DNA from: Dehalococcoidia bacterium
Lineage (GTDB): Bacteria > Chloroflexota > Dehalococcoidia > UBA2979
Direction of reading: 5' to 3'
Assembly: GCA_965262725.1 (NCBI GenBank)
Contig: OZ253555.1
Location: forward strand, 1,472,001-1,536,000
Length of the DNA: 64,000 bases
Positions 1-64,000 of the stretch are shown piece by piece; position 1 is the stretch's first letter, and each line of letters starts with the position of its first letter. A model generated the notes under the pieces. It did not search any database. It saw nothing but the letters and a program-made list of their open reading frames with translations, and was not told the DNA's origin. The position numbers were made by a program, and so were the translations under genes.

Positions 1-327
1 GGTGCCGACGTCGCTGTGGGGTCGGCAACCGTCGACGGTGACCCGGACGGTCGCCGTGTAGAGCGCGGCAGGAACGTCGCCGCCGCCGGTTGCCGGGAGC
101 TCGCGGCACGCCACCTCGCCGACGAGTTCGGCGCCCCAGCGGTCGTGCCCGAAGACGGCGTTGGCCTGCTCGATGGCCCGCCAGCCTTCGATGTATCGGA
201 GCACCTCGCCGTGCTCCGTCGTGCGCTCCGACACCAGCTCGGCGTCGAGCGGCTGCCGCAGGCGCCTCTTGGCGCCGCGGCTCAGCCGGCGCGGCCGCGC
301 CGGCCTTCGTCTCGTGTTCTCGTCCAT
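1..327 (-). CDS. Rad52/Rad22-family single-strand annealing protein, N-terminal part (runs off window)
   Basis: Manual translation from ATG at 327 (absent from the ORF track): MDENTRRR...LRYIEGWRAIEQANAVFGHDRW...ATVRVTVDGCRPHSDVGT, matching the Rad52 motifs YIEGW..I..AN..FG...W and VRV...G..H.D.G. Confidence 0.8.
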   Translation of the reverse strand, partial: MDENTRRRPARPRRLSRGAKRRLRQPLDAELVSERTTEHGEVLRYIEGWRAIEQANAVFGHDRWGAELVGEVACRELPATGGGDVPAALYTATVRVTVDGCRPHSDVGT

Positions 328-1361
328 GATTCCTGCTTTCGTGCGTGTGCCTGCTGGAGCGAACCCAGGAAGGCCCGGCGCCCACCTGGCCGGGATCCGA
401 GTTCGCTGAGGTCGTGCGCGCCCCGGGGGAGCGGCACGGCGACCACCTGCGCCCCGAGCTCGGAGCGGAGGCGGGCTGAGGCGCGGCGACCGGCATCGTC
501 GGCGTCGAGCGCGAGGTAGACGCGCCGGAAGGAGCGGAGCGCTTGCAGCGCCTCCCGCGAGACGTGAGTGCCGAGCAGCGCCGCGCCGTGCAGCTGCCAG
601 GCGCAGACGGTCAGCCAGTCGAACGGCCCCTCGGTCAGGACCAGGGCGCGGGCGCCCGCGGCGCGCGCGCGTGCGAGACCGAGCAGGGGCGAGGGGAGGC
701 GGAGGTTCAGGTAGCGGGGCTCCCGCCCGTCGAGCGAGCGGGCGGTCAGCCAGCTCGCTCGTCCCCCGCCGTCCAGCTCCGGGATGACGACACGCCCGGA
801 GAGCACGTCGCGGTCGCCCGCGAGCAGGCCGACGCGACGCGCCGCCTCGAGGTCCGGTCCCCGCGACCGGAGGCGACGGGCGAGCCCGCCCGCAGCGAAG
901 CCGATGCGAAGCCGCGCGGCGGTCTCCTCGTCGATGCCGCGCCCCTCCAGGTACGAGCGGGCCTCCCGGCTCCGCGCGTACTGCGCGGCGTAGAGGGAGC
1001 AGGCGGCCTCGATGACCGCCGCCGCCTCGTCATCCGGCACGGGGGGCATCCGCCGCGGCGGGGAGCGCACGGCCGCGGCGGGCACCGGGCCTGCGCCGCC
1101 ACTCCCGGCGAGCCGCGCCGCGGTCTCGCGGAACCCGGTGCCGTGCATCCGGCCGACGAAGTCGATGACGTCCCCGCCGCTGTCGCAGCCGAAGCAGAAC
1201 CAACTCGCCGACTCCGGGTAGACCACGAGGCTCGGCCTGCGGTCGTCGTGGAACGGGCAGAGGCCGGCGAGTCGGCGGCCCGAGGGCCGGAGCTCGACGC
1301 CGGCGCCCTGGACCGCCCTTGCGATCGGGTGTGCCGCCCGGATCGCCTCCGTGTCGAACAG
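282..1361 (-). CDS. DnaG-like DNA primase (CHC2 zinc finger + Toprim)
   Basis: The frame of ORF 282..1226 stays open upstream to at least ~1361 and adds LCPFHDDRRPSL before WFCFGC (CHC2 finger). Toprim motifs EGPFD and LALDADDAG are present. The true start is uncertain (possibly CTG at 1361). Confidence 0.85.
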   Translation of the reverse strand: MFDTEAIRAAHPIARAVQGAGVELRPSGRRLAGLCPFHDDRRPSLVVYPESASWFCFGCDSGGDVIDFVGRMHGTGFRETAARLAGSGGAGPVPAAAVRSPPRRMPPVPDDEAAAVIEAACSLYAAQYARSREARSYLEGRGIDEETAARLRIGFAAGGLARRLRSRGPDLEAARRVGLLAGDRDVLSGRVVIPELDGGGRASWLTARSLDGREPRYLNLRLPSPLLGLARARAAGARALVLTEGPFDWLTVCAWQLHGAALLGTHVSREALQALRSFRRVYLALDADDAGRRASARLRSELGAQVVAVPLPRGAHDLSELGSRPGGRRAFLGSLQQAHARKQESWTRTRDEGRRGRAG

Positions 1362-1665
1362 CTCAGCCGCTCCGGGGCGGCGCGGTCGTGTGCGGCCCGC
1401 CGCGGGCCTGCCGCGGCACGGCCGGTTGCGGGTCCGCGCACCGCGCGGTCCCGCGTCGCTCCCCGGGCGTTCCGGGGGCGTTGTGGCGTCGTTGCCGGGC
1501 GGCGCGCGGCGCCCCGCGGCAACGATCTCTCTTCTTCATCTCTTCCTCCACCTCCGTTGGCGCACGCTCCGCCGGCCGCCGCGGCACGCCGGGCGGTCGG
1601 CGGACAGAGAAGGGACCGCCCGCCGGGCGGTCCCTCGTCTCAGTCGTGCTCGTGGTCGGTCGGGG

Positions 1666-2652
1666 TCAGGCGAGCGGGCGTGCTCCGCGCAGCGCCCGCG
1701 GCGCGAAGGTGCGGCCGCGTTCCCAGCGCCTCAGGCCGAGCGCCGAGACGACCTCCCAGCGGCCGTCCGCGGTCGGGATCAGGACGGCGCCCCGCAGGGA
1801 GCTGGCCCGGTAGTGGATCGCGGCCAGCAGGCCGAGCCGGCGGCAGGCGGCGAGCCAGCAGCCGTAGAGGTGGCGCGCCACCTCCTCGGGCAGACCGTCG
1901 AGTTCGACGTCCTCTATCAGCTCGATCCCGCGCGCCGGCTCGCGCCGGTGCAGCCGTCGCGCCCCCGCGAGCGCCGCCTCCGCCGCGCGGAGGTGGGCGG
2001 CGCGCTCGCGGCGCCGCAGCGCCTCGAACGCGTCCGCGATCTCGGGCACGCCGCCGACCCTCCTCTCCATGGAGTCGAGCAGCCGCCGTGCCTCCTCGTT
2101 CCTGCCGCCGTCCAGGTGCCGCCCGGCCAGGGCCAGCTCCTCTCGCATCGTCCTCTCCTCCTTCCGCGCCTCCTCCTCCGCCAGCAGCCGGGCGACGTCC
2201 TCGCGCCCGGCCAGCGCCCGAGCCTCGCGCTCGAGCGCCGTCGCGTGCGCCTCGGCCCGCGTGCGGAGCCGCCCGGCCGTCGCCGCGACTCCCGCGGCTC
2301 TCTCCCGTGCGGCGCGCTCGAAGGCCGACCGTGCGAGCGAGGCCGCGCGCTCCGCCGCCCCGCCCATCTCGCGGGCGGTGCTCCGCAGCCGGGCGGCCTC
2401 CGCTGCGGCCGTCCGTGCGCGTCCCGCGCCGCGCTCCGCTTCGAGGCGGCGCTCGCCGTCTCGGGCGAGCAGATCCCGCAGCTCGCCGAGGGCTCGCCGC
2501 GCCTTCGCGTCGACCGCCTCGAGCTCGGCCGGCCCCGTGTCCCGGACGACGGGCACGAGCGCCCGCTCGGCGGGGATCGCTCCGCCCTCGGGGAACAGGC
2601 CGCGGACCGCTTCCAGCTCACCGAGGCTCGTCAGTACGATTCGCTGTGTCAT
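1666..2652 (-). CDS. hypothetical coiled-coil-rich protein of the integrative element
   Basis: 328-aa ORF with a good RBS (AGGAGGGGAG), Ala/Glu/Arg helical composition, co-oriented with the primase. Confidence 0.6.
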   Translation of the reverse strand: MTQRIVLTSLGELEAVRGLFPEGGAIPAERALVPVVRDTGPAELEAVDAKARRALGELRDLLARDGERRLEAERGAGRARTAAAEAARLRSTAREMGGAAERAASLARSAFERAARERAAGVAATAGRLRTRAEAHATALEREARALAGREDVARLLAEEEARKEERTMREELALAGRHLDGGRNEEARRLLDSMERRVGGVPEIADAFEALRRRERAAHLRAAEAALAGARRLHRREPARGIELIEDVELDGLPEEVARHLYGCWLAACRRLGLLAAIHYRASSLRGAVLIPTADGRWEVVSALGLRRWERGRTFAPRALRGARPLA

Positions 2653-2662
2653 CGCTCCCCTC

Positions 2663-2958
2663 CTATCGGCCTACCGCGCGCGCGCGCCGTTGAGGCCTCG
2701 GAAAGCCGCCGGCCTCCGCGCGGCCGGGCAACGGCTCCGTCGCGGTGTTCGCGGGCGTGCCGAGATCGGCCGCGGCGACCTGCTGGAGCTGCTGCCGCAG
2801 CGTCGCCAGCAGCTCCTCGTGCGGGACCTTCCGGCCTTCGGCCGATGCCGCGAGGAAGAGGACGCGCCGAGCCGGACTCCCCTCCTTCTCGAAGACCTGG
2901 AGCAGCGCCGCGAGCGGTCTCCCCTCAAGCACGACCGTGCGCTGCACCACCACGAGCA
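2663..2958 (-). pseudogene. 3' remnant of a hypothetical gene, cut by the IS21 fragment
   Basis: Protein-like 96-aa ORF that begins exactly where IS21 homology ends. Confidence 0.35.
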
Positions 2959-3472
2959 GGTGTAGGAGACCTCGCAGCCTCGTCCGGCGAGGAGCTCCTG
3001 GATGCGCGTCAGTTGCAGGCGGTCGGTCTCAAGCCAGCGCTCGATCTGCTCCGCCCAGGGCGAGAGCAGCTCCTCGCTCGGCGCCTCGACCTGCCGCGGG
3101 CCGGAGAGGCTCAGCGTCGCCAGCGCGGCGAGCTGCTCCTCACTCGGCTCGGGACCGCCCGGCGTGAGGCCGGCCGCCTCGGCCGCCTCGACGTAGCGGC
3201 GCACCGTCACGCGCGATAGCCCCGTGCCGCTGGCGATGCGGCGCTGGCTGAGCCCCGCCTGCCAGCGTCGAATGATCTCCTGGATCTCCACCCCGTGTAC
3301 CTCCCGGTAGGCCATCGCTGCTCCCTCCGCTGGGGATGCAGGCGATGGTGGCCGTACCGGCGACCCGGGCGGGCAGGAGTCCCTGACGGGGTGGATCAAT
3401 GACCCTGGCGAAGTGGATCAATGACCCTGGCGATCTGGCGATTTCGTGGTCTATAGACCTTGGCGATTCACA
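2959..3472 (-). mobile_element. istA: truncated IS21 (left end + 5' part of istA)
   Basis: Near-identical to 26042-26554: TGTGAATCGCCA terminus, GCCAGGGTCATTGA repeats and MAYREVHGVEIQEII...GCEVSYT, after which homology stops. Confidence 0.9.
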
Positions 3473-3569
3473 GTGGAGGGGACGGGCGGAGGGGCGCATA
3501 GAGCTGCGATACAGTGCCCCCACAATAGAAGGTGCGCCCGAGGAGTGGTTGGTTCGCGTGAACGACGGC

Positions 3570-3754
3570 TCCGGGAGCTGTGGCTGAACGGCAACCAGTT
3601 GAGCGGGACGATCCCCTCTGGGTTCGGAGAGCTGAGCACTCTGGAGGCGCTCTACCTGGACGGGAACGAGCTGACCGGGTGCATTCCGCCGCCGCGCGAG
3701 GATGTCGAGGACACGGACGCCACAAAGCTCGGCCTGAGCCACTGCGAAGCGTAG
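3570..3754 (+). pseudogene. C-terminal remnant of a plant-type leucine-rich-repeat protein
   Basis: LRELWLNGNQLSGTIPSGFGELSTLEALYLDGNELTGCIP fits the LxxLxLxxNxLSGxIP consensus. Confidence 0.75.
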
Positions 3755-3813
3755 TCGCCGCGCGTCGTCGTCGCTCCCATGGCGAGGCGGCGGGTCCTGC
3801 GGGTGTTGGCCAG

Positions 3814-4980
3814 TCACCCTAGCAAGTGGTCCAGGGCCTCCGCCGCTGCCTGCTGCTGACCGCGCAGTAGATGGCCGTACGTGTCCATCGTGAAGGACGC
3901 CGAGCCGTGGCCGAGACGCCGCGAGACCGTGAAGACATCGACGCCGGCCCGGAGCCAGAGACTTGCAGCGGTGTGCCGCAGGGAGTGCCAGTTAGTCGTC
4001 TCAGGCGCGTTTACGTCGGACCGAGCGAGCACCCGACGGAAGCCGGAGTAGAAGTTGTGACGATTCCAGGGCTCCCCCGTGGCCGACGGAAAGACCAGGC
4101 CCCAATCATCCCACGCGCCCCCGAGCTGGAGGCGTGTCGCATTCTGCGCGGCACGGTGCCGGCGCAGCATCGCGACCGTCGCCCCCGAGAGGGCGATGGT
4201 GCGACGCGCATTGCGCGTCTTCGGCGGGAGCATCCGGAAGCCACCGTCGAGCTGCGCGAGCGTCTGGCGCACCACGAATGAGCCCGTCTCGAGGTCCGTC
4301 GACTCCCACGTCGCCGCGAGCAACTCCCCCTGGCGCGTCCCCGTCGCGAGCGCGAACCGGATTGGCGCATCGAATTCGGTGGCCTCGGCCGCCCGGAGCA
4401 ACGCGGCGATCTCCTCCTCGTTCAGCGCCCGACGCTCGCCGGTTGCCCTCTGGGGCGATGGACTCTGGACGGCGTCTGCGGGGTTGCGCGGCATCAACTG
4501 GGCGGTCACCGCCGCACGGAGCGACTGGCGCAACACGCCGAGGATGGTCCGGACGGTTGCCGGAGTCACCACCGTGCTGGCAGCCGCCTTGACGGCTAGC
4601 ACGTGGTCGGTGCGGAGATCCTGCAGGCGCACCGGCCCGATGGTCGGCGAGAGGTGGTGCGCAATGATCGCCCGGTAGTTCTGGGCGGTGCGCGGGCCGA
4701 TCGCCCCGTCCTCGGCCCGCCGTTCGATCCAGCGGGTCACCCACTCGGCGACTGTGATGCGAGTCGGCTCTACACCGCCGTGGTCACGCTCACGCAGGGC
4801 GTCGCGGAGCGCACGCTGCGCATCCCTCTTGCTCCCCTTCACCGTGAACCGGCGTCGTCGCCGCCGTCCCGTGAGCGCTTCACGAGGAAGCTCGACGGTG
4901 ACCTGCCAGCTTCCACCGGACCGTTGCTCAATCGAGCCCGATCCATGGTCACGCCGGGCCATCGCACCCACCTCCTCCAT
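3814..4980 (-). CDS. tyrosine recombinase / phage-ICE integrase
   Basis: N-terminal arm-binding region (GSGSIEQR); catalytic motifs TGTRQGE, PPKT, HSLRH, RLGH and TMDTYGH. Confidence 0.93.
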   Translation of the reverse strand: MEEVGAMARRDHGSGSIEQRSGGSWQVTVELPREALTGRRRRRRFTVKGSKRDAQRALRDALRERDHGGVEPTRITVAEWVTRWIERRAEDGAIGPRTAQNYRAIIAHHLSPTIGPVRLQDLRTDHVLAVKAAASTVVTPATVRTILGVLRQSLRAAVTAQLMPRNPADAVQSPSPQRATGERRALNEEEIAALLRAAEATEFDAPIRFALATGTRQGELLAATWESTDLETGSFVVRQTLAQLDGGFRMLPPKTRNARRTIALSGATVAMLRRHRAAQNATRLQLGGAWDDWGLVFPSATGEPWNRHNFYSGFRRVLARSDVNAPETTNWHSLRHTAASLWLRAGVDVFTVSRRLGHGSASFTMDTYGHLLRGQQQAAAEALDHLLG

Positions 4981-5110
4981 CCCGCCCCGATACGCGCAGG
5001 CCGAGCCCCCGATCGTAACAGCACATCAGTTCTGTATCCGCAGCGGCGTCAGCCGCGTGCGCTTCTCGCGCACCCGATACCGAGATGGTCAGCGACTGTC
5101 GTACCGCCTC

Positions 5111-5347
5111 CTATCGGTACGTCCGGGGCAGGGCCAGAGTTCGTTCGCGCGCGCTCTGGGCCCTCGTTGCGTCGGCAGGTTCAGCCCGAAGCCACTCTTC
5201 AAGGGCTGCTCGCGGCACCCGAATGACGCGGCCGAGACGGATCGCTGGCATCTCGCCCCGCGCGACGAGTTCGTACGCGAGGTTGCGCGAGATGCGCAGT
5301 AGCGCGGCCGCCTCTCGCACAGTCAACAGCATGGCGTCCTCAGGCAC
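5111..5347 (-). CDS. excisionase-family helix-turn-helix protein
   Basis: LLTVREAAALLRISRNLAYELVARGEMPAIRLGRVIRVPRAALEEWL (HTH_17-like), immediately upstream of the integrase. Confidence 0.88.
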   Translation of the reverse strand: MPEDAMLLTVREAAALLRISRNLAYELVARGEMPAIRLGRVIRVPRAALEEWLRAEPADATRAQSARERTLALPRTYR

Positions 5348-5683
5348 GGGCCTCCTCCCTTCCGGATGAGATCGTCGTGTCAAGCCCCGCCGTGTGGAAC
5401 CGGAGGGCGGTGCCCGTCCGACGGCCATGCTCATCTGGCTCGACGTGTGGCGATTGCCAGATCGGTCCCAGCAGTCCCGCCGCAACCGGTGTGCCCTGCC
5501 CGAACCGCCATTCGGCGGTGAGGCGCAGCGGCAGGCGGGTCAGTGACCCGCGCTCGGCACGGCGAGCGGCGCGTGCGACGTGCTCCTCGGCGCGGTCGTC
5601 GGCGCAGACGAAGAGCAGCACCGGCTCAGCGTCGAAGTCCTGCCGCCACGCCCCGGCCGCGAAGTAGCGCCGGTATCCACCGA
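5340..5683 (-). pseudogene. C-terminal remnant, probably a replication-relaxation family protein
   Basis: FGGYRRYFAAGAWRQDFDAEPVLLFVC...GLLGPIW resembles Replic_Relax C-termini. Its stop overlaps the xis start, and it is cut at the same junction as the Rad52 fragment. Confidence 0.45.
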
Positions 5684-5974
5684 ACCGACGGGCTGAAGCG
5701 CGCGCTCCGGCACTTCGGGGCGCGCTTCGGCAACGGGCTCGGGGCCGCGCCGGCCGGCAAATTCCCGGGCGGAGCCGGGGCCGCGCCCGGCGAACTGCGC
5801 CGCCGCGTGCTTCAGATCGCGGCCGGAGCCGGCGCCGACGAGGAATGCACGCGCGAATGGATCGCGCGGCGCTACGGCTGCTCGCTCGACGAGCTCGACG
5901 GCCGCCGGCTGCTCGCCGCGGTGGACGCGCTCTCGCGCGGACTGCATCGCCGCAACGGGACCCGGGCGGCCTGA
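5684..5974 (+). pseudogene. C-terminal half of the Rad52-family protein
   Basis: TDGLKRALRHFGARFGNGL matches the Rad52 signature TD.LKRALR.FG...GN.L; no start codon of its own. Confidence 0.75.
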
Positions 5975-5978
5975 ACCG

Positions 5979-6188
5979 ATGGACTACCGCCCCAGCCGCG
6001 TCATCGAGACGCGCCACGGACGATACGACGTCGCCCGGATCCCGCTGCCCGAGTGCCCGATCCCAGGCTTCCGGGCCTGCCTCATCCAGGCCGTCGACGC
6101 CGATCGCCCCCAGGCGCGGGCGATCCGACTCACGCTCTACGAGCGTCTCGACCCGCGCCCTCGTGGGGATGCTCCCGGTGCGGCGTAG
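5979..6188 (+). CDS. small hypothetical protein
   Basis: 69-aa ATG ORF packed between the Rad52 C-half and ardC. Confidence 0.45.
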   Translation: MDYRPSRVIETRHGRYDVARIPLPECPIPGFRACLIQAVDADRPQARAIRLTLYERLDPRPRGDAPGAA

Positions 6189-7077
6189 GCAGCCGGGCGG
6201 CCGGACCGACCCCTACCAGGAGATCACCGGCCGCATCATCACCGCGCTTGCGCGCGGCACCGTGCCATGGCGCACGCCGTGGCGCGCCCGCGGGCACAGG
6301 AACGCCCGCTCCAACCGCCCCTACCGCGGCATCAACACGCTGGTCCTCCAGATGACCGCGCTCGAGCGCGGCTGGAGCGACCCGCGCTGGCTCACCTACC
6401 GCCAGGCCGAGGCCGCGGGCGGGCACGTGCGCCGCGGCGAGCACGGCACGCGCGTCGTGCTCTGGAAGTGGACCGAGCGGAGGGACCCGGAGGACCCCGA
6501 GCGGGTGGAGCGTTTCCCGCTGATTCGCCTCTACGCCGTCTTCAACGTCGACCAGTGCGAGGGCGTGACGCTGCCCGCACGGGTGGACGGCGGCTGTCCA
6601 GATCCGCTGGAACGCGCGGAGGCGGTGATCGCAGGCTACCGGGACCCACCGACGCTCCACTGGGACGCCGAGGGCGCCTACTACGTCCCCGAGCGGGACG
6701 AGGTGCACGTGCCGCCGCGCGCAGCCTTCAGCGACGCGCACGGCTACTACGCGACGCTCTTCCACGAACTCGCCCACTCCACCGGTCACCCCAGCCGCCT
6801 CGCGCGCGAGGGCTACCGGACCGCCGCCCGCTTCGGCTCCGAGCGCTACTCGCAGGAGGAGCTGGTGGCGGAGTTCGCGGCCGCCTTCCTCGGGAGCGAG
6901 GCCGGGATCGACCCCTCAAGGGTCGATCAGTCCGCCGCCTACATCGCCTCGTGGCTGCGCGTGCTCGACGACGACAGGCGCCTGGTCGTGGTCGCCGCCG
7001 CACAGGGACAGCGCGCCGCCGATCACATCCTCGGGCGAAGTCCCGAGACGCCGGAGCCGCCGGAAGCGGCGGCCTGA
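6169..7077 (+). CDS. ardC: ArdC-family antirestriction protein (ssDNA-binding + zincin-like domain)
   Basis: PWRTPW, RPYRGIN, WLTYRQAEAAGGHVRRGEHG, VFNVDQC, ATLFHELAHSTGH and YSQEELVAE. Confidence 0.92.
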   Translation: MLPVRRRQPGGRTDPYQEITGRIITALARGTVPWRTPWRARGHRNARSNRPYRGINTLVLQMTALERGWSDPRWLTYRQAEAAGGHVRRGEHGTRVVLWKWTERRDPEDPERVERFPLIRLYAVFNVDQCEGVTLPARVDGGCPDPLERAEAVIAGYRDPPTLHWDAEGAYYVPERDEVHVPPRAAFSDAHGYYATLFHELAHSTGHPSRLAREGYRTAARFGSERYSQEELVAEFAAAFLGSEAGIDPSRVDQSAAYIASWLRVLDDDRRLVVVAAAQGQRAADHILGRSPETPEPPEAAA

Positions 7078-7202
7078 CCCACGCGGGGCCGGGGAGCGCA
7101 CGGCGGGGCGGCGCATGGCGCACACCGCGGGAGATCACGCCGGACCGCCGCCCCGGTCCGGCCTCGCCATCCACGACAGCACCGAGAGAGAAGGAGAACC
7201 TG

Positions 7203-7520
7203 ATGCCACGACGGATCATCTGCTGGGAGATCACCGACGCGTTCTCGAAGTTCGGCTTCGACGACGGCGATGGTCCCAACTTCACCGACGAGGTCGCCGC
7301 CGCCATCGAGGCGGCCGGCCCCTACCGCTGCCGCACCCAGATCTGGGGGCTCCACAACTACGGGATCGAAACCATCGAGGAGGAGGTCGCGCCGGAGGAG
7401 TGGGTGCGCGTTGCCGAGTTCGACGGCTACGAGCTGCCGCCCTGGGAGAGCCTCCCGGGTCCCGTGCGCGACGCGCTCGTCGCCCTCAACGACGGCGAGT
7501 CGCCCGCGTGGCGGCTCTGA
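7203..7520 (+). CDS. acidic hypothetical protein
   Basis: RBS GAAGGAG before ATG; MPRRIICWEITDAFSKFGFDDGDG..., 105 aa. Confidence 0.6.
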   Translation: MPRRIICWEITDAFSKFGFDDGDGPNFTDEVAAAIEAAGPYRCRTQIWGLHNYGIETIEEEVAPEEWVRVAEFDGYELPPWESLPGPVRDALVALNDGESPAWRL

Positions 7521-7525
7521 GCGAT

Positions 7526-7580
7526 TCGCGTGCGGACGTGGCCGGACAGGCAGTACCTGTCCGGCCACGTCCGCACGCGA
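7526..7580. repeat. perfect 25-bp inverted repeat with a 5-nt loop
   Basis: TCGCGTGCGGACGTGGCCGGACAGG-CAGTA-CCTGTCCGGCCACGTCCGCACGCGA. Confidence 0.95.
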
Positions 7581-7849
7581 TCCGGCCCCTTGCGACTGGT
7601 CCAAGGGGAAGGACGCGCAGGCGATAGAGCTCCGCGCCGGTCGCGATGACGTGGGCGTGCAAGGTGGGCGGGTCAACGACCTCGGCGGCGATCCGGGTAT
7701 CTGAGAGGGTCTGATCCGACTCCGGGGCGGGAGCATTCATAGCGACCGGCGGCCGTTGCTAACAGTCGGTGAGTCGTCAGGCGAGCTACGACAGCCTCTC
7801 GAGCGCCTTGAACCTCGCGATCCCCCGCTAAGGCCGGCAACGGCCGAGC

Positions 7850-8734
7850 CTAGTCGCCGTAGGAGTCACGCGCCGTGCGAATCAGGTCTGTAAGCTCGTC
7901 ACTACGCTCTTCCAGATCGTCGTCCGTGACACGCATTCGGTAGTGGTTCCAGCGTGTGTCATACGGAAGCATTTCCAAACCAGACTCTTCGAGGCGCTCC
8001 GTGAGTTCGTCGGAGCGGGGGATCTTGAACTCGGCGATCACGTGCTTTCGGCGCGGCCGAAACAGGATGAAGTTTCGTGCGACGCCGTGGCTCGCTAGCC
8101 CTACGTAGTGCTTGTTGTACTTCGGCTGGAGGTCAGGTTCGATACGCTGGATCATCCCGGAGAATTCATCCACCAGTCGAACCGACTCGCGCGACGCTCG
8201 CCCCTCCCAGTAGGCCCGGTCGACCGTCTCCCCCTCCTCGTCCTCAGGCATTCCTAAGGCCCTGACATCGACCACTCGCGTAAACACTAGCGTGAAGGCG
8301 CCATTGACCTCGATGCCCTCCACCTGAATCGCCACGAGCGGGATGAAGCCGTTGAACAGACTGATCACGTTGAGGAAACGGCTCGTCACGTCCTCCGCGA
8401 CGAGCACCGCCACGTGGTCGTACTGAGGGTAGCGACGCTTCTCGATGTCCCAGTACTCGATCGTGCGGACGATGTGCGACTCGTCGGTCGCGCCGAGCTG
8501 GAGCTCGACCTCATAGCGTGTGAGCGTCTCAGGGTCCGACAGCAACAGATCGAGACGCCCAGCCCGCGGCTGGCGCCGCTCGCTGTCCCTCACCGCCAGA
8601 TCGCCCAGCCCCAAGAGCGTCGGGTCGTCGATGAGCCGCTTGTGCAGCCATCGCTCATTGAGCTCCGGGTGGCCGCTCAGGCTCACACGCTTCGGCTTGT
8701 GGAACTCCATCTCGGCCCCCGAACCGCCAGCCAT
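7850..8734 (-). CDS. PD-(D/E)XK-like nuclease-fold protein (NucS-like N-terminus, possible DUF5655 C-terminus)
   Basis: LNERWL...GRLDLLL...YEVELQLGATDESHIVRTIEYW, in a defence-island context. Confidence 0.65.
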   Translation of the reverse strand: MAGGSGAEMEFHKPKRVSLSGHPELNERWLHKRLIDDPTLLGLGDLAVRDSERRQPRAGRLDLLLSDPETLTRYEVELQLGATDESHIVRTIEYWDIEKRRYPQYDHVAVLVAEDVTSRFLNVISLFNGFIPLVAIQVEGIEVNGAFTLVFTRVVDVRALGMPEDEEGETVDRAYWEGRASRESVRLVDEFSGMIQRIEPDLQPKYNKHYVGLASHGVARNFILFRPRRKHVIAEFKIPRSDELTERLEESGLEMLPYDTRWNHYRMRVTDDDLEERSDELTDLIRTARDSYGD

Positions 8735-9119
8735 GCCGTATCAGCATCCGTGGCGACCCGCCCAAGGCGCAAGCAGATCCTCACTCTGGACCGCCGCCTG
8801 GAGTGTCGCCGAGTTGGTAGGTCTGTCTTCGTTAACGTAGAGGGCGCCGGTGATGATGCTGCAATCCCATTCTGTCGGGCGTTGCCGTCGGCAGCCCCGG
8901 CGCCGCGCTGACGTCCAGCCGTCTCGCGCACATACTCTAGTCGGGCGCGGTCGCATCGAGAGCCGGCGCACCGTCCGCGGAGGCCTGAAGGGATGACGGG
9001 CGCGCTCAGGAGCGCCCTGTTGTACGCCGCGGAGCCGTAGGGGCGGACGTCCCGCGGCGGGAGGGGCCGACGACTGCGAGGCGCACCCGGCGCCACGCGC
9101 CGCGGCCGGTGAGTGCCGC

Positions 9120-9260
9120 CCACGCCTGCGAGGGCGAGTCAGGTTCGGAATCGCGACCCTCCGTCACCTGCGTGGTCGCCGGGTTGGTCAGCGCGATCGT
9201 GACTCTCGTGCCGTCGTTGTCGGTAACGGTGACCGCCGCGGAGCCGGGCGTCCCTCCCGC
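9120..9260 (-). pseudogene. Calx-beta/adhesin-like repeat remnant
   Basis: GTPGSAAVTVTDNDGTRVTIALTNPATTQVTEG. Confidence 0.4.
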
Positions 9261-9398
9261 GCCGTGTCCGGGTCGCGTTCCAGCCACACGCCCCCGTCCG
9301 AGGTCGTGATTCGCCCCATGCCGCGGGGCTTGACCAACTGATCGAGTGCGATGGTCAGGTTCGCCGAATCGGGGTGTTCGGGTGCGGGAGATGGGATC

Positions 9399-12536
<3,138 letters not shown>

Positions 12537-13642
12537 TCCCGCCGCCTGACGCTCGCGACCAGGGTCTGCGCGCGATCAAGCACACTCAGGATCCGCATCA
12601 CGGTCTCAGACTTACTCGTCGCGACCTGTGTCGCGGTGGGTCACGCGTATCTCACCTGACATGATGCGCGGTAGCACCAAGTCCCGACCACCGGCCAACG
12701 TGCGCGAGAGTTCCGAACTCGAATCTGACGATGCATAGAGGGGATCGGCTAGGTTCGCGAAACCAAGGAGTACAGACTCAGGTGGGACCACCACTGGTTG
12801 TGTCTTGAGATCCCGCTGGGTTATCAGTGGCTGAGTTGAACCGCGGTTCAAGTTAGACAGGTCCATTTCGCGGACGACTCCAAAGAGCCAGGCGAACTCG
12901 GGGTTGCCTCTGGGAATGATGACTAGCGTGTTATCTGACGGCCACACAGGGAAGTTGACACGGTGTACGACCCCGAGAGTGCCGACGCGTCCCGTGATTA
13001 TGATGGGGAAGTCAAAGCGCGCGTCCGTGGTGTACGCCATTGCTCCCGCGCCCCCGAAGACAGGGACGTCGGCCTCGACCCCAGGGCACGAATGCCGTTG
13101 CTCCGGTCGCTTCCCACTGAAGATGTCAGCCACGTCGCCCAGCGTTTTCGCCTCCCACCCCGCCGGTATCTCCCCCAGCTCTGATGTCTCGAACGATGCG
13201 GGGAACAGCGCGTCGAGGTTGGGAAGGAGGCCCGAGGACCGACCCTCGGCCTTCGCGCGCACTGGGTCGAAGTCCACGAACCACGACCGAAACAGCGACC
13301 GCGCCATCTCTTCGAGGGTCTCGCTCATGCGCCGGTTCATCTCGATCCGGTCGTCGAGCGCGCCGAGCACGCGCGCGATGGCGCGCTGCTCGGCGAGGGG
13401 CGGGAGGGGGAGTTCGACGAGGCCGATGTCCGCCTTCCTCAGTCCGAATCGGGTCACACCGTTCGCGTATGCGTGAAACTGCTGCTGTACTCCTCGTGTC
13501 TTGAGCGTATAGAAGAGATATGTGCCGTCGATCTCCCGCTTGGCGCGGAGGATCGCGAGATGGTAGCCACACAGGAGGTTCGGGAGATTCTCCCGTACCA
13601 GTGCTGGAACCCCTATGTCGTCATGCGCCTCCGAGTCCTTAG

Positions 13643-14843
13643 GGCAAGTCTGGACAAGTGGGTCTGGCGGCGCAAAACGGGCGCGAGGAGCGCTTCTCGC
13701 GGGCGGGTTCGATGAAGTGAGCCATGTTCGGCCCTCTCAGGGCCCCTGCGGCTTCCCGTCCTCGCCTCTCTGGGGCGAGGTGGGCACACTCCACCCACGG
13801 TCAGGCACAGTGCGGCTTTGCGGTGAGCAGATTATGGACCCCCAGCAAGACCGCACACCGCTCGTGGTTCTTGAAGAGGCCCCGGTACCGCACCTTGGCG
13901 TAGTCGAAGCGCCGCTTCACCGTATAGAACGGGTGCTCCACCAGCGCCCGCGCCGACGCCTTCCGTTTCTCCTCGACGGCCTCAGGACTCTCCGGGTCGA
14001 GCTGACGCCGTAGGCCCGGGCGCATCGCCACGTTCCAGTTGTCGACCCCCGAGTCCGCGTTCTCGGGTCGCTTGTCCACGCCCCGGTATCCGGCATCGCC
14101 GTAGACTTCGGCTTCCTCGCCGTGCAGCAGACGGTACGTCTCCGACACGTCCGACACGTTCGCAGGCGTCGTCGTGAAGCTGTGGACCAGGCCCGTGTCC
14201 CTGTCCGCGCCGATGTGCAGCTTCATCCCGAAATACCACTGGTTGCCCTTCTTGGTCTGATGCATCTCGGGGTCCCGCGCCCGCTCGCGATTCTGCGTCG
14301 ACGACGGCGCCGAGATGATGGTCGCGTCCACGATGCTGCCCTCGCTCAGCTTCAATCCCTCGCTCGCAAGGTGCTCGTTGATGAGCTCGAAGATCCTGCT
14401 CCCCAGGGAGTGGCGCTCGAGCAGGTGACGGAATGTGAGGATGGTCGTCTCGTCGGGGATCGGCCCGCGCAGGGTGAGGTGGCAGAAGGCTCGCACCGAC
14501 TCGGCCTCGTGGAGGAGGTCCTCCGTGCCGGGGTCGCTGAGGTTGTAGCAGAGCTGCACGATGTGGATGCGCAGCATCACGGAGAGAGGGTAGGGCCTCC
14601 GCCCGCGGCCGGGTTTCGGGTAGTGGGGCCCGATGGCTGCTTCGAACCTCTCCCACGGGACGAGGCCGTCCAGCCGCTCGAGGAACTTCTGGCGGCGCGT
14701 CGTGTAGCCATCCTGCTCGAACTCGACCCTGGCGAATGTGGGCTGATGCATGGCACGCTCCCATCCCTGTTACGCGTCAGGATCTCACCTGATCAGCAGA
14801 GTGCGCAATACTCTGCTGTCGTGCCAACTTTCCCAGAGCTCCC
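13643..14843 (-). mobile_element. IS5-family element (1201 bp)
   Basis: Imperfect TIRs GGGAGCTCTGGGAAAGT / GGCAAGTCTGGACAAGT; TTAG (CTAA) duplication at 13639-13642 and 14844-14847. Confidence 0.92.
13801..14751 (-). CDS. IS5 transposase
   Basis: PDETTIL.FRHLLE, VDATII.APSST, KKGNQWYFGMKLHIG, DAGYRG and VEHPF. Confidence 0.95.
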   Translation of the reverse strand: MHQPTFARVEFEQDGYTTRRQKFLERLDGLVPWERFEAAIGPHYPKPGRGRRPYPLSVMLRIHIVQLCYNLSDPGTEDLLHEAESVRAFCHLTLRGPIPDETTILTFRHLLERHSLGSRIFELINEHLASEGLKLSEGSIVDATIISAPSSTQNRERARDPEMHQTKKGNQWYFGMKLHIGADRDTGLVHSFTTTPANVSDVSETYRLLHGEEAEVYGDAGYRGVDKRPENADSGVDNWNVAMRPGLRRQLDPESPEAVEEKRKASARALVEHPFYTVKRRFDYAKVRYRGLFKNHERCAVLLGVHNLLTAKPHCA

Positions 14844-15375
14844 TTAGTGATGATCACATCGCCCTCGTAGAGAGAGCACCTGCTGATCTCGCGATCGGTA
14901 GCGGTCGCGGGCATGAAGGCCATGTCCGCATAGATGAAGTCGTAGTTATACACGTCCGTGTAGTTGCAGAGCAGAACCGGACGCTCGCCGGCCTTCGACT
15001 TCTTGTCGACACTGCTGAGCGTGAGTTCCACGACCTCGCCGAGAGCCACCGCCGGCCACTCAGCGTCCCGTGGAGCTTCCTGCATCACTACGCAGTCCGA
15101 CTCGATCGCCTCACGGAAGCCGTCCGCGATGGAGTGCCAGTCGACCACGTCCACCCGCATGGGCAGCCGGGACTCTTCGAAGGCCTCCTTGAGCCGAGCG
15201 AGAGCCCCGCGTGGTAGCGGCCCCTCACCGACGACGGCCAGGTCGAGGTCCGAGTAGTCCTTCGCGTTCCAGATCGCCCGGGATCCGAATGCTCGCACCT
15301 CGCACGCCGGCACATGCTCGGCCAGGATGCGCGCGACGATCGCCAGATCGGGGGGGCTGAGGTCAACCGAGACCT

Positions 15376-15795
15376 TCACTCCCACGCCTCTCCGGTAAGA
15401 GCCCCGTGGAGCTGGACGGCGTCCGACACGAACTCCGGCATGACCGCGATGGCATTCGCCGCCTTCGCCCTGTCGTAGTCATGGGTCGTGTCGATCCGTG
15501 TCTGGATGTAGCGCTCCCACTGCCGACCCCCGGCCGCCAGGAGACCGTTCTCGTCAGCCATCCGGAAGACAGGCCTAGGGCTGTTGGGAACCTCGACGAT
15601 GCCGAGCGACTCGACCAGATGGCGCCGGAGCACCTTCCACAGCACGTCGTAGCAAGTCTCGAAGCGCTGAATCACCGACTCGGCCATGGCCTCGTGGACG
15701 AACGACGGATAGTCCGGCGACAGATGCAGCAGGTGCGCGTGCTGCATCTCCAGGTTCTTCAGTGACTTCCGGAAGTTTCCGTAGTCGATCGCCAT
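15376..15795 (-). CDS. HEPN-domain protein (HI0074 / nucleotidyltransferase substrate-binding family), putative RNase toxin
   Basis: IQRFETCYDVLWK, SPRPVFR and the RxxxxH motif RIDTTH; overlaps the start of the MNT-HsdS gene. Confidence 0.88.
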   Translation of the reverse strand: MAIDYGNFRKSLKNLEMQHAHLLHLSPDYPSFVHEAMAESVIQRFETCYDVLWKVLRRHLVESLGIVEVPNSPRPVFRMADENGLLAAGGRQWERYIQTRIDTTHDYDRAKAANAIAVMPEFVSDAVQLHGALTGEAWE

Positions 15796-15882
15796 CTTGT
15801 TTGCGCCGCCTCTGGTCCGATCCGCCTCGACCGCCATTCTAGGACCCGGAGCGCGGGGCGGTGATGACGCGGCCCCTCCGTA

Positions 15883-17480
<1,598 letters not shown>

Positions 17481-17484
<4 letters not shown>

Positions 17485-17717
17485 CGCACCTCACCGCCCT
17501 CGGCGCGCCACTTCGCCACCTCATGTCTGGCGCTCTTGCCCCCGGGGCCGTAGCCGTACCTAATCAGGAACTCAGGAACGCCGCCATACTCGATCGAGAT
17601 GACGGCGGACTCAGCGGTCTTGTCGTGGCCGGGCAGGAAGAAGGAGCCGATCGTCGTCTCGGCACCGCAACCGCACCAACACTCACCAGTCGGCAGCAGG
17701 CGTTCTGATGAGGCCAC
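17481..17717 (-). CDS. small Cys-motif protein (CWCGCG...FLPGHD)
   Basis: 78-aa ORF with RBS GGAGGAG; its stop overlaps the hsdM start (ATGA). Confidence 0.65.
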
Positions 17718-18171
17718 TCGGGTTGTCTCCTCCGGGAAAGGTCTGCCTCAGCAGTCTTGGACGATGCCCAAGGATATGCTTCTGGATCAGGGTCGTCCAA
17801 GGCAGCGAGCGATCGTGTGCGGGCCGGTCGCGGTCGTCGTCGAGGTCGCGGCGCAGCGCCTGATGAGCACGCTTGAAGCCAGCCGTGAAGCATCCCTCGG
17901 CCGTCAACACCCGATGGGCGGCTCACTCCCGGCAACGGGAAACCTGACCGCCCACGCCGCAGTCCGACGCGTCCCGCCCCATGGCGGATCGATGCTCGGC
18001 GCACCGCCGCGGAGCTTGCTCGCATGTCGGTCGATGTGATCAGCTGCGCTCAAGAAGACGCGAACGACGCACCGCCGCGGCGCGCCCCCCGGCAGGTGGC
18101 GAGATTCTCGCCACCCCCCTCGACGGCCTGCTAGCATCAGCGCCTGCTCGACATCCCCCCGGGAGGCGGCG

Positions 18172-20030
18172 ATGGTTCTCTGGGCGATCATTCCCGGCCG
18201 GGGCGGGGAGTACGAGGCGGACTTCCTCGAACACCAGCACGTCGGGGTCGGCTACGGGTACGAGCAGGATCTCCGGGCGGTCGCGTCCAGGGACGAGCTG
18301 AGGGACGAACACGACGAGGGCCCCGACTCGCTCTGGCGCTTCTACGCGGAGCTGGAGACGGGTGCGCTGGTGGCGGTGCCGTTCACCGGGTCGCGAGTCT
18401 ACGTGGGCGAAATCACCGGGGACTACGAGTTCCGGCGGGATGTCGCCCCCTACCACATCCGCACCGTGCAGTGGTGGGCGGAGGACATACCGGACGGCGA
18501 GCTCGACAGCGACCTCTTCCATTCAATCAGGAGCGAGCAGGCCGTGCACCGCGTGCAGGTGCCCGGCGCGGAGCAGCGAGTGCGCAGGCTGGCGTGGGGC
18601 CGGATCGACTCCTGGCTCGAGCGGGCACAGGCGTTCACCGGGTCCGGGAAGCTGGACGCCGACGAGATGGCGTACAAGCGCGAGATCATCGCGGCCCTCC
18701 GCCGGGCGCGCGACGCCGTGATCTCAGGCGACGGCGACTGGCCCGCGCTGATCAGGACGGCGATAGGCGTCCCCGGAAGTCCCATGGACTGGCGCGCCGG
18801 GCAGCCGCTCTACGCCTGGTTTGCGTCCGAGCCCGCGAGCGCGCGTGCCGCGATGCGTGCCTTCTGGGCGAATGACGAGACGCCGCTCGGGGAGCGTATC
18901 CGCGCCCTCGTCCGCCGCATCCCCGAGACCGGCGGGTTCACGAAGTCGCAGGTAGGGACGACGCTCCGGCCGGTTGCGGCCCTGCTGATGGCGCTGGGGC
19001 CCGAGTTCCCGCCCTTCGCGAGATACTCGTTCGACGAGGCCTACAAGCTCACGCGCTATCCGCGCTCGCGCGCGGGCGCGGACCAGGGGGCGATGTACGA
19101 GCACGCGCTGGGCTTCCTCGACCGGCTCGTCGAGCGCGCTGGCGAGCTGGGCTACGAACGTCCTGCGGACCGCCTTGAGGCGCAATCAATCGTGTGGATG
19201 ATGCGCGACGATCAGGGGGAGGAGGACGAACGCCGACCAACGCCTCCGGGCACGCGCGCGGAACCCGTATGCGATCTGGATGCGCTGGCGGGCGAACTCC
19301 TGCTGCCTGCCGCCTTCCTGCGGACGATCGAGCGATTGCTGGCCGACGCGCGCAAGCCGCAGGTCATCTTTCAGGGACCACCGGGGACGGGAAAGACCTA
19401 CGTCGCGCGGAAGCTGGCGGAGTGCCTGGCCGGCGCGCCGGATCGCGTGCGGCTCGTCCAGTTTCACCCCTCGTATGCCTATGAGGACTTCGTGCAGGGC
19501 TACCGGCCGGTAGTCGACGCGGAGGGCCGCGCGGGCTTCCGCCTGCGGGACGGGCCGCTGGTGCAAATGGCGAAGCGCGCGCTGGCCGACCATGCGCACG
19601 GCCTCACGACGAAGTACTTCCTGGTCGTCGACGAGATCAACCGAGGGAACCTCGCCAAGGTGCTGGGCGAGCTCTACTTCCTGCTTGAGTACCGGAACGA
19701 GACAATCGAACTTCAGTACTCCGCCGAGCCCTTCGCGCTGCCTCCGAACCTACACATCATCGGCACGATGAACACCGCCGACCGTTCGATCGCGCTGGTC
19801 GATCTCGCACTTCGCCGCCGCTTCCACTTCGTCGAGTTCCATCTCGACAGGAAGCCCGTCAAGGGCCTGCTGAGGAGGTGGCTCGAGGCGAACGCGGGCG
19901 GCATGGAGTGGGTCGCCGACGTCGTCGACCTCGCCAACGAGAAGCTCGCGAACAGGGACGCCGCCATCGGCCCGAGCTACTTCATGCGGGAGGGGATCGA
20001 TGAGGAGCAGGTCAGACTCGTCTGGAAGCA
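18172..20030 (+). pseudogene. mcrB: McrB-family AAA+ GTPase with a putative modified-DNA reader N-terminal domain; C-terminus truncated
   Basis: GPPGTGKT, VQFHPSYAYEDF, DEINRGN, GTMNTADRS, LRRRF and IGPSYF. It breaks off after VWKH, before the usual terminal helix. Confidence 0.85.
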
Positions 20031-20827
20031 TGACGCTCCGGCGGCGATTCGACATCCCCCTGCCAGTCGACGTGCGCTACGACGACTTCACGGACGACAT
20101 CACCGCCAACCGGCTGGTGAAGGCAGCATGCGCGCGTCTCGGGGGGATGCGCATCGGGGACCGCCGGTCACGTGAGGGCCTTCGCCGCGTCGAGGCGACG
20201 CTCGCGAACGTCGCCCTGGTGCCGTTCAGTCCGCGCGACGTACCGGCCGTCGCGTTCGACCGGCTGAACGAGCACTACCGCGAGGTCGTGGACCTGTCGC
20301 GGCTCATCCTGCGCCACTGGACCCTCGAGGCGGTGCGCGGAGATGTGCGAGCATCCGGCTTCCTCATGGACATGAATGTCGTCTTTCAGCAGTTCGTGAC
20401 GCGTGCGCTGCGGAGCGAGCTCCGCCTCTCGGAGCGAGCGTTCCGCTCGGACAGCCGCGCCGCCGGGACGTTCGACACGACGGGGCGAAGGCAGATTAAG
20501 CCCGACTTCTCTTGGTGGCTGGGTGCGCAATGCGTGTTCGCCGGGGATGCAAAGTACAAGCGGGCGGATGACGGGCGCGTCCCCAGCGCCGACCTGTACC
20601 AAGCGCTCGCCTATGCGACCGCGCTCAATATCCCCGGCGCATTGCTGGCCTACGCCGAGGGCGCGCCCGAGGTGTACGACGTGCGCCACTCCAGCAAGCG
20701 GCTGGAGGTGGCAACGGTGAGCCTCGCCGGGACGATCGATGACCTGCGAGCCTCCATCGTGGGGCTCGCGGAGCGCGTCCGCCGCTTGCGTGCCAAAACG
20801 CTGCGTCAGCGGCGCCGCGCAGCTTAG
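20030..20827 (+). pseudogene. mcrC: McrC-family nuclease, N-terminally truncated
   Basis: RYDDFTDDITANRL, DMNVVFQQFV, KPD, DAKYK and DLYQALAY; it starts mid-domain. Confidence 0.85.
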
Positions 20828-20859
20828 CGAGAAGCCCTCCGGGTTGTTCTGCAGCACTC

Positions 20860-21858
20860 ATGGGGTGTCGTGCCAGGAGCACTGATCCATTAGGCCGTCG
20901 CAGGAACCAACCCGCCGGGTCGCACGAGCAGCGCGAAGCGGGAGAGGAACTGAGACACGATGGCCTTGTACCTGGGCGGAGGTACTGGAGCTGCCACGGA
21001 CCTGAGGACTGGCACCGGGCCATCGCCGCGGAAGGGGGTGAGCTGGTGTGGGAGGACCCGCTCGCCGAGCTGCCTCGTCGGAGTAATAGCGCGGATTGGG
21101 ACGCAAGCCTGGGCGGAGTGAGCCCAGACGGCCAGACGCTGGTGGCGCATGTCTGCGAGCGAGGAGTCTGTTGGGAGTTCGATCGCCCGCCGAGCGAGGA
21201 TGCAGTAGAGGGGCTCTGGGCTTCTGTCGACGGGGGCGAGACGTGGGAGAGGTGGGGCGACTTCCCGAAGGGGCTGGTGCGGGAGTGGGTCTCGGTCGTG
21301 ACGGAGGAGGATGTCGTTGTCTTCTCGCCCTCGGACGCAACTGACGCGTACCGGGCGTGGTGGTTCCGCTCGGGGGAGGACATGGCGCCGCCGGAGGGCA
21401 TCGACCACCCGCGCATCCTGGGGTGGCGCACCGGCGGAGACGCCCCCGAGCCCATCTGGGAGGATGGCGACGGCACCGTCGCTGTCTCTGCCTCCGGTGA
21501 TGATCTTCCCAGGCCTCCCGGCTATTCGTTCGCGATCCCCCTTCCCGACGGCTCGATGCTGTGGAGCGAGGTCACATTGCGCCATGGGAACCGGGAGAGG
21601 CCGGGGGCGCGAGACCTCGTCCTTTACCTGAGCGACCAGGGCGAAACCGTGTGGGCGTATTCGTGGGACGGGCCGCGCTCGCTTGTGCTGATCGGCCACG
21701 TGGAAGGGCAGCTCTTTGCGGGATTCCTCGGAACCTGGTCATGCGGGGACGGAGTGGACGCGGTCCTGGTGGACCTGGGGTCGCGCTCTCTCCATACCCT
21801 CCTCGGGATCGAGGGGGGCACCGTTGTTCCCTTCGCGGCGCGGCCGGCACCCGACTAG
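20860..21858 (+). CDS. hypothetical protein with a BNR/Asp-box-like motif (possibly 5'-truncated)
   Basis: WASVDGGETW (SxDGGxTW). Confidence 0.5.
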   Translation: MGCRARSTDPLGRRRNQPAGSHEQREAGEELRHDGLVPGRRYWSCHGPEDWHRAIAAEGGELVWEDPLAELPRRSNSADWDASLGGVSPDGQTLVAHVCERGVCWEFDRPPSEDAVEGLWASVDGGETWERWGDFPKGLVREWVSVVTEEDVVVFSPSDATDAYRAWWFRSGEDMAPPEGIDHPRILGWRTGGDAPEPIWEDGDGTVAVSASGDDLPRPPGYSFAIPLPDGSMLWSEVTLRHGNRERPGARDLVLYLSDQGETVWAYSWDGPRSLVLIGHVEGQLFAGFLGTWSCGDGVDAVLVDLGSRSLHTLLGIEGGTVVPFAARPAPD

Positions 21859-21921
21859 CCTCCCGCGTTGACTCCTGCTGCCCGCGCGCGCCCTGCGCGT
21901 GACGCGTGCCTCCGGGCTTGC

Positions 21922-22160
21922 TCATCCCTCGAGGCGCACGCCGTCGGAATGCCAGCGGAGGTCGTCGCCGTGCGCGCAGCCATCGACGCCGTCGTCGGTG
22001 CGGATGTGCATCCAGCCGCGGGAGATGCCGTCGGGCTCGGCGACCGTGCGGTTCGGCAGGCACGCCACGATCGGCGCGGCGACCGAGTCGCCCTTCGCAC
22101 ACGGTCAGGCACGTGTCGACGGCGACCTCGACCGGCAGGCGATCGTCGAACCGCGCTGAC
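21922..22160 (-). pseudogene. frameshifted SH3b-like C-terminal remnant
   Basis: DTCLTVCEG / APIVACLPNRTVA...GWMHIRTDDGVDGCAHGDDLRW, split over two frames. Confidence 0.45.
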
Positions 22161-22393
22161 GCTCCCCGTCTCGATCTCGGCACCTGCGAGTGGACAATTT
22201 ACCAGCTGCGCGCTGATCCCCCCAAATCGGGATCGTATCGGTCCCCCGAAGATCTGGGAGGACTCGCCCCGGAGTGTCAGTCGGGAGCGACCGCCCGGGG
22301 CAACCGACCTTCGTCGCGCAACCGCATTCCGGGACCTCTGGTGGTCGCGCTCGCCGCACGCGGCGTCGACATCCTGAGTGCGAGCGCGCCGCG

Positions 22394-24925
22394 CTACGCC
22401 TCCTCGAGGTCCTCGGTGAGGGCGGACGCGAGCTGCTCGCCCCCGGACTGGGAGCGGACCCCGTCGACGAGATCGAGGTCGCCGAGGCGCCGGATCGCCC
22501 GCACGAGCGGGGCGACTCGCTTGCCCGTGGGGGAGGAGAAGAGGCGCTCGATGATCTCCTTTCCGTCACGCGAGGGCCTCCCGGAGGCACCCAGCACGGC
22601 CCGCTCCCTGGGCGTGGACCACCTCAGGACCTCGTAGAGCCAGTCCCCGAGGGCCGCGTCGTCGCCCGCTGCACCGGCGAGACCGACGTACTCGAGCGCC
22701 GGCCCCTCACGGGCCAGAGCCGCTCGCTCCGCGGTCGAGCCACCCTCCGCTGCGCGCAAGATTCCCAGCAGGCTCCGCGACTCCTCGGCGCTCGTCTGCA
22801 GTGCCCTCCCCCGCGACGGCGCGTACTCGGTCAGCCGCCCCGCGGCGGCCGCCGCAAGCGGCTCCCATGTGATATCCGGGTCCGCGCGTGAGAGCACCTC
22901 GAGCGCGCGCAGGGTCTCCCCCGGCTCCTCCGCCACGCGCTTCGCGAGCGCCTCCTCGAACGTCGGCCGGTCCGCCGGCTCGACCGAGAGCCTCGCAGCG
23001 CAGTCCTCCCAGCCCGGCAGCGCGGCGTAGGCTGCGAGGGCGTCGCAAACTCGCTCCGCGTCGCCGGACGCCCGCACCGTCAGCCACTCGAACCGGCGCA
23101 GGAGCGCGTGCGCTCCCTCGGCCCAGCCCGCACCGCCGCCTGCGTCGATAGCGACGGCCGTCGCCCTCGCCGCGATCGCCTCCGCGTCGGCCCGGCCGAC
23201 GAGCGAGAACAGATCCGCGAGGCGCGCGGCCACCGAGGGAGTCAGCGGCGGCCACACCTCGGCCTCGCGCCCGCCCCGGGCGAGCAGCTCGGTGACGTCT
23301 CGCCATTCGTCGTCGGGGCGGAGCTCCTCCGGGATCTCCGCAAGGCGGCTCGCGGCGAGCAGAAGGGTGGGCGGCGACGACGAGGGCACCCGCATGAACC
23401 CGGACCCGGCGAGCGCTTCCCAGAACCCCGTCCGGCCGGCGAGCTCCACGAGCCCGTCCGCCTCCTCCCGCATCAGGGAATTGTCGATGAGGGGTCCGTA
23501 GAGCAGCTGCAGCGCGCGCTCCGGAGGAGCACCGAATGCGATGGCCGCGAGATGCGCCTCGACGCGCGCATCGAGGAGAGGAGCGACGCCGGGCAGAATC
23601 GGATCCTCCCGGCGCAGGTCGGCGGCCACCTCGGGGCCCTGCTTCCGCTGGCTCGCGTAGTACGCGAGGCTCGCGATCGGGAGGTCGTGCTGCCAGCGCC
23701 GGTGCAGCGCGCCGATGCCGTTGACGTAGAGCTTCAGCTCTCGGGGACTCGGCGCCCGATCGCCTCCCGCAAGCTGGTGCTGGTAGAGGCGGTAGAGAGC
23801 GTAGTGGTCGGTGTCGTGCTCCGGGAGTGCGCGGCGCAGCAGCGAGGCGAGGTACTCGCGCCAGTCGCTGAGCAGCAGCAGCGGCACCTCGAAGTGCACC
23901 TGGATGCTCTTGTCGAGGAAGGACTCCGCCAGCGTGCGCGGCGGTGATCCTCCCACCTCGGGGCGGGCGACCAGGCCGTCCCACAGGCGGTCGATAGCGC
24001 CCTTGTCGTACGGCAGCAGCACCCAGAGCGAGTCGAGCCAGGGCGGGCGCGGATCGCTAGTGTGGTGCAGGAACGTCTGTAGCGTCGCCCACACCGCGCG
24101 TGCGTCCTCGGGAGCCACGCGGTCGAGGTTGTCGACGACGAGGACGAGACGTCTCGTGGGATGACCATCGAGCGCGGCGCACATGAGGTCGCCGAACTCG
24201 CGCTCGAACTCGACGGATGTCGGGTCCGGCGTCTCGACCGTCTCGCGGTCGGACTGCGTGACCGACTGCACCGAGAACAGCTCGAGCCACCGGGCGGCGG
24301 AGTCGTCCCGCCGGAGGCAGTGGGCAAGCCCCGCTACGGCGAGCGCGAAGACCGCCAGCCCGCCGAGGATCCCGGCACCCGAGCGCCAGGTGGCGGGATC
24401 GCCCGAAGAGAGCCCCGCGTTCAGCAGCGCGACGCCCGACGGCACCAGGACAGCGAAGAGGACGCCTGCCACGATGCCCGCCGGCGTGATCCTGGGCCGC
24501 GTGTGCTCGACGCGGTCCCTCCTGGAGAGGCTCTCACGCCGTTCGCGCCACTTCTTGCCGTCGACCCACTCCTTCTCACCGAGCAGGATGTCGATGAGCG
24601 TCTCGAGAAAGGAGCGGCGCAGGGGATCGCCCTCGTGCGCCCAGGCGTCGAAGACCGCGACGCGCTCGTCCTGGCCGCTCATGCGCTCGGCGAGGAGCCG
24701 GACGACCGTGGACTTCCCGGAACCCCAGCGGCCCTCGAGCCCGATCGTGCGCCCGCCGTCCTCACGGGTGATCAGCTCATGGATGGCGGCGGCGATCGGC
24801 TCGTGCGATCCGAACTGGTCCTCGTCGACCGGCGCATCGTCGAGCGTCCACGTGGGGCACGACGCACCCGGACGCGCATCGTCAGCGATGGCGGGGCTCC
24901 TGTCGGGCGGGGAGAGGCCGGCCAT
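22394..24925 (-). CDS. KAP-family P-loop NTPase with two transmembrane helices
   Basis: IGLEGRWGSGKST, FDAWAHEGDPLRRSFL, two hydrophobic segments, LVLVVDNLDRV, FLDKSIQVHF and SPRELKLYVN; start uncertain. Confidence 0.9.
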   Translation of the reverse strand: MAGLSPPDRSPAIADDARPGASCPTWTLDDAPVDEDQFGSHEPIAAAIHELITREDGGRTIGLEGRWGSGKSTVVRLLAERMSGQDERVAVFDAWAHEGDPLRRSFLETLIDILLGEKEWVDGKKWRERRESLSRRDRVEHTRPRITPAGIVAGVLFAVLVPSGVALLNAGLSSGDPATWRSGAGILGGLAVFALAVAGLAHCLRRDDSAARWLELFSVQSVTQSDRETVETPDPTSVEFEREFGDLMCAALDGHPTRRLVLVVDNLDRVAPEDARAVWATLQTFLHHTSDPRPPWLDSLWVLLPYDKGAIDRLWDGLVARPEVGGSPPRTLAESFLDKSIQVHFEVPLLLLSDWREYLASLLRRALPEHDTDHYALYRLYQHQLAGGDRAPSPRELKLYVNGIGALHRRWQHDLPIASLAYYASQRKQGPEVAADLRREDPILPGVAPLLDARVEAHLAAIAFGAPPERALQLLYGPLIDNSLMREEADGLVELAGRTGFWEALAGSGFMRVPSSSPPTLLLAASRLAEIPEELRPDDEWRDVTELLARGGREAEVWPPLTPSVAARLADLFSLVGRADAEAIAARATAVAIDAGGGAGWAEGAHALLRRFEWLTVRASGDAERVCDALAAYAALPGWEDCAARLSVEPADRPTFEEALAKRVAEEPGETLRALEVLSRADPDITWEPLAAAAAGRLTEYAPSRGRALQTSAEESRSLLGILRAAEGGSTAERAALAREGPALEYVGLAGAAGDDAALGDWLYEVLRWSTPRERAVLGASGRPSRDGKEIIERLFSSPTGKRVAPLVRAIRRLGDLDLVDGVRSQSGGEQLASALTEDLEEA

Positions 24926-25174
24926 CGGCGTGAGAGCGAGATCATACGCCCGGCCGCGCGGGCGGCACACCAAGGGGAGGGCTCCTCCGCGCCTCCCTCG
25001 CCGGTGCGCGTGCGGCAGGGGTGAGCAGCCGGCGCTGCGCCCGGGCGAGCGAGAGGAGGCGGGCGGCCGCGGTCGCCCGCCCGCCGTACACGCCCCGGCG
25101 AGGCGCCGGCTGAGCCGCCCGCTCCGCGGGCCGGGCACCGCGCGTCGGCTGCCCCGCTCACGTCCCGATCCCCC

Positions 25175-25226
25175 GCCCGTGCCGGTGCCCGTGCCGGTGC
25201 CCGTGCCCGTGCCCGTGCCCGTGCCG
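25175..25226. repeat. hexanucleotide tandem repeat (GTGCCS)x~8
   Basis: gcccgtgccggtgcccgtgccggtgcccgtgcccgtgcccgtgcccgtgccg. Confidence 0.9.
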
Positions 25227-25469
25227 CGAAGCCTCAACGGCGCCGGAGGACGTGGCGACCCCGTCCGTCTCAGGGCGTGCGAGGGGAGGGGACGTCACAA
25301 CCGACCGCGCAGCCGGCGCGTCGGCCGGCTAGACCCAAGCCGGCTGCCGGTCCAGGGACGAGCGGCGAACTGCCGCGTCGGGGACGTGCCGGGCCGTGAC
25401 GTCCGTGACGAGATCGAAGAACCACGAGCCAGCTCCCGGTGCGACGATCACTTCCCCGATGAGCAGGCC

Positions 25470-25724
25470 CAGGTCGACCCTGTCCCGGACGCCGGGGGCT
25501 TCAGCCTTGTCGTACACGAGGGCGGCAGCGTCGAAGAACTTGTGGCCTGCGCCCAGGGCCTGCACGTCACGGCGCTCTACGCGCTGGTCGAGGGCGAGTA
25601 CGTCTCCTACATCCTCGGCGCGCCGCAGTTCGTGAACGAGGACTTCGCCGGGCTCTTCGCCGACAGCGTTCCCCCGCTCACGCCGTTCGTCGTCAAGAGC
25701 GAGGGGCCTCCCGCAGCCAACTGA
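25470..25724 (+). pseudogene. C-terminal remnant of a secreted/surface protein
   Basis: GFSLVVHEGGSVEELVACAQGLHVTALYALVEGEYVSYILGAPQFVN... is protein-like but has no start. Confidence 0.5.
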
Positions 25725-26197
25725 TTTCTCCCTACAGGCCCTGCGTCCGCCGGTTCGCGATCGCGACCCGATGCAGGTTCAGCCGGGCCGCGCGGCCCGG
25801 GCGCTCTCGATAATCAGCATCGAGCGAGACACGTGCGCGCTCACCGAGGGCGTCACTGAGCAGGTTGGACCTCTCTTTCCAGTTGAAGGACTGAAGGCGC
25901 GCGCTCAGGCGGGACACTTCTTGCTCCGCCCACGCCTGAGCATGCCGCTCCAGCCAAGCGGGCCGATGCCGCGACTCGCGTGCTGCTGACTCTCCGGGGC
26001 GGTGTACGGGGGTGCCCGAACCGCCTGACGCGTCCCCGGCATGTGAATCGCCAGGATCTATAGACCAGCAAACGGCCAGATCGCCAGGGTCATTGATCCA
26101 CTTCGCCAGGGTCATTGAGCCACCCCTCCGGGGGGTCTGACCACTCGGGCCGCCGGTACGGCCACCATCGCCTGCATCCCCAGCGGAGGGAGCAGCG

Positions 26198-27778
26198 ATG
26201 GCCTACCGGGAGGTACACGGGGTGGAGATCCAGGAGATCATTCGACGCTGGCAGGCGGGGCTCAGCCAGCGCCGCATCGCCAGCGGGATGGGGTTGTCGC
26301 GTCAGACGGTCCGCCGCTACATCGACGCGGCCGAAGCGGCCGGCCTCACACCTGACGGTCCCGAGCCGAGTGAGGAGCAGCTCGCCGCGCTGGCGACGCT
26401 GAGCCTCTCCGGCCCGCGGCAGGTCGAGGCGCCGAGCGAAGAGCTGCTCTCGCCCTGGGCGGAGCAGATCGAGCGCTGGCTTGAGACCGACCGCCTGCAA
26501 CTGACGCGCATCCAGGAGCTCCTCGCCGGACGAGGCTGCGAGGTCTCCTACACCACGCTGCGGCGTTTCATCCGGCGCCGCGGCTGGCGCCACCGGCTGC
26601 CGTCGACCGTGCGCATGGACGACGGGCCGCCGGGCGAGGTGGCGGAGATGGACTTCGGCCGCCTCGGCTTCATCCGGGACCCCGAGAGCGGCCGCCGGCG
26701 CGCGGTGTGGGCGCTGGTCGTCGTCTGGCGCTACTCACGCCACTGCTTTGTGTGGCCCACCACCAGCCAGACGCTGGACGCTGTGATCGAGGGCCTGGAG
26801 GAGGCCTGGGCCTTCTTCGGGGGCGTGCCGCGCTACCTCGTCATCGATAACTTCCCGGCCGCCGTCGCCGGGGCCGACGCGCTGCACCCGCGCTTCACGC
26901 GGGGCTTCCTCGAGTACGCCCGCCACAGAGGCTTCATCACCGACCCCGCGCGCGTGCGTCATCCCCGCGACAAGCCGCGCGTCGAGCGCAGCATCCCCTA
27001 CGTGCGCGAGCGCCTCTTCAAGGGCGGCGACTTCCGGGACGTCGTCGACCTGCGCTCCGCCGCCCGCAGCTGGTGCCTGGAGGTGGCGGGACAGCGCATC
27101 CACGGCACGACCCGCCGCCGGCCGCTCGAGGTCTTCCGGGAGGAGGAGCTCCCTCTCCTCGCTCCCTGGGACGGCGAGCCCTACGAGGTCCCCGACTGGC
27201 GGACCGCCACGGTCCATCCCGACCACCACATCGCCTGCCAGTACGCGCTGTACTCGGTGCCGTCCACGGCCTGCCCGCCCCGCCAGAAGGTCGAGGTGCA
27301 GCTCGGCTCGAAGCTGGTGCGCATCTACCACCGCGGTCAGCTCATCAAGGTCCACCCGCGCCAGCGCCGGGGCGGCCGCGCCACCGACCCGAACGACTAC
27401 CCGGCCGAGCTCACCCCCTACACCAGGCGGGCGCCCGACTGGATACAGCGCCGCGCCGCCGAGCTGGGGGAGGCCGTGGGCGCCTACGCCGAGCGTCTCT
27501 TCGAGGGCTCCCTGCCCTGGGCGAAGCTCCGGCAGGGCCACAAGCTGCTGCGCCTCGCCGAGCGCTACTCCCCGGACCGCCTCGACGCCGCCTGCCGCCG
27601 CGCGCTCGAGGTCGACCTCATCGACGTGCGCCGCCTCGAGCGCATCCTCGTCCGCGCCCTCGACCAGGAGAGCACCCCAGACCAGCCCGAGCTGCCGCCT
27701 CCTCCGGGGCGCTTCGCCCGCTCGGGCTCCGTCTTCGCCCAGTCCCGCACGCAGACCCCGACAGGAGCACCACGATGA
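26198..27778 (+). CDS. istA: IS21 transposase
   Basis: HTH, PGEVAEMDFG, FFGGVP..LVIDN and DKPRVER. Confidence 0.96.
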   Translation: MAYREVHGVEIQEIIRRWQAGLSQRRIASGMGLSRQTVRRYIDAAEAAGLTPDGPEPSEEQLAALATLSLSGPRQVEAPSEELLSPWAEQIERWLETDRLQLTRIQELLAGRGCEVSYTTLRRFIRRRGWRHRLPSTVRMDDGPPGEVAEMDFGRLGFIRDPESGRRRAVWALVVVWRYSRHCFVWPTTSQTLDAVIEGLEEAWAFFGGVPRYLVIDNFPAAVAGADALHPRFTRGFLEYARHRGFITDPARVRHPRDKPRVERSIPYVRERLFKGGDFRDVVDLRSAARSWCLEVAGQRIHGTTRRRPLEVFREEELPLLAPWDGEPYEVPDWRTATVHPDHHIACQYALYSVPSTACPPRQKVEVQLGSKLVRIYHRGQLIKVHPRQRRGGRATDPNDYPAELTPYTRRAPDWIQRRAAELGEAVGAYAERLFEGSLPWAKLRQGHKLLRLAERYSPDRLDAACRRALEVDLIDVRRLERILVRALDQESTPDQPELPPPPGRFARSGSVFAQSRTQTPTGAPR

Positions 27779-28548
27779 CCGCCACCACCTCAGACCTCCG
27801 CCCGCTGCTCAAGCGCCTCAAGCTCGGCCGTATGCTCGACACCCTGCCCGAGCGCATCGCCCTCGCGCGGCGCGACCACCTCGACTACGCGGACTTCCTG
27901 CAGATCCTGCTCGTCGACGAGGTGAGCCGCCGCGACCACGGGCGGTTGGAGCTGCGCCTGCGCCAGGCCGGCTTCGAGCAGCTCTGCCGCCTCGAGGACT
28001 TCGACTGGGCGGCCGCCATCCGGCTCGACCGCCGCCTGCTCGACGCCGCCTTCTCGCTGCACTTCCTCGATCGCCGCGAGCACGTCCTGCTCGTCGGCCC
28101 CGTCGGCGTCGGCAAGAGCTTCTTAGCCCAGGCGCTCGGCTACTCAGCCGTCCGCTCCGGACGCAGCGTCCGCTTCGCCCCGGCCGACCACTACTTCCGC
28201 GAGATGGCGCAGGCCCGCGTCGACCACTCGGCCGAGAAGGTCTTCCGAAGCTTCCTCGCGCCCGACCTGCTCATCCTCGACGACCTCGGGCTCCATCGCC
28301 TCAGCGCGCAGCAGTCCATCGACCTCTACGAGCTGGTCATCGGGCGCCACCGCAGCTCCAGCTTCGTCATCACCTCGAACCGCGCCGTGGAGGAATGGCT
28401 GGGTCTCTTCGACGACCCGATCCTCGGCAACAGCGCCCTCGACCGCCTCGCCAACGCCAGCTACCAGATCGTGATCGAGGGCGATAGCTACCGCCAGCGG
28501 CTCTCGCCGCACCGCGCCCTGCTCGAGGCGCAGACGGGAGGTGATTGA
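27775..28548 (+). CDS. istB: IS21 helper AAA+ ATPase
   Basis: GPVGVGKS, LLILDDLG, ITSNR and SALDRL; ATGA overlap with istA. Confidence 0.96.
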   Translation: MTATTSDLRPLLKRLKLGRMLDTLPERIALARRDHLDYADFLQILLVDEVSRRDHGRLELRLRQAGFEQLCRLEDFDWAAAIRLDRRLLDAAFSLHFLDRREHVLLVGPVGVGKSFLAQALGYSAVRSGRSVRFAPADHYFREMAQARVDHSAEKVFRSFLAPDLLILDDLGLHRLSAQQSIDLYELVIGRHRSSSFVITSNRAVEEWLGLFDDPILGNSALDRLANASYQIVIEGDSYRQRLSPHRALLEAQTGGD

Positions 28549-28740
28549 CGCGCTAGACGCTCACTGATATCAAGCCGCCTACCGGCGTCCCGGGTGGTCT
28601 AATGACCGTGGCGACGCGTGGCTCAATGACCCTGGCGATCGACACGGCACTATGTTGGCACGTATAAATTCACATAGATTCACGTCTAATTCACTGACAG
28701 TAGGCCGACAACCGGTCAGAATCCCATCTCGTTACGGGCA

Positions 28741-29055
28741 GTGCGCTTGCACGGGGTGCTCGCCGGGTTTGCCCAGGGCGCTAGCTACGACGTGCAGGTA
28801 CGCGCAGTCGCGGACGTCGAGGGAGCCTGGTCCGGGAGCCGGACGGGAACGCCCGCCGAGCCCGGCGGCTCGACCGCGACGGCGGCGACCCTGGCGCTCG
28901 ACGCCCCGCTGGGGGGCATGATCGAGCCGGGAACGGACACCGACTACTTCAAGCTCGTGTTGAGCAGTGCGGCCACGATTCTGATCTGGACGTCAGGAGA
29001 CCTCGATACGGTGGGGGTATTGCTGGACAGCGGCGGCGCGGAGCTGGAGTCATGA
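28741..29055 (+). pseudogene. fibronectin-III + PPC domain remnant
   Basis: SYDVQVRAV...GAWS (FN3) followed by DTDYFKLVL...IWTSGDLDTVGVLLDS (PPC). Confidence 0.6.
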
Positions 29056-29107
29056 CTAGCGCATCCCTATCTCACGAAGTCCATCGCAGTGCGAGCGGAT
29101 TGCCCAA

Positions 29108-31813
29108 GTGACGAGTCTGCTGCGGCTTCTCGATCCGAACGAGCCTGACTCGGCGGCGCGAGCTGCCGGGGCTGTCGCCGCCCTGCTCGACCGCCTGCCG
29201 TCACCACGCTCAATCGCCGAACTTCGTCTCGGGCCGGAGGACGTTGAGTGGCTGCGAGTGTGGGCGGGCGGGATGTCCGCTGCAGCGGCGAGGTGGAGCG
29301 GCGACCGGCGGCTCCTGGGCGACCTGGGGGCCGCGCGCCAGCAGGCGTTCGGGCTGGTCTTCCTCGCACTCGCGGCTGAGACGGCGCGGCGGGATGCGGC
29401 CGAGGGGCACGTGTGGGGCCCCGTCCGGCGCCGCGTATCCAGCGCGGCCGCCTCGATGCTCTTCAGTCAGGGGCAACCGAAGCAAGCGCTCAAGGACGCG
29501 CTGGAGTCCGCGTGCAGGCGCTGGCAGTTGCGGCATGTCTTTGGAGAGGAAGGCCTGCAAGCCTGGTACGCCTCGGTCTACCTTCAGTTCGGGTTCACGG
29601 AACGGACCATCGAGTCGCGACTGCCGGCGCGGCTTGCGAATGCCGAAGCGCTGCCCATAGCGGTTCACCACCTGCTCCACGACCGGAGACTGAAGTCCGA
29701 CTCGTTCGCGTCCCTCTGGAACACCCTTATCGGTGTGCGCCGTCGCAACGTATCGGACTTGAGAGCCCGCCAAGTGCTTGCGGGGAGCCCGTGGATTCTG
29801 CCGGAGTGGACTGACGCGCTCCTCGAGGCTGCCGTGGCGCGCATGGAGTTGACGCCGTCGGGCCTGTCCGATGAAGAGGTTGCGCCCTCGCTCTTCACCG
29901 TTCCGCGTCTGGAGTGGGTCGGTCAGCAACCGCGCTTCATCGCCGAACTGGTCAACCTTGCCGACGTCGCCGGCGAGTTGGAGCCGGGTGCCTACCGATT
30001 GCGGGCCGGCACGGTCAGCGTGGAGTTCACGATCGACGACCTCGGCACCCCTCACGGCCTGCGCCCGGTGGGACTTCCACTGTGGCCAGCCCGGCTCACC
30101 GCCACAGTTGAGCAGCACCACGGTGAGGACTCATGGGATCCCGTCGCTGGCGAAGAGATGGTCCTGTGGGAACCCTCCGACGAAGTCGCCGCCTTCCGCG
30201 ACGACGGGTTCCCGCTGGACGCCTGGAGCACCGCGCTGCACCCAAATCAGCCCTACACACTCGTGCTTGCACCGGGACTCGACGTCAAGCCCGTCCAAGA
30301 CCGTTGGGCGCATGCGGATGGATGCCTCGCGGTCCAGTTGCCGGCTGGCTGGGCGGAGGATACGGGCGTGTACCTCGATGGCGAGAGAATCTGGGATCCG
30401 CTCGTCACCGCCGATGGCCAGAAGACGCTTGCTGGGCTGTCTATGCCTCCCGCTGGCACGAGGCTGGGTGAAGCACCGAGGATTCAGTTGTTCGGCCTGT
30501 CGGAGCGGGTCACTGAAGTAAAGGCCGATCGGCGTGCAGTGGCCTTCGAGCAGCACGGGGGGAGCATCGAAGCGTTCCTTTCCCCCGGCGAGCACGCCGC
30601 CCGCCCCTCCGTGCTCGTCCGCACCAAAGACGCAAGCGGAGAGGTTAGGGCGGGGCGGATTCAGCTCACCTGGTTCGGGGCCCAGCACCTTCGCCCGTAC
30701 GGCTGGGCGCCGTTCCCGGTCGGTGTGATCGATGAGCGCGATCTCGGTCAGCGCATCCGCGCGTTCGCGCCGGAGTGGCGTGAGCCGACATTGCTGGTTG
30801 GCAACCGTCCGATCGGGCGGATCGGCAGCCGCGGTCGAGCACGGGGCTCGGTGGGAGCGTGGGGCGCGCCGCTTCTCATCGCCGATGGGCAGTTCAATCG
30901 CGAGCCCGACCGCCAACTGCTGCTGGCCGATGCCATCACGTCTCGCGGCGTCATCCTGGACATGAACGATGACGACTTCGGAGGCGCGGCCCTGGTCACC
31001 CTCCGGCAGCCCGTCAACCTCGGCGAGGTCAGAGTCTTCGGCATCGATCGCGGCGGCGCTGTCGACGACATCCGGCCCACCCCAACGGGTGAGCGGTCGT
31101 GGGTGATCGAGGTGCCTCCAGAGAACGCCCTGGCGATCGTCTACGGGGAGGAATGGATTGGGGGGTGGTGGTGGCGGCCCCCCGTACCGCCCCAGTCGGC
31201 CGAAGGTGCCGTTCACCTGATAAGGCTGCTGCGCGACGCGCGGGCTCCGCTGCTCTCGCGTGACTATGGCGGTTGGGCGCGGGGAGCGCTGCGCGCGCAC
31301 CCCGCCAGCGCGCTCGTCTGGCTCTTCAACCTCAGCGAAGCTGGAACGCTCTCCGCCGCGCCGCCGGAATCAGACGACTTCGCTCCAGTGGTTCGCGACC
31401 TGCTCGACGGATGGGAGCCGGACCACATATGCGTCGCTCACCTTGCCCGAACTCTGCGTGACTCAAGCGAGGAGTTCATCGAAGGGCTCGCCGACACTGC
31501 TCTGCGAGCGCCGGGCCCGACCGCACGCCTGCTCAGTTCAGTCTTCGAGGACTCGGGGCTCCGGCGGCGTGTCCGCGGAGCCCTCCTTGAGGCGCTTGGT
31601 TGGGGAGACGCATCGAGCGCCGGCGTGCTCAATGAGATCGGATGGCAGTTCGATGTGGACAGCGGGTTCCTTGAACGTCTCGGGCGGTTAGCGAACGATG
31701 GGTTGCGCGGGCAACCGATTCCCCGCGTGCAGCGGCAGAATCTGCTCGTGGCGATGAACCTGAGCGGCGACTTTCGGCGGTGGCTCGCCGGACGCCTGAT
31801 CTCGGAGGACTGA
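29108..31813 (+). CDS. large hypothetical protein, DruH-like partner of the downstream helicase
   Basis: 901-aa ORF ending 4 bp before the helicase. The N-terminal pattern LVFLALAAETARR...VW...RWQLR...YLQFG loosely resembles Druantia type III partner proteins. Confidence 0.7.
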   Translation: MTSLLRLLDPNEPDSAARAAGAVAALLDRLPSPRSIAELRLGPEDVEWLRVWAGGMSAAAARWSGDRRLLGDLGAARQQAFGLVFLALAAETARRDAAEGHVWGPVRRRVSSAAASMLFSQGQPKQALKDALESACRRWQLRHVFGEEGLQAWYASVYLQFGFTERTIESRLPARLANAEALPIAVHHLLHDRRLKSDSFASLWNTLIGVRRRNVSDLRARQVLAGSPWILPEWTDALLEAAVARMELTPSGLSDEEVAPSLFTVPRLEWVGQQPRFIAELVNLADVAGELEPGAYRLRAGTVSVEFTIDDLGTPHGLRPVGLPLWPARLTATVEQHHGEDSWDPVAGEEMVLWEPSDEVAAFRDDGFPLDAWSTALHPNQPYTLVLAPGLDVKPVQDRWAHADGCLAVQLPAGWAEDTGVYLDGERIWDPLVTADGQKTLAGLSMPPAGTRLGEAPRIQLFGLSERVTEVKADRRAVAFEQHGGSIEAFLSPGEHAARPSVLVRTKDASGEVRAGRIQLTWFGAQHLRPYGWAPFPVGVIDERDLGQRIRAFAPEWREPTLLVGNRPIGRIGSRGRARGSVGAWGAPLLIADGQFNREPDRQLLLADAITSRGVILDMNDDDFGGAALVTLRQPVNLGEVRVFGIDRGGAVDDIRPTPTGERSWVIEVPPENALAIVYGEEWIGGWWWRPPVPPQSAEGAVHLIRLLRDARAPLLSRDYGGWARGALRAHPASALVWLFNLSEAGTLSAAPPESDDFAPVVRDLLDGWEPDHICVAHLARTLRDSSEEFIEGLADTALRAPGPTARLLSSVFEDSGLRRRVRGALLEALGWGDASSAGVLNEIGWQFDVDSGFLERLGRLANDGLRGQPIPRVQRQNLLVAMNLSGDFRRWLAGRLISED

Positions 31814-31817
31814 CGTA

Positions 31818-34800
31818 GTGCCGGGGAAGCTGGACTCACTCGGGCTCGCGGAGTCGCTGCGGCGACGAATGGCCGACTTCGCGTCGGCGGACCTGTACGT
31901 GACGGACCCCGAGATTCAGCGCGCCGCCGGGGCCGTATGGGAGGACGAGGAGTCGGGGCTGGTTGGCGAACTGTGGGTCGAGGGGATCATGCCGCCAATG
32001 CCCGGTCAGCGCCTACAGAAGATCGCGGAAGCGGGCGGGTTCGACCAAGACTTGCTCGGGCGCCTGACGGAGTCTGGCGCTTGGGGCGACTGGCGGCTTC
32101 ACGAGCACCAGGAGCGCGCCATTCGCGCTGCCTCGAGCGATCTAGGCGGCGCCGTCATGGTTTCTGCGGGCACTGGCGCTGGGAAGACGGAGAGCTTCCT
32201 GTTGCCGCTCGTCGACCGGCTGTGGAGCGCGCCTCGCCGCGGTTCCGGCATGCGCGCGCTCATCCTCTACCCCATGAACGCTCTCGTCCGTGACCAGATG
32301 GATCGCCTTGATGCGTGGCTTGGCGGTCAGTCCCGGCTCACCTATTTCCACTTCACGAGCGAGACACCCGAGACTGAGTCCGAGGCGGACCGGCGTGGGA
32401 TAGCGAAGCAGTTCGCGAGCCGCGTTCGATCGCGGGACGAAGCGCGGCGCGCTCCTCCCGACATCTGCGTGACGAACTACTCGATGCTCGAGTACATGCT
32501 CGCTAGGCCGCAGGACGCACCATTCTTCGGCGAGGGGCTCGAGGTCGTCGTCCTCGATGAGGCGCACCTCTACACGGGGACGCTCGCGAGCGAGATCATG
32601 TTCCTGCTGCGCCGGGTGCTGCTCCGCTGCGGACTGACCGCGACGGACATCCTGCACCTCGCAACGTCGGCGACGCTCGGCGGCGACGACGACGAACTGC
32701 GGGCGTTCCTCTCCCAGCTCACGGCCACGCCGCCCGGGCGCGCCTGCGTCATCCGGGGGCGACCTCAGCCGTCCGCGCCGCTGCCTGCGTCAGGCAGCGA
32801 CCAACGTGCCGGAGCACTCGTGCAGCTCGATGGTAGGCTCCCTTCCAACGCTGGTGGGACCGATGTGTTGTCAATACTGGGGGCGGAGACTGACGACGAC
32901 TCCGACGCGCCGATCGTGCTTGGTCGGCGGTTGGCGGACTGGCCCGCCACGGAGCGCCTGCGGTCCGCCCTGCACGCCGAGCCTGGAGTGCCACACCTTC
33001 TAGTCGAACTCGCCGAGAAGGTGTGGCCTCACGGCGGCAAATCGAATGTCGCTGCCACCGCCGCTCTGCTGCGCTGGACGTCAATAGCTCAATCGGGGCC
33101 GGACGCTCCGCTGCTCGCGCATCGGCTGCATCTGCCGCTGCGCGGCCCTGGCGGGTTGGGCCTCTGCCTCAACGGCGACTGCTCAGGCCCCGAGGAACGG
33201 CAGAAGACCGGATGCGGCGCTGTCCAGGATGCCCGTGGCGACCGATGCCGCTGGTGTTCCTCTGTCGTCCTGCCGATCGCGCGCTGCGAGGGCTGCGGGC
33301 TCGTGGTGCTCACCGCGCGGCAGCAACACGCGAGATTCGTGCCGGAACCCGTTCCTGGTCGCGGTACGAGGCGAACCGCGATGGAAGTGCGCGGCTTACT
33401 GCTCGGGTTCGCCGACCCTGCACCGGGGGCGGTGGAAGTGCTCCCGGACGGTTCGGTGGGAGGCGGAGGCGTGCGCCTGCGCCCCCTGCCGCCGCTCGAT
33501 GCTGACACGCCGTACGAGACGGGCTGCGCACACGAATTATTCGAGCCGCTCGCGCGCGGCGCCGGGTTGCTGCTGAGCGTGATCGCCGAGACATCTCTCG
33601 CCGCTATGCCGCCGGACAGCGACCCCGATCGCGCCCGCACGCGGCCCGCCGGGGGCAGGCGGCTGCTGGTGTTCAGTGACAGCCGCCGGGAGGCTGCCCG
33701 GCTCGGGCCGGCGCTCACCTGGGGCCATGAGGTGCAGCTAGTTCGGGCGGAGATCCTGCGGCTGATGGACGCTGCATCCCCGGACGATGTGTCTGCAACC
33801 CGCGAGTACCTCAAGTCTGACATTGCTCGCCTGCAGAATCTGCTGGAGCGGGATCCCCCATCATCGACGCGCCAACTCATCGAGCGGGACTTGGCTGACC
33901 GGGTGACGGACCTACGGGCGCACATCCTGGGCGGGCCCATGCACGACTGGGAGCGCGCCTTGGCCCGTTCGGACAAGCTCGCTGAGATCCTGTCGTTTGA
34001 CGGGGCGAGCATCCACCGGCGGGCCGAGTGGAGTGACGAGTCGTGGAGCGAGAATCACCGGGCGAACGGCAGGCGCGCCCGCGCGTTGCTGGCGCGTGAG
34101 TTCGTCGCCCCACCCGGTCGGAGCGCCGGCGCGTCGCTCGAGGCGCTGGGGCTGGCGCTCGTGGACTATCCGGAGCTGCGTGAACTGCCGCCGCCAACGC
34201 TCGGCCAGTTGCCGAGTACGATCCGCGAGCGTGCGGTCGAACAGTGGCCCCAGTTCGTCGCAGCCCTGCTCGACTCGCTTCGCGTTGACGGCGGGATTAC
34301 AACGGGCGAACAGGAACTCGACGACTACTACTCCGAGGACCATGCGCCGATCGGAAAGTGGATCAGCTTCGAAGGCCCGGACCGGCGCGACCGCGCCCGG
34401 TTCCGCGGCGCCACCTCGCGGCACAGGCGGAATGCCTTCCTCATCCGATTGCTGCTCGACTTCGGCGCGACGGGCGAGCAGCTGGATGAGTTCGAGCCGT
34501 TGCTGGCGCGCGCCGCCTTCGACTGGTTGCGAACCGCGGAGCCACGCCCCGAGTGGCTGGAGCGCCACCAGACCGAGCCCTGGTTCCGCGTGCGGTTCCC
34601 CGATCTCGCGCTGCGCAGGCCGGACGAGGTCTGGCTGGACGAGAGCCGCCTCATCGTCGGGTTCGTAGTGAATGGCCGCCATCCGCGGGGAACCGGCCGC
34701 TTCGTGCAGCGGAGGCAATCCGAGCTTGACGCCGATCCCCGCTTCCAGCGCCTGCGGTCGGAGCTCCGTGAGGAACCGTCGCTCCGTGTCGGCCTGTGGG

Positions 34801-36941
34801 CGGAGGAGCACTCCGCGCAGCTTTCGCCGGAAGAAGCGCGGCGTATTCAGGATCTCTTCGAGAGCGGGGTCCGCAACGTGCTGAGCTCGAGCACGACGAT
34901 GGAGCTGGGTGTCGACATCGGCGGCCTGAGCGGCGTCCTCATGACCAACACGCCGCCCAGCCGCGCCCGCTACCTACAGCGAGCCGGGCGCGCGGGACGG
35001 CGCGGCGAGGGAGCCTCGGTCACCCTGCTGTTCGCCCGCAACCAACCGTTCGACCAAGAAGTCTTCCGGAACTTCGCGCAGTATCTCAGTGCCCCGATGC
35101 GGCCCCCGTCGGTACTGCTCGAACGGGACCGTCTGTCGCTGCGGCACGCCTACTCGCACGTTCTCGGCAGCTTCTTCCGCGCGCTGTGGGAGCCGGGCCA
35201 GAGTACGAGCACCATGGGAGCGTTCCGTCAGATGGGGGACTTCACAGGCAGCCCGTCGACCGTGCGGTGGCGATCCGGCCCCAAACCCGGGATCAGCGAT
35301 CAGCCGCACCCGCCCGATCCCGCCTCGCCACCTGCCTGGTGGACCGCCGATGGCGGCCCACTCGAGGCACAGTTTCGGCGGTACATCGAGCACCTGGCCG
35401 GCCACCCGGGCGGGATCGCCGCCGACCTTCGGACCATCTTGTCCAACGCGAGAGCCGAGGAGCAGCTCGACGACTGGCCAAGATTCTGCGAGGAACTCCT
35501 CGACCGCTTCGACGAGTCGACCGCCGCATGGCGCGGCGAGTTCGACGAGTTCCTCGCCGCATGGGACCTGGCTGGGACAAGGCCGCTTGCTAACTTTCTC
35601 CACTTCCAGCTCGCCGAGCTGCGCGGGCGACCGGTGATCGCGCATCTCGCCGAGCACCAGTTCCTGCCTCGCTTCGGTTTCCCACTGGGAGTCCTGCAGC
35701 TTCGCATCGACACCGACCGGGCCAATGGTGATTCCTGGGCGCTCGATCGGTCCGGGGCGTTGGCGCTGCGGGAGTACGCGCCGGGTGCGAAGGTGCTGGC
35801 GGGTGGACGGCAGATCACCTCTCGCGGGCTCGTCAAGCACTGGGTCGGGGAAGACGAACAAGCGCTCGGTGCCCAGCGCCGCCTCCTGACGTGCTCCGAA
35901 GAACACTCGTATCTCTCAACCGGCGTCGCGCTGCACGATGAGTGCCCGTACTGCGGGGCAGCGCCGTCGGGGTCGGGAAACCAGGTCATCAGGGTCGCGC
36001 GCGGCTTCAAGACCGCGGCGTGGGATCCTCCGCGGCGCGCACGAGGAACGGAGCTCGTTGGCATGATCGAGGTCGTGCCGCCCGCCATCGGTCACGCGAT
36101 GTCCGGCGAGCACACGGATGTCGAGATCGAGTCCGTGCCCGGCCTCCGCGCGGTCCACCTCGAGGGTGCGCAGCTGATCACCCTCAATGCCGGGGAGCAC
36201 GGCTTCGGATTTCACATCTGCTATCGGTGCGGCTACGCGGGCTCCGAGCTTACGCGAGCGGCCACCGGGGCTCAGAACCTGCCGCCCGCGGCTCAGGATC
36301 ACTCGCCCCTCTGGATGCGCCGCCGCCGCCGCGCTTGCTGGACCCAGGGCGCGCTGTCTTCGTTCGCTCGCAACCGTGTCCTGCTGCACGAGGAGACGAC
36401 GGACGCGCTCGTGCTGGACTTCCGGGGCTGGAGTGTGGACCTGCGGGCAGAACGCGGTGCCCTGCTCGCCTGGGCTGCCGGATTGCCGCATGCGGTCGGG
36501 CAGACGCTCGACCTCGACGCCGGGGATGTCGCCGCCTCCCCGTACCCATTCAGCGACGGCGTGGGCATCATCCTCCACGACACGGCTGCGGGCGGCGCCG
36601 GCCATGTCTCCGAACTGCTGCGAGGCTCCATGGCGCGCGATGTCCTCGAAGCCCTCCGCGTCCGCCTGTACGTCGACGAGGCGCACAACGCCCGATGCGT
36701 GCAGGGCTGCCTCTCGTGCGTGTTGAGCTACGAGGCGCAGCACTTGGTCGAAGTCGGCCTCGATCGCCCGCGTGGGCTCGCGCTCCTCGACGCGCTCCTC
36801 TCGGGCGGCGCAGGCACCATGCCGGAGCCCAGCCCCGCGCCGGCCGATGGGACACCGATGCTGCAGCACGATGCGGAGGAACGGATAGCTCACGCTGCGG
36901 CGCGCAGACGCGGGCGATCCCGAAGGCGGACTTCAGGGTGA
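31818..36941 (+). CDS. SF2 DEAH helicase with Zn fingers and C-terminal DUF1998 (DruE-like)
   Basis: HQERA, GTGAGKTE, YPMNAL, TNYSMLEYML, LDEAH, SAT, FSDSR, EHSAQL, TTMELGVDIG, QRAGRAGR and D..AGGAG...CVQGCLSC. Confidence 0.92.
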   Translation: MPGKLDSLGLAESLRRRMADFASADLYVTDPEIQRAAGAVWEDEESGLVGELWVEGIMPPMPGQRLQKIAEAGGFDQDLLGRLTESGAWGDWRLHEHQERAIRAASSDLGGAVMVSAGTGAGKTESFLLPLVDRLWSAPRRGSGMRALILYPMNALVRDQMDRLDAWLGGQSRLTYFHFTSETPETESEADRRGIAKQFASRVRSRDEARRAPPDICVTNYSMLEYMLARPQDAPFFGEGLEVVVLDEAHLYTGTLASEIMFLLRRVLLRCGLTATDILHLATSATLGGDDDELRAFLSQLTATPPGRACVIRGRPQPSAPLPASGSDQRAGALVQLDGRLPSNAGGTDVLSILGAETDDDSDAPIVLGRRLADWPATERLRSALHAEPGVPHLLVELAEKVWPHGGKSNVAATAALLRWTSIAQSGPDAPLLAHRLHLPLRGPGGLGLCLNGDCSGPEERQKTGCGAVQDARGDRCRWCSSVVLPIARCEGCGLVVLTARQQHARFVPEPVPGRGTRRTAMEVRGLLLGFADPAPGAVEVLPDGSVGGGGVRLRPLPPLDADTPYETGCAHELFEPLARGAGLLLSVIAETSLAAMPPDSDPDRARTRPAGGRRLLVFSDSRREAARLGPALTWGHEVQLVRAEILRLMDAASPDDVSATREYLKSDIARLQNLLERDPPSSTRQLIERDLADRVTDLRAHILGGPMHDWERALARSDKLAEILSFDGASIHRRAEWSDESWSENHRANGRRARALLAREFVAPPGRSAGASLEALGLALVDYPELRELPPPTLGQLPSTIRERAVEQWPQFVAALLDSLRVDGGITTGEQELDDYYSEDHAPIGKWISFEGPDRRDRARFRGATSRHRRNAFLIRLLLDFGATGEQLDEFEPLLARAAFDWLRTAEPRPEWLERHQTEPWFRVRFPDLALRRPDEVWLDESRLIVGFVVNGRHPRGTGRFVQRRQSELDADPRFQRLRSELREEPSLRVGLWAEEHSAQLSPEEARRIQDLFESGVRNVLSSSTTMELGVDIGGLSGVLMTNTPPSRARYLQRAGRAGRRGEGASVTLLFARNQPFDQEVFRNFAQYLSAPMRPPSVLLERDRLSLRHAYSHVLGSFFRALWEPGQSTSTMGAFRQMGDFTGSPSTVRWRSGPKPGISDQPHPPDPASPPAWWTADGGPLEAQFRRYIEHLAGHPGGIAADLRTILSNARAEEQLDDWPRFCEELLDRFDESTAAWRGEFDEFLAAWDLAGTRPLANFLHFQLAELRGRPVIAHLAEHQFLPRFGFPLGVLQLRIDTDRANGDSWALDRSGALALREYAPGAKVLAGGRQITSRGLVKHWVGEDEQALGAQRRLLTCSEEHSYLSTGVALHDECPYCGAAPSGSGNQVIRVARGFKTAAWDPPRRARGTELVGMIEVVPPAIGHAMSGEHTDVEIESVPGLRAVHLEGAQLITLNAGEHGFGFHICYRCGYAGSELTRAATGAQNLPPAAQDHSPLWMRRRRRACWTQGALSSFARNRVLLHEETTDALVLDFRGWSVDLRAERGALLAWAAGLPHAVGQTLDLDAGDVAASPYPFSDGVGIILHDTAAGGAGHVSELLRGSMARDVLEALRVRLYVDEAHNARCVQGCLSCVLSYEAQHLVEVGLDRPRGLALLDALLSGGAGTMPEPSPAPADGTPMLQHDAEERIAHAAARRRGRSRRRTSG

Positions 36942-37330
36942 TCAACAGCCGTCGTGTAGTTGGCGGTATAGCCGTACCACCCTCCCAAAGCAGCGCTCAG
37001 AACGAGAGCGCCAGATACAACCTGGCACATCCCTTTTCCCTTTTCGCACGACCGCAGCTTCATACCGATGTTTGCCCGGTGGTGACACCAGACGGCAGCG
37101 GCAGAGCCAGTGCCAAGGGGCCTCGTCTCCGTAGGCATGCGTGGCGCAAGGGAGTGGTATGAGCCAGGACGGAACGTCATGTGAGTCCGTCATGTCAGGT
37201 TCAGAGAGGGCTCCAAGACGAGTTGGTGGCACAGGCTGGGACGGCTGGCGGCGAACTCAAAACCCGTTGGGGCCTCGAATTGTCGGCGACGGCAAACTGG
37301 CAAGAACACAATTGCTAAGGAAGGCAGCAA

Positions 37331-37354
37331 TTGGGGACCAGTTTGGGGATCAAC
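37331..37354 (+). promoter_or_regulatory. putative integrase arm-type binding sites
   Basis: TTGGGGACCAGTTTGGGGATCAAC about 115 bp from the att core; the same motif occurs next to the tRNA. Confidence 0.55.
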
Positions 37355-37469
37355 ACGGGGGCACAGGACGGTACGACAGGGGACGCGGAGTGACGGCGAC
37401 CGCTCGATTCACGATTGGAGCGGGACCAGATCGCACGTCCGGGGACCAATCAACACCGATTCTGGGGGC

Positions 37470-37519
37470 TTCATAAGCCCTTGGTCGCAGGTTCGAATCC
37501 TGCCCCTGCTACCAACCTT
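37470..37519 (+). repeat. att core: 50-bp copy of the tRNA-Met 3' half
   Basis: TTCATAAGCCCTTGGTCGCAGGTTCGAATCCTGCCCCTGCTACCAACCTT is identical to the reverse complement of 59691-59740. Confidence 0.93.
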
Positions 37520-37841
37520 CGCGCTCTTGCTGGCCGCGTGCGATTCCGGGTCCGGGGACTCCTCGGCGAGCGCGCCCGCCGCGACTTCCGATGGCCCCAC
37601 CGGCGAGCTCTCCGCGAACGACGCGACGGAGGCAGAGCTCGTTTCGGCCTTCGAAGCAGCGGGTATCACCAACGCCAGCCAGTGGGCGCACGAGGTCGAG
37701 GAGTACCGCCCCTACCCGGCGGACGACCCCGACTTCGCCGCCGGCGGCCACCTGAACGAGCTGAGCTTCCACACCATCGCCTTGTACGCGTTCGAAGAAA
37801 ATGAATGGCGTGACAGATCGCCAGATCCCCGATCGGAGTAG
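37520..37841 (+). pseudogene. lipoprotein fragment lacking its start
   Basis: Lipobox LLAAC and a Ser/Ala linker directly after the att core; the 3' end looks chimeric. Confidence 0.45.
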
Positions 37842-37889
37842 GGACCGAATGGCACGTCCGGGGAGTACGCGAGACGACTTCTCGAGACC

Positions 37890-38630
37890 TCAGATTGTTA
37901 GTCGCGGGCCCAGCTCCCGAAGCCGGTCGCGGCGGCGGAGGTAGTCCGTCACCGCTTGCGCGACGATGGCCCAGTACTCGGACGTGTGGCCCCGGACGCG
38001 CAGATGGGCGAGTTCGTGAGCGACGATGTAGTCGATGATCGCGGGCGGGGCCATGATGACGCGCCAGTTGAAGCGCAGCGTCCCGTCAGGGGAGCAACTC
38101 GCCCAGCGCTTGCGCTGACCCCGGATCAGAGTCGCCTTCGGATGGACGCCGAGGAGGCCTGCCATTCGCTCGATACGGGGCGGGAGCTCCAGGGCGGCGC
38201 GTTCGCGGTACCACGCCTCGAATGCGGCGCGTACGGTCACTATCCGCTCTTCGCCCCGCACGGTCCGCGGCACACCCACATCGAAGTGCCAGTGGCGAAA
38301 GCGGATTGCGACCCCATCGTCGTCGGTCGGATGGACGGTCATCGCCACGGACCGCCCTAGGTACGGGAGCGACTCCCCGCTCACAAACCGCCGAGGCGGC
38401 GGAGCGGCAGACGCCGCGCCGTCGTGCCGCATGATCCACCGTGCGCGGCGCCGCACGGCCGCTTCGAGATGGTCGGCCGGCGTGTCGGCCGGCGCCGCCA
38501 CGGTGACCGATCCTGGCTCATCGACTGTGATCTGGATCGTCTTGCGCCGCCTCCGGCTGCGGACGACCTGGTAGCGGATCCGGGCGTCGCCGAAGTCGAC
38601 CTCGCCACGCTCTGTCATGCGAGGCGTCAC
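37890..38630 (-). CDS. M48/YgjP-family (DUF45) metal-dependent hydrolase
   Basis: SGESLPYLG, RWASCS, FNWR and DYIVAHELAHL. Confidence 0.9.
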   Translation of the reverse strand: MTPRMTERGEVDFGDARIRYQVVRSRRRRKTIQITVDEPGSVTVAAPADTPADHLEAAVRRRARWIMRHDGAASAAPPPRRFVSGESLPYLGRSVAMTVHPTDDDGVAIRFRHWHFDVGVPRTVRGEERIVTVRAAFEAWYRERAALELPPRIERMAGLLGVHPKATLIRGQRKRWASCSPDGTLRFNWRVIMAPPAIIDYIVAHELAHLRVRGHTSEYWAIVAQAVTDYLRRRDRLRELGPRLTI

Positions 38631-38785
38631 CGTGCCACCTCAACGACCTGTCTGAAGAGCTCGTCGAGATCGCCCTCGTCGTAGCGGTTGGTTCGGCGGA
38701 GCAGCCGCTTGATGTCGCGTCGCATCTCCTGCTGGACATCGAGGTGCTCGCGCCAGTCGATGATCGAGCGATGCTGTTGGCGTGT
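38627..38785 (-). pseudogene. 3' remnant of a second hsdR
   Basis: IIDWREHLDVQQEMRRDIKRLLR...VVEVAR*, overlapping the M48 start, which is the usual hsdR-ygjP arrangement. Confidence 0.6.
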
Positions 38786-39768
38786 CACGGCAGAATCTCT
38801 CTCAGTACAGCCGCTTGTGTTTCGGTCGCCCGCATGTTCTGGAGGTCTCGGCGAATCGCGGCTGCAGGGTCCTCCTGATCCGCTTGCAGGACGCGGACGA
38901 TGGCCTCGAACGGCGCCGAAGCGAGTTCAGCGAGAGCGGGCATGGCCGCGATCTCCTCGGGGGAGATTCCTCTGCGGTCCCGATACCCAGCGAGGAACCC
39001 GCGGGCAAAGACCGGCCGCAGGACTCGAGAGCCTCGTCGCTCACGCCCGAAGCTGAGAACGCCGCGGACGATGTCTGACGCCCGCGGGCCACGTTCCAGC
39101 TTGTCGAAGTCAAGCAACGCGACCATGCCATCGTCCCTGAAGAGTGTGTTTCGCCCGTGGTAGTCGTTGTGCAGCCAGCCAGTTGGCAGGGCATCGAGGA
39201 GCCCGGAAGGCAGTGAGACCGAGATGGCCTCGAGTCGCCGCCGGTAGCGCCGGAACTCGGGCTCCAGCGGCGAGCTGCCGAACGCGCGCCGGAGTTCGTC
39301 CACCACCTCGCGTGGTGTCGCCACGAAGCGACGCACGTCTTCCTCCACGTGCGAGGCCTTGGCGGCAGCAACGAAGCGGTCGGCCAGGTCGTGGAACTCG
39401 GCGAGGCGACGTCCGGCTTCCCGCGCCTGGTCGAGTCGCGCAAAGTCGAAGTGCTCGCCGTCCACGAGCTCGAAGAGGGTCCATGGGAACCCTTCTTCGT
39501 CCACCACGACAGGGTCGGCGGTCCTCGATTCGATGACGCGCGCGACCGGGAAACCGAGCGCGTCGAGGTGCTGCTGGAACCGAATCTGGAACCGCACTCG
39601 CTCGGGATCGCGATTGCGCCGGTACCTCCGGACCGCGAACGAACGCCCGCGCGAGTCGACGACACGCAAGTTGTCGTTGCGGGTGCCCGCGTCGAATGCC
39701 CCAACGAACCGCGGCTGGTCGAGCGCGTAGCGGGCGAGCACCGAGGTTAGGGCGGCTGGTGAATCCAC
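38785..39768 (-). CDS. phosphotransferase (APH / type II homoserine kinase fold)
   Basis: LAEFH, LHNDYHGRN and LLDFD. Confidence 0.85.
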   Translation of the reverse strand: MDSPAALTSVLARYALDQPRFVGAFDAGTRNDNLRVVDSRGRSFAVRRYRRNRDPERVRFQIRFQQHLDALGFPVARVIESRTADPVVVDEEGFPWTLFELVDGEHFDFARLDQAREAGRRLAEFHDLADRFVAAAKASHVEEDVRRFVATPREVVDELRRAFGSSPLEPEFRRYRRRLEAISVSLPSGLLDALPTGWLHNDYHGRNTLFRDDGMVALLDFDKLERGPRASDIVRGVLSFGRERRGSRVLRPVFARGFLAGYRDRRGISPEEIAAMPALAELASAPFEAIVRVLQADQEDPAAAIRRDLQNMRATETQAAVLREILP

Positions 39769-39799
39769 GGCTGTTCGGTGTCGCTCCCATCAGGATCGT

Positions 39800-40000
39800 C
39801 TACAGGTTAGGGCTGCCGCGTGCATCGCCCAACGGGAGGTCGTACTCCCGAGAGGACCACACCGTGGTGGCGTGGTTCTGGTCGCGTGCGCACCGAGGTG
39901 CCGCCTGCAGCAGTCTCAACGGGACGGAACCATCAGGGCTGTCGCCCTCCAACCACAGCTCCGTCAAGCCCGTGAGCTCTCCCCGAGAAGGCCGCCCAGG
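39800..40000 (-). pseudogene. decayed LRR-protein remnant
   Basis: GELTGLTELWLEGDSPDGSVP. Confidence 0.35.
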
Positions 40001-40236
40001 GGCTCCGATCGTGATGCTCCGCCACATATAGCCTCGGTGAGCACGAGGCCGAACTGTACGGGGCGGAGGCGAGGAGTCTTCAGCGCGCAGTGACCTCGAG
40101 CGAGCATTGAGCCGACACCGGCATCGATGGGGACACACACTGAGAAGGCACAGGCGGTCCTAGGAGTGGTGGACGAGTGTCGATCTGCTCCTGCTCAAGG
40201 GGCGTGCGGGGCGATGTCGGCAGCAGAGGGTGAACA

Positions 40237-40674
40237 GTGATGCCCGGTGACCTCGTCCAGCTAGACCGAGTAGACGTCATGTATGTGCGCGAGTACGGGA
40301 AGCCGAGCGAAGAGGCCTTCGCTGAATTGGAAGAGGTGGTGGGGCTGAAAGGAAGGCGCTTCTACGGGGTCGTCAACGAGGGTGCCGGGCAGTACCGGGC
40401 ATGCGTCCGACGCCGGAAGCAAGACGACCCCTCCAGTCTTGGCCTCAGAACAGGCGCTATCGAGGGTGGACTGTACGCATTTGAACGGCTGATCGGCGAC
40501 TACAAGGCCCTGATCGCCCTCATCGGCCCTACGTTCGAGGGAATGCGCGCCCGGCATCCCGTCGACTCGTCAAGGCCCTCTATCGAGTTCTATCGTCGGC
40601 ACGACGAGATCGTGCTGTACCTTCCCGTTTCTGAATCGGAATCTAGCGGGATAGCAGGTCAGACTGGGGACTAG
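40237..40674 (+). CDS. GyrI-like small-molecule-binding protein
   Basis: GLKGRRFYG, YRACV, IEGGLYA and RPSIEFYRRHDE. Confidence 0.7.
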   Translation: MMPGDLVQLDRVDVMYVREYGKPSEEAFAELEEVVGLKGRRFYGVVNEGAGQYRACVRRRKQDDPSSLGLRTGAIEGGLYAFERLIGDYKALIALIGPTFEGMRARHPVDSSRPSIEFYRRHDEIVLYLPVSESESSGIAGQTGD

Positions 40675-40833
40675 TGGCCGCCTGTGTGCGGGCTCGAGCG
40701 GAACACCAAGCAGCGCCGCACATCCACGAGGCCGGCAGCGGCGTGAGTCACCGCAAGCCGCGTTCAGCAGCCACAGCGACGCCTATGCGCGGGTACTGAA
40801 CCCGGAGCCGCTCGGTGTGTAAGGATTCTCCGT

Positions 40834-41760
40834 GTGAACGTGAGTCCCCCGCCCGCCGGGCTGTCTCGACGAGTCGCGAGGCTCATGGGCTCGGCGGTCG
40901 AGTCCGGTTGTCCGGCCGCGGGTGGGTACACCCCTGCCGAGCGTTGGTCTCTGACCCTTGCGGACGGGCGGCGTGTCTTCGCCAAGACCGGCGCAGACAC
41001 ACCGCAGTCTGCGGTCGCCAGCTGGCTGCGTCGCGAACACCAGGCCTACCGAGACATCTCCGCACCCTTCATGCCGGCGCTGCTTGGATGGGACGACGAC
41101 GGTCGTCACCCCTTGCTCCTCCTGGAGGAGCTCAGTCACGGGAAATGGCCCCCTCCATGGAGTGCAGAGCAGATTGCCGCGGTCCGATCCACCGTGGAGG
41201 ACGTTGCGCGGACGCGACCACCGGTGTGGGCTGAGGACATCGAGGAACGAGAGCGAGGGCACCTCTCCGGGTGGCTCCGAGTTCGGGAGGACCCCGCCCC
41301 CTTCCTCAGCCTGGGGCTCAGCGACGAACGGTGGCTGCGCACGTGTCTCCCAGCCCTCATCGAGTCGGCCGAGTCGGCACAACTCGATGGCGGCTCGCTC
41401 GTTCACTTCGACGTGCGCAGCGACAACCTCTGCTTCGTGAACGACGATGTCCACCGACGCGTGACGCTCGTCGACTGGAACTGGTGCGGACGCGGGAGTC
41501 CGTTGCTCGACCTCATGTCATGGCTCCCGAGCCTGCATTCCGAGGGAGGACCAGCCCCGTGGGACATGGTCGAGGAATCCAGGGGTTTCGCAGCGCTGCT
41601 CAGTGGGTACTTCGCGGCACAAGCCGGGCTGCCACCGACCGGCAGCGGCACACGGGGCCGACAGTTGCAGCTGGCCTGCCTCCGCAGCGCTCTTCCGTGG
41701 GCAATTCGAGAACTTCGGTTACCGGAACCACCTATCGAGCGATCATCGGTCCCTGACTAG
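40834..41760 (+). CDS. aminoglycoside-phosphotransferase-family protein
   Basis: GGYT, VFAK, LVHFDVRSDN and LVDWNW. Confidence 0.88.
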   Translation: MNVSPPPAGLSRRVARLMGSAVESGCPAAGGYTPAERWSLTLADGRRVFAKTGADTPQSAVASWLRREHQAYRDISAPFMPALLGWDDDGRHPLLLLEELSHGKWPPPWSAEQIAAVRSTVEDVARTRPPVWAEDIEERERGHLSGWLRVREDPAPFLSLGLSDERWLRTCLPALIESAESAQLDGGSLVHFDVRSDNLCFVNDDVHRRVTLVDWNWCGRGSPLLDLMSWLPSLHSEGGPAPWDMVEESRGFAALLSGYFAAQAGLPPTGSGTRGRQLQLACLRSALPWAIRELRLPEPPIERSSVPD

Positions 41761-41839
41761 GAATGGTGCGGGTGGGAATGATGCTTACATCTGGCCCCAC
41801 TTTGATCCTCTGATCTGGCCCCACCCCCGGGGACCGGGA

Positions 41840-42622
41840 TCAGGTCGTTGGGGCACCTCCTCTCGGGGAGGTCGAGGCCCGGAGCCGGTAGGACTCGGTG
41901 CCGGTCTCGATGATATGGGCACGGTAGGTGAGGCGGTCAACGACGGCCGCGGCGAGACGAGGGTCGGTGAAGATGCGGCCCCACTCGGAGAACGGGGAGT
42001 TGGAGGCGACGGCGACCGATGCCCGTTCCTCGCGCTCGGTCAGGATCTGGAACAGCATTTCGGCACCGCGCGGGTCGAGGTGGACGTACCCGAACTCATC
42101 CAGGCAGAGCAGGTCGAGGCGGCCGTAGCGGGCGACGAGGCGTGAGAGCGCGCGATCATCCGACGCTTCGGCCAGTTCATTCACCAGGGCGGCCGTGGTC
42201 ATGTACCGCACGCGCAGCCCCAGGTGGCAGGCGGCCATGCCGAGGCCGATGAGCAGGTGTGACTTCCCGGTGCCGCTGTCACCGAGCAGGACGACGGGCT
42301 CGCCCCTTTCGACCCAGTCGCAGCGCTCCAGCGTGGCGAGCGCCGGCGCGTCGACTGTCGGCGCCGCCTCGAGGTCGAAGTCGGCGAGGTACTTGAAACG
42401 CGGGAACCGCGCCTCGACGATACGGCGCTGACGGCGCCGCTCCTCACGGTCATCGCGTTCGGCTCCCAGCACTTCGGCGAGATAGCCCAGATGGGTGATC
42501 CGGTCTCGGACCGCGGCTTCGGCGAGCGGGAGCGCCTGCTTCCTGACGGTGGGGAGACGGAGCTCGCGGCAGATCGCCTCGATTGTCAGCTCCGCGGCCT
42601 GGTCGGTGAGGGGTGCTGTCAT
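41840..42622 (-). CDS. istB: IS21 helper ATPase
   Basis: GDSGTGKSH, LLCLDEFGY, ASNSPFSEW and AVVDRL. Confidence 0.95.
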   Translation of the reverse strand: MTAPLTDQAAELTIEAICRELRLPTVRKQALPLAEAAVRDRITHLGYLAEVLGAERDDREERRRQRRIVEARFPRFKYLADFDLEAAPTVDAPALATLERCDWVERGEPVVLLGDSGTGKSHLLIGLGMAACHLGLRVRYMTTAALVNELAEASDDRALSRLVARYGRLDLLCLDEFGYVHLDPRGAEMLFQILTEREERASVAVASNSPFSEWGRIFTDPRLAAAVVDRLTYRAHIIETGTESYRLRASTSPRGGAPTT

Positions 42623-42638
42623 CGGGTGCCTCCTGTGG

Positions 42639-44273
42639 TCAGCGTGCCGTCGACACCGCAGCGGTGACGGCGGTTGTGGTGGTGTGCGACGCGTTCTCGG
42701 CAGACCGCGGAGCGCGGGAGCGCCCGCCCGGCGACGTGCCGGGCCATCGGGAATCACCCGAGAGCAGCGCATCGTAGCCATCGAGGAGCGGGGCAGGTCG
42801 GTCGTAGCGCTCCAGGTGCGGTCTCTCGACGGCGGCGTCTGGTGGCCTGCGGTCGGCGAGACGGCGCGCCTCGATGGCGACCAGTTCGGGGTTCACCGAC
42901 TGGATCCTGTTGACCGTCCCGAGCGCGGCGTGCACCGCCGTGAAGGGAAGATGGCGATGCAGGAGCAGGACCTCGATGTACGCCTGCGTGCCCGCGCGGT
43001 CGCCGAGCTTGCGGCGGGCGCGGTCCCAGAAGCGCTGATGCTCGGCTGTGACGTGTCCCTTCGCACGCGCCTGCTGGAGCGCCACCGAGCCCGGGACCGC
43101 CCCGGGCTTGCGCGCGAGCACCTCCAGATAGTGGTCGAGCAGCAGGACCTCTGCTCCGGTGCGGGCGCTGCGCTCGTGGTGGGCGACTTCACGCCCCTCG
43201 GCCCACACGGTCAGGCTGTTCCCGGACAGCCGCACGTCCAGCTTCCGGCCTGCATAGGCCGCCGGGACCGAGTAGCGGGAGCTACGCACGGCGATGCGCG
43301 CCTTGCGGTCGACCTTCGCGCGCAGCGGGATTGACGGGTCGAAGCGCTCCGCCGGAAGCGGACGCAGCGAGGCCTTCTCGTTCTCTCCCATCTCGCCGAC
43401 GGTGGCGAGGCGGCTCTCGATGTGCCGGGCGTCGTCGGTGCGGTCCGCCTCCCGCACTCGTTCGTTCAGCTCGCCGAGGGTCGCCACCTTCGGGACCGGC
43501 ACGAAGTGCCGCCGGCGGAAGCGGCCGACCTCGCCCTCCACACCGCCCTTCTCGTGCGCGCCCTCGATGCCGGGCTCACAGAAGAAGCTGTCGAAGCCGT
43601 AATGCGAGCGGAGCGCGATGAAGCGCTCGGTCTGCAGGCGCTCGCGTCCCTGCAGCACGGTGGTGACGGCCGCCGTCAGATTGTCGTAGCGGATGCGCCG
43701 CGGCACTCCGCCGAGCCGCTCGAAGGCGACCACGTGCCCCTCGAGCAGAGACTCCTGGCCCTCGCCGACGAAGCAGACGTGCGCCGCCCGCCCCGAATGC
43801 GAGAGCCGCATCACGAACATCGCCAGCCGGGTCTCGACGCCCTCCAGCCACACCGTCACCGTGCCGAAGTCGACCTCCGCCTCCTCGCCGGGAGGATGGA
43901 CCTGCGGGATCGTCACAACCGCGCGCCCGCCCTGGATCTCGCGACGCAGGCGCGCGACGCAGGCGCGGACCGTGGGCTCGGCCACCGTCGCCCCGTGTTC
44001 GTCGACGAGGCGCTCCCAGATGCGCCGGGCCGTGTGCCGCTGCTTGCGCGGCGCGCTGAGGTCGTCCACGAGCCAGCCCCGGATGACCGAGACGTACGGC
44101 CCGAGCTTCGGGGCCACGCGGGTCGCCTGCTTGCGTTCCGGGGGTATCGCCGACCCAAGAGCCTGCCGCACCGTGCGCCGGTGCACGCCATGCCGGCGTC
44201 CCAGCTCATGGATCGACAGCTCCTCCTCCCTCGCCATCCGTCGGATAGACTCGAACAGCTCCACTCTCGACAC
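42639..44273 (-). CDS. istA: IS21 transposase
   Basis: PRKQRHTARRI, GEEAEVDFG, GGVP.RIRYDN and HEKGGVE. Confidence 0.95.
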   Translation of the reverse strand: MSRVELFESIRRMAREEELSIHELGRRHGVHRRTVRQALGSAIPPERKQATRVAPKLGPYVSVIRGWLVDDLSAPRKQRHTARRIWERLVDEHGATVAEPTVRACVARLRREIQGGRAVVTIPQVHPPGEEAEVDFGTVTVWLEGVETRLAMFVMRLSHSGRAAHVCFVGEGQESLLEGHVVAFERLGGVPRRIRYDNLTAAVTTVLQGRERLQTERFIALRSHYGFDSFFCEPGIEGAHEKGGVEGEVGRFRRRHFVPVPKVATLGELNERVREADRTDDARHIESRLATVGEMGENEKASLRPLPAERFDPSIPLRAKVDRKARIAVRSSRYSVPAAYAGRKLDVRLSGNSLTVWAEGREVAHHERSARTGAEVLLLDHYLEVLARKPGAVPGSVALQQARAKGHVTAEHQRFWDRARRKLGDRAGTQAYIEVLLLHRHLPFTAVHAALGTVNRIQSVNPELVAIEARRLADRRPPDAAVERPHLERYDRPAPLLDGYDALLSGDSRWPGTSPGGRSRAPRSAENASHTTTTAVTAAVSTAR

Positions 44274-44356
44274 ACTCCTCTTCCCTCGCTCCGGGAGTCA
44301 TGCAGTCACCCGAGCGTAGGTCCTGGATGGGTCGGGGGTGGTGTCCCCATGTTCTT

Positions 44357-44362
44357 TGTCAA
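44357..44362 (-). promoter_or_regulatory. -35 box of the IS110 circle-junction promoter
   Basis: TTGACA at the right end; joining the two ends gives TTGACA-N18-TACCTT directly upstream of the bridge-RNA region. Confidence 0.7.
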
Positions 44363-44399
44363 GGGCCAGCGCCACTGATCCGGGATGGCCGGCGCAGCG

Positions 44400-45616
44400 T
44401 CAGGCAGCCACCGACCCGTGACGAGGAGCCTCCTCGGCGCGGTACGGTTCGCGCGAGCGCAGCATGGCCAGGATGACGTCGCAGCGACGACGCGCGAGGC
44501 AGATGACGGCTGCGGTGTGTTTCTTTCCCTCGGCCCGCTTGCGGTCGTAGAACGCCCGCGAGACGGGGTCGCGCAGCGAGGCGAAGGCGGAGAGGTACAT
44601 CGCGTTCTTGAGCCGGTGATTCCCGCGGCGGCTCCGCGTCTGCCCCCGGATGCTGCTGCCGGACTGGCGGGTGACCGGGGCAAGGCCGGCGTAGCTGGCC
44701 AGCCTCGATCCGTTCGCGAAGCGGGAGATGTCACCGATCTCGGCGAGCATCCGCGCTCCCGTCCTCGGCCCGATCCCCGGCAGGGAGCCGAGGATGGGGC
44801 CGAAAGGGTGGGCCTCGAAGAGCTCCCCGATCTCCGCGCCGAGCCGCTCCCGCCGCTGCTGCGTGCGATCCAGCTCGGTCGCGACCTCGGCGATCACCCG
44901 ACCCATCGCGACCGAGCCGGGTACGACCACGGTCTGGGCGCCGAGGGCCCCGGTGACGGCCTCGGTGAGCGTCTTCGCGAGGCGCGGCGAGCGCTTCCGG
45001 AGCGTCCGCGCGATGCGGCCGCGACCCGCCGTGGCCAGCGCCTGCGGTGTCGGGTAGCGGGCGAGCAGGTCCCGTGCCCCCGCATTGTGGAGCCTGGGGC
45101 CCAGTACGCGCTCCAGGGCCGGGGAGAGACCGGTGACGGCGTCGCGCAGCCGGTTCGTGAGCCGCGTGGCATCGGCGGCGAGGTCGGTGTCGTAGCCGTT
45201 GAGAACGCGCAGCTGCTCCAGGAGTTCGTCGTCGCCGGCGTCGAGCCAGTGCACCTGGTGGCGCCGGGTGCGGCCGGTGTCGGCCAGCACGAACGCATCG
45301 CGGCGGTCGGTCTTGGACTCACCCGGGTAGAGGTCGGCGGCACGGCGCATGACCAGCCCCGGCAGTATGCCACCGGCACGCCGCGGCGGGCGGCGACGGC
45401 GAGCACGAGCCGGGCCAGCGAGCCGGGCTGGTCGACGACCAGTGCCGGGGAGCCGAAGGACTCCGCGCGAGCGAGGAGCGCCTCGATGTCGGCCTCGTCG
45501 TTCGCGACGGCGACGGCGAACAGCGGCGCGCCTGCCGCGTCCAGCACATCGGCGAAGTGCTCTGTCTTGCCGATGTCGAGGCCGATCCACACGGTGGTTT
45601 CGTCGGGCGTACCCAC
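44400..45616 (-). pseudogene. IS110 recombinase with a 1-nt frameshift near 45365
   Basis: IGLDIGK...VVDQ...VAY in one frame; LPGLVMRR...KTDRRDA...SLPGIG...YAGLAP..RQSGSS...GNHRLK in the next. Confidence 0.9.
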
Positions 45617-45639
45617 TGCAACTCCTTCCGGGGTTTCCC

Positions 45640-45850
45640 CCTCATTCCAGCAGGAAGGCCGCAGGCGCGCTCGCCGTCATCCACCTTACAAATCAGCGAT
45701 TGGCTCGCATGTCCCCATCAGAGGTTCACGCGCCGAACAGTGCCGGTGGCAACACCACCCGAGCCGTCCGTTGCGGCAGGGCCATTTGAGCCATGCCGGC
45801 ACTGCTGGGCTTCCCGGGCTCAGAGGTTACTGAGCTCGTTTGAAGAAGGT
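45640..45850 (-). ncRNA. putative IS110 bridge RNA
   Basis: Four guide segments match the element's own junctions: AAATGGCCC (45779-45787), GGGTGG (45755-45760), ATGGGGACA (45710-45718) and GTAAGG (45684-45689). Confidence 0.8.
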
Positions 45851-45852
45851 AA

Positions 45853-46171
45853 GGGGCCATTTCCCGTGACTGAGGTCCTCCAGGAGGAGCAAGGGGTGAC
45901 GACCGTCGTCGTCCCATCCAAGCAGCTCCGGCATGAAGGGTGCGGAGATGTCTCGGTAGGCCTGGTGTTCGCGACGCAGCCAGCCGGCGACCGCAGACTG
46001 TGGTGTGTCTGCGCCGGTCTTGGCGAAGACACGCCGCCCGTCCGCAAGGGTGAGAGACCAACGCTCGGCAGGGGTGTACCCACCCGCGGCCGGACAACCC
46101 GACTCGACCGCCGAGCCCATGAGCCTCGCGACTCGTCGTGACAGCCCGGCGGGCGGGGAAGTCACATTCAC
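45853..46171 (-). pseudogene. 5' fragment of a near-identical paralog of the phosphotransferase at 40834, cut by IS110
   Basis: MNVTSPPAGLSRRVARLMG...LEDLSHGKWP, then IS110 sequence; inverted relative to the intact copy. Confidence 0.9.
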
Positions 46172-46502
46172 ACCGAGAATCCTACAGGTGCACCGGCGAC
46201 CGGGAATGGGAGCGGGGTGCGCACTCTTCGCGAAAGGGCGTCACGGGCCACGGAGGTTACGGGCCGGTCCACCGATCGTCCTCCACGGGATGCTTGATTG
46301 CGAGAACTGCGGGAACGCGCCGCATCCCGCCCGCAATCACGCACTGTCCGCTCTTCCGCGAGTGCTCGGTTGGCGCGGCGGGACCACGGCGAGGCGGTTG
46401 ACGCCGCATCCTTGACGCGATGGCGGCCCGTCGGCATGTTCGTTCCCGGGGTCGGCGGGCTCGGCCTTCGAGCCGACGTGAGCGGATGTCGGAGGCGCAG
46501 CG

Positions 46503-47267
46503 ATGACGTCCTACGTCGACCGCCTCGCCCGCCGCAGCCGCGCGGTTGGCAGCTTCGTCTGCGTCGGCCTCGACCCGCCCGGCGACCTGCCTGTCGAGGA
46601 GGTCGCGCGCCGCAACCGCGCGCTGATCGAGGCGACCGCGCCCTACGCCGCCTGCTTCAAGCCCAACCTCGCCTTCTACGAGCAGTTCGGCATCCCCGGC
46701 CTGCGCGCCCTCGAAGCGACTCTCGAAGCTATCCCCGGCGGCATCCCTGTCATTTGCGATGCCAAGCGCGGCGACATGAACAACAGCGCCGCCGCCTACG
46801 CCCGCGCCCTCTTCGAGGTCTGGGGCTTCGACGCCGCCACGGTGAATCCGTACCAGGGGCGCGACGCCGTCGCGCCCTTCCTCGCCTACGAGGACCGGGG
46901 CGTTTACCTCCTCTGCCGCACCTCGAATCCCGGGTCCGCCACCATCCAGAACGCCACCCTCGCAGGCGGCCTGCCGCTGTATGAACGCCTCGCGGCCGAG
47001 ATGCCCTCGTGGGGCGCGAACGTCGGCCTCGTCGTCGGCGCGACGGCGCCGACCGAGCTCGCCCGGGTGCGCGCGCTCGCTCCGGAGACCACGATCCTCG
47101 TGCCGGGCGTCGGCGCGCAGGGAGGCGACCCGGCCGAAGTGGTGGCCGCGGCGGGACGGGCGCCCGGCCTCATGGTGGTGAGCGCCTCCCGCAGCATCGC
47201 GAGCGCGCCGGACCCGGCGGCCGCGGCGCGAGACCTGCGCGACGCCCTCAACGCCCCCGGTCGGTGA
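46503..47267 (+). CDS. pyrF: orotidine-5'-phosphate decarboxylase
   Basis: CVGLDP, FKPNLAFYE, DAKRGD, RTSNPGS, VVGAT, LVPGVGAQGG and SASRSI. Confidence 0.95.
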   Translation: MTSYVDRLARRSRAVGSFVCVGLDPPGDLPVEEVARRNRALIEATAPYAACFKPNLAFYEQFGIPGLRALEATLEAIPGGIPVICDAKRGDMNNSAAAYARALFEVWGFDAATVNPYQGRDAVAPFLAYEDRGVYLLCRTSNPGSATIQNATLAGGLPLYERLAAEMPSWGANVGLVVGATAPTELARVRALAPETTILVPGVGAQGGDPAEVVAAAGRAPGLMVVSASRSIASAPDPAAAARDLRDALNAPGR

Positions 47268-47401
47268 ACGAGGGGGTGTCGCCGTCGGCCGGGCGTGCCA
47301 CATGTGCCGCCACGCAGCCTATATCCACTGCCTATGTTCGAGGGCCCGACGAACGGCATCCCAGAAGGCCGCTCCGAGGCTGACTACAGGAGGTATCGAA
47401 G

Positions 47402-47929
47402 GTGAGTGAGCACTTGAACCGTGAGATCAAGGCGTACTGTCCCGACTTTGCGCCCGTCCGGCAGCTGCTCCGCGATGGTGGGGCGAGGTTGGTCGCGGTC
47501 AAGGAACAGGTGGACCACTACTATCACCTGCCCGCGATCGGAACCGAGGAGGGAACACGGCGACTCAAGCTTCGTATCGAAGGCGAGAAGAGGCAGCTCA
47601 TCTTCTACCGTGACCATCAGGAAACAAATGCCCGGATTAGTCGAGTCCACATCTGGGAGGTACACGATCCTCAGGTCACGGATGTACTAGACATCGCGTT
47701 GGGCAATCGAGTCACGGTCCGTAAGCAACGCGAACTGTGGTCCACGGACAACGTCGAATTCAACCTGGACACGGTGGAGAGCGTCGGGCAAGTCTTCGAG
47801 TTGGAGGCACAGGCGGAGGATGGTCGTGACATCGCAGCCCAGGTGGAGGACTGGCGCCGCCGCCTGGGACCCTACCTTGGTTCTTACATAACTGGTTCGA
47901 ATGAAGATTTGGTTCTGACTTCCAGATAG
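47402..47929 (+). CDS. CYTH-domain (class IV adenylate cyclase-like) protein
   Basis: EIKA, QVDHYY, RLKLR, VRKQRELW and LDTVESVGQVFELE. Confidence 0.85.
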   Translation: MSEHLNREIKAYCPDFAPVRQLLRDGGARLVAVKEQVDHYYHLPAIGTEEGTRRLKLRIEGEKRQLIFYRDHQETNARISRVHIWEVHDPQVTDVLDIALGNRVTVRKQRELWSTDNVEFNLDTVESVGQVFELEAQAEDGRDIAAQVEDWRRRLGPYLGSYITGSNEDLVLTSR

Positions 47930-48284
47930 GTGACACGCCGAGAAGACTAGGTAGACGGGGCGTACCGGTTGTCCCGGGGTCCGAGCAGCACGAGGAGTGG
48001 CAGGTGGCGGACGAGCCAACGCGCGCTGGATGGCTGGCGCGGCGACTCACGCGCATGCCGGCGGTGCCGTCGCGGTTAGCATCGTCGACACTCGGCGAGG
48101 GATCCTAGTCACAGCGCAGGTGTAGGGCGGAGCTGGGGCCGGGCATGATGCCTGACGAGGACAGTGTGAAGGCAGGCATCGAAGTCGCCCCGCAGCAGAT
48201 TGGCATGCCGATCGGCGTGGTGCTCGGGAAGCAGGCGATCCGAGGCGGCGGAATCCACATCGGCGCCGTCCTCGGAGCACGGCG

Positions 48285-48743
48285 ATGATGACGATCCGGC
48301 GGTATCGCGCGACCGACCACGATGCCGTTTGGGAACTCCACAACCTGGCGTTGCTGGACGTTGCGGCGCACCCGGGAAACGGGTCATGGGACGATGACCT
48401 GCATCAGGTCGAGACGGTGTACATCGCAGAGGGCGGGGACTTCTTCGTTGGTGTAGTCCGTGAACGGGTCGTGGCAATGGGAGCGCTCAAGAGGCTCGCC
48501 GGCAACCGAGCAGAGATTTGCCGGATGCGAGTAAATCCCAGCCTCCAGCGAAGGGGCCTGGGAAGGGAGATGCTGCTGGCGCTAGAACAACGGGCGGCGG
48601 CGCTGGGATTCCAGACCCTGACGTTGGAAACCACGGTCAGGCAGGTGGCTGCCATGGAGATGTACGTGAAGGCCGCATACCAGGAGGTCCGTAGGTATCG
48701 ACACGCCGGCTTCGACATCGTTGCGTTCGAGAAGCATATCTAG
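48285..48743 (+). CDS. GNAT N-acetyltransferase
   Basis: VAMGAL and RMRVNPSLQRRGLG. Confidence 0.88.
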   Translation: MMTIRRYRATDHDAVWELHNLALLDVAAHPGNGSWDDDLHQVETVYIAEGGDFFVGVVRERVVAMGALKRLAGNRAEICRMRVNPSLQRRGLGREMLLALEQRAAALGFQTLTLETTVRQVAAMEMYVKAAYQEVRRYRHAGFDIVAFEKHI

Positions 48744-48805
48744 GCCCGCGGCGAGGGGGCGCTGCCCACATTGGCCGCACGAGCGGGAACCGACCGCATG
48801 GGAGC

Positions 48806-49660
48806 GTGTCCGTGACTGAGCGAGCCACGTTCGGTGACTTCATCCTCGGGTTCGAGGGTCTCGGGATCTTGCGCTCCTGGATGCTGGACCCGGCTGCTGT
48901 CAGGGCGAGAAGGAACAACATCGTTCGGATCGTCACGCAATTCGAGGAGGCGCCCTGGTCAGACCCCGTCGTCGCGGAGGAGCGGACAGTCACCGCCGGA
49001 TACGCCGAATGGGTCGCTACATACGACAGGGGTGACAACGCGGTGATACTCGCGGAGGAGCCCGTGGTACGTGGACTCCTCGCCCGCTACCCGGTTGGTG
49101 TCGCACTGGACGCAGCCTGCGGCACGGGGAGGCATGCTGCGTACTTGGCCTCGCTGGGCCATCAGGTGACCGGCATCGACTCGACGCCTGCCATGCTTGA
49201 CGTCGCACGGGCGACGGTGCCCACCGCACGCTTTGCGACGGCGGACCTGGCGGCGCTTCCTCTACCTGACGAGGCGATGGACCTGGCCGTCTGTACGCTC
49301 GCACTGAGCCACTGCGCCGATCTGGGACCACCAATTCGGGAGTTGGCCCGGGTCATGCGTCCTGGAGGGTCAGTGATCGTCTCTGACGTCCATCCGTTCA
49401 TGGTGATGCTCGGTGATCACGGCGTGTATCCGCTGAGCGACTCGGCGAGCGCGTTCGTTCGGAGCTACGTCCATCTGCCGTCGGCCTATCTCAGGGCCTT
49501 CCGCGAGGCGGGACTCCGGGTCGTTCAGTGTATTGAGCCTCTCCACGGAGATAGGGAGATCGCCACGATCGGATTCGCGGAGCGGATGCCCGACCTGGCG
49601 GAGGCTGCTGTCCGGGGTCTTCCGATCGTGATCGTGTGGGAACTCGAGAGGGTCGCCTGA
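48806..49660 (+). CDS. class I SAM-dependent methyltransferase
   Basis: LDAACGTGRH, GIDST and ELARVMRPGG. Confidence 0.9.
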   Translation: MSVTERATFGDFILGFEGLGILRSWMLDPAAVRARRNNIVRIVTQFEEAPWSDPVVAEERTVTAGYAEWVATYDRGDNAVILAEEPVVRGLLARYPVGVALDAACGTGRHAAYLASLGHQVTGIDSTPAMLDVARATVPTARFATADLAALPLPDEAMDLAVCTLALSHCADLGPPIRELARVMRPGGSVIVSDVHPFMVMLGDHGVYPLSDSASAFVRSYVHLPSAYLRAFREAGLRVVQCIEPLHGDREIATIGFAERMPDLAEAAVRGLPIVIVWELERVA

Positions 49661-50772
49661 CGGGGGGAGTTTGTCGGATGCCGCCGAGGGAGGAACGCAC
49701 ACCCAGTGTCCTAGCCGGCGCTGCATATTCGACGCTCGGTAACGACGAAGACGGAGTCGCGGTTGTTCTTGAGCAACTGGTGCAGGAGGTCGGGTAGTGC
49801 ATAGGGGACGGGCGTCGGAGGTCACCAGTTCCACGTAACGCTGCGGTCAATCGCTGAGTACGCTGGGAGCTTGCCGAGAAGTCGGGGGCGGGTCACTTGT
49901 CTAAGCTCGAATCCAGAGCGCCAGGCTAACTGGCGAGTAGGCAGGAGGTGGAAGTCCTCTATGGCAAAGAGCTAGCCACTCATGTCATTCCGCGAGCCGT
50001 GCGCGGGTCGTCGCGAGGCGGCTTGTGAAGCGTCGGCAGCGGGGTGTGCGGGCGGGGCTAATGAGCATCGAAAGGGCCATTTGGGGTGCCGAGGCTCTTG
50101 GATTGGTCGAAGGCAATACCGGCGACGGCGCTACTGGCGAGTCGTGGTCGGGCCCCACGGTGTCGAAGACCCCATGCACGCACACACGTCTATCGCCGGG
50201 ACTTGGGAGAGCTGCGCGTTGTCCCGACGAGTCGTACGCCGGGACCGCGTCGGGAAGGGACGTAAACCGTAGCCGATGATGAACGATGCGCAGCAGTCTG
50301 ATGGGGCCGTACGAGCGATGAAGGCGGCGAACAAGGGGGCGCGAGCCCCGGCGGAGTCGCTGGAGCAAAGGGCCCCAACCGAGAGGAATCCTCAAAGCAC
50401 CGGCACGGTCCGGACGCAGAGTCGGGGTGCGGTGTCACCCGGAGCGGAGAGGATACGGCAGTTCGTGGAACGGAAGCCGGGAGAGAAACTCACCGCGCTC
50501 TTGCACCACATCACGCCGGAGGCGCTGCGGGAGGCGTATCTCGCGTTGAAGCGGGATGCGGCTCCGGGCGTGGACGGGGTGAGGTGGCGAGAATACGGGG
50601 ACGGGCTGGACGAGCGATTGCTCGACCTGCATGGCCGCGTACACCGTGGAGCGTACCGGGCGAAGCCCGTCAGGCGGGTAGAGATACCCAAGCCGGACGG
50701 GGGAATACGGCCGCTCGGTATCGTCTCGCTGGAGGACAAGATCGTTCAGCGGGCGGTGGTGGACAATCTTTT

Positions 50773-52100
50773 GGGCACTTCGAAGAATGACTATATCGTC
50801 GGCATGGTGAATGATATACTGTAGCCATCAGTGTCATGGTTACGGGGGATGATATGGGCCAACTTGGGTTCTTCAATGTGGACGACCGCTACGACGCTCT
50901 CGACGCCAAGGGCGACCCACTCGCCAAGCTCGACCAAATCATCCCGTGGGAGCAGTTCAGACCTCAGTTAGAAGCCGTCTGGGCCACGCCCGAAGAAGAG
51001 CGTAAATCACCGGCCGGACGCAAGCCATGGGACGCAATCGTCATCTTCAAGGGATTGATACTCGGCGTACTCTACAACCTCTCCGATGAACAGATTGAGT
51101 ATCAGATCCGCGACCGTCTCTCCTTCTCCCGCTTCTGCGGCACAGGCATCGAAGGCCGGGTGCCCGACGCCACCACCTTCTGGCTCTACCGCGAGCAGTT
51201 GACCAGGGCGGGCGCCATCGCCGAGTTGTTCCAGGCCTTCGACCACTATCTCGCCAGCCAGGGCTACCGCGCCAGTGGCGGACAGATCGTCGACGCCTCG
51301 ATCGTCTCGGTGCCGATCCAGCGCAACAGCCGCCGGGAGAACGAGTCGCTCAAGCAGGACCTCATTCCCTCGGAGTGGGTCTTCAATCCGGCGAAGCTGG
51401 CCCAGAAAGACCTCGACGCCCGCTGGACGAAGAAGCACGGGAAGAGTCACTACGGCTACAAGAACCACATCACCATCGATCGGCGCCACAAGCTGGTGCG
51501 TTCCTACGCCGTCACCGATGCCGCGGTCCATGACAGCCAGGTGATCGACCAGCTGCTCGACTCTCCGAACACGTCACCCGATGTGTGGGCAGACCGTGCC
51601 TATCGGTCGCGGGCGATTGAGGCAATGCTCACGGAGAAAGGTCTGACGAGCCGCATCCATCGGAAGGCCGCTGCCAACCGGCCGTTGACGGCGGCTGAGG
51701 AGGCGGTCAACCGGGGATGGTCGCAAGTACGGGCCCGGGTTGAGCACATCTTCGGCTCGCAGACGAACGAGATGGGCGGCACGCACATCCGTACGATCGG
51801 CGTGCGGCGGGCAGTGACGCAGATCGGCTTCAAGAACCTGGCGTACAATATTCGCCGTCTGGCGCACCTCGAACACCGCCGTACGGCTGCCGCGGCCTAG
51901 CTTGCCGCCACCCGTCCACAGACCTCACACCAGCCTCTAGTTCGGTGCTTTGACAGTCCCGTTTAACTGTCAATTATCCCGCTTCACCTATGCTCTCGCG
52001 GACTCACCCACACCCCCTGGGGTCTCCTCAGCTACGCCCTCTGCCCCCTCGTGCCCTCACCGATACCTTCATCAACAATCGCGAGTTCTTCGAGGTGCCC
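50773..52100 (+). mobile_element. IS5-family element inside the intron RT
   Basis: TIRs GGGCACTTCGAAGAA / GGGCACCTCGAAGAA; TTTT duplication. Confidence 0.93.
50836..51900 (+). CDS. IS5 transposase
   Basis: YNLSD, PDATT, IVDASIV, DARWTKK...YGYKNH, ADRAY and RARVEHIF. Confidence 0.95.
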   Translation: MVTGDDMGQLGFFNVDDRYDALDAKGDPLAKLDQIIPWEQFRPQLEAVWATPEEERKSPAGRKPWDAIVIFKGLILGVLYNLSDEQIEYQIRDRLSFSRFCGTGIEGRVPDATTFWLYREQLTRAGAIAELFQAFDHYLASQGYRASGGQIVDASIVSVPIQRNSRRENESLKQDLIPSEWVFNPAKLAQKDLDARWTKKHGKSHYGYKNHITIDRRHKLVRSYAVTDAAVHDSQVIDQLLDSPNTSPDVWADRAYRSRAIEAMLTEKGLTSRIHRKAAANRPLTAAEEAVNRGWSQVRARVEHIFGSQTNEMGGTHIRTIGVRRAVTQIGFKNLAYNIRRLAHLEHRRTAAAA

Positions 52101-52129
52101 TTTTGAACCCGATTTACGAGTCGGGCTAC

Positions 52130-52991
52130 GTGCGTCCGGAAGTCGAAGGGGTGGTGACGTGATGACGTGACCGGTCCGGAGACATGCTCGTTGCTGCCAG
52201 CCGGTGAGAGTCCGGCACGGGTAACTGTCAGGAGGCCCGTTAGCAGGTCGGCGGCGTGGACGGGAAACGGTCTGCGTCGAAGCCCGACGTCAAGAGCCCT
52301 ATGAGGGGGAGCAAACGTGCGGTCCGCAGCATGACGCGAAGTCTGCCGCGCCGTGAGACTCGCCTGTCTATTGACAGGACCAAGGAGGAGCCGAGCCCGG
52401 GTGGTCAGGGCGAAGGCCATGGACGAGGTGAAGATCCTGGAATGCAGCCTCAAGAAACCTCCCGGCGTATGGGACGTGGAACGTACGGAAGGTAGCGACG
52501 GGAACCGGAGAAGCCCTCCCCGGCCCGGCACCCTGTGAGAGGGCGTCGGAGCGAGGCGTCCTATAACCGGTCAGAGCCGGGAAGTGGACAGCCAGCCGGA
52601 AGGGTGGCGGAGGGGGTCGTAGTACCGCTGGAGCCGGACGGACAACATAACCGCCGGTGATGGGAAGGACCCCTACTTTGTCCGTGCATGTTGCTGGGGG
52701 TGTGGACTGGTGAGTGCCCCTCGGGGCTAGCAACCACTTGGTAGGGTTCGAGGCTCTCCGCACATGCTGTACCGGCTGGCCAAGGCACGACCCACGTTGT
52801 GGGGAGCGCTGCATGCCATCTGGTGAAGGGCATCGGTGAGCCGGATGAGGGAGAACCTCACGTCCGGTTCGATGTGGCAGGGGCTGGAGACGGACGCTGC
52901 TATGGCCGTGGAGTTGGGCACCACCGGGAAACCGGCTTGGAACTGATGCGCCACCGCCTACGGCTCGCACCGCGCCAGCCCCTGACCCTAC
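52130..52991 (+). mobile_element. ORF-less group II intron nested in the outer intron's RT gene
   Basis: 5' GTGCG; domain V GAGCCGGATGAGGGAGAACCTCACGTCCGGTTC at 52838-52870; 3' CCTGACCCTAC; EBS1 GTGGTC (52401-52406) pairs with GGCTAC using two G-U pairs; exact removal restores the RT frame. Confidence 0.88.
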
Positions 52992-54238
52992 TACGGCTTC
53001 TCGCATGGCTTCAGGCCGGGGCGTTCGGCGCATGACGCGCTGGACGCACTGGCCTACGCGGTCGAACGGCGCAAGGTCAGCTGGATTGTCGAGGTGGACA
53101 TCCGGGAGTTCTTCGGCAGCATCGACCGGGGGCGGCTGATGTCGTTTCTGGAGATGCGCATCGGGGACCAGCGGGTGTTGCGCCTGATACGAAAGTGGCT
53201 GAGCGTCGGCGTCATGGACGCGGAGCCGGAAGTCGATTTCGTGCGGGGGATGCCGCAGGGGGCGCCGATATCGCCGCTGCTTGCGAACGTGTACCTGCAC
53301 AACGTGCTCGACGACTGGTTTGCGCGCGAGTGGCGACCGCGGGAGGTCCGGGGCGAGGCGTACATCGTGCGGTATGCCGATGACTTCGTCCTGGGGTTCC
53401 AGCACCGCAGCGATGCGGTGCGGTTCATGGAGGCACTCCGGGAGCGGTTCGCGGCCTACGGGCTGGAGCTGCACCCGGAGAAGACCCGTCTACTTGAGTT
53501 CGGCAGGTTCGCGCTGGCGAACAGGCGGAAGCGCGGGGAGGGCCGACCGGAAACGTTCGACTTTCTCGGCATGACGCACTACTGCCGGACCCGACGCGAC
53601 GGGAGATTCGGGCTGGGGCGCAAGCCCGTTGCGAAGCGGATGCGCCGGACGCTGAAGGCCATCAAGGCCGAGTTGTGGCGGCGCATGCACGACAACCCCG
53701 TGACGACGGGGCAGTGGCTGGGGCGGGTACTGCGTGGGTGGCTTGGCTACTACGCGGTGCCGACCAGCTCGCCGGCGCTCACGCGGTTTGTCCGTTTCGT
53801 GAAGCGGCTCTGGCTGCGCGTTCTCCGACGGCGGTCGCAGCGCGACCGTTTCACGTGGGAGCGCATCCTTGCCCTGTGCCAGGGACACTGGCCCCGAATC
53901 TCCATCCTTCACCCGTGGCCTGCGGAGCGATTTGCCGTCACGCACTTGAGGTAGGAGCCGGATGCCCGAGAGGGCACGTCCGGATCTGTGCGGGGGGTGC
54001 CGGGCAACCGGCATCCCTACCGCGAACCGAACGAAGCTTGACGAGGCGGGGTGCCGGGCTGCCGGAGAGTTCGACGGGTGTGTCGGCGTTCGCCGGGCGG
54101 CGCCGGGGGCGGGCCGGAGCCAAGAGTCGTCGCTCAGCGCCGCTCGGGGGCGCTGAGGGTGCGGGCGCGAGGGTGCGCGAGGCGTGCGCGGGCATGCTGG
54201 CGCGAGCTTCGGCTCCGGGTCGGCGCTGTGAGCGGGCG

Positions 54239-54581
54239 TCAGGCCGGAAGCGGTATCGCCCGTAGTCGCGCGAGCGCGGCTGCCAGCTGCCCGGCCCAGG
54301 GCCAGCGCTTCGGGAGGTGCAGGGTCCACCGCCGGGCAGAGTGGGTGAGCCGTCCGGCGAGAGAGAAGTAGCGTCGCCTGAGCGTCCTGGTCGTCACGAT
54401 CCCCTCGCCGAGCCCGAGGCGTGCCATCCAGCGGGCGAGGTTGTGCGCGATCACCTGCACCGCGAGCCACGCCGCGTTCGCGGCGAAGCGGCCCGAGGGG
54501 AGATGGTTCAACCCGACGCCGTACTTGAGGTCGCGGATCGCGTTCTCGATCTCGGCGTGACGGCGATGGTCGTGTTCCGAT
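54239..54581 (-). pseudogene. IS1380-family transposase, C-terminal fragment
   Basis: HRRHAEIENAIRDLKYG.GL.HLPSGRFAANAAW...TLRRR. Confidence 0.85.
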
Positions 54582-56208
54582 TGTCGTTGAGCAGCGATTC
54601 CGTCAGTAGTTAACGGAGCAGCGAATCTGTCAGTCCCCAGCCAGCGAGCAGGGGGTGACAGTGCAACAGTTCGAAGAGGCACGACGCTACGTACTCGACC
54701 GGGTGATCGCCGGAGATCTGCAGGTCTCGCAGGCCGCCGAGATCCTGAGCATCAGCGAGCGGCACGGGTGGCGGCTCCTCGCCGCCTACCGTGCGCGGGG
54801 AGCCGCGGCGCTCGCCCACGGCAACCGCCGGCGCCGGCCGCACAACGCCGTCCCGGCCGATGTCGCCTCGGCCGTGGTGCGCCTGGCCACCACCCGCTAC
54901 CCGGGAGCGAACCACACCCACCTCGCCGAGCTGCTGTGGGAGCACGAGGGCCTGGACGTGAGCAGTTGGACCGTCCGCCGGATCCTGGCGCGGGCCAGCA
55001 TCCCGAGTCCCCGCCGCCGCCGGCCGCCCGAGCACCGCGTCCGGCGTGAGCGGATGCCCCGCGAGGGGATGCTGCTCCAGGTCGATGGCAGCCATCACGC
55101 CTGGCTCGAGGGACGAGGCCCGCGCTTCGCCCTGCTGCTCGCCGTCGACGATGCGACCGGCGCAGCCGTGCACGCGCTCTTCCGCCCCACCGAGGACGCG
55201 CGCGGCTACTTCCTCCTGCTGGAGGAGGTCGTCCGCGGCTGCGGCATCCCGCTCGCCCTCTACAGTGACCGCCACGGCGTCTTCAAGGCCTCCCCCGACG
55301 GACGGCGCGGACTGAAGGTGTCCACCCAGTTCGCACGGGCGATGCGTGAACTGGGGATCACCCAGATCTTCGCGCGATCACCGCAGGCGAAGGGGCGCGT
55401 GGAACGTGCCGCAGGTACGTTCCAGGACCGGCTGGTGACCGAACTGCGCCACGCTTCCGCCTCCACCATCCCCGAGGCACACGCCGTACTCGAGCGCTTC
55501 CTGCCGCGCTTCAACGCCCGCTTCCGGATCCCGGCAGCGCAGCCCGTGGTGGCCTACCGCCCGCTCGATCCCGCGCTCCCCCTCGCGTCCATCCTGAGCT
55601 TCCGGCACCCCCGCACCGTCGCGCGCGACAACACCGTCAAGTACCACTGGCGCACGCTGCAGCTGCTGCCCGGGCCCGAGCGGAGAAGCTACGCCGGGAC
55701 GCAGGTCGAGGTGGTGGAGCGGCCGGCCGGCGAGCTCTCCGTCCAGCACCAGGGGGAGACGATCCCCTCACGCCCGGCACCGCCGCGCGCGGGCGTGCTG
55801 AGAGCGGTTCGCTCCGAGCTGACCCAGAACCCCGACCACGAGCGCATCGCCTCAGGGCTCGGCTCCGGCGGCGCGCTCCGGCGGCTGCCTGCACTCCTGG
55901 CTGCTGCGGCGGTGGATGCGACGCGCAACGGCGCTGCGGTCAGGTCGGAGACCAGCGGCAAGCAGCTCCGGGCTCCGACTCCTCGGCAGCTCGCCCGCTG
56001 GAAGGCGATCCAGCAGGCGCAGCTGCAGGGACTGTCCATGCGGGCGACCGCCAGGCTGCTCGGGATCTCCCGCGACACCGTCAGCAGCTACGTCCGCGCC
56101 AACGGCGTCCCTGGACGCCGGAACGGTGCCGCGGCATCCTCCGACGACCAGGGCGGTACTGACGGAGTCGCTGCTCCGTTGCACTGACGGAATCGCTGCT
56201 CGTCGACA
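54582..56208 (+). mobile_element. ISNCY/IS1202-like (IS481-related) element
   Basis: TIRs TGTCGTTGAGCAGCGATTCCGTCAGT / TGTCGACGAGCAGCGATTCCGTCAGT with subterminal repeats; no TSD. Confidence 0.88.
54655..56187 (+). CDS. DDE (rve) transposase with a C-terminal HTH
   Basis: LAHGNR, LQVDGSHH.W, AVDDATG, YSDRHG and SPQAKGRVER. Confidence 0.92.
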   Translation: MTVQQFEEARRYVLDRVIAGDLQVSQAAEILSISERHGWRLLAAYRARGAAALAHGNRRRRPHNAVPADVASAVVRLATTRYPGANHTHLAELLWEHEGLDVSSWTVRRILARASIPSPRRRRPPEHRVRRERMPREGMLLQVDGSHHAWLEGRGPRFALLLAVDDATGAAVHALFRPTEDARGYFLLLEEVVRGCGIPLALYSDRHGVFKASPDGRRGLKVSTQFARAMRELGITQIFARSPQAKGRVERAAGTFQDRLVTELRHASASTIPEAHAVLERFLPRFNARFRIPAAQPVVAYRPLDPALPLASILSFRHPRTVARDNTVKYHWRTLQLLPGPERRSYAGTQVEVVERPAGELSVQHQGETIPSRPAPPRAGVLRAVRSELTQNPDHERIASGLGSGGALRRLPALLAAAAVDATRNGAAVRSETSGKQLRAPTPRQLARWKAIQQAQLQGLSMRATARLLGISRDTVSSYVRANGVPGRRNGAAASSDDQGGTDGVAAPLH

Positions 56209-56647
56209 CCATCTGCTCACCGAGAACCGTCACGGCCTGGTGCTGGACGTGGAGCTGACCGAGGCGAACGGGTACGCCGAGCGCGAGGCGGCGGTCACGA
56301 TGCTGGAGCGCAGCGTGAGCGGCTGCGGGACGCTGGGCGCCGACCGCGGCTACGACACGCGCGACTTCGTGGCGGCGCTGCGCGCTCGCGGTGTGACGCC
56401 GCACGTGGCGCAGAACGACCGCCGCCGCCGCAGCGCCGTGGACGGGCGCACCACGCGGCATCGCGGCTACAGGCAGAGTCGGAAGCGACGCAAGATCGTG
56501 GAGCAGGTCTTTGGCTGGATGAAGACCGTGGGCGGCGGGCGCAAGCTGCGCTTCGTGGGCCGCGAGCGCAACCGCGGCTGGCTGGAGCTCACCGCCGCCG
56601 CCTACAACCTGGTGCGCATGGCCACGCTCGAGACCGCCGCGACGTAG
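56209..56647 (+). pseudogene. C-terminal fragment of an IS5-like transposase
   Basis: ENRHGLV, LGADRGYD, TPHVAQN, RKIVEQVFGWMK and AAYNLVRM; a right-end-like TTCTTCAGCACCCTGC ends at 56790. Confidence 0.8.
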
Positions 56648-56790
56648 GCGCAGTGCGCCCTCCGCCCCGCCGGGGAGCCCTCAGAGGCACCCGGGGCAGG
56701 TCAGGAGGCCACAATCACGAAGCCGGACGCGGCCTCAAGCCGCCCGGCACCGCTCCGAGGCTCCCGGAAGGAGCTTCTTCAGCACCCTGC

Positions 56791-57968
56791 TAGTGTCCTG
56801 ATTCGTAATAGCGACAGATAACGGGTATGGTGGCACAGCGGGGTTTTGCCCCATGGGGCAGACTCTGGAGTGTCATGAGCACCCGAATCGGACGGCCGAC
56901 GGTCGCGATCGTCCTGAGCGACGAGGAGCGTGAGACGCTGGAGCGGTGGGCGCGCCGGCCGACATCGGCCCAGGCGCTGGCGCTGCGCTGTCGCATCGTC
57001 CTGGCAGCGGCCGAGGGGACATCGAATAAAGCGATCGCCGCGGCGCTCGATTGCCATCCGGTCACCGTCGGCAAGTGGCGCCGGCGCTTTGCGCAGGGGC
57101 GGCTCGATGGGCTACAGGATGAGCCGCGCCCCGGGGCGCCGCGCACGATCGCCGATGCACAGGTGGAAGCGGTGATCGTCACGACGCTGGAGGAGCAGCC
57201 TCCCAACGCGACGCACTGGTCGACCCGATCGATGGCAGCCGCGGTCGGGATGTCGCAGTCGGCGATCTTCAGGATCTGGCGCGCCTTCGGCCTGAAGCCG
57301 CACCTCGTGGAGAGCTTCAAGCTGTCGCCCGACCCGCAGTTCATCGACAAGGTGCGCGACGTGGCCGGGCTCTATCTCAACCCGCCCGACGCGGCGGTTG
57401 TGCTGTGCGTGGACGAGAAGACCCAGATCCAGGCACTCGACCGCACCGCGCCGACGGTGCCGATGATGCCCGGCGTCCCCGCCCGCCAGACGCACGACTA
57501 CATCCGTCACGGCACGACGAACCTCTACGCGGCGCTCGATGTCGCCTCGGGATGCGTGATCACGGAGATGACCCCCCGGCACCGGGCTCGGGAGTTCCAG
57601 CAGTTCCTCGCCCTCATCGACCAAAGCGTTCCCCGTGAGCTGGCGGTGCATGTCGTGCTCGACAACGTCTCCACGCACCGCACGCCCGCCATCCAGCGCT
57701 GGCTCCAGCGCCATCCCCGCTTCACCTTCCATTTCACGCCGACCTACAGCTCCTGGATGAACCTCGTGGAGCGCTGGTTTGCAGAGCTCACCAGCAAGTG
57801 GCTCCGGCGCGGCACGCACCATAGCGTCCCTGATCTGATCCGCTCAGTGGAGATGTGGGTCGCCAGCTGGAACGAGAATCCGAGGCCCTTCATCTGGCAC
57901 AAGTCCGCGGACCAGATCCTTGACAACCTCGCCGGATATCTAGAGCGCATCCCTGAATCGGGACACTA
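56791..57968 (+). mobile_element. IS630-family element
   Basis: TIRs TAGTGTCCTGATTC / TAGTGTCCCGATTC; TA duplication in a CTAG context. Confidence 0.92.
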
Positions 57969-57969
57969 G
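56875..57969 (+). CDS. IS630 transposase
   Basis: LALRCRIVL, THWSTRSMA, VDEKTQIQAL, VLDN and SSWMNLVERWF. Confidence 0.95.
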   Translation: MSTRIGRPTVAIVLSDEERETLERWARRPTSAQALALRCRIVLAAAEGTSNKAIAAALDCHPVTVGKWRRRFAQGRLDGLQDEPRPGAPRTIADAQVEAVIVTTLEEQPPNATHWSTRSMAAAVGMSQSAIFRIWRAFGLKPHLVESFKLSPDPQFIDKVRDVAGLYLNPPDAAVVLCVDEKTQIQALDRTAPTVPMMPGVPARQTHDYIRHGTTNLYAALDVASGCVITEMTPRHRAREFQQFLALIDQSVPRELAVHVVLDNVSTHRTPAIQRWLQRHPRFTFHFTPTYSSWMNLVERWFAELTSKWLRRGTHHSVPDLIRSVEMWVASWNENPRPFIWHKSADQILDNLAGYLERIPESGH

Positions 57970-58104
57970 ACTCCGGTCTGCATGCGCGGCGAGCGGCTTG
58001 GCGCCTGGCGGCGGACATAGCGCCCGGGCGCCGGACCGGACCCCATCCGGCCGCCTGAGGCCCAGGGCTGGTGGTCTTGGGAGGGCGCCATCGACTCGAT
58101 AGCG

Positions 58105-59370
58105 GTGTCCCCGGCGGCGCGTGTCGAAGCCGAGATCGATCTCCCGGGATCGAAGAGCTACAGCAACCGCGCTCTCCTGTTGGCTTCGCTCGGCGAGGGG
58201 CGTTCGGAGCTCATGCGCGCGCTCTTTTCCGACGACACGCGATACATGCATCGGGCCTTGACCGCGCTCGGGATTCGGGTCGACGCGGACGAATGCGGGC
58301 AGCGGTACGAGGTGGAGGGGGGTGCTGGCGCGTTCCCGTCCCGCGGCGCTGCGCTGTCGGTCGGCAACGCCGGCACAGCGGCGCGATTTCTTACGGCTGC
58401 GCTGGCGATCGGCGACGGGGTCTTCTCCGTGGACGGCTCCTCTCGCATGCGCGGGCGGCCCATCGAACCTCTCCTCAACGGCCTGCGCCAGCTGGGCGTC
58501 GACGTCAGGTCCCGGTTCGGAAACGGGTGCCCGCCGGTTGACATTCGCGCTAGCGGCATCCCCGGTGGTCGAGCCCGGGTGAAGGGGGACATCTCGAGCC
58601 AGTTCCTGAGCGCGCTCCTGATGGCAGCCCCCTATGCGCGACGTGACGTGTCGCTGGAGGTGGACGGCGACCTCGTATCCGCACCCTACGTCGACCTCAC
58701 GCTGGACGCGATGCGCGCGTTCGGCGTGCACGTTGACCGCGACGGCGATCATCGCTTCCGGGTCGCCGCGGGCCAGCGATACCGTGGTCGGGCGTACGAG
58801 ATCGAGCCGGACGCGTCAGGCGCCTCGTACTTCTTCGCGGCCGCGGCGGTGACCGGCGGGCACGTGAGGGTGCTCCGCCTGGGACGAGGCTCCGCGCAGG
58901 GAGATCTGGGGCTGCTCGACGTTCTGGAGCGCATGGGATGCACGGTCTCCCGCGACCGCGATGCCATCGATCTGTGGGGACCGGAACGGCTTCGGGCCGT
59001 CGATGCGGACTTCACGCGGATGGGCGATGTCGCCACGACACTCATGGCGATCGCGCCGTTCGCCGACGGACCCGTGACGATTCGGGGCATTGCGCAAACT
59101 CACTATGAAGAGAGCGACCGGCCGGTGGCGGCGGTAACGGAGCTTCGCAGGATGGGAATCCGGGTCGAGGCGGAGTGGGACAGCGTCACCGTCTATCCGG
59201 GCCTGCCACAACCCATCGAGGTGGCTACATACGATGATCACCGCATCGCCATGAGCTTCGCGTTGGTCGGGCTACGAGTCGCCGGGATCACAATCGCCGA
59301 CCCGGGTTGCGTCACGAAGACATTTCCTTCGTTCTTCCGCGAACTCGGACGAATTGCATCCGTGGACTGA
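58105..59370 (+). CDS. aroA: 3-phosphoshikimate 1-carboxyvinyltransferase
   Basis: LPGSKS..NR, GNAGTAARF, RP, SSQFLSALL, ESDR and DHRIAMSF. Confidence 0.96.
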   Translation: MSPAARVEAEIDLPGSKSYSNRALLLASLGEGRSELMRALFSDDTRYMHRALTALGIRVDADECGQRYEVEGGAGAFPSRGAALSVGNAGTAARFLTAALAIGDGVFSVDGSSRMRGRPIEPLLNGLRQLGVDVRSRFGNGCPPVDIRASGIPGGRARVKGDISSQFLSALLMAAPYARRDVSLEVDGDLVSAPYVDLTLDAMRAFGVHVDRDGDHRFRVAAGQRYRGRAYEIEPDASGASYFFAAAAVTGGHVRVLRLGRGSAQGDLGLLDVLERMGCTVSRDRDAIDLWGPERLRAVDADFTRMGDVATTLMAIAPFADGPVTIRGIAQTHYEESDRPVAAVTELRRMGIRVEAEWDSVTVYPGLPQPIEVATYDDHRIAMSFALVGLRVAGITIADPGCVTKTFPSFFRELGRIASVD

Positions 59371-59603
59371 GACGCTTCTCCGCGAAGGAGGGGCTTCCGG
59401 CAGCATCGGAGCTGTCACCGTCGCGTGGCCCTCGGGATGTGCCGCGTCGCGTGATGTCGAGGCGATGGTGTATGACGCTGCGGTCGTGCGAAGAGGGGTG
59501 CGCGAGGTTGTATCTGGCGCTCTCATTCCTAGGCTCTGACTGCGGTGCATCTCGCTACGGCATGCGCATCGGGATACGTCTGCGCCGTGCGCGAATCGCG
59601 GGA

Positions 59604-59626
59604 GTTGATCCCCATTTGATCCCCAA
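59604..59626 (-). promoter_or_regulatory. putative integrase arm-type binding sites
   Basis: TTGGGGATCAAATGGGGATCAAC about 70 bp past the tRNA 3' end. Confidence 0.55.
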
Positions 59627-59695
59627 CTGATCAGGTACGTGATCGCCACGTGAGGTTTCACAGAACATAATTACTAGTTAATTCTAGGTAAAGGT

Positions 59696-59770
59696 TGGTA
59701 GCAGGGGCAGGATTCGAACCTGCGACCAAGGGCTTATGAATCCCCTGCTCTACCACTGAGCTACCCTGCC
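59696..59770 (-). tRNA. tRNA-Met (CAT), elongator-type; Ile2 not excluded
   Basis: GGCAGGGTAGCTCAGTGGTAGAGCAGGGGATTCATAAGCCCTTGGTCGCAGGTTCGAATCCTGCCCCTGCTACCA forms a cloverleaf with encoded CCA. Confidence 0.95.
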
Positions 59771-60073
59771 GGGCTCTCGGGAGGCGCCGGGGCGCCGTCC
59801 GCGAGCCGAGTCTACACGCGGCGCGGCTCGGTCGCTCCCATCCAGCCGACCTGCTCCTTCTCTCTACGTCGCGGGCCGCCGGGACGGGAGCCCGGTCCGT
59901 CGATGGGTCTCTAAGTCGGGAGCAATCGCGAGCCGAGACGCCCGCCCGCGTGCCGGTGTGCCCGGCTCCAGATGTCGAGGGAGGGCGGCTCGCGCGTGTC
60001 CAGCGTAGGACGGGCGGGCTGTATCATCTGGTCGTCGACGCGCTAGGCGGCGCTCGGCGAAGGAGGTGAGGGA

Positions 60074-61528
60074 GTGGCGCGATTTGACACCGTGGTGACC
60101 GGCGGGGACCTCGTCATCCCGCACGTCGGCACCATCCGCGCCGACCTGGGCATCCGTGACGGGCGCATCGCCGCGATCGAGGATGCGATCCCCTCGACCG
60201 AAGGTGACCAGGTGATCGACGCGCGGGGCCGCGTGGTCGCACCCGGTGCGGTCGATGCGCACTTCCATATCGGGATCTACAGGCCCATCGAGGAGGATGC
60301 CGAGAGCGAGACCCGGTCCTCCCTCGTCGGCGGTGTGACCTCGGTGATCAGCTACTTCCGCACGGGAAGCCACTACCTGAACCGGAGCGGCTCCTACCGC
60401 GAGATCCTGCCCCAGGTCATCGAGCGCACCAGCGGGCACTCCTACACCGATTTCTCGTACCACATCGGCATCATGGAGGAGTCCCAGCTCGACGAGATCC
60501 CCTGGCTCGTCGAGCAGGGCATCGGTTCCTTCAAGTTCTTCATGTTCTACAAGGGGCTCAATCTCGAGGGAAGCTCGACGGACGGGCGCGCCCTCACGAT
60601 GGCCGAGAACTACGACCTCGGCCACCTCTACCGCTACATGGTGCGCGTGCGCGAGGCGGCGACCCGGCACGCCGCGGCGGGCCGGATCTCACTCTCGTTG
60701 CACTGCGAGCAGTCGGAGCTGCTGCGGATCTTCATCGAGGACGTGCAGGCGAAGGGCATCGATGGCCTTGAGGGCTACCACCTCGCGCGGCCGCCGCTGA
60801 CGGAGCGGCTTGCGATCAGCGAAGCCGGCGTTCTGATCGAGGCGACACGGTGCCCGGTCAACTTTCTTCACCTCTCGAGCGCGCTCGCCTTCCAGACGGC
60901 TGACGAATTCCGGCGCTCGCACCCCGATACCGACCTGAGGCTCGAGACGACGCTGCACCACCTCGCGCTCACGTGGCAGACCGCGGCGGGCGGGCTTCAG
61001 GGGAAGGTCAATCCGCCGATCCGCGAGCAGGCGGATAACGACGCGCTGTGGGCCGCCGTGATGGATGGCCGCATCGACCACGTCGTCTCCGACCACGCCT
61101 GCTGCTTCGAGGAGGACAAGGCCGATCTGTGGGGCGCGAAGGCCGGCTTCGGCGGCACGGCGCTGCTCTACCCGCTCCTCATCTCCGACGGCTACCACAA
61201 GCGAGGGCTTCCGCTTCACCGCGTCGCCGAGCTGGTCTCGGCGAGCCCGGCTCGCTCCTTCGGGCTCTACCCCCGCAAGGGGACGATCGCCGTCGGCTCG
61301 GATGCCGACCTCGCCATCATCGATCTCGACAAGGAGCAGGCCATCACGAGCGAGCTCCTCCTGGCGGCGCAGGACTTCACGCCGTTCGAGGGATATGCGG
61401 TGAAGGGCTGGCCGGTGATGACGATTCGACGCGGCGAGCTCATGTACCGCGACGGCGCCGTGCTCGGCGGCACGACGGGCGAGTTCCTCCGGCGCCCCCA
61501 CGCGCTGGATGCCGCGAGGGCAGGCTAG
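60074..61528 (+). CDS. cyclic amidohydrolase (dihydroorotase/allantoinase/hydantoinase family)
   Basis: DAHFH, GGVT, SFKFFM, KVNPPIR, SDH and KGTIAVGSDAD. Confidence 0.9.
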   Translation: MARFDTVVTGGDLVIPHVGTIRADLGIRDGRIAAIEDAIPSTEGDQVIDARGRVVAPGAVDAHFHIGIYRPIEEDAESETRSSLVGGVTSVISYFRTGSHYLNRSGSYREILPQVIERTSGHSYTDFSYHIGIMEESQLDEIPWLVEQGIGSFKFFMFYKGLNLEGSSTDGRALTMAENYDLGHLYRYMVRVREAATRHAAAGRISLSLHCEQSELLRIFIEDVQAKGIDGLEGYHLARPPLTERLAISEAGVLIEATRCPVNFLHLSSALAFQTADEFRRSHPDTDLRLETTLHHLALTWQTAAGGLQGKVNPPIREQADNDALWAAVMDGRIDHVVSDHACCFEEDKADLWGAKAGFGGTALLYPLLISDGYHKRGLPLHRVAELVSASPARSFGLYPRKGTIAVGSDADLAIIDLDKEQAITSELLLAAQDFTPFEGYAVKGWPVMTIRRGELMYRDGAVLGGTTGEFLRRPHALDAARAG

Positions 61529-61530
61529 CC

Positions 61531-62757
61531 GTGGCCCCGATCGAGGGAGCGTCGTCCGGCAGCGGCGGCCCTAGGGGCCTTGCCGGTGTTCGCGTCGTGG
61601 ATGCCGCGACGCTCTTCGCGGGCCCGCTGATGGCGACCGTGCTCGGCGACTTCGGCGCGGATGTCATCAAGGTGGAACACCCGACCCGTGGCGACCCGGT
61701 CCGGGATCACGGGGAGAGCAAGGACGGCCACGGGCTATGGTGGAAGCAGATGTCGCGCAACAAGCGCGCCATCTCGCTCAACCTTTCGAACGAGACCGGC
61801 CAGGAGTTGATGCTGGAGCTCCTGAAGACGGCCGACGTCTTCATCGAGAATTTCCGCCCCGGCACCCTGGAGCGGTGGAACCTCTCGCCCGAGATGCTCC
61901 TTGAGGTGAATCCGCGCCTGATCATCATGCGCTGCACCGGCTTCGGGCAGTTCGGCCCCTATGCGAGTCGGCCGGGGTTCGGCACGCTCGCAGAGGCGAT
62001 GAGCGGCTTCGCCGCCATCACGGGCCTGCCCGACGGGCCTCCGACATTGCCGCCGTTCGGGCTCGCGGACGGTATCGCCGGGCTCGCCGGTGCCAACGCG
62101 CTTCTGATCGCGCTCTACTGGCGAGACGCGCAGGGCGGCCGCGGTCAGGTGATCGACCTCGCGCTGATCGAGCCGATCCTGACGGTCCTCGGCGCCCAGC
62201 CCATCATCTACCAGCAGCTGGGCCTCAAGCAGACCCGGCACGGCAACCGCTCCGTCAACAACGCGCCCCGCAACACCTACGAGACGCGTGACGGGCGGTG
62301 GGTTGCCGTCTCGACGAGTGCGCAGGCGATCGCCGAGCGCGTGATGCACCTGGTGGGCCACCCTGAGGTCATAGACGAGCCGTGGTTTGCCGGAGGCGTG
62401 AGCCGGGCCAGGCATGCCGACGAACTCGACGAGATGGTCGGAAGCTGGATCGCTCAGCGCGATTTCGACGACGTGGTCGCGAAGTTCGAGGAGGCGCAGG
62501 CTGCAGTCGCGCCGATCTACGACGTTGAGGACATTCTCAACGACCCACAGTTCCAGGCGCTCGACTCGATCACCACGGTCGACGATCCGGACCTCGGACC
62601 GCTGCGCATGCAGAACGTGATGTTCCGGATGTCGGAGACGCCCGGTGAGATTCGCTTCCCCGGTCGCCCCCGCGGCTCCGACAACGAGGAAGTCTTCGGC
62701 GAGCTCGGCGTGACCCCGCAGCAGCTCGCGGAGCTCCGCGAGCGGGGCGCCGTCTAG
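61531..62757 (+). CDS. CaiB/BaiF family III CoA-transferase
   Basis: AGP...LGDFGADVIKVE, RNKR, ENFRPG and GFGQFGPY. Confidence 0.93.
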   Translation: MAPIEGASSGSGGPRGLAGVRVVDAATLFAGPLMATVLGDFGADVIKVEHPTRGDPVRDHGESKDGHGLWWKQMSRNKRAISLNLSNETGQELMLELLKTADVFIENFRPGTLERWNLSPEMLLEVNPRLIIMRCTGFGQFGPYASRPGFGTLAEAMSGFAAITGLPDGPPTLPPFGLADGIAGLAGANALLIALYWRDAQGGRGQVIDLALIEPILTVLGAQPIIYQQLGLKQTRHGNRSVNNAPRNTYETRDGRWVAVSTSAQAIAERVMHLVGHPEVIDEPWFAGGVSRARHADELDEMVGSWIAQRDFDDVVAKFEEAQAAVAPIYDVEDILNDPQFQALDSITTVDDPDLGPLRMQNVMFRMSETPGEIRFPGRPRGSDNEEVFGELGVTPQQLAELRERGAV

Positions 62758-62761
62758 GCTC

Positions 62762-63691
62762 GTGGCTGGCGAGCGGCCGGACGGCCTCGCCCCTCTGCGC
62801 CCGGTCCGCAGTCATCTCTATGCGCCCGGCAACAGCGAGAAGCTGCTGGACCGCGTGATGTCGGCGGGCGCCGACGCCGTCGTGCTCGACCTCGAGGATG
62901 CGGTGCCGCCGCCGGAGAAGGAGCGGGCTCGCGAGCTGGTGGCGGCGACTGTCCGTGCACGCGCGGCCGATCCGGATCCGCTCGTCTTCGTCCGCGTCAA
63001 CCATCCGTCGACGGGACTGACCGCCAACGAGGTGGCGTCCGTCGTGTGCGCCGGCATCGCCGGCATCCGCGTGCCCAAGACGGAGAGCGCCGGCGACGTG
63101 CGACAGGTTGCGACATGGATCGCGAAGGCGGAGCGTGAGGTCGGGCTGCCCGCCGGCTCCGTGGCGCTCATCCCCATCATCGAGAGCGCGAAGGGCGCGT
63201 GGCGGGCCGAGGAGATAGCAGGCGCCGATCCGCGCGTGCTCGCGCTCGCCTACGGCGCTGCCGATTTCGTGCGGGATCTCGACGCCAGGCCCGGCGCGGG
63301 CGGCACGGAGACCCTCTACGCCCGCTCGCGGCTGGTGCTCGCTTCGAGGGTCGCGGGAGTGCGGCCTCCCATCGATTCGGTGCTGACGAGGCTCGACGAC
63401 GAGGCGGCGCTCCGCGCCGAGGCGGCGCAGGCGCGCGCGCTCGGCTACTTCGGCAAGTCGGCGATCCATCCGCGCCAGCTCCCCGCGATCCACGAGGCGT
63501 TCACTCCGACTGCGGAGGAAGTCGCTCACGCCCGCGCCATCCTCTCTGCCCAGGACGCGGCAGAGCGCACCGGCTCCGGTGCGACCACCACCGCGGCGGC
63601 GGGAGGTGCGGGGCGCGAGTTCGTGGATGTGGCGGTCGTGCGTCGCGCCAGGCAGACGCTCGAGCTCGCGGAGCGGCTCGGCGTCGGCTAG
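62762..63691 (+). CDS. CitE-like CoA-ester lyase (HpcH/HpaI family)
   Basis: RSHLYAPG, DLEDAV, VRVN, IIESA, GAAD and GKSAIHPRQ. Confidence 0.92.
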   Translation: MAGERPDGLAPLRPVRSHLYAPGNSEKLLDRVMSAGADAVVLDLEDAVPPPEKERARELVAATVRARAADPDPLVFVRVNHPSTGLTANEVASVVCAGIAGIRVPKTESAGDVRQVATWIAKAEREVGLPAGSVALIPIIESAKGAWRAEEIAGADPRVLALAYGAADFVRDLDARPGAGGTETLYARSRLVLASRVAGVRPPIDSVLTRLDDEAALRAEAAQARALGYFGKSAIHPRQLPAIHEAFTPTAEEVAHARAILSAQDAAERTGSGATTTAAAGGAGREFVDVAVVRRARQTLELAERLGVG

Positions 63692-63715
63692 CGCGACGGA
63701 GGGTGGGAGGCGGCG

Positions 63716-64000
63716 ATGAGCACGAGCGGAGCGCCGGAGAGCGTGGGGGAGCAGCTCGCCGCGCTCGTGGCGCGCGCGCGTGTATTTGACCTCGGTCATC
63801 CGCTAGAACCGACGATGCCGATCTCGCCGAACCATCCCGGCTATCGGATGGCCCTGCTCAGGCGCCACGGCGACATGGTGCGCCCTGACGGCGGATCCGC
63901 CGCAAATGAGATGATCGTGATGGGGGGACACACCGGCACGCACTTCGATGCGCTGTGTCATGTCTCGCACCAGGGAAAGCTTCACGGCGGCATCGACGCG
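63716..64000 (+). CDS. cyclase/kynurenine formamidase family protein (partial)
   Basis: Manual translation: VFDLGHPL...HTGTHFDALCH. Confidence 0.85.
   Translation, partial: MSTSGAPESVGEQLAALVARARVFDLGHPLEPTMPISPNHPGYRMALLRRHGDMVRPDGGSAANEMIVMGGHTGTHFDALCHVSHQGKLHGGIDA

What the first reader, a model, noticed from the sequence alone, without database searches (positions are those of the whole stretch)
44336..45863. IS110 bridge RNA with all four guides readable, apparently programmed against IS21 terminal repeats
Seen in sequence (minus strand): the non-coding left end has a first loop, closed by a GTGCCGG/CCGGCAC stem, containing AAATGGCCC and GGGTGG. A second loop contains ATGGGGACA and GTAAGG. 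These match the left flank (AAATGGCC-CC), the right flank (CC-ACCC), the element's right end (ATGGGGACA-CC) and its left end (CC-TTAC). The predicted target is AAATGGCC-CC-ACCC and the donor is ATGGGGACA-CC-TTAC. An unoccupied near-copy of the target, ATCTGGCCCCACCC, is the terminal repeat at the other end of the neighbouring IS21 (41813-41826), and the IS110 sits where the IS21 left end should be. Established: IS110 recombinases use a bispecific bridge RNA with target- and donor-binding loops. Inference: this is an RNA-guided element with a CC core that parasitises IS21 ends.
Basis: partly seen in the sequence, partly recalled or inferred. Interest (0 to 1): 0.85.

Follow-up and report, generated by a model that had tools for sequence, protein, structure and literature searches.

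The report
RNA-guided IS110 element targeting IS21 ends
This is a frameshifted copy of an IS110-type jumping gene whose own guide RNA spells out both its insertion site and its own ends, and it and its relatives mostly land in the end repeats of another jumping gene, IS21; the mechanism is already known, the choice of target looks new.

Summary

The element is an IS110-family bridge-RNA element with a CC core. The window copy has a one-base frameshift. Sibling L002 is intact.

Guides covary with flanks and ends across copies in six genomes. The RNA fold is backed by compensatory changes in 20 of 37 pairs.

Of 21 readable left junctions, 16 lie in terminal repeats of IS21-family elements. Several lineages carry guide pairs matching one IS21 repeat at 14 of 14 positions.

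The local anatomy needs correcting:
- The window copy's left flank is half of an APH-like host gene, not IS21.
- Its right flank is the IS21 interior.
- The outer 49 bp of that IS21 lie 77 kb away, beside the 100%-identical inverted sibling L002.
- The other half of the host gene lies on L002's far side.
- A shared 7-bp duplication, an exact 2627-bp rebuilt IS21 and an empty paralogous site in the window prove this.

So there were two insertions and an inversion.

Verdict: a new member of a known kind, with moderate interest.

The parts
44342..45852 (-). IS110-family element proper, without the flanking CC cores; a frameshifted copy
   Evidence: The ends are defined by comparing 6 full copies and by the empty paralogous site.
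45853..45854 (-). Left copy of the CC core
   Evidence: The two halves of the split host gene overlap by exactly CC on the intact paralog.
45855..45862 (-). Left target flank AAATGGCC; here it is part of the APH-like host gene
45818..45835 (-). 5' stem-loop of the left end (GCUCAG-UAACCU-CUGAGC)
   Evidence: Present in the minimum-energy fold. In relatives another element is inserted here.
45740..45802 (-). Target-binding loop, closed by GUGCCGG/CCGGCAC plus an inner UGGC/GCCA stem, with a central hairpin GCCG..CGGC
   Evidence: The basal and inner stems keep pairing through changes on both sides.
45779..45787 (-). Left target guide AAAUGGCCC; the following U at 45778 faces the second core base
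   Evidence: It covaries with the left flank in L003, L105 and the G033 copies.
45755..45760 (-). Right target guide GGGUGG, the complement of CC-ACCC
   Evidence: Variants AAGUGG, GGGGGG and AAAGGG match flanks CC-ACTT, CC-CCCC and CC-CTTT.
45753..45754 (-). UG dinucleotide in the position of IS621's handshake guide; complementary to the last two bases (CA) of the right end
   Evidence: Placed by analogy with the positions given in PMC11208158. It is invariant in the alignment, so it is untested by covariation.
45664..45734 (-). Donor-binding loop, closed by GGCGCG/CGCGCC
   Evidence: The basal stem has 13-18 of 28 sequences changed on both sides at three pairs.
45710..45718 (-). Left donor guide AUGGGGACA, equal to the right end
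   Evidence: Four guide types each occur with the matching right end; 25 of 28 readable copies match (counted by eye).
45684..45689 (-). Right donor guide GUAAGG, the complement of CC-TTAC at the left end
44400..45616 (-). Recombinase gene; GTG start at 45616, stop at 44402-44400; broken by a one-base deletion between 45365 and 45364
   Evidence: Pfam DEDD_Tnp_IS110 and Transposase_20 are split over two frames. Alignment with the intact L002 and L003 shows the missing base. Run contigs carry the extra base.
44357..44362 (-). TTGACA near the right end; a possible -35 of a promoter completed only in the circular form
   Evidence: TTGAC is kept near the right end in the relatives where that end was located. 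The spacing to TACCTT in the left end (18 nt) is read from sequence. No promoter was found in the linear form. Inference.
44342..44350 (-). Right end ATGGGGACA (left donor)
44340..44341 (-). Right copy of the CC core
44336..44339 (-). Right target flank ACCC; the continuation of IS21 repeat L2
41773..44341 (-). IS21-family element minus its outer left 58 bp; istA 42639-44273, istB 41840-42781, right-end repeats R1 41789-41802 and R2 41813-41826
   Evidence: NCBIfam IS21 transposase and IstB. Joined to genome 1438844-1438903 it gives an exact 2627-bp copy.
41766..41772 (+). GTGCGGG, one copy of the 7-bp IS21 target duplication (CCCGCAC on the IS21 strand). Its partner sits beside the IS21 left terminus at genome 1438837-1438843, next to L002.
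45855..46240 (-). N-terminal half of the APH-like host gene that the IS110 split
   Evidence: Open frame. It is 96% identical to the intact paralog up to the CC.
41143..41156 (+). Unoccupied copy of the host-gene target AAATGGCC-CC-CTCC, inside the intact APH-like paralog (40834-41760)

Best explanation
Window 44342-45852 (minus strand) is a copy of an IS110-family insertion sequence that works like IS621.

How it works:
- Its left non-coding region encodes a bridge RNA with two internal loops.
- The first loop carries a left and a right target guide that read AAATGGCC-CC-ACCC.
- The second loop carries donor guides that read the element's own joined ends, ATGGGGACA-CC-TTAC.
- The DEDD/serine recombinase exchanges strands at the CC core, so an inserted copy is bracketed by CC on both sides.
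- The window copy has a frameshifted recombinase. It could only move with the enzyme of the intact sibling L002, whose bridge RNA is identical.

The lineage is aimed at the repeated terminal motifs (..TGGCC-CC-ACC..) of IS21-family elements. Different lineages carry guide variants that match different IS21 repeats.

In this genome one insertion went into inner repeat L2 of an IS21 left end. A second went into an APH-like host gene that has the same left half-site. Recombination between the two inverted, identical copies then inverted the 77 kb between them. As a result the window copy now joins the host-gene half to the IS21 interior.

What is shown and what is inferred:
- Shown: the sequence matches, the covariation, the empty site, the IS21 split and the family membership.
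- Inferred: RNA expression, a circular intermediate with a junction promoter, the order of events, and that the inversion arose by homologous recombination.
For: Guides and chance:
- each guide occurs once in the non-coding region; 0 of 200,000 shuffles hold all four.

Protein:
- Pfam PF01548 and PF02371.
- NCBIfam NF033542 'IS110 family RNA-guided transposase', 218 bits against a cut-off of 140.
- The C-terminal domain aligns to IS621 transposase 8wt6 at E 1.2e-18, with the serine of ..SGSS.. aligned.

RNA:
- RNAalifold on 28 non-coding regions (48-100% protein identity range) gave 37 pairs, 20 of them with changes on both sides.
- These include both loop-closing stems.

Guide and target covariation:
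- L003: guide AAGTGGCCC, flank AAGTGGCC.
- G031: guide AACTGGCC/ACCC sits in IS21 L2 AACTGGCC-CC-ACCC.
- G033: guide ATTTGGCC/ACTT sits in IS21 L1 ATTTGGCC-CC-ACTT, occupied three times.
- L037: guide AAAGGG, flank CC-CTTT.
- The left guide equals the left flank at 8 of 8 positions in 8 of 15 junctions. Shuffled pairings reached that in 0.025% of 100,000 trials.

Donor covariation:
- 25 of 28 readable copies have the left donor guide equal to the right end, across four sequence types (counted by eye).

Empty site:
- The N and C halves of the split gene overlap by exactly CC on the intact paralog.

IS21 split:
- Of 15 left and 15 right termini, the only unpaired ones are those beside L002 and in the window.
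- Both carry the flank CCCGCAC.
- Joined, they give exactly 2627 bp with one difference from consensus.

Census:
- 16 of 21 left junctions are in IS21-type termini.
- IstA or IstB lies next to the copy in 9 loci.
- In this genome 14 of the 18 sites within one mismatch of the predicted target are IS21 L2 repeats.
Against: - No Rfam family matched at E up to 1.
- There is no direct evidence of the RNA. Contigs of two RNA-library runs from one study cover the non-coding region of a close relative, but such libraries can hold DNA.
- No circle junction was seen in contigs, and no promoter was found in the linear form.
- Guide and flank agreement is imperfect. In 7 of 15 junctions the left flank is not a perfect match: 7 of 8 in one (L123), 6 of 8 in five, 3 of 8 in L008.
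- The G032 copy L106, with guide ATTTGGCC, sits at AACTGGCC.
- 9 of 28 right flanks differ from the right guide.
- 5 of 21 junctions are not in IS21 ends.
- The 14 free IS21 L2 sites here have one mismatch and are unoccupied. The identical free host-gene site at 41143-41156 is also unoccupied. The element may therefore be nearly inactive here.
- The copies counted are relatives, so the shuffle test overstates independence.
- The inversion rests on a single assembly with a 1.5-kb inverted repeat.
Confidence: 0.85

Rival explanations
1. The element is a bridge-RNA IS110, but the link with IS21 is incidental. On this view it recognises a short GC-rich word (TGGCC-CC-ACC). IS21 ends are merely the commonest carriers of that word in these genomes, so nothing is 'aimed' at IS21.
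For: 5 of 21 junctions are outside IS21 ends, including a host gene. The conserved part of the site is short. A sister subfamily (L004-L006) targets plain C-runs.
Against: The variable guide positions track lineage-specific variants of IS21 repeats:
- AACT/ACCC with L2 in G031.
- ATTT/ACTT with L1 in G033, 14 of 14 positions each.
- AAGT/ACCT of L003 with L1-type repeats.
- AATT/ACCC in G008 equals L2 of this genome's IS21.
In this genome 14 of the 18 near-targets are IS21 L2 repeats. In practice IS21 is the target population either way.
Confidence: 0.1
2. The L001/L002 arrangement did not arise by two insertions plus homologous inversion. It arose either in one step, by a replicative intramolecular transfer of the IS110 to an inverted target, or it is an assembly error across a 1.5-kb inverted repeat.
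For: Each copy keeps one 'old' flank and one 'new' flank, and the copies are inverted. That is the textbook product of intramolecular replicative transposition (recalled, not from any call). A 2025 preprint, of which I read only the abstract, reports copy-preserving and direct-transfer pathways for an IS110 element (10.1101/2025.10.25.684509). The two copies differ at only 2 positions.
Against: The accepted IS621 model inserts a double-stranded circle, which gives simple insertions (PMC11208158 passages). Inverted identical repeats of 1.5 kb are ordinary substrates for homologous inversion. The genome is one 3.67-Mb contig, which suggests long reads, though I could not check them.
Confidence: 0.2
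3. The 'guides' are not functional RNA guides. On this view the matches exist because the non-coding region captured or shares ancestry with pieces of an IS21 end and of its own termini.
For: No RNA has been shown. The left and right target guides are partly complementary to each other in the minimum-energy fold.
Against: Four segments sit in the order and strand pattern of IS621: left guides in the sense of the top strand, right guides as its complement. They lie in loops closed by covarying stems. They change together with flanks and ends in independent lineages. The partial complementarity of the two target guides follows from both reading the same core.
Confidence: 0.03

Closest known systems
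IS621 of E. coli (IS110 family; bridge RNA; Durrant et al. 2024, PMC11208160; Hiraizumi et al. 2024, PMC11208158; passages read)
   Same: - A DEDD N-terminal domain and a serine-bearing C-terminal domain (8wt6 match, E 1.2e-18).
- A non-coding region upstream of the gene.
- A 5' stem-loop followed by a target loop and then a donor loop.
- A 9-nt left guide followed by one U and a central hairpin.
- A right guide that reads the core plus the right flank, followed by two bases complementary to the donor's last two bases.
- The core dinucleotide present on both sides of the insert.
   Different: - The core is CC, not CT.
- The U after the left guide would face G as a wobble (inference).
- The recombinase is 405 aa; the 8wt6 chain is 328 aa.
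- Only the C-terminal third aligns by phmmer.
- The natural targets are IS21 terminal repeats. REP sequences as the IS621 targets is recalled.
- The host is an uncultured Dehalococcoidia-like bacterium, judged from the record titles of the nearest loci.
[quoted passage not shown]
   Same: A DEDD-type element that lands site-specifically in the terminal repeats of another transposable element.
   Different: - It belongs to a different subfamily. IS1111-type elements have subterminal inverted repeats and a downstream non-coding region (PMC11187229 passages). Here the non-coding region is upstream.
- The victim here is an IS21-family element, at its repeated terminal motifs, not a Tn3-family inverted repeat.
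ISEc21 and other IS110-type elements with a seekRNA (Siddiquee et al. 2024, PMC11187229; abstract and passages read)
   Same: An upstream non-coding region encodes an RNA with short matches to both strands of the target. Natural reprogramming between relatives is reported there as well. The G--P----SG motif is present (P0001 G311..S319-G320).
   Different: No IS21 target is mentioned in that paper; the term 'IS21' has 0 occurrences in its main text. Its supplementary tables of targets could not be read.

Membership tests
IS110 family (bridge-RNA-guided recombinase elements) | N-terminal DEDD / RuvC-like domain | tested here: met
   PF01548 matches both frame pieces of the window copy. The intact sibling P0001 scores 218 bits on NF033542 against a cut-off of 140. 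D14, D103 and D106 (TDRRDA) are read; the second acidic residue is not assigned.
IS110 family (bridge-RNA-guided recombinase elements) | C-terminal Tnp domain with the conserved serine (G--P----SG) | tested here: met
   PF02371 at E 2.3e-24. The alignment to IS621 8wt6 places the query serine of RQSGSS on the chain's YESGSS.
IS110 family (bridge-RNA-guided recombinase elements) | Intact recombinase gene in this copy | tested here: not met
   There is a one-base deletion between 45365 and 45364. L002 and L003 are intact.
IS110 family (bridge-RNA-guided recombinase elements) | Long non-coding region upstream of the gene that folds into two internal loops closed by stems | tested here: met
   Single-sequence fold z = -2.0. 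The consensus fold of 28 relatives has 20 of 37 pairs with compensatory changes.
IS110 family (bridge-RNA-guided recombinase elements) | Loop segments match the target flanks and the element's own ends, and covary with them | tested here: met
   There are exceptions: 7 of 15 left flanks and 9 of 28 right flanks are imperfect.
IS110 family (bridge-RNA-guided recombinase elements) | Insertion without a target duplication other than the shared core dinucleotide | tested here: met
   The halves of the split gene overlap by exactly CC on the intact paralog. The rebuilt IS21 is 2627 bp, the length of the complete copies, with one CC.
IS110 family (bridge-RNA-guided recombinase elements) | Circular intermediate with a junction promoter that drives the bridge RNA | tested here: inconclusive
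   TTGACA at the right end would lie 18 nt from TACCTT in the left end (read). There is no promoter in the linear form. No right-end-to-left-end joint was seen in contigs of 4 runs, and contigs cannot show absence.
IS110 family (bridge-RNA-guided recombinase elements) | RNA is made and binds the recombinase | not testable with these tools
   There is only a weak hint. Contigs of 2 metatranscriptome runs from one study cover 45540-45851 of a close relative.
Rfam-curated RNA family | Match to a curated covariance model | tested here: not met
   0 matches at E up to 1 in 41000-47000. I do not know whether Rfam 15 holds a bridge-RNA model.
IS1111 subgroup | Long non-coding region downstream of the gene, plus subterminal inverted repeats of 11-13 bp | tested here: not met
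   The non-coding region is upstream (236 nt before the GTG at 45616; only 50 nt between the stop codon and the right end). Subterminal repeats were not searched for.
IS21 family (the target element) | istA transposase followed by the istB helper ATPase | tested here: met
   NF033546 scores 240 bits against a cut-off of 160. NF038214 scores 248 bits against a cut-off of 200.
IS21 family (the target element) | Terminal inverted repeats with repeated inner motifs, and a short target duplication | tested here: met
   The termini read TGGGAATGATGCT.. at both ends, with two ..TGGCCCCAC.. repeats at each end. Duplications of 6-7 bp flank the complete copies. That such repeats are IstA binding sites is recalled, not tested.

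The most novel reading that the evidence does not exclude
This IS110 lineage may be a specialised hyperparasite of IS21-family elements. On this reading its two target guides co-diversify with the repeated terminal motifs of IS21: guide variants AAAT, AAGT, AACT, AATT and ATTT exist, and each of these words is also found in an IS21-type terminal repeat. IS21 would serve as safe harbour and vehicle. Discrimination would be single-base. The one occupied IS21 copy here differs from its 14 near-identical siblings at exactly one base in 2627, the base that turns a one-mismatch repeat into a perfect target. A bolder form, much less likely, is that this base was rewritten after insertion to match the guide or the sibling copy.
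Probability: 0.4. Interest if true: 0.65.

Novelty: new member of a known kind. Interest (0 to 1): 0.5.

Why it matters
Bridge-RNA recombinases are being developed as programmable genome editors. Their natural target range and natural specificity are known mainly from IS621 and a few relatives.

This locus offers three things:
- A compact natural data set in which target and donor guides can be read directly. Several naturally reprogrammed guide sets sit next to their targets.
- A CC-core variant with a naturally intact enzyme (L002) that could be tested.
- A case of one mobile element aimed by RNA at the terminal repeats of another.

That third point bears on how insertion sequences avoid harming their host and how they travel together. 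The locus also shows a concrete genome consequence: a 77-kb inversion and a split gene.

The mechanism itself is not new.

Tried and rejected
Searches and tests that gave nothing:
- Rfam scan of 41000-47000 at E up to 1: no match.
- Promoter scan of the linear element: none. The junction form could not be scanned because I did not type joined sequence.
- Pfam on the N-terminal half of the split gene: no family at E up to 0.1. NCBIfam on the intact paralog: none.

Public runs:
- 20 of 24 listed runs hold part of the stretch.
- I laid 4 of the 24 (X19, X20, X1, X2).
- No right-end-to-left-end joint was seen and no run spans the whole stretch.
- Contigs cannot show transcription starts or absence, so this says nothing about circles or expression.

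Literature:
- Five full-text searches found no paper describing IS110-type insertion into IS21 ends.
- The library lacks many subscription papers, ISfinder and TnPedia.
- Supplements were closed, so a prior description may exist.

Ideas rejected:
- The left flank GAAATGGCC is not carried along as part of the element. Three copies in G031 share one guide but have three different left flanks. The IS21 copy keeps 10 of the 11 flank-plus-core bases of its own repeat.
- L003 was not filed as an insertion in a complete IS21. Its flank has an IS21-type terminus and leader, but tblastn found no IstA or IstB within the 1.5-kb flanks held in the locus.

Left-flank matching for the C-run subfamily (L004-L006) was looked at only by eye (4-5 of 8) and not pursued.
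Full report
**Observation.** On the minus strand the element reads flank AAATGGCC, CC, TTACC... at its left end and ...ATGGGGACA, CC, ACCC at its right end. A script took the four expected words from coordinates only and found each exactly once in the 232-nt non-coding region:
- AAATGGCCC at 45787-45779
- GGGTGG at 45760-45755
- ATGGGGACA at 45718-45710
- GTAAGG at 45689-45684

None of 200,000 shuffles of that region held all four; the product of the single frequencies is about 1e-8.

**What the element is.**
- The two reading-frame pieces carry Pfam DEDD_Tnp_IS110 and Transposase_20.
- The genome (one contig, 3.67 Mb) holds three close copies: L001 (the window copy), L002 (2 differences from L001) and L003 (98%). 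It also holds three copies of an 80% subfamily, plus fragments.
- L001 lacks one base between 45365 and 45364. L002 and L003 have an open frame.
- L002 translates to 405 residues without a stop.
- That protein scores 218 bits on NCBIfam 'IS110 family RNA-guided transposase' (cut-off 140).
- Its C-terminal third aligns to the IS621 transposase structure 8wt6 at E 1.2e-18, with the conserved serine in register.

**RNA anatomy.** I compared it with the IS621 positions given in PMC11208158 (passages). After a 5' hairpin (45835-45818) the layout runs as follows:
- A loop closed by GUGCCGG/CCGGCAC and UGGC/GCCA.
- Its 5' side reads UC-AAAUGGCCC-U.
- Then a hairpin, GCCG..CGGC.
- Its 3' side reads UC-GGGUGG-UG-UU.

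This matches the IS621 order: a 9-nt left guide, a one-base linker, a stem-loop, a right guide, then two bases. Here those two bases are complementary to the last two bases of the donor's left half. The second loop, closed by GGCGCG/CGCGCC, holds AUGGGGACA and GUAAGG.

RNAalifold on 28 non-coding regions from relatives (Dehalococcoidia-like MAGs, Acidimicrobiia and Actinomycetes by record title) recovered both closing stems, the inner stem and the central hairpin of the first loop. It also found an outer stem enclosing both loops. Of 37 pairs, 20 keep pairing through changes on both sides. It also pairs CCC of the left guide with GGG of the right guide. That is expected, because both guides read the same core. 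Rfam gave no match.

**Covariation of guides with DNA.** In this genome:
- L003 has left guide AAGTGGCCC and left flank AAGTGGCC.
- The 80% subfamily has donor guide ATAGGGACA with right end ATAGGGACA, and right guide GGGGGG with right flank CC-CCCC.

Across relatives:
- Four donor-guide types (ATG, ATA, ACG and ACA before GGGACA) each occur with the matching right end. That is 25 of 28 readable copies; the exceptions are L005, L023 and L024.
- The right guide equals core plus four flank bases in 19 of 28 copies, including AAAGGG with CC-CTTT in L037.
- Both figures are hand counts from the table.

In four related genomes reached through the loci:
- G031: guides AACTGGCC/ACCC, with one copy in a site that matches at 14 of 14.
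- G033: guides ATTTGGCC/ACTT, with one copy (L113) whose left and right flanks match at 14 of 14. Two more copies (L121, L125) sit in the same repeat type with a perfect left flank; their right flanks were not read.
- G008: guides AATTGGCC/ACCC.

Among 15 junctions of the close subgroup with a readable guide, 8 have a perfect 8-of-8 left match. Shuffling flanks among the elements reached that in 0.025% of 100,000 trials. The copies are kin, so this overstates independence.

Against the rule:
- Five junctions match at 6 of 8.
- One matches at 7 of 8.
- L008 matches at 3 of 8 (it lies next to a tRNA-like sequence).
- The G032 copy L106, with guide ATTTGGCC, lies at AACTGGCC.

**What the flanks are.** Downstream of the right end lie istA and istB of an IS21-family element (NCBIfam, both above cut-off).
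- The genome has 15 left and 15 right termini of this 2627-bp IS21.
- Fourteen are paired. The only unpaired left terminus is immediately upstream of L002, and the only unpaired right terminus is in the window at 41773.
- Both unpaired termini are bordered by CCCGCAC.
- I joined the 60 bp beside L002 to the window part by slicing. This gives exactly 2627 bp with one difference from the consensus of the 15 copies.
- So one IS21 was hit by the IS110 inside its inner left repeat L2, and was later split.

The window copy's left flank is an open frame. Its continuation, in frame, is the right flank of L002, which carries the C-terminal half of a Pfam APH domain (E 1.4e-6). An intact paralog lies in the window at 40834-41760. 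The N half aligns to it up to ...AAATGGCCCC, and the C half, starting at the core, aligns from CC onward. The overlap is exactly CC. That paralog is an empty site, AAATGGCC-CC-CTCC, at 41143-41156.

L001 and L002 are inverted and 77 kb apart, and their right flanks are exchanged. The simplest history is two insertions followed by homologous inversion. A one-step replicative event or an assembly error cannot be excluded.

**Is IS21 the target?** IS21-type left ends here read TGGGAATGATGCTCTG-AATTGGCCCCACCT...-AATTGGCCCCACCC (repeats L1 and L2). The right ends have two similar repeats.

I counted every readable left junction of the close subgroup in six genomes:

| Genome | In IS21-type termini | Not in IS21-type termini |
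|---|---|---|
| G000 | L002, L003, L014, L015 | L001, L008 |
| G031 | L105, L109, L112 | L116, L119 |
| G032 | L106, L133, L142 | none |
| G033 | L104, L113, L121, L123, L125, L138 | none |
| G096 | none | L155 |

- The total is 16 of 21.
- IstA or IstB lies beside the copy in 9 of the loci examined by tblastn.
- In this genome the predicted target has no free perfect copy. Fourteen of its 18 one-mismatch sites are L2 repeats of this IS21.
- The non-coding region was found at E up to 1e-30 in 10 of 99 genomes of the family, counting G000. None of the 4 same-genus genomes has it (completeness 73-93%). The distribution is patchy.

**Mechanism.**
- By analogy with IS621, the RNA pairs its left guides with the bottom strand and its right guides with the top strand of target and donor. 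The tetrameric recombinase exchanges strands at CC.
- The U after AAAUGGCCC would face the G opposite the second core C (a wobble; inference).
- A TTGACA near the right end would sit 18 nt from TACCTT in the left end only after circularisation (inference). No promoter is seen in the linear form.
- Contigs of two metatranscriptome runs from one study cover 45540-45851 of a close relative. This is a weak hint only.
- The same call shows that DNA contigs of two runs carry the base that the window copy lacks.
- It also shows that the commonest environmental guide variant is ATTTGGCC/AAGTGG.

**Unexplained.** The occupied IS21 copy differs from the consensus at one base in 2627, position 53, T to A. 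Nine of the 14 complete copies are identical to that consensus. Position 53 is exactly the L2 base that would otherwise mismatch the left guide.

- Strict guide specificity acting on a rare variant fits the 14 free one-mismatch sites.
- Conversion of the 11-bp homologous flank during recombination with the host-gene copy is the other ordinary explanation. That copy's native flank has the A.
- I could not decide between them.

**Novelty.** Bridge and seek RNAs of IS110 and IS1111 elements are established (PMC11208160, PMC11208158, PMC11187229). So is the targeting of another transposon's terminal repeats by IS4321 and IS5075, which I saw only as a cited title.

Five full-text searches found no description of IS110-type elements aimed at IS21 ends. 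Supplements, ISfinder and TnPedia were out of reach. I file this as a new member of a known kind with a possibly undescribed target class.

Noticed in passing
genome copies L004, L005, L006, L010 (outside the window): A second IS110 subfamily (80% nucleotide identity) has guides AGTGCCCCC and GGGGGG and sits in C-runs (..CC-CC-CCCC). Its left flanks match the left guide at only 4-5 of 8 positions by eye. L004 is intact, L005 has a stop codon and L006 has a frameshift.
   Followed up: partly
L021, L022, L030, L036, L133, L138, L142, L154 (related genomes); loose end at window 45828 in run X19: Another, unidentified element is inserted inside the 5' stem-loop of the IS110 left end, after CTCAGTAG. 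It occurs in several copies in three related genomes and in contigs of an RNA-library run.
   Followed up: no
genome-wide; window 41773-44341: There are fifteen copies of one 2627-bp IS21 in 3.67 Mb. Nine of the 14 complete copies are identical to the consensus, which points to a recent burst. One copy lacks the stretch between repeats L1 and L2, and one has a 45-bp internal deletion.
   Followed up: partly
window 40834-41760 (+) and 45855-46240 (-); L002:3028-3687: There are two 96-99% identical paralogs of an APH-family (PF01636) gene of unknown substrate. One is intact beside the IS21 right end. The other is split by the IS110, and its halves lie 77 kb apart.
   Followed up: partly
L008 (genome 1651232-1651641, minus strand): A truncated IS110 left end with guide AACTGGCCC abuts a tRNA-like sequence. 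Its flank matches the guide at only 3 of 8 positions.
   Followed up: no
P0001 (L002 recombinase), residues 242-369: There is a sub-threshold match (55 bits, cut-off 100) to the NCBIfam model for the TIGR-Tas RNA-guided endonuclease.
   Followed up: no

Follow-up and report, generated by a model that had tools for sequence, protein, structure and literature searches.

Four mobile elements are nested in the window, the 64,000-nt stretch of Dehalococcoidia bacterium DNA analysed as a whole (GCA_965262725.1 OZ253555.1:1472001-1536000; coordinates are counted from its first letter), and the locus as a whole is very probably best explained by four insertions that occurred independently and piled up, with no host function required by any of them. 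From the outside in, the order is the end of an IS1380-family element, an outer RT-encoding group II intron and, within this intron, an IS5-family element together with an inner ORF-less group II intron. An earlier note on this DNA had listed these elements and proposed three levels of nesting (IS1380 end, outer intron, IS5 plus inner intron); the three levels are real, and every element listed is present, with coordinates that are exact or a few bases off. Multiple copies, together with empty or uninterrupted sites, give the exact borders of all four elements. The two introns form a twintron, the inner one lying wholly within the outer one and both sets of boundaries being defined, and a scan of the window finds the Rfam matches to both introns in nested order. 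In the scan with Rfam group II models that the earlier note had proposed, the scores of both introns lie far above the cut-off for D1-D4 models and close to it for domain V models.

The outer intron in the end of an IS1380-family element

The outermost 10 nt of the IS1380-family terminal repeat (CTCGAATCCA; 49906..49915, plus strand), identified by comparison with empty ends and intact copies, are the 5' exon of the outer intron, and the 5 bp at 49901-49905 are the flank that intact IS1380-family copies duplicate. Such 5-bp target duplications are found in all five intact copies examined and define the terminus, and eight empty IS1380-family ends read CTCGAATCC-A-CCGAACGAAG. Intact copies continue across the site, which places the outer intron inside the IS1380 end, as had been claimed, 10 nt within the IS terminus. 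The rest of the element (54027..54572, minus strand) matches an intact copy at 98.4% and corresponds to positions 49-595 of an IS1380-family element of about 1.66 kb; the window copy is truncated at 54572, so that 547 nt and the 10-nt tip are left. The 3' end of the transposase gene (54239-54682, minus strand) encodes a 147-aa fragment that scores 100 bits against the IS1380 transposase profile NF033539, against 338 bits for an intact copy. Transposase, defined termini and target duplication thus all place the element in the IS1380 family. An ISNCY-family element (54655-56184; NF033594 at 381 bits) adjoins the remnant.

The outer intron (49916..54026, plus strand) measures 4111 nt with its two insertions and 1917 nt when they are taken out, and is delimited by a match to RF02005, by 14 5' junctions and by empty sites. 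Its family occupies the same IS1380 site 14 times in the genome. It begins with GAGCG and ends with ..CUACCGCGAA; the 5' junctions are identical in all 14 genome copies, which start with GAGCG and not with GTGCG/GUGYG. According to empty sites the last base is 54026 (..CGCGAA), the 'AC' end of the Rfam alignment lying one base later, and this end carries an ambiguity of 1 nt (A). The RF02005 match (49951-50172) scores 170 bits and the domain V model RF00029 scores 39.9 bits (cut-off 40). Domain V (53954-53987) is followed by domain VI (53989-54024, bulged A at 54019) and the final AA, and the region 53954..54026 (plus strand) folds canonically at -48.6 kcal/mol (z = -4.45) with the bulged A at -8. 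EBS1 TGGATT (50099..50104, plus strand), which the Rfam alignment places in a hairpin loop, pairs with the exon IBS1 AATCCA (49910-49915) within the IS1380 tip, in agreement with the earlier reading, and a relative of the outer intron has CCCATT at the EBS1 position and AATGGG in the exon.

Two insertions in the RT gene of the outer intron

The RT ORF of the outer intron is present in three pieces on the plus strand: residues 1 to about 166 (50276..50772), a 25-nt middle piece (52105..52129) that holds the inner-intron IBS2 CGAGTC and IBS1 GGCTAC, and a last piece (52992..53954) that runs from YGFSHG... to the stop codon and includes YADD and the thumb/maturase region. Removal by script of the IS5 element, one TTTT and the inner intron restores the 494-aa ORF with YADD that had been predicted, and the restored RT is identical at 493 of 494 positions to an uninterrupted copy in the same genome (L019:442-1926). 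Comparison with uninterrupted homologues, which had been proposed as a check, gave an 86%-identical homologue in another genus that aligns without a gap across the restored join. Uninterrupted 494-aa RT ORFs occur in seven other copies of the outer intron; the RT of an intact copy scores 326 bits against TIGR04416 (cut-off 300), and the outer RT is devoid of an endonuclease domain. With ribozyme domains and an RT/maturase ORF in domain IV, the outer element is a group II intron. Only the window copy among the 14 outer-intron copies contains the inner intron; in at least 10 this site is present and empty. Since at least 10 uninterrupted copies have the spliced-junction sequence already in their DNA, the RT-PCR junction suggested in the earlier note is not diagnostic.

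The IS5-family element (50773..52100, plus strand; 1328 bp) is recognised by its transposase, its target duplication and its copies. Its transposase ORF (50836-51900) scores 271 bits against NF033581 (cut-off 140), its terminal inverted repeats are GGGCACYTCGAAGAA and its target duplication TTTT lies at 50769-50772 and 52101-52104; a DDE transposase, inverted repeats and a short target duplication are the hallmarks of the IS5 family. Six copies with 0-2 mismatches are found in the genome, five of them with a 4-bp duplication. The distance from the end of the IS to the inner intron is 29 bp, close to the 30 bp or so reported earlier. Both IS5 and the inner intron lie inside domain IV of the outer intron, so the core of the outer ribozyme is intact, and the RT gene of the window copy is dead because of IS5.

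Structure and lineage of the inner intron

The inner ORF-less group II intron (52130..52991, plus strand; 862 nt, GTGCG...AC) is documented by Rfam matches, 24 exact copies and folds, which bears out the claim of an 862-nt intron with its own domain V. The 24 exact full-length copies fix both of its ends to the base, and these ends follow the 5' GUGYG / 3' AY pattern. RF02003 (group-II-D1D4-4) matches 52198-52334 with 102.8 bits (cut-off 49), and RF00029 matches 52836-52991 with 37.5 bits, slightly below the cut-off of 40, the score being lowered by a long insertion in D6. Domain V (52838-52870) has a 5-nt loop and is followed by a 112-nt domain VI (52876-52987) with a bulged A at 52985; both fold canonically, with the bulged A at -7 and z = -4.06. 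RNAalifold applied to seven relatives of the inner lineage assigned columns 6-391 to D1, 392-492 to D2 and 493-561 to D3; the D1-D3 fold is consistent in all seven, with compensatory changes in 21 of 160 pairs. The possibility that 52130-52991 would fail to fold was thereby set aside, D1, D2, D3, D5 and D6 all being recovered. EBS2 GACTCG lies at 52357-52362, and EBS1 GTGGTC (52401-52406) pairs with GGCTAC, as had been proposed; the EBS1 loop is different in each of the seven relatives and in each matches that relative's own 5' exon. The inner intron has no RT ORF while relatives in the same genome encode one, which makes it non-autonomous, and we read it as a deletion derivative of a second lineage, from which about 1.2 kb of ORF has been lost while D1-D3, D5-D6 and the beginning of D4, with the RT start region in it, remain.

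The two introns stem from different lineages, as the earlier note had supposed from their domain V/VI styles: they match different Rfam D1-D4 subfamilies (RF02003 for the inner, RF02005 for the outer), and the RT families of the two lineages are about 38% identical. The styles do differ: the domain V loop has 5 nt in the inner and 4 nt in the outer intron, and domain VI has 112 and 36 nt, respectively. The nearest solved RTs for both introns are of IIC type (7UIM and 6AR1); membership in class IIC on this basis was rejected, as both introns have EBS2 and sequence-specific targets. A mapping of RF02003 and RF02005 to intron classes was not found in the papers naming these models. A relative of the outer intron was also observed in the domain V loop of one inner-intron copy, so that each family invades the other.

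Inner-intron copies in the genome

The 3.67-Mb genome contains 28 copies of the inner intron, 24 exact and full-length and 4 broken. Since the 24 full copies are identical, the spread must have been recent. Sixteen copies lie in RT genes of two RT-encoding relatives, designated P1 and P2, and 12 lie elsewhere. All 12 RT genes of P1 and all three of P2 (15/15) are interrupted by the inner intron at one codon, and an uninterrupted RT of the inner-intron lineage was not found in the genome, which is a more notable lead than the nest in the window. Both relatives are 80-87% identical to the inner intron in D1-D3; P1 is a relative and not the direct parent, because its identity is about 87% over the first 551 nt of the inner intron and it diverges beyond. 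A same-genus genome contains an uninterrupted 2073-nt relative of the inner lineage that reads CFESIPHDRLM across the site.

The cognate site lies in the RT motif ..FESIPH|DRL.. (RT motif 2) of the inner intron's own RT-encoding relatives. Targets would be found by two base pairings, that of EBS2 GACUCG with a CGAGUC located about 14 nt upstream of where the intron inserts and that of EBS1 GUGGU(C) with the final 5-6 nt of the 5' exon. The window site falls in the RT 0/1 region of an RT gene that is unrelated, and offers 6/6 and 6/6 pairs with a spacing 1 nt shorter than at the cognate site. Both pairing rules (IBS1 5/5 and IBS2 at least 5/6, partly derived from the same sites) are satisfied at 9 of the 14 distinct insertion sites, compared with 0.65% of 200,000 random positions, and one of the two rules is missed at the remaining five. 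At 11 of the 12 sites outside P1/P2 the intron sense strand is on the lagging-strand template, the twelfth lying at the terminus, when dnaA (0.478 Mb) and the skew maximum (2.51 Mb) are used to assign the replication strands. A scan for host genes across the joined flanks of the 11 other ectopic sites gave long ORFs on both strands in this genome of 70.6% GC.

In run X8, the kind of which is unrecorded, three contigs omit exactly 862 nt inside P1 (90% likeness, sides of 39-58 nt) and one contig omits the whole 2936-nt P1 twintron (90% likeness, short sides). These contigs could stem from cDNA or from a strain in whose DNA the sites are empty, and agree with the intron boundaries only. Among three runs guessed to be RNA, X9 and X10 gave no reads on the P1 twintron and X2 gave four short contigs without the joint.

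Discussion

The locus would have been built up by insertion of the IS1380-family element, followed by retrohoming of the 1917-nt RT-encoding group II intron, which is without an endonuclease domain, into the IS1380 terminal repeat 10 nt from its tip. As third and fourth steps, a numbering that implies no order between them, the IS5-family element would have transposed into the RT gene of the outer intron and the 862-nt ORF-less intron would have reverse-spliced 29 bp beyond IS5. The window locus, in a stretch rich in IS elements, is then a dead-end nest of selfish DNA that leaves host genes unaffected.

We read the window copy of the inner intron as the probable outcome of a one-off ectopic retrotransposition at a look-alike of the cognate site, not as a regulatory design. 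The mobilising RT may have come from a relative (P1) after the inner intron was spliced out of the mRNA for that RT, and the nascent lagging strand at the replication fork may have served as the primer for cDNA synthesis. In Thermosynechococcus elongatus, ORF-less introns form twintrons and are mobilised in trans (PMC2882425), endonuclease-less introns prime from replication forks (PMC4424553), and the strand bias observed here agrees with that published fork-priming model. Because an uninterrupted RT of the inner lineage was not found in the genome, the mobilising RT is hypothetical or was lost after the burst.

The earlier note had inferred that the outer RT could have been expressed only once the inner intron had been spliced, and a functional switch of this kind, with the RT made only after inner splicing, would suit a precise insertion predicted to be removable by splicing with restoration of the frame. 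For the window copy this dependence finds no support in that form: IS5 also breaks the gene and cannot be spliced out, only one of the 14 outer copies carries the inner intron, seven uninterrupted 494-aa RT ORFs elsewhere could act in trans, and the site is a look-alike of the cognate one with altered spacing, all of which makes a switch very unlikely here. The same logic is valid for the 15 P1/P2 twintrons and, as judged from the structure of their genes, the idea of splicing dependence does apply there, all 15 RT genes of the inner intron's relatives being split by it. The interrupted codon of these 15 genes lies inside the RT catalytic domain. Provided that the inner intron is moved by the RT of its own lineage, an obligate self-gating twintron, in which the parasite must splice from the RT mRNA of that lineage before any RT is made and the window copy is a spill-over, is possible, and we put it forward only tentatively. 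If it were true, splicing of an ORF-less intron would set the supply of the enzyme needed by itself and by its host intron, and a self-gated parasite would still have reached 28 copies, the 24 intact ones identical.

RT binding to D4a is usually lineage-specific in group II introns. This counts against mobilisation of the inner intron by the abundant intact outer-type RT, in which case the outer RT gene would be a secondary homing site in its own right, as do the identity of about 38% between the RTs, the different Rfam subfamilies of the RNAs and an occupancy of 1 of about 11 available sites, against 15/15 at the cognate site; such mobilisation is unlikely, even with seven intact outer-type RT ORFs against none of the inner lineage and with two intron families that invade each other. 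With 28, 14 and 6 near-identical copies, the three elements are difficult for assemblers, and mis-joined repeats might have placed IS5 and the 862 nt in this intron copy. But the junctions are exact and typical of the mechanisms (a 4-bp duplication for IS5; IBS/EBS pairing and GTGCG..AC ends for the intron), and the 25 nt between the insertions and both flanks keep the RT frame exactly, which a chimeric join would not, so that an artefact of assembly is extremely improbable.

Comparable nesting is already published for Thermosynechococcus and Methanosarcina, and the locus adds one more case. The TeI3/TeI4 introns of T. elongatus, in the account of Mohr, Ghanem and Lambowitz (2010; PMC2882425), likewise comprise many identical ORF-less deletion derivatives of RT-encoding introns; the targets of these derivatives likewise include insertion sequences and the ORF of RT-encoding relatives, and one intron ORF is likewise broken by an IS. 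Mobilisation in trans and mobility were experimental in that account, whereas the present genome is known from sequence alone. There, insertion between the first two ATGs is described as leaving RT production possible without splicing, and two introns have unbroken ORFs; in the present genome the cognate site falls within RT motif 2 and 15/15 RT genes are split, and the host intron in the window is of a different lineage (about 38% RT identity). The nests of Methanosarcina acetivorans (Dai and Zimmerly, 2003, as summarised in the review PMC4424553) likewise arose by repeated site-specific homing, including that of ORF-less introns, into group II introns and likewise reach several levels without host coding exons; that case is archaeal, and the nests of the present genome also involve IS1380, IS5 and a MITE-like element. 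The twintron of Trichodesmium erythraeum, as described by Pfreundt and Hess (2015; PMC4649490), is likewise a bacterial group II intron within another, but lies in a host protein gene and its sequential splicing was shown in vivo, whereas the present nest has an IS end as its outermost exon and the evidence is that of sequence. With class E/F introns, as characterised by Nagy et al. (2013; PMC3753933), the inner lineage shares a compact IIB-like ribozyme, a domain V loop of 5 nt, what looks like an EBS2-IBS2 pairing and an RT that lacks the endonuclease domain, a likeness by features and not by phylogeny; the parts of that account used here make no mention of a domain VI of 112 nt.

The 3.67-Mb genome holds 63 group II intron 5' regions, and its introns target almost entirely mobile elements, namely IS1380 tips, IS/MITE ends and the RT genes of other introns. 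Nested mobile elements crowd this genome to an unusual degree, and the nest in the window is just one ordinary case among them; the organism offers a natural system for studying how non-autonomous introns exploit and limit autonomous ones, whether a twintron can move as a unit, and how relaxed target choice is for endonuclease-less introns at replication forks.

Nested introns within mobile DNA

An Rfam scan covering window 46000-58000 gave four matches in nested order, all on the + strand, two of them to intron 5' regions and two to domains V/VI: RF02005 (group-II-D1D4-6) at 49951-50172 (170 bits), RF02003 (group-II-D1D4-4) at 52198-52334 (102.8 bits), and RF00029 at 52836-52991 (37.5 bits) and at 53953-54027 (39.9 bits, cut-off 40). 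Scanning the whole window at the gathering threshold added only a tRNA. The window lies within a single contig of 3,674,403 bp with 70.6% GC, and the analysis is based on this one assembly, with a completeness rating of 91.55%. Genome-wide, 63 group II intron 5' regions (44 RF02003 and 19 RF02005 above cut-off) are present in 3.67 Mb, and rough arithmetic from lengths and counts assigns ~2-3% of the genome to these introns. The 41.8-58 kb region of the window is mostly mobile DNA, with a few ordinary genes at 46.2-49.7 kb. A repeated element of ~2.56 kb (41773-44335; 14 other copies) contains an IstB-like AAA+ match at 42023-42301, which suggests that it is IS21-like, and an IS630-like ORF at 56815-57969 is also repeated (10-14 other copies).

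The outer, RT-encoding intron was placed at 49916-54026, with a 1-nt ambiguity, from eight empty sites reading CTCGAATCC-A-CCGAACGAAG. Its 5' junction occurs 14 times in the genome and all 14 copies start with GAGCG, which was not regarded as odd because the yeast ai5-gamma intron has the same 5' end; some relatives of 84-88% identity start with GTGCG. The 3' end is ..CUACCGCGAA, and the predicted fold places the bulged A at -8. The exon sequence AATCCA pairs with the outer EBS1 TGGATT and, in one relative, AATGGG pairs with CCCATT. The 5' exon is formed by the 10 nt at the tip of an IS1380-family terminal repeat, and both inverted repeats of this element are among the targets. Intact IS1380-family copies are ~1.66 kb long, had 5-bp duplications in all five examined, and encode a transposase (NF033539, 338 bits in one intact copy); in the window, 547 nt of the element are left, ending at 54572, beyond which lies an ISNCY-family transposase gene.

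At least 10 outer-intron copies are uninterrupted at both insertion points and 7 contain an uninterrupted 494-aa ORF. In the window copy, the RT ORF is interrupted by an IS5 element (50773-52100; 1328 bp) and, 29 bp downstream, by the ORF-less inner intron (52130-52991). The IS5 element, present in six genome copies with 0-2 mismatches, is bounded by inverted repeats and by a 4-bp duplication in five of the six copies (TTTT in the window). Script-based removal of the IS5, of one copy of TTTT and of the 862-nt intron gave a 494-aa RT with YADD, identical at 493 of 494 residues to an intact copy (L019:442-1926), and an other-genus homologue (86% identical) has no gap at the join, reading ..NPIYESEFYGFSYGFRPGRS... 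The earlier note had staked its reconstruction on uninterrupted homologues matching this join, and both comparisons therefore bear it out. A second, independent IS5 insertion, with the duplication TACG, is found in another outer-intron copy (contig positions 1876116-1877443) at the exact position of the 862-nt intron in the window; thus two of the six IS5 copies lie at most 30 bp apart in the same RT gene region.

The inner intron and its relatives

The inner intron is present in 24 exact full-length copies and in 4 further copies that are truncated or broken by other insertions, a total of 28 that equals the number of RF02003 matches at 102.8 bits. It is 86.7% (nt 1-551) and 91.7% (nt 682-862) identical to P1, a 2074-nt RT-encoding intron with 12 copies in the same genome, and ~80% identical to P2, an RT-encoding intron with 3 copies. 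A same-genus genome (L023) contains an uninterrupted 2073-nt relative matching nt 1-664 and 666-862. By these matches to RT-encoding relatives, the inner intron is a derivative from which ~1.2 kb of ORF was deleted, with the RT start region retained in D4. A search of 40 other genomes, by which relatives were sampled, gave related introns in 4 and the ORF-less form in none.

An alignment of seven relatives of this lineage yielded a consensus fold with D1, D2 and D3, in which 21 of 160 pairs are compensatory. The predicted D6 is 112 nt long, its bulged A lies at -7, and its extended stem (52876-52987) is ~92% conserved in P1; domain VI typically measures 30-45 nt, well below this length. The predicted D5 loop has 5 nt, a feature given for classes E and F in PMC3753933.

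Occupied RT genes and the ectopic window copy

The 28 copies are distributed as 13 in the 12 P1 introns, 3 in the 3 P2 introns and 12 elsewhere, including the window. All P1/P2 insertions are at one codon of the RT motif ..FESIPH|DRL.., as at L020 (contig positions 1183300-1186500) and 11 other places with P1. With the P1 RT as query, tblastn returned 53 segments, with a break at residue 169/170 in every P1/P2 gene; RT genes spanning these residues were of the outer type only (37-40% identity to the P1 RT), and the search detected no uninterrupted inner-lineage RT in the assembly.

The EBS1 loop differs in each relative and by sequence pairing matches that relative's own 5' exon. The inner EBS1 GUGGU(C) has as partner ACCGC at the cognate site and GGCUAC in the window, and EBS2 GACUCG has CGAGUC, upstream. 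Among 14 distinct insertion sites, IBS1 pairing is 5/5 at 10 and IBS2 pairing reaches at least 5/6 at 12; both rules, derived in part from these same 14 sites, are satisfied at 9 of them versus 0.65% of 200,000 random positions. The window site shows 6/6 and 6/6 pairs, with IBS2 1 nt nearer than at the cognate site. As only this one of 14 outer-intron copies was hit, and as pairing is good with altered spacing, the window copy is read as a probable ectopic retrotransposition into a look-alike site.

Other arrangements were also observed. At contig positions 549500-551223, two 862-nt introns lie head to tail with 0 bases between them in one P1, as if, at a site already occupied, a second copy had entered the junction between 5' exon and intron. 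L022 (contig positions 732400-737600) is a three-deep nest, in which P2 holds the 862-nt intron and this in turn holds an RT-encoding intron related (84%) to the outer one; the innermost intron sits in the domain V loop of the middle one, so the catalytic domain of the latter is split. P1 itself is inserted at a constant point, 46 nt inside an end starting CTAGTGTCC (for example contig positions 1183389-1183434 and 1186371-1186512), either in a full-length IS or in a ~188-bp MITE-like element whose inverted ends match, and 13 empty sites of this type were found. At L020, contigs from the public sequencing run X8, of unrecorded kind, omit exactly the 862 nt in P1 and others the entire P1 twintron, so that this sample must contain unoccupied forms or spliced cDNA.

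Mobility

Neither RT family has an endonuclease domain; the proteins, of 494 aa and ~430 aa, stop after the thumb/maturase region. With dnaA at 477,809-479,134 and the cumulative GC skew maximum at 2.51 Mb, the intron sense strand lies on the lagging-strand template at 11 of the 12 sites outside P1/P2, and the remaining site, at 2.536 Mb, is at the terminus. Priming of endonuclease-less introns by nascent lagging-strand DNA is described in a review (PMC4424553), and the lagging-strand pattern has been counted across genomes (PMC8919778). The strand bias fits such a mechanism, in which nascent lagging-strand DNA would serve as primer for inner-intron insertion; the identity of the mobilising RT is something that we infer.

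Comparison with known twintrons and splicing dependence

The window locus adds one more case to the intron-in-intron nests known from other organisms. According to PMC2882425, ORF-less introns of T. elongatus reside in IS elements and within the ORFs of introns related to them, the inner copies are identical, the insertion point falls between two start codons, and two of the ORFs are still continuous. In M. acetivorans, introns that homed into other introns built up nests of several levels (PMC4424553), and a Trichodesmium twintron in a host gene is spliced sequentially (PMC4649490). In contrast to these, the window nest has a host intron of a different lineage, the cognate site is mid-RT, and 15 of 15 inner-lineage RT genes (P1 and P2) are occupied.

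The claim of the earlier note that RT expression at the window locus required prior splicing of the inner intron is not supported in that form, as the IS5 disrupts this RT copy whatever splicing does and intact RT copies are available in trans; the junction proposed there for RT-PCR is not diagnostic, the same sequence being present as DNA elsewhere in the genome. Splicing-dependent RT expression is a real issue not for the window locus but for the P1 and P2 twintrons.
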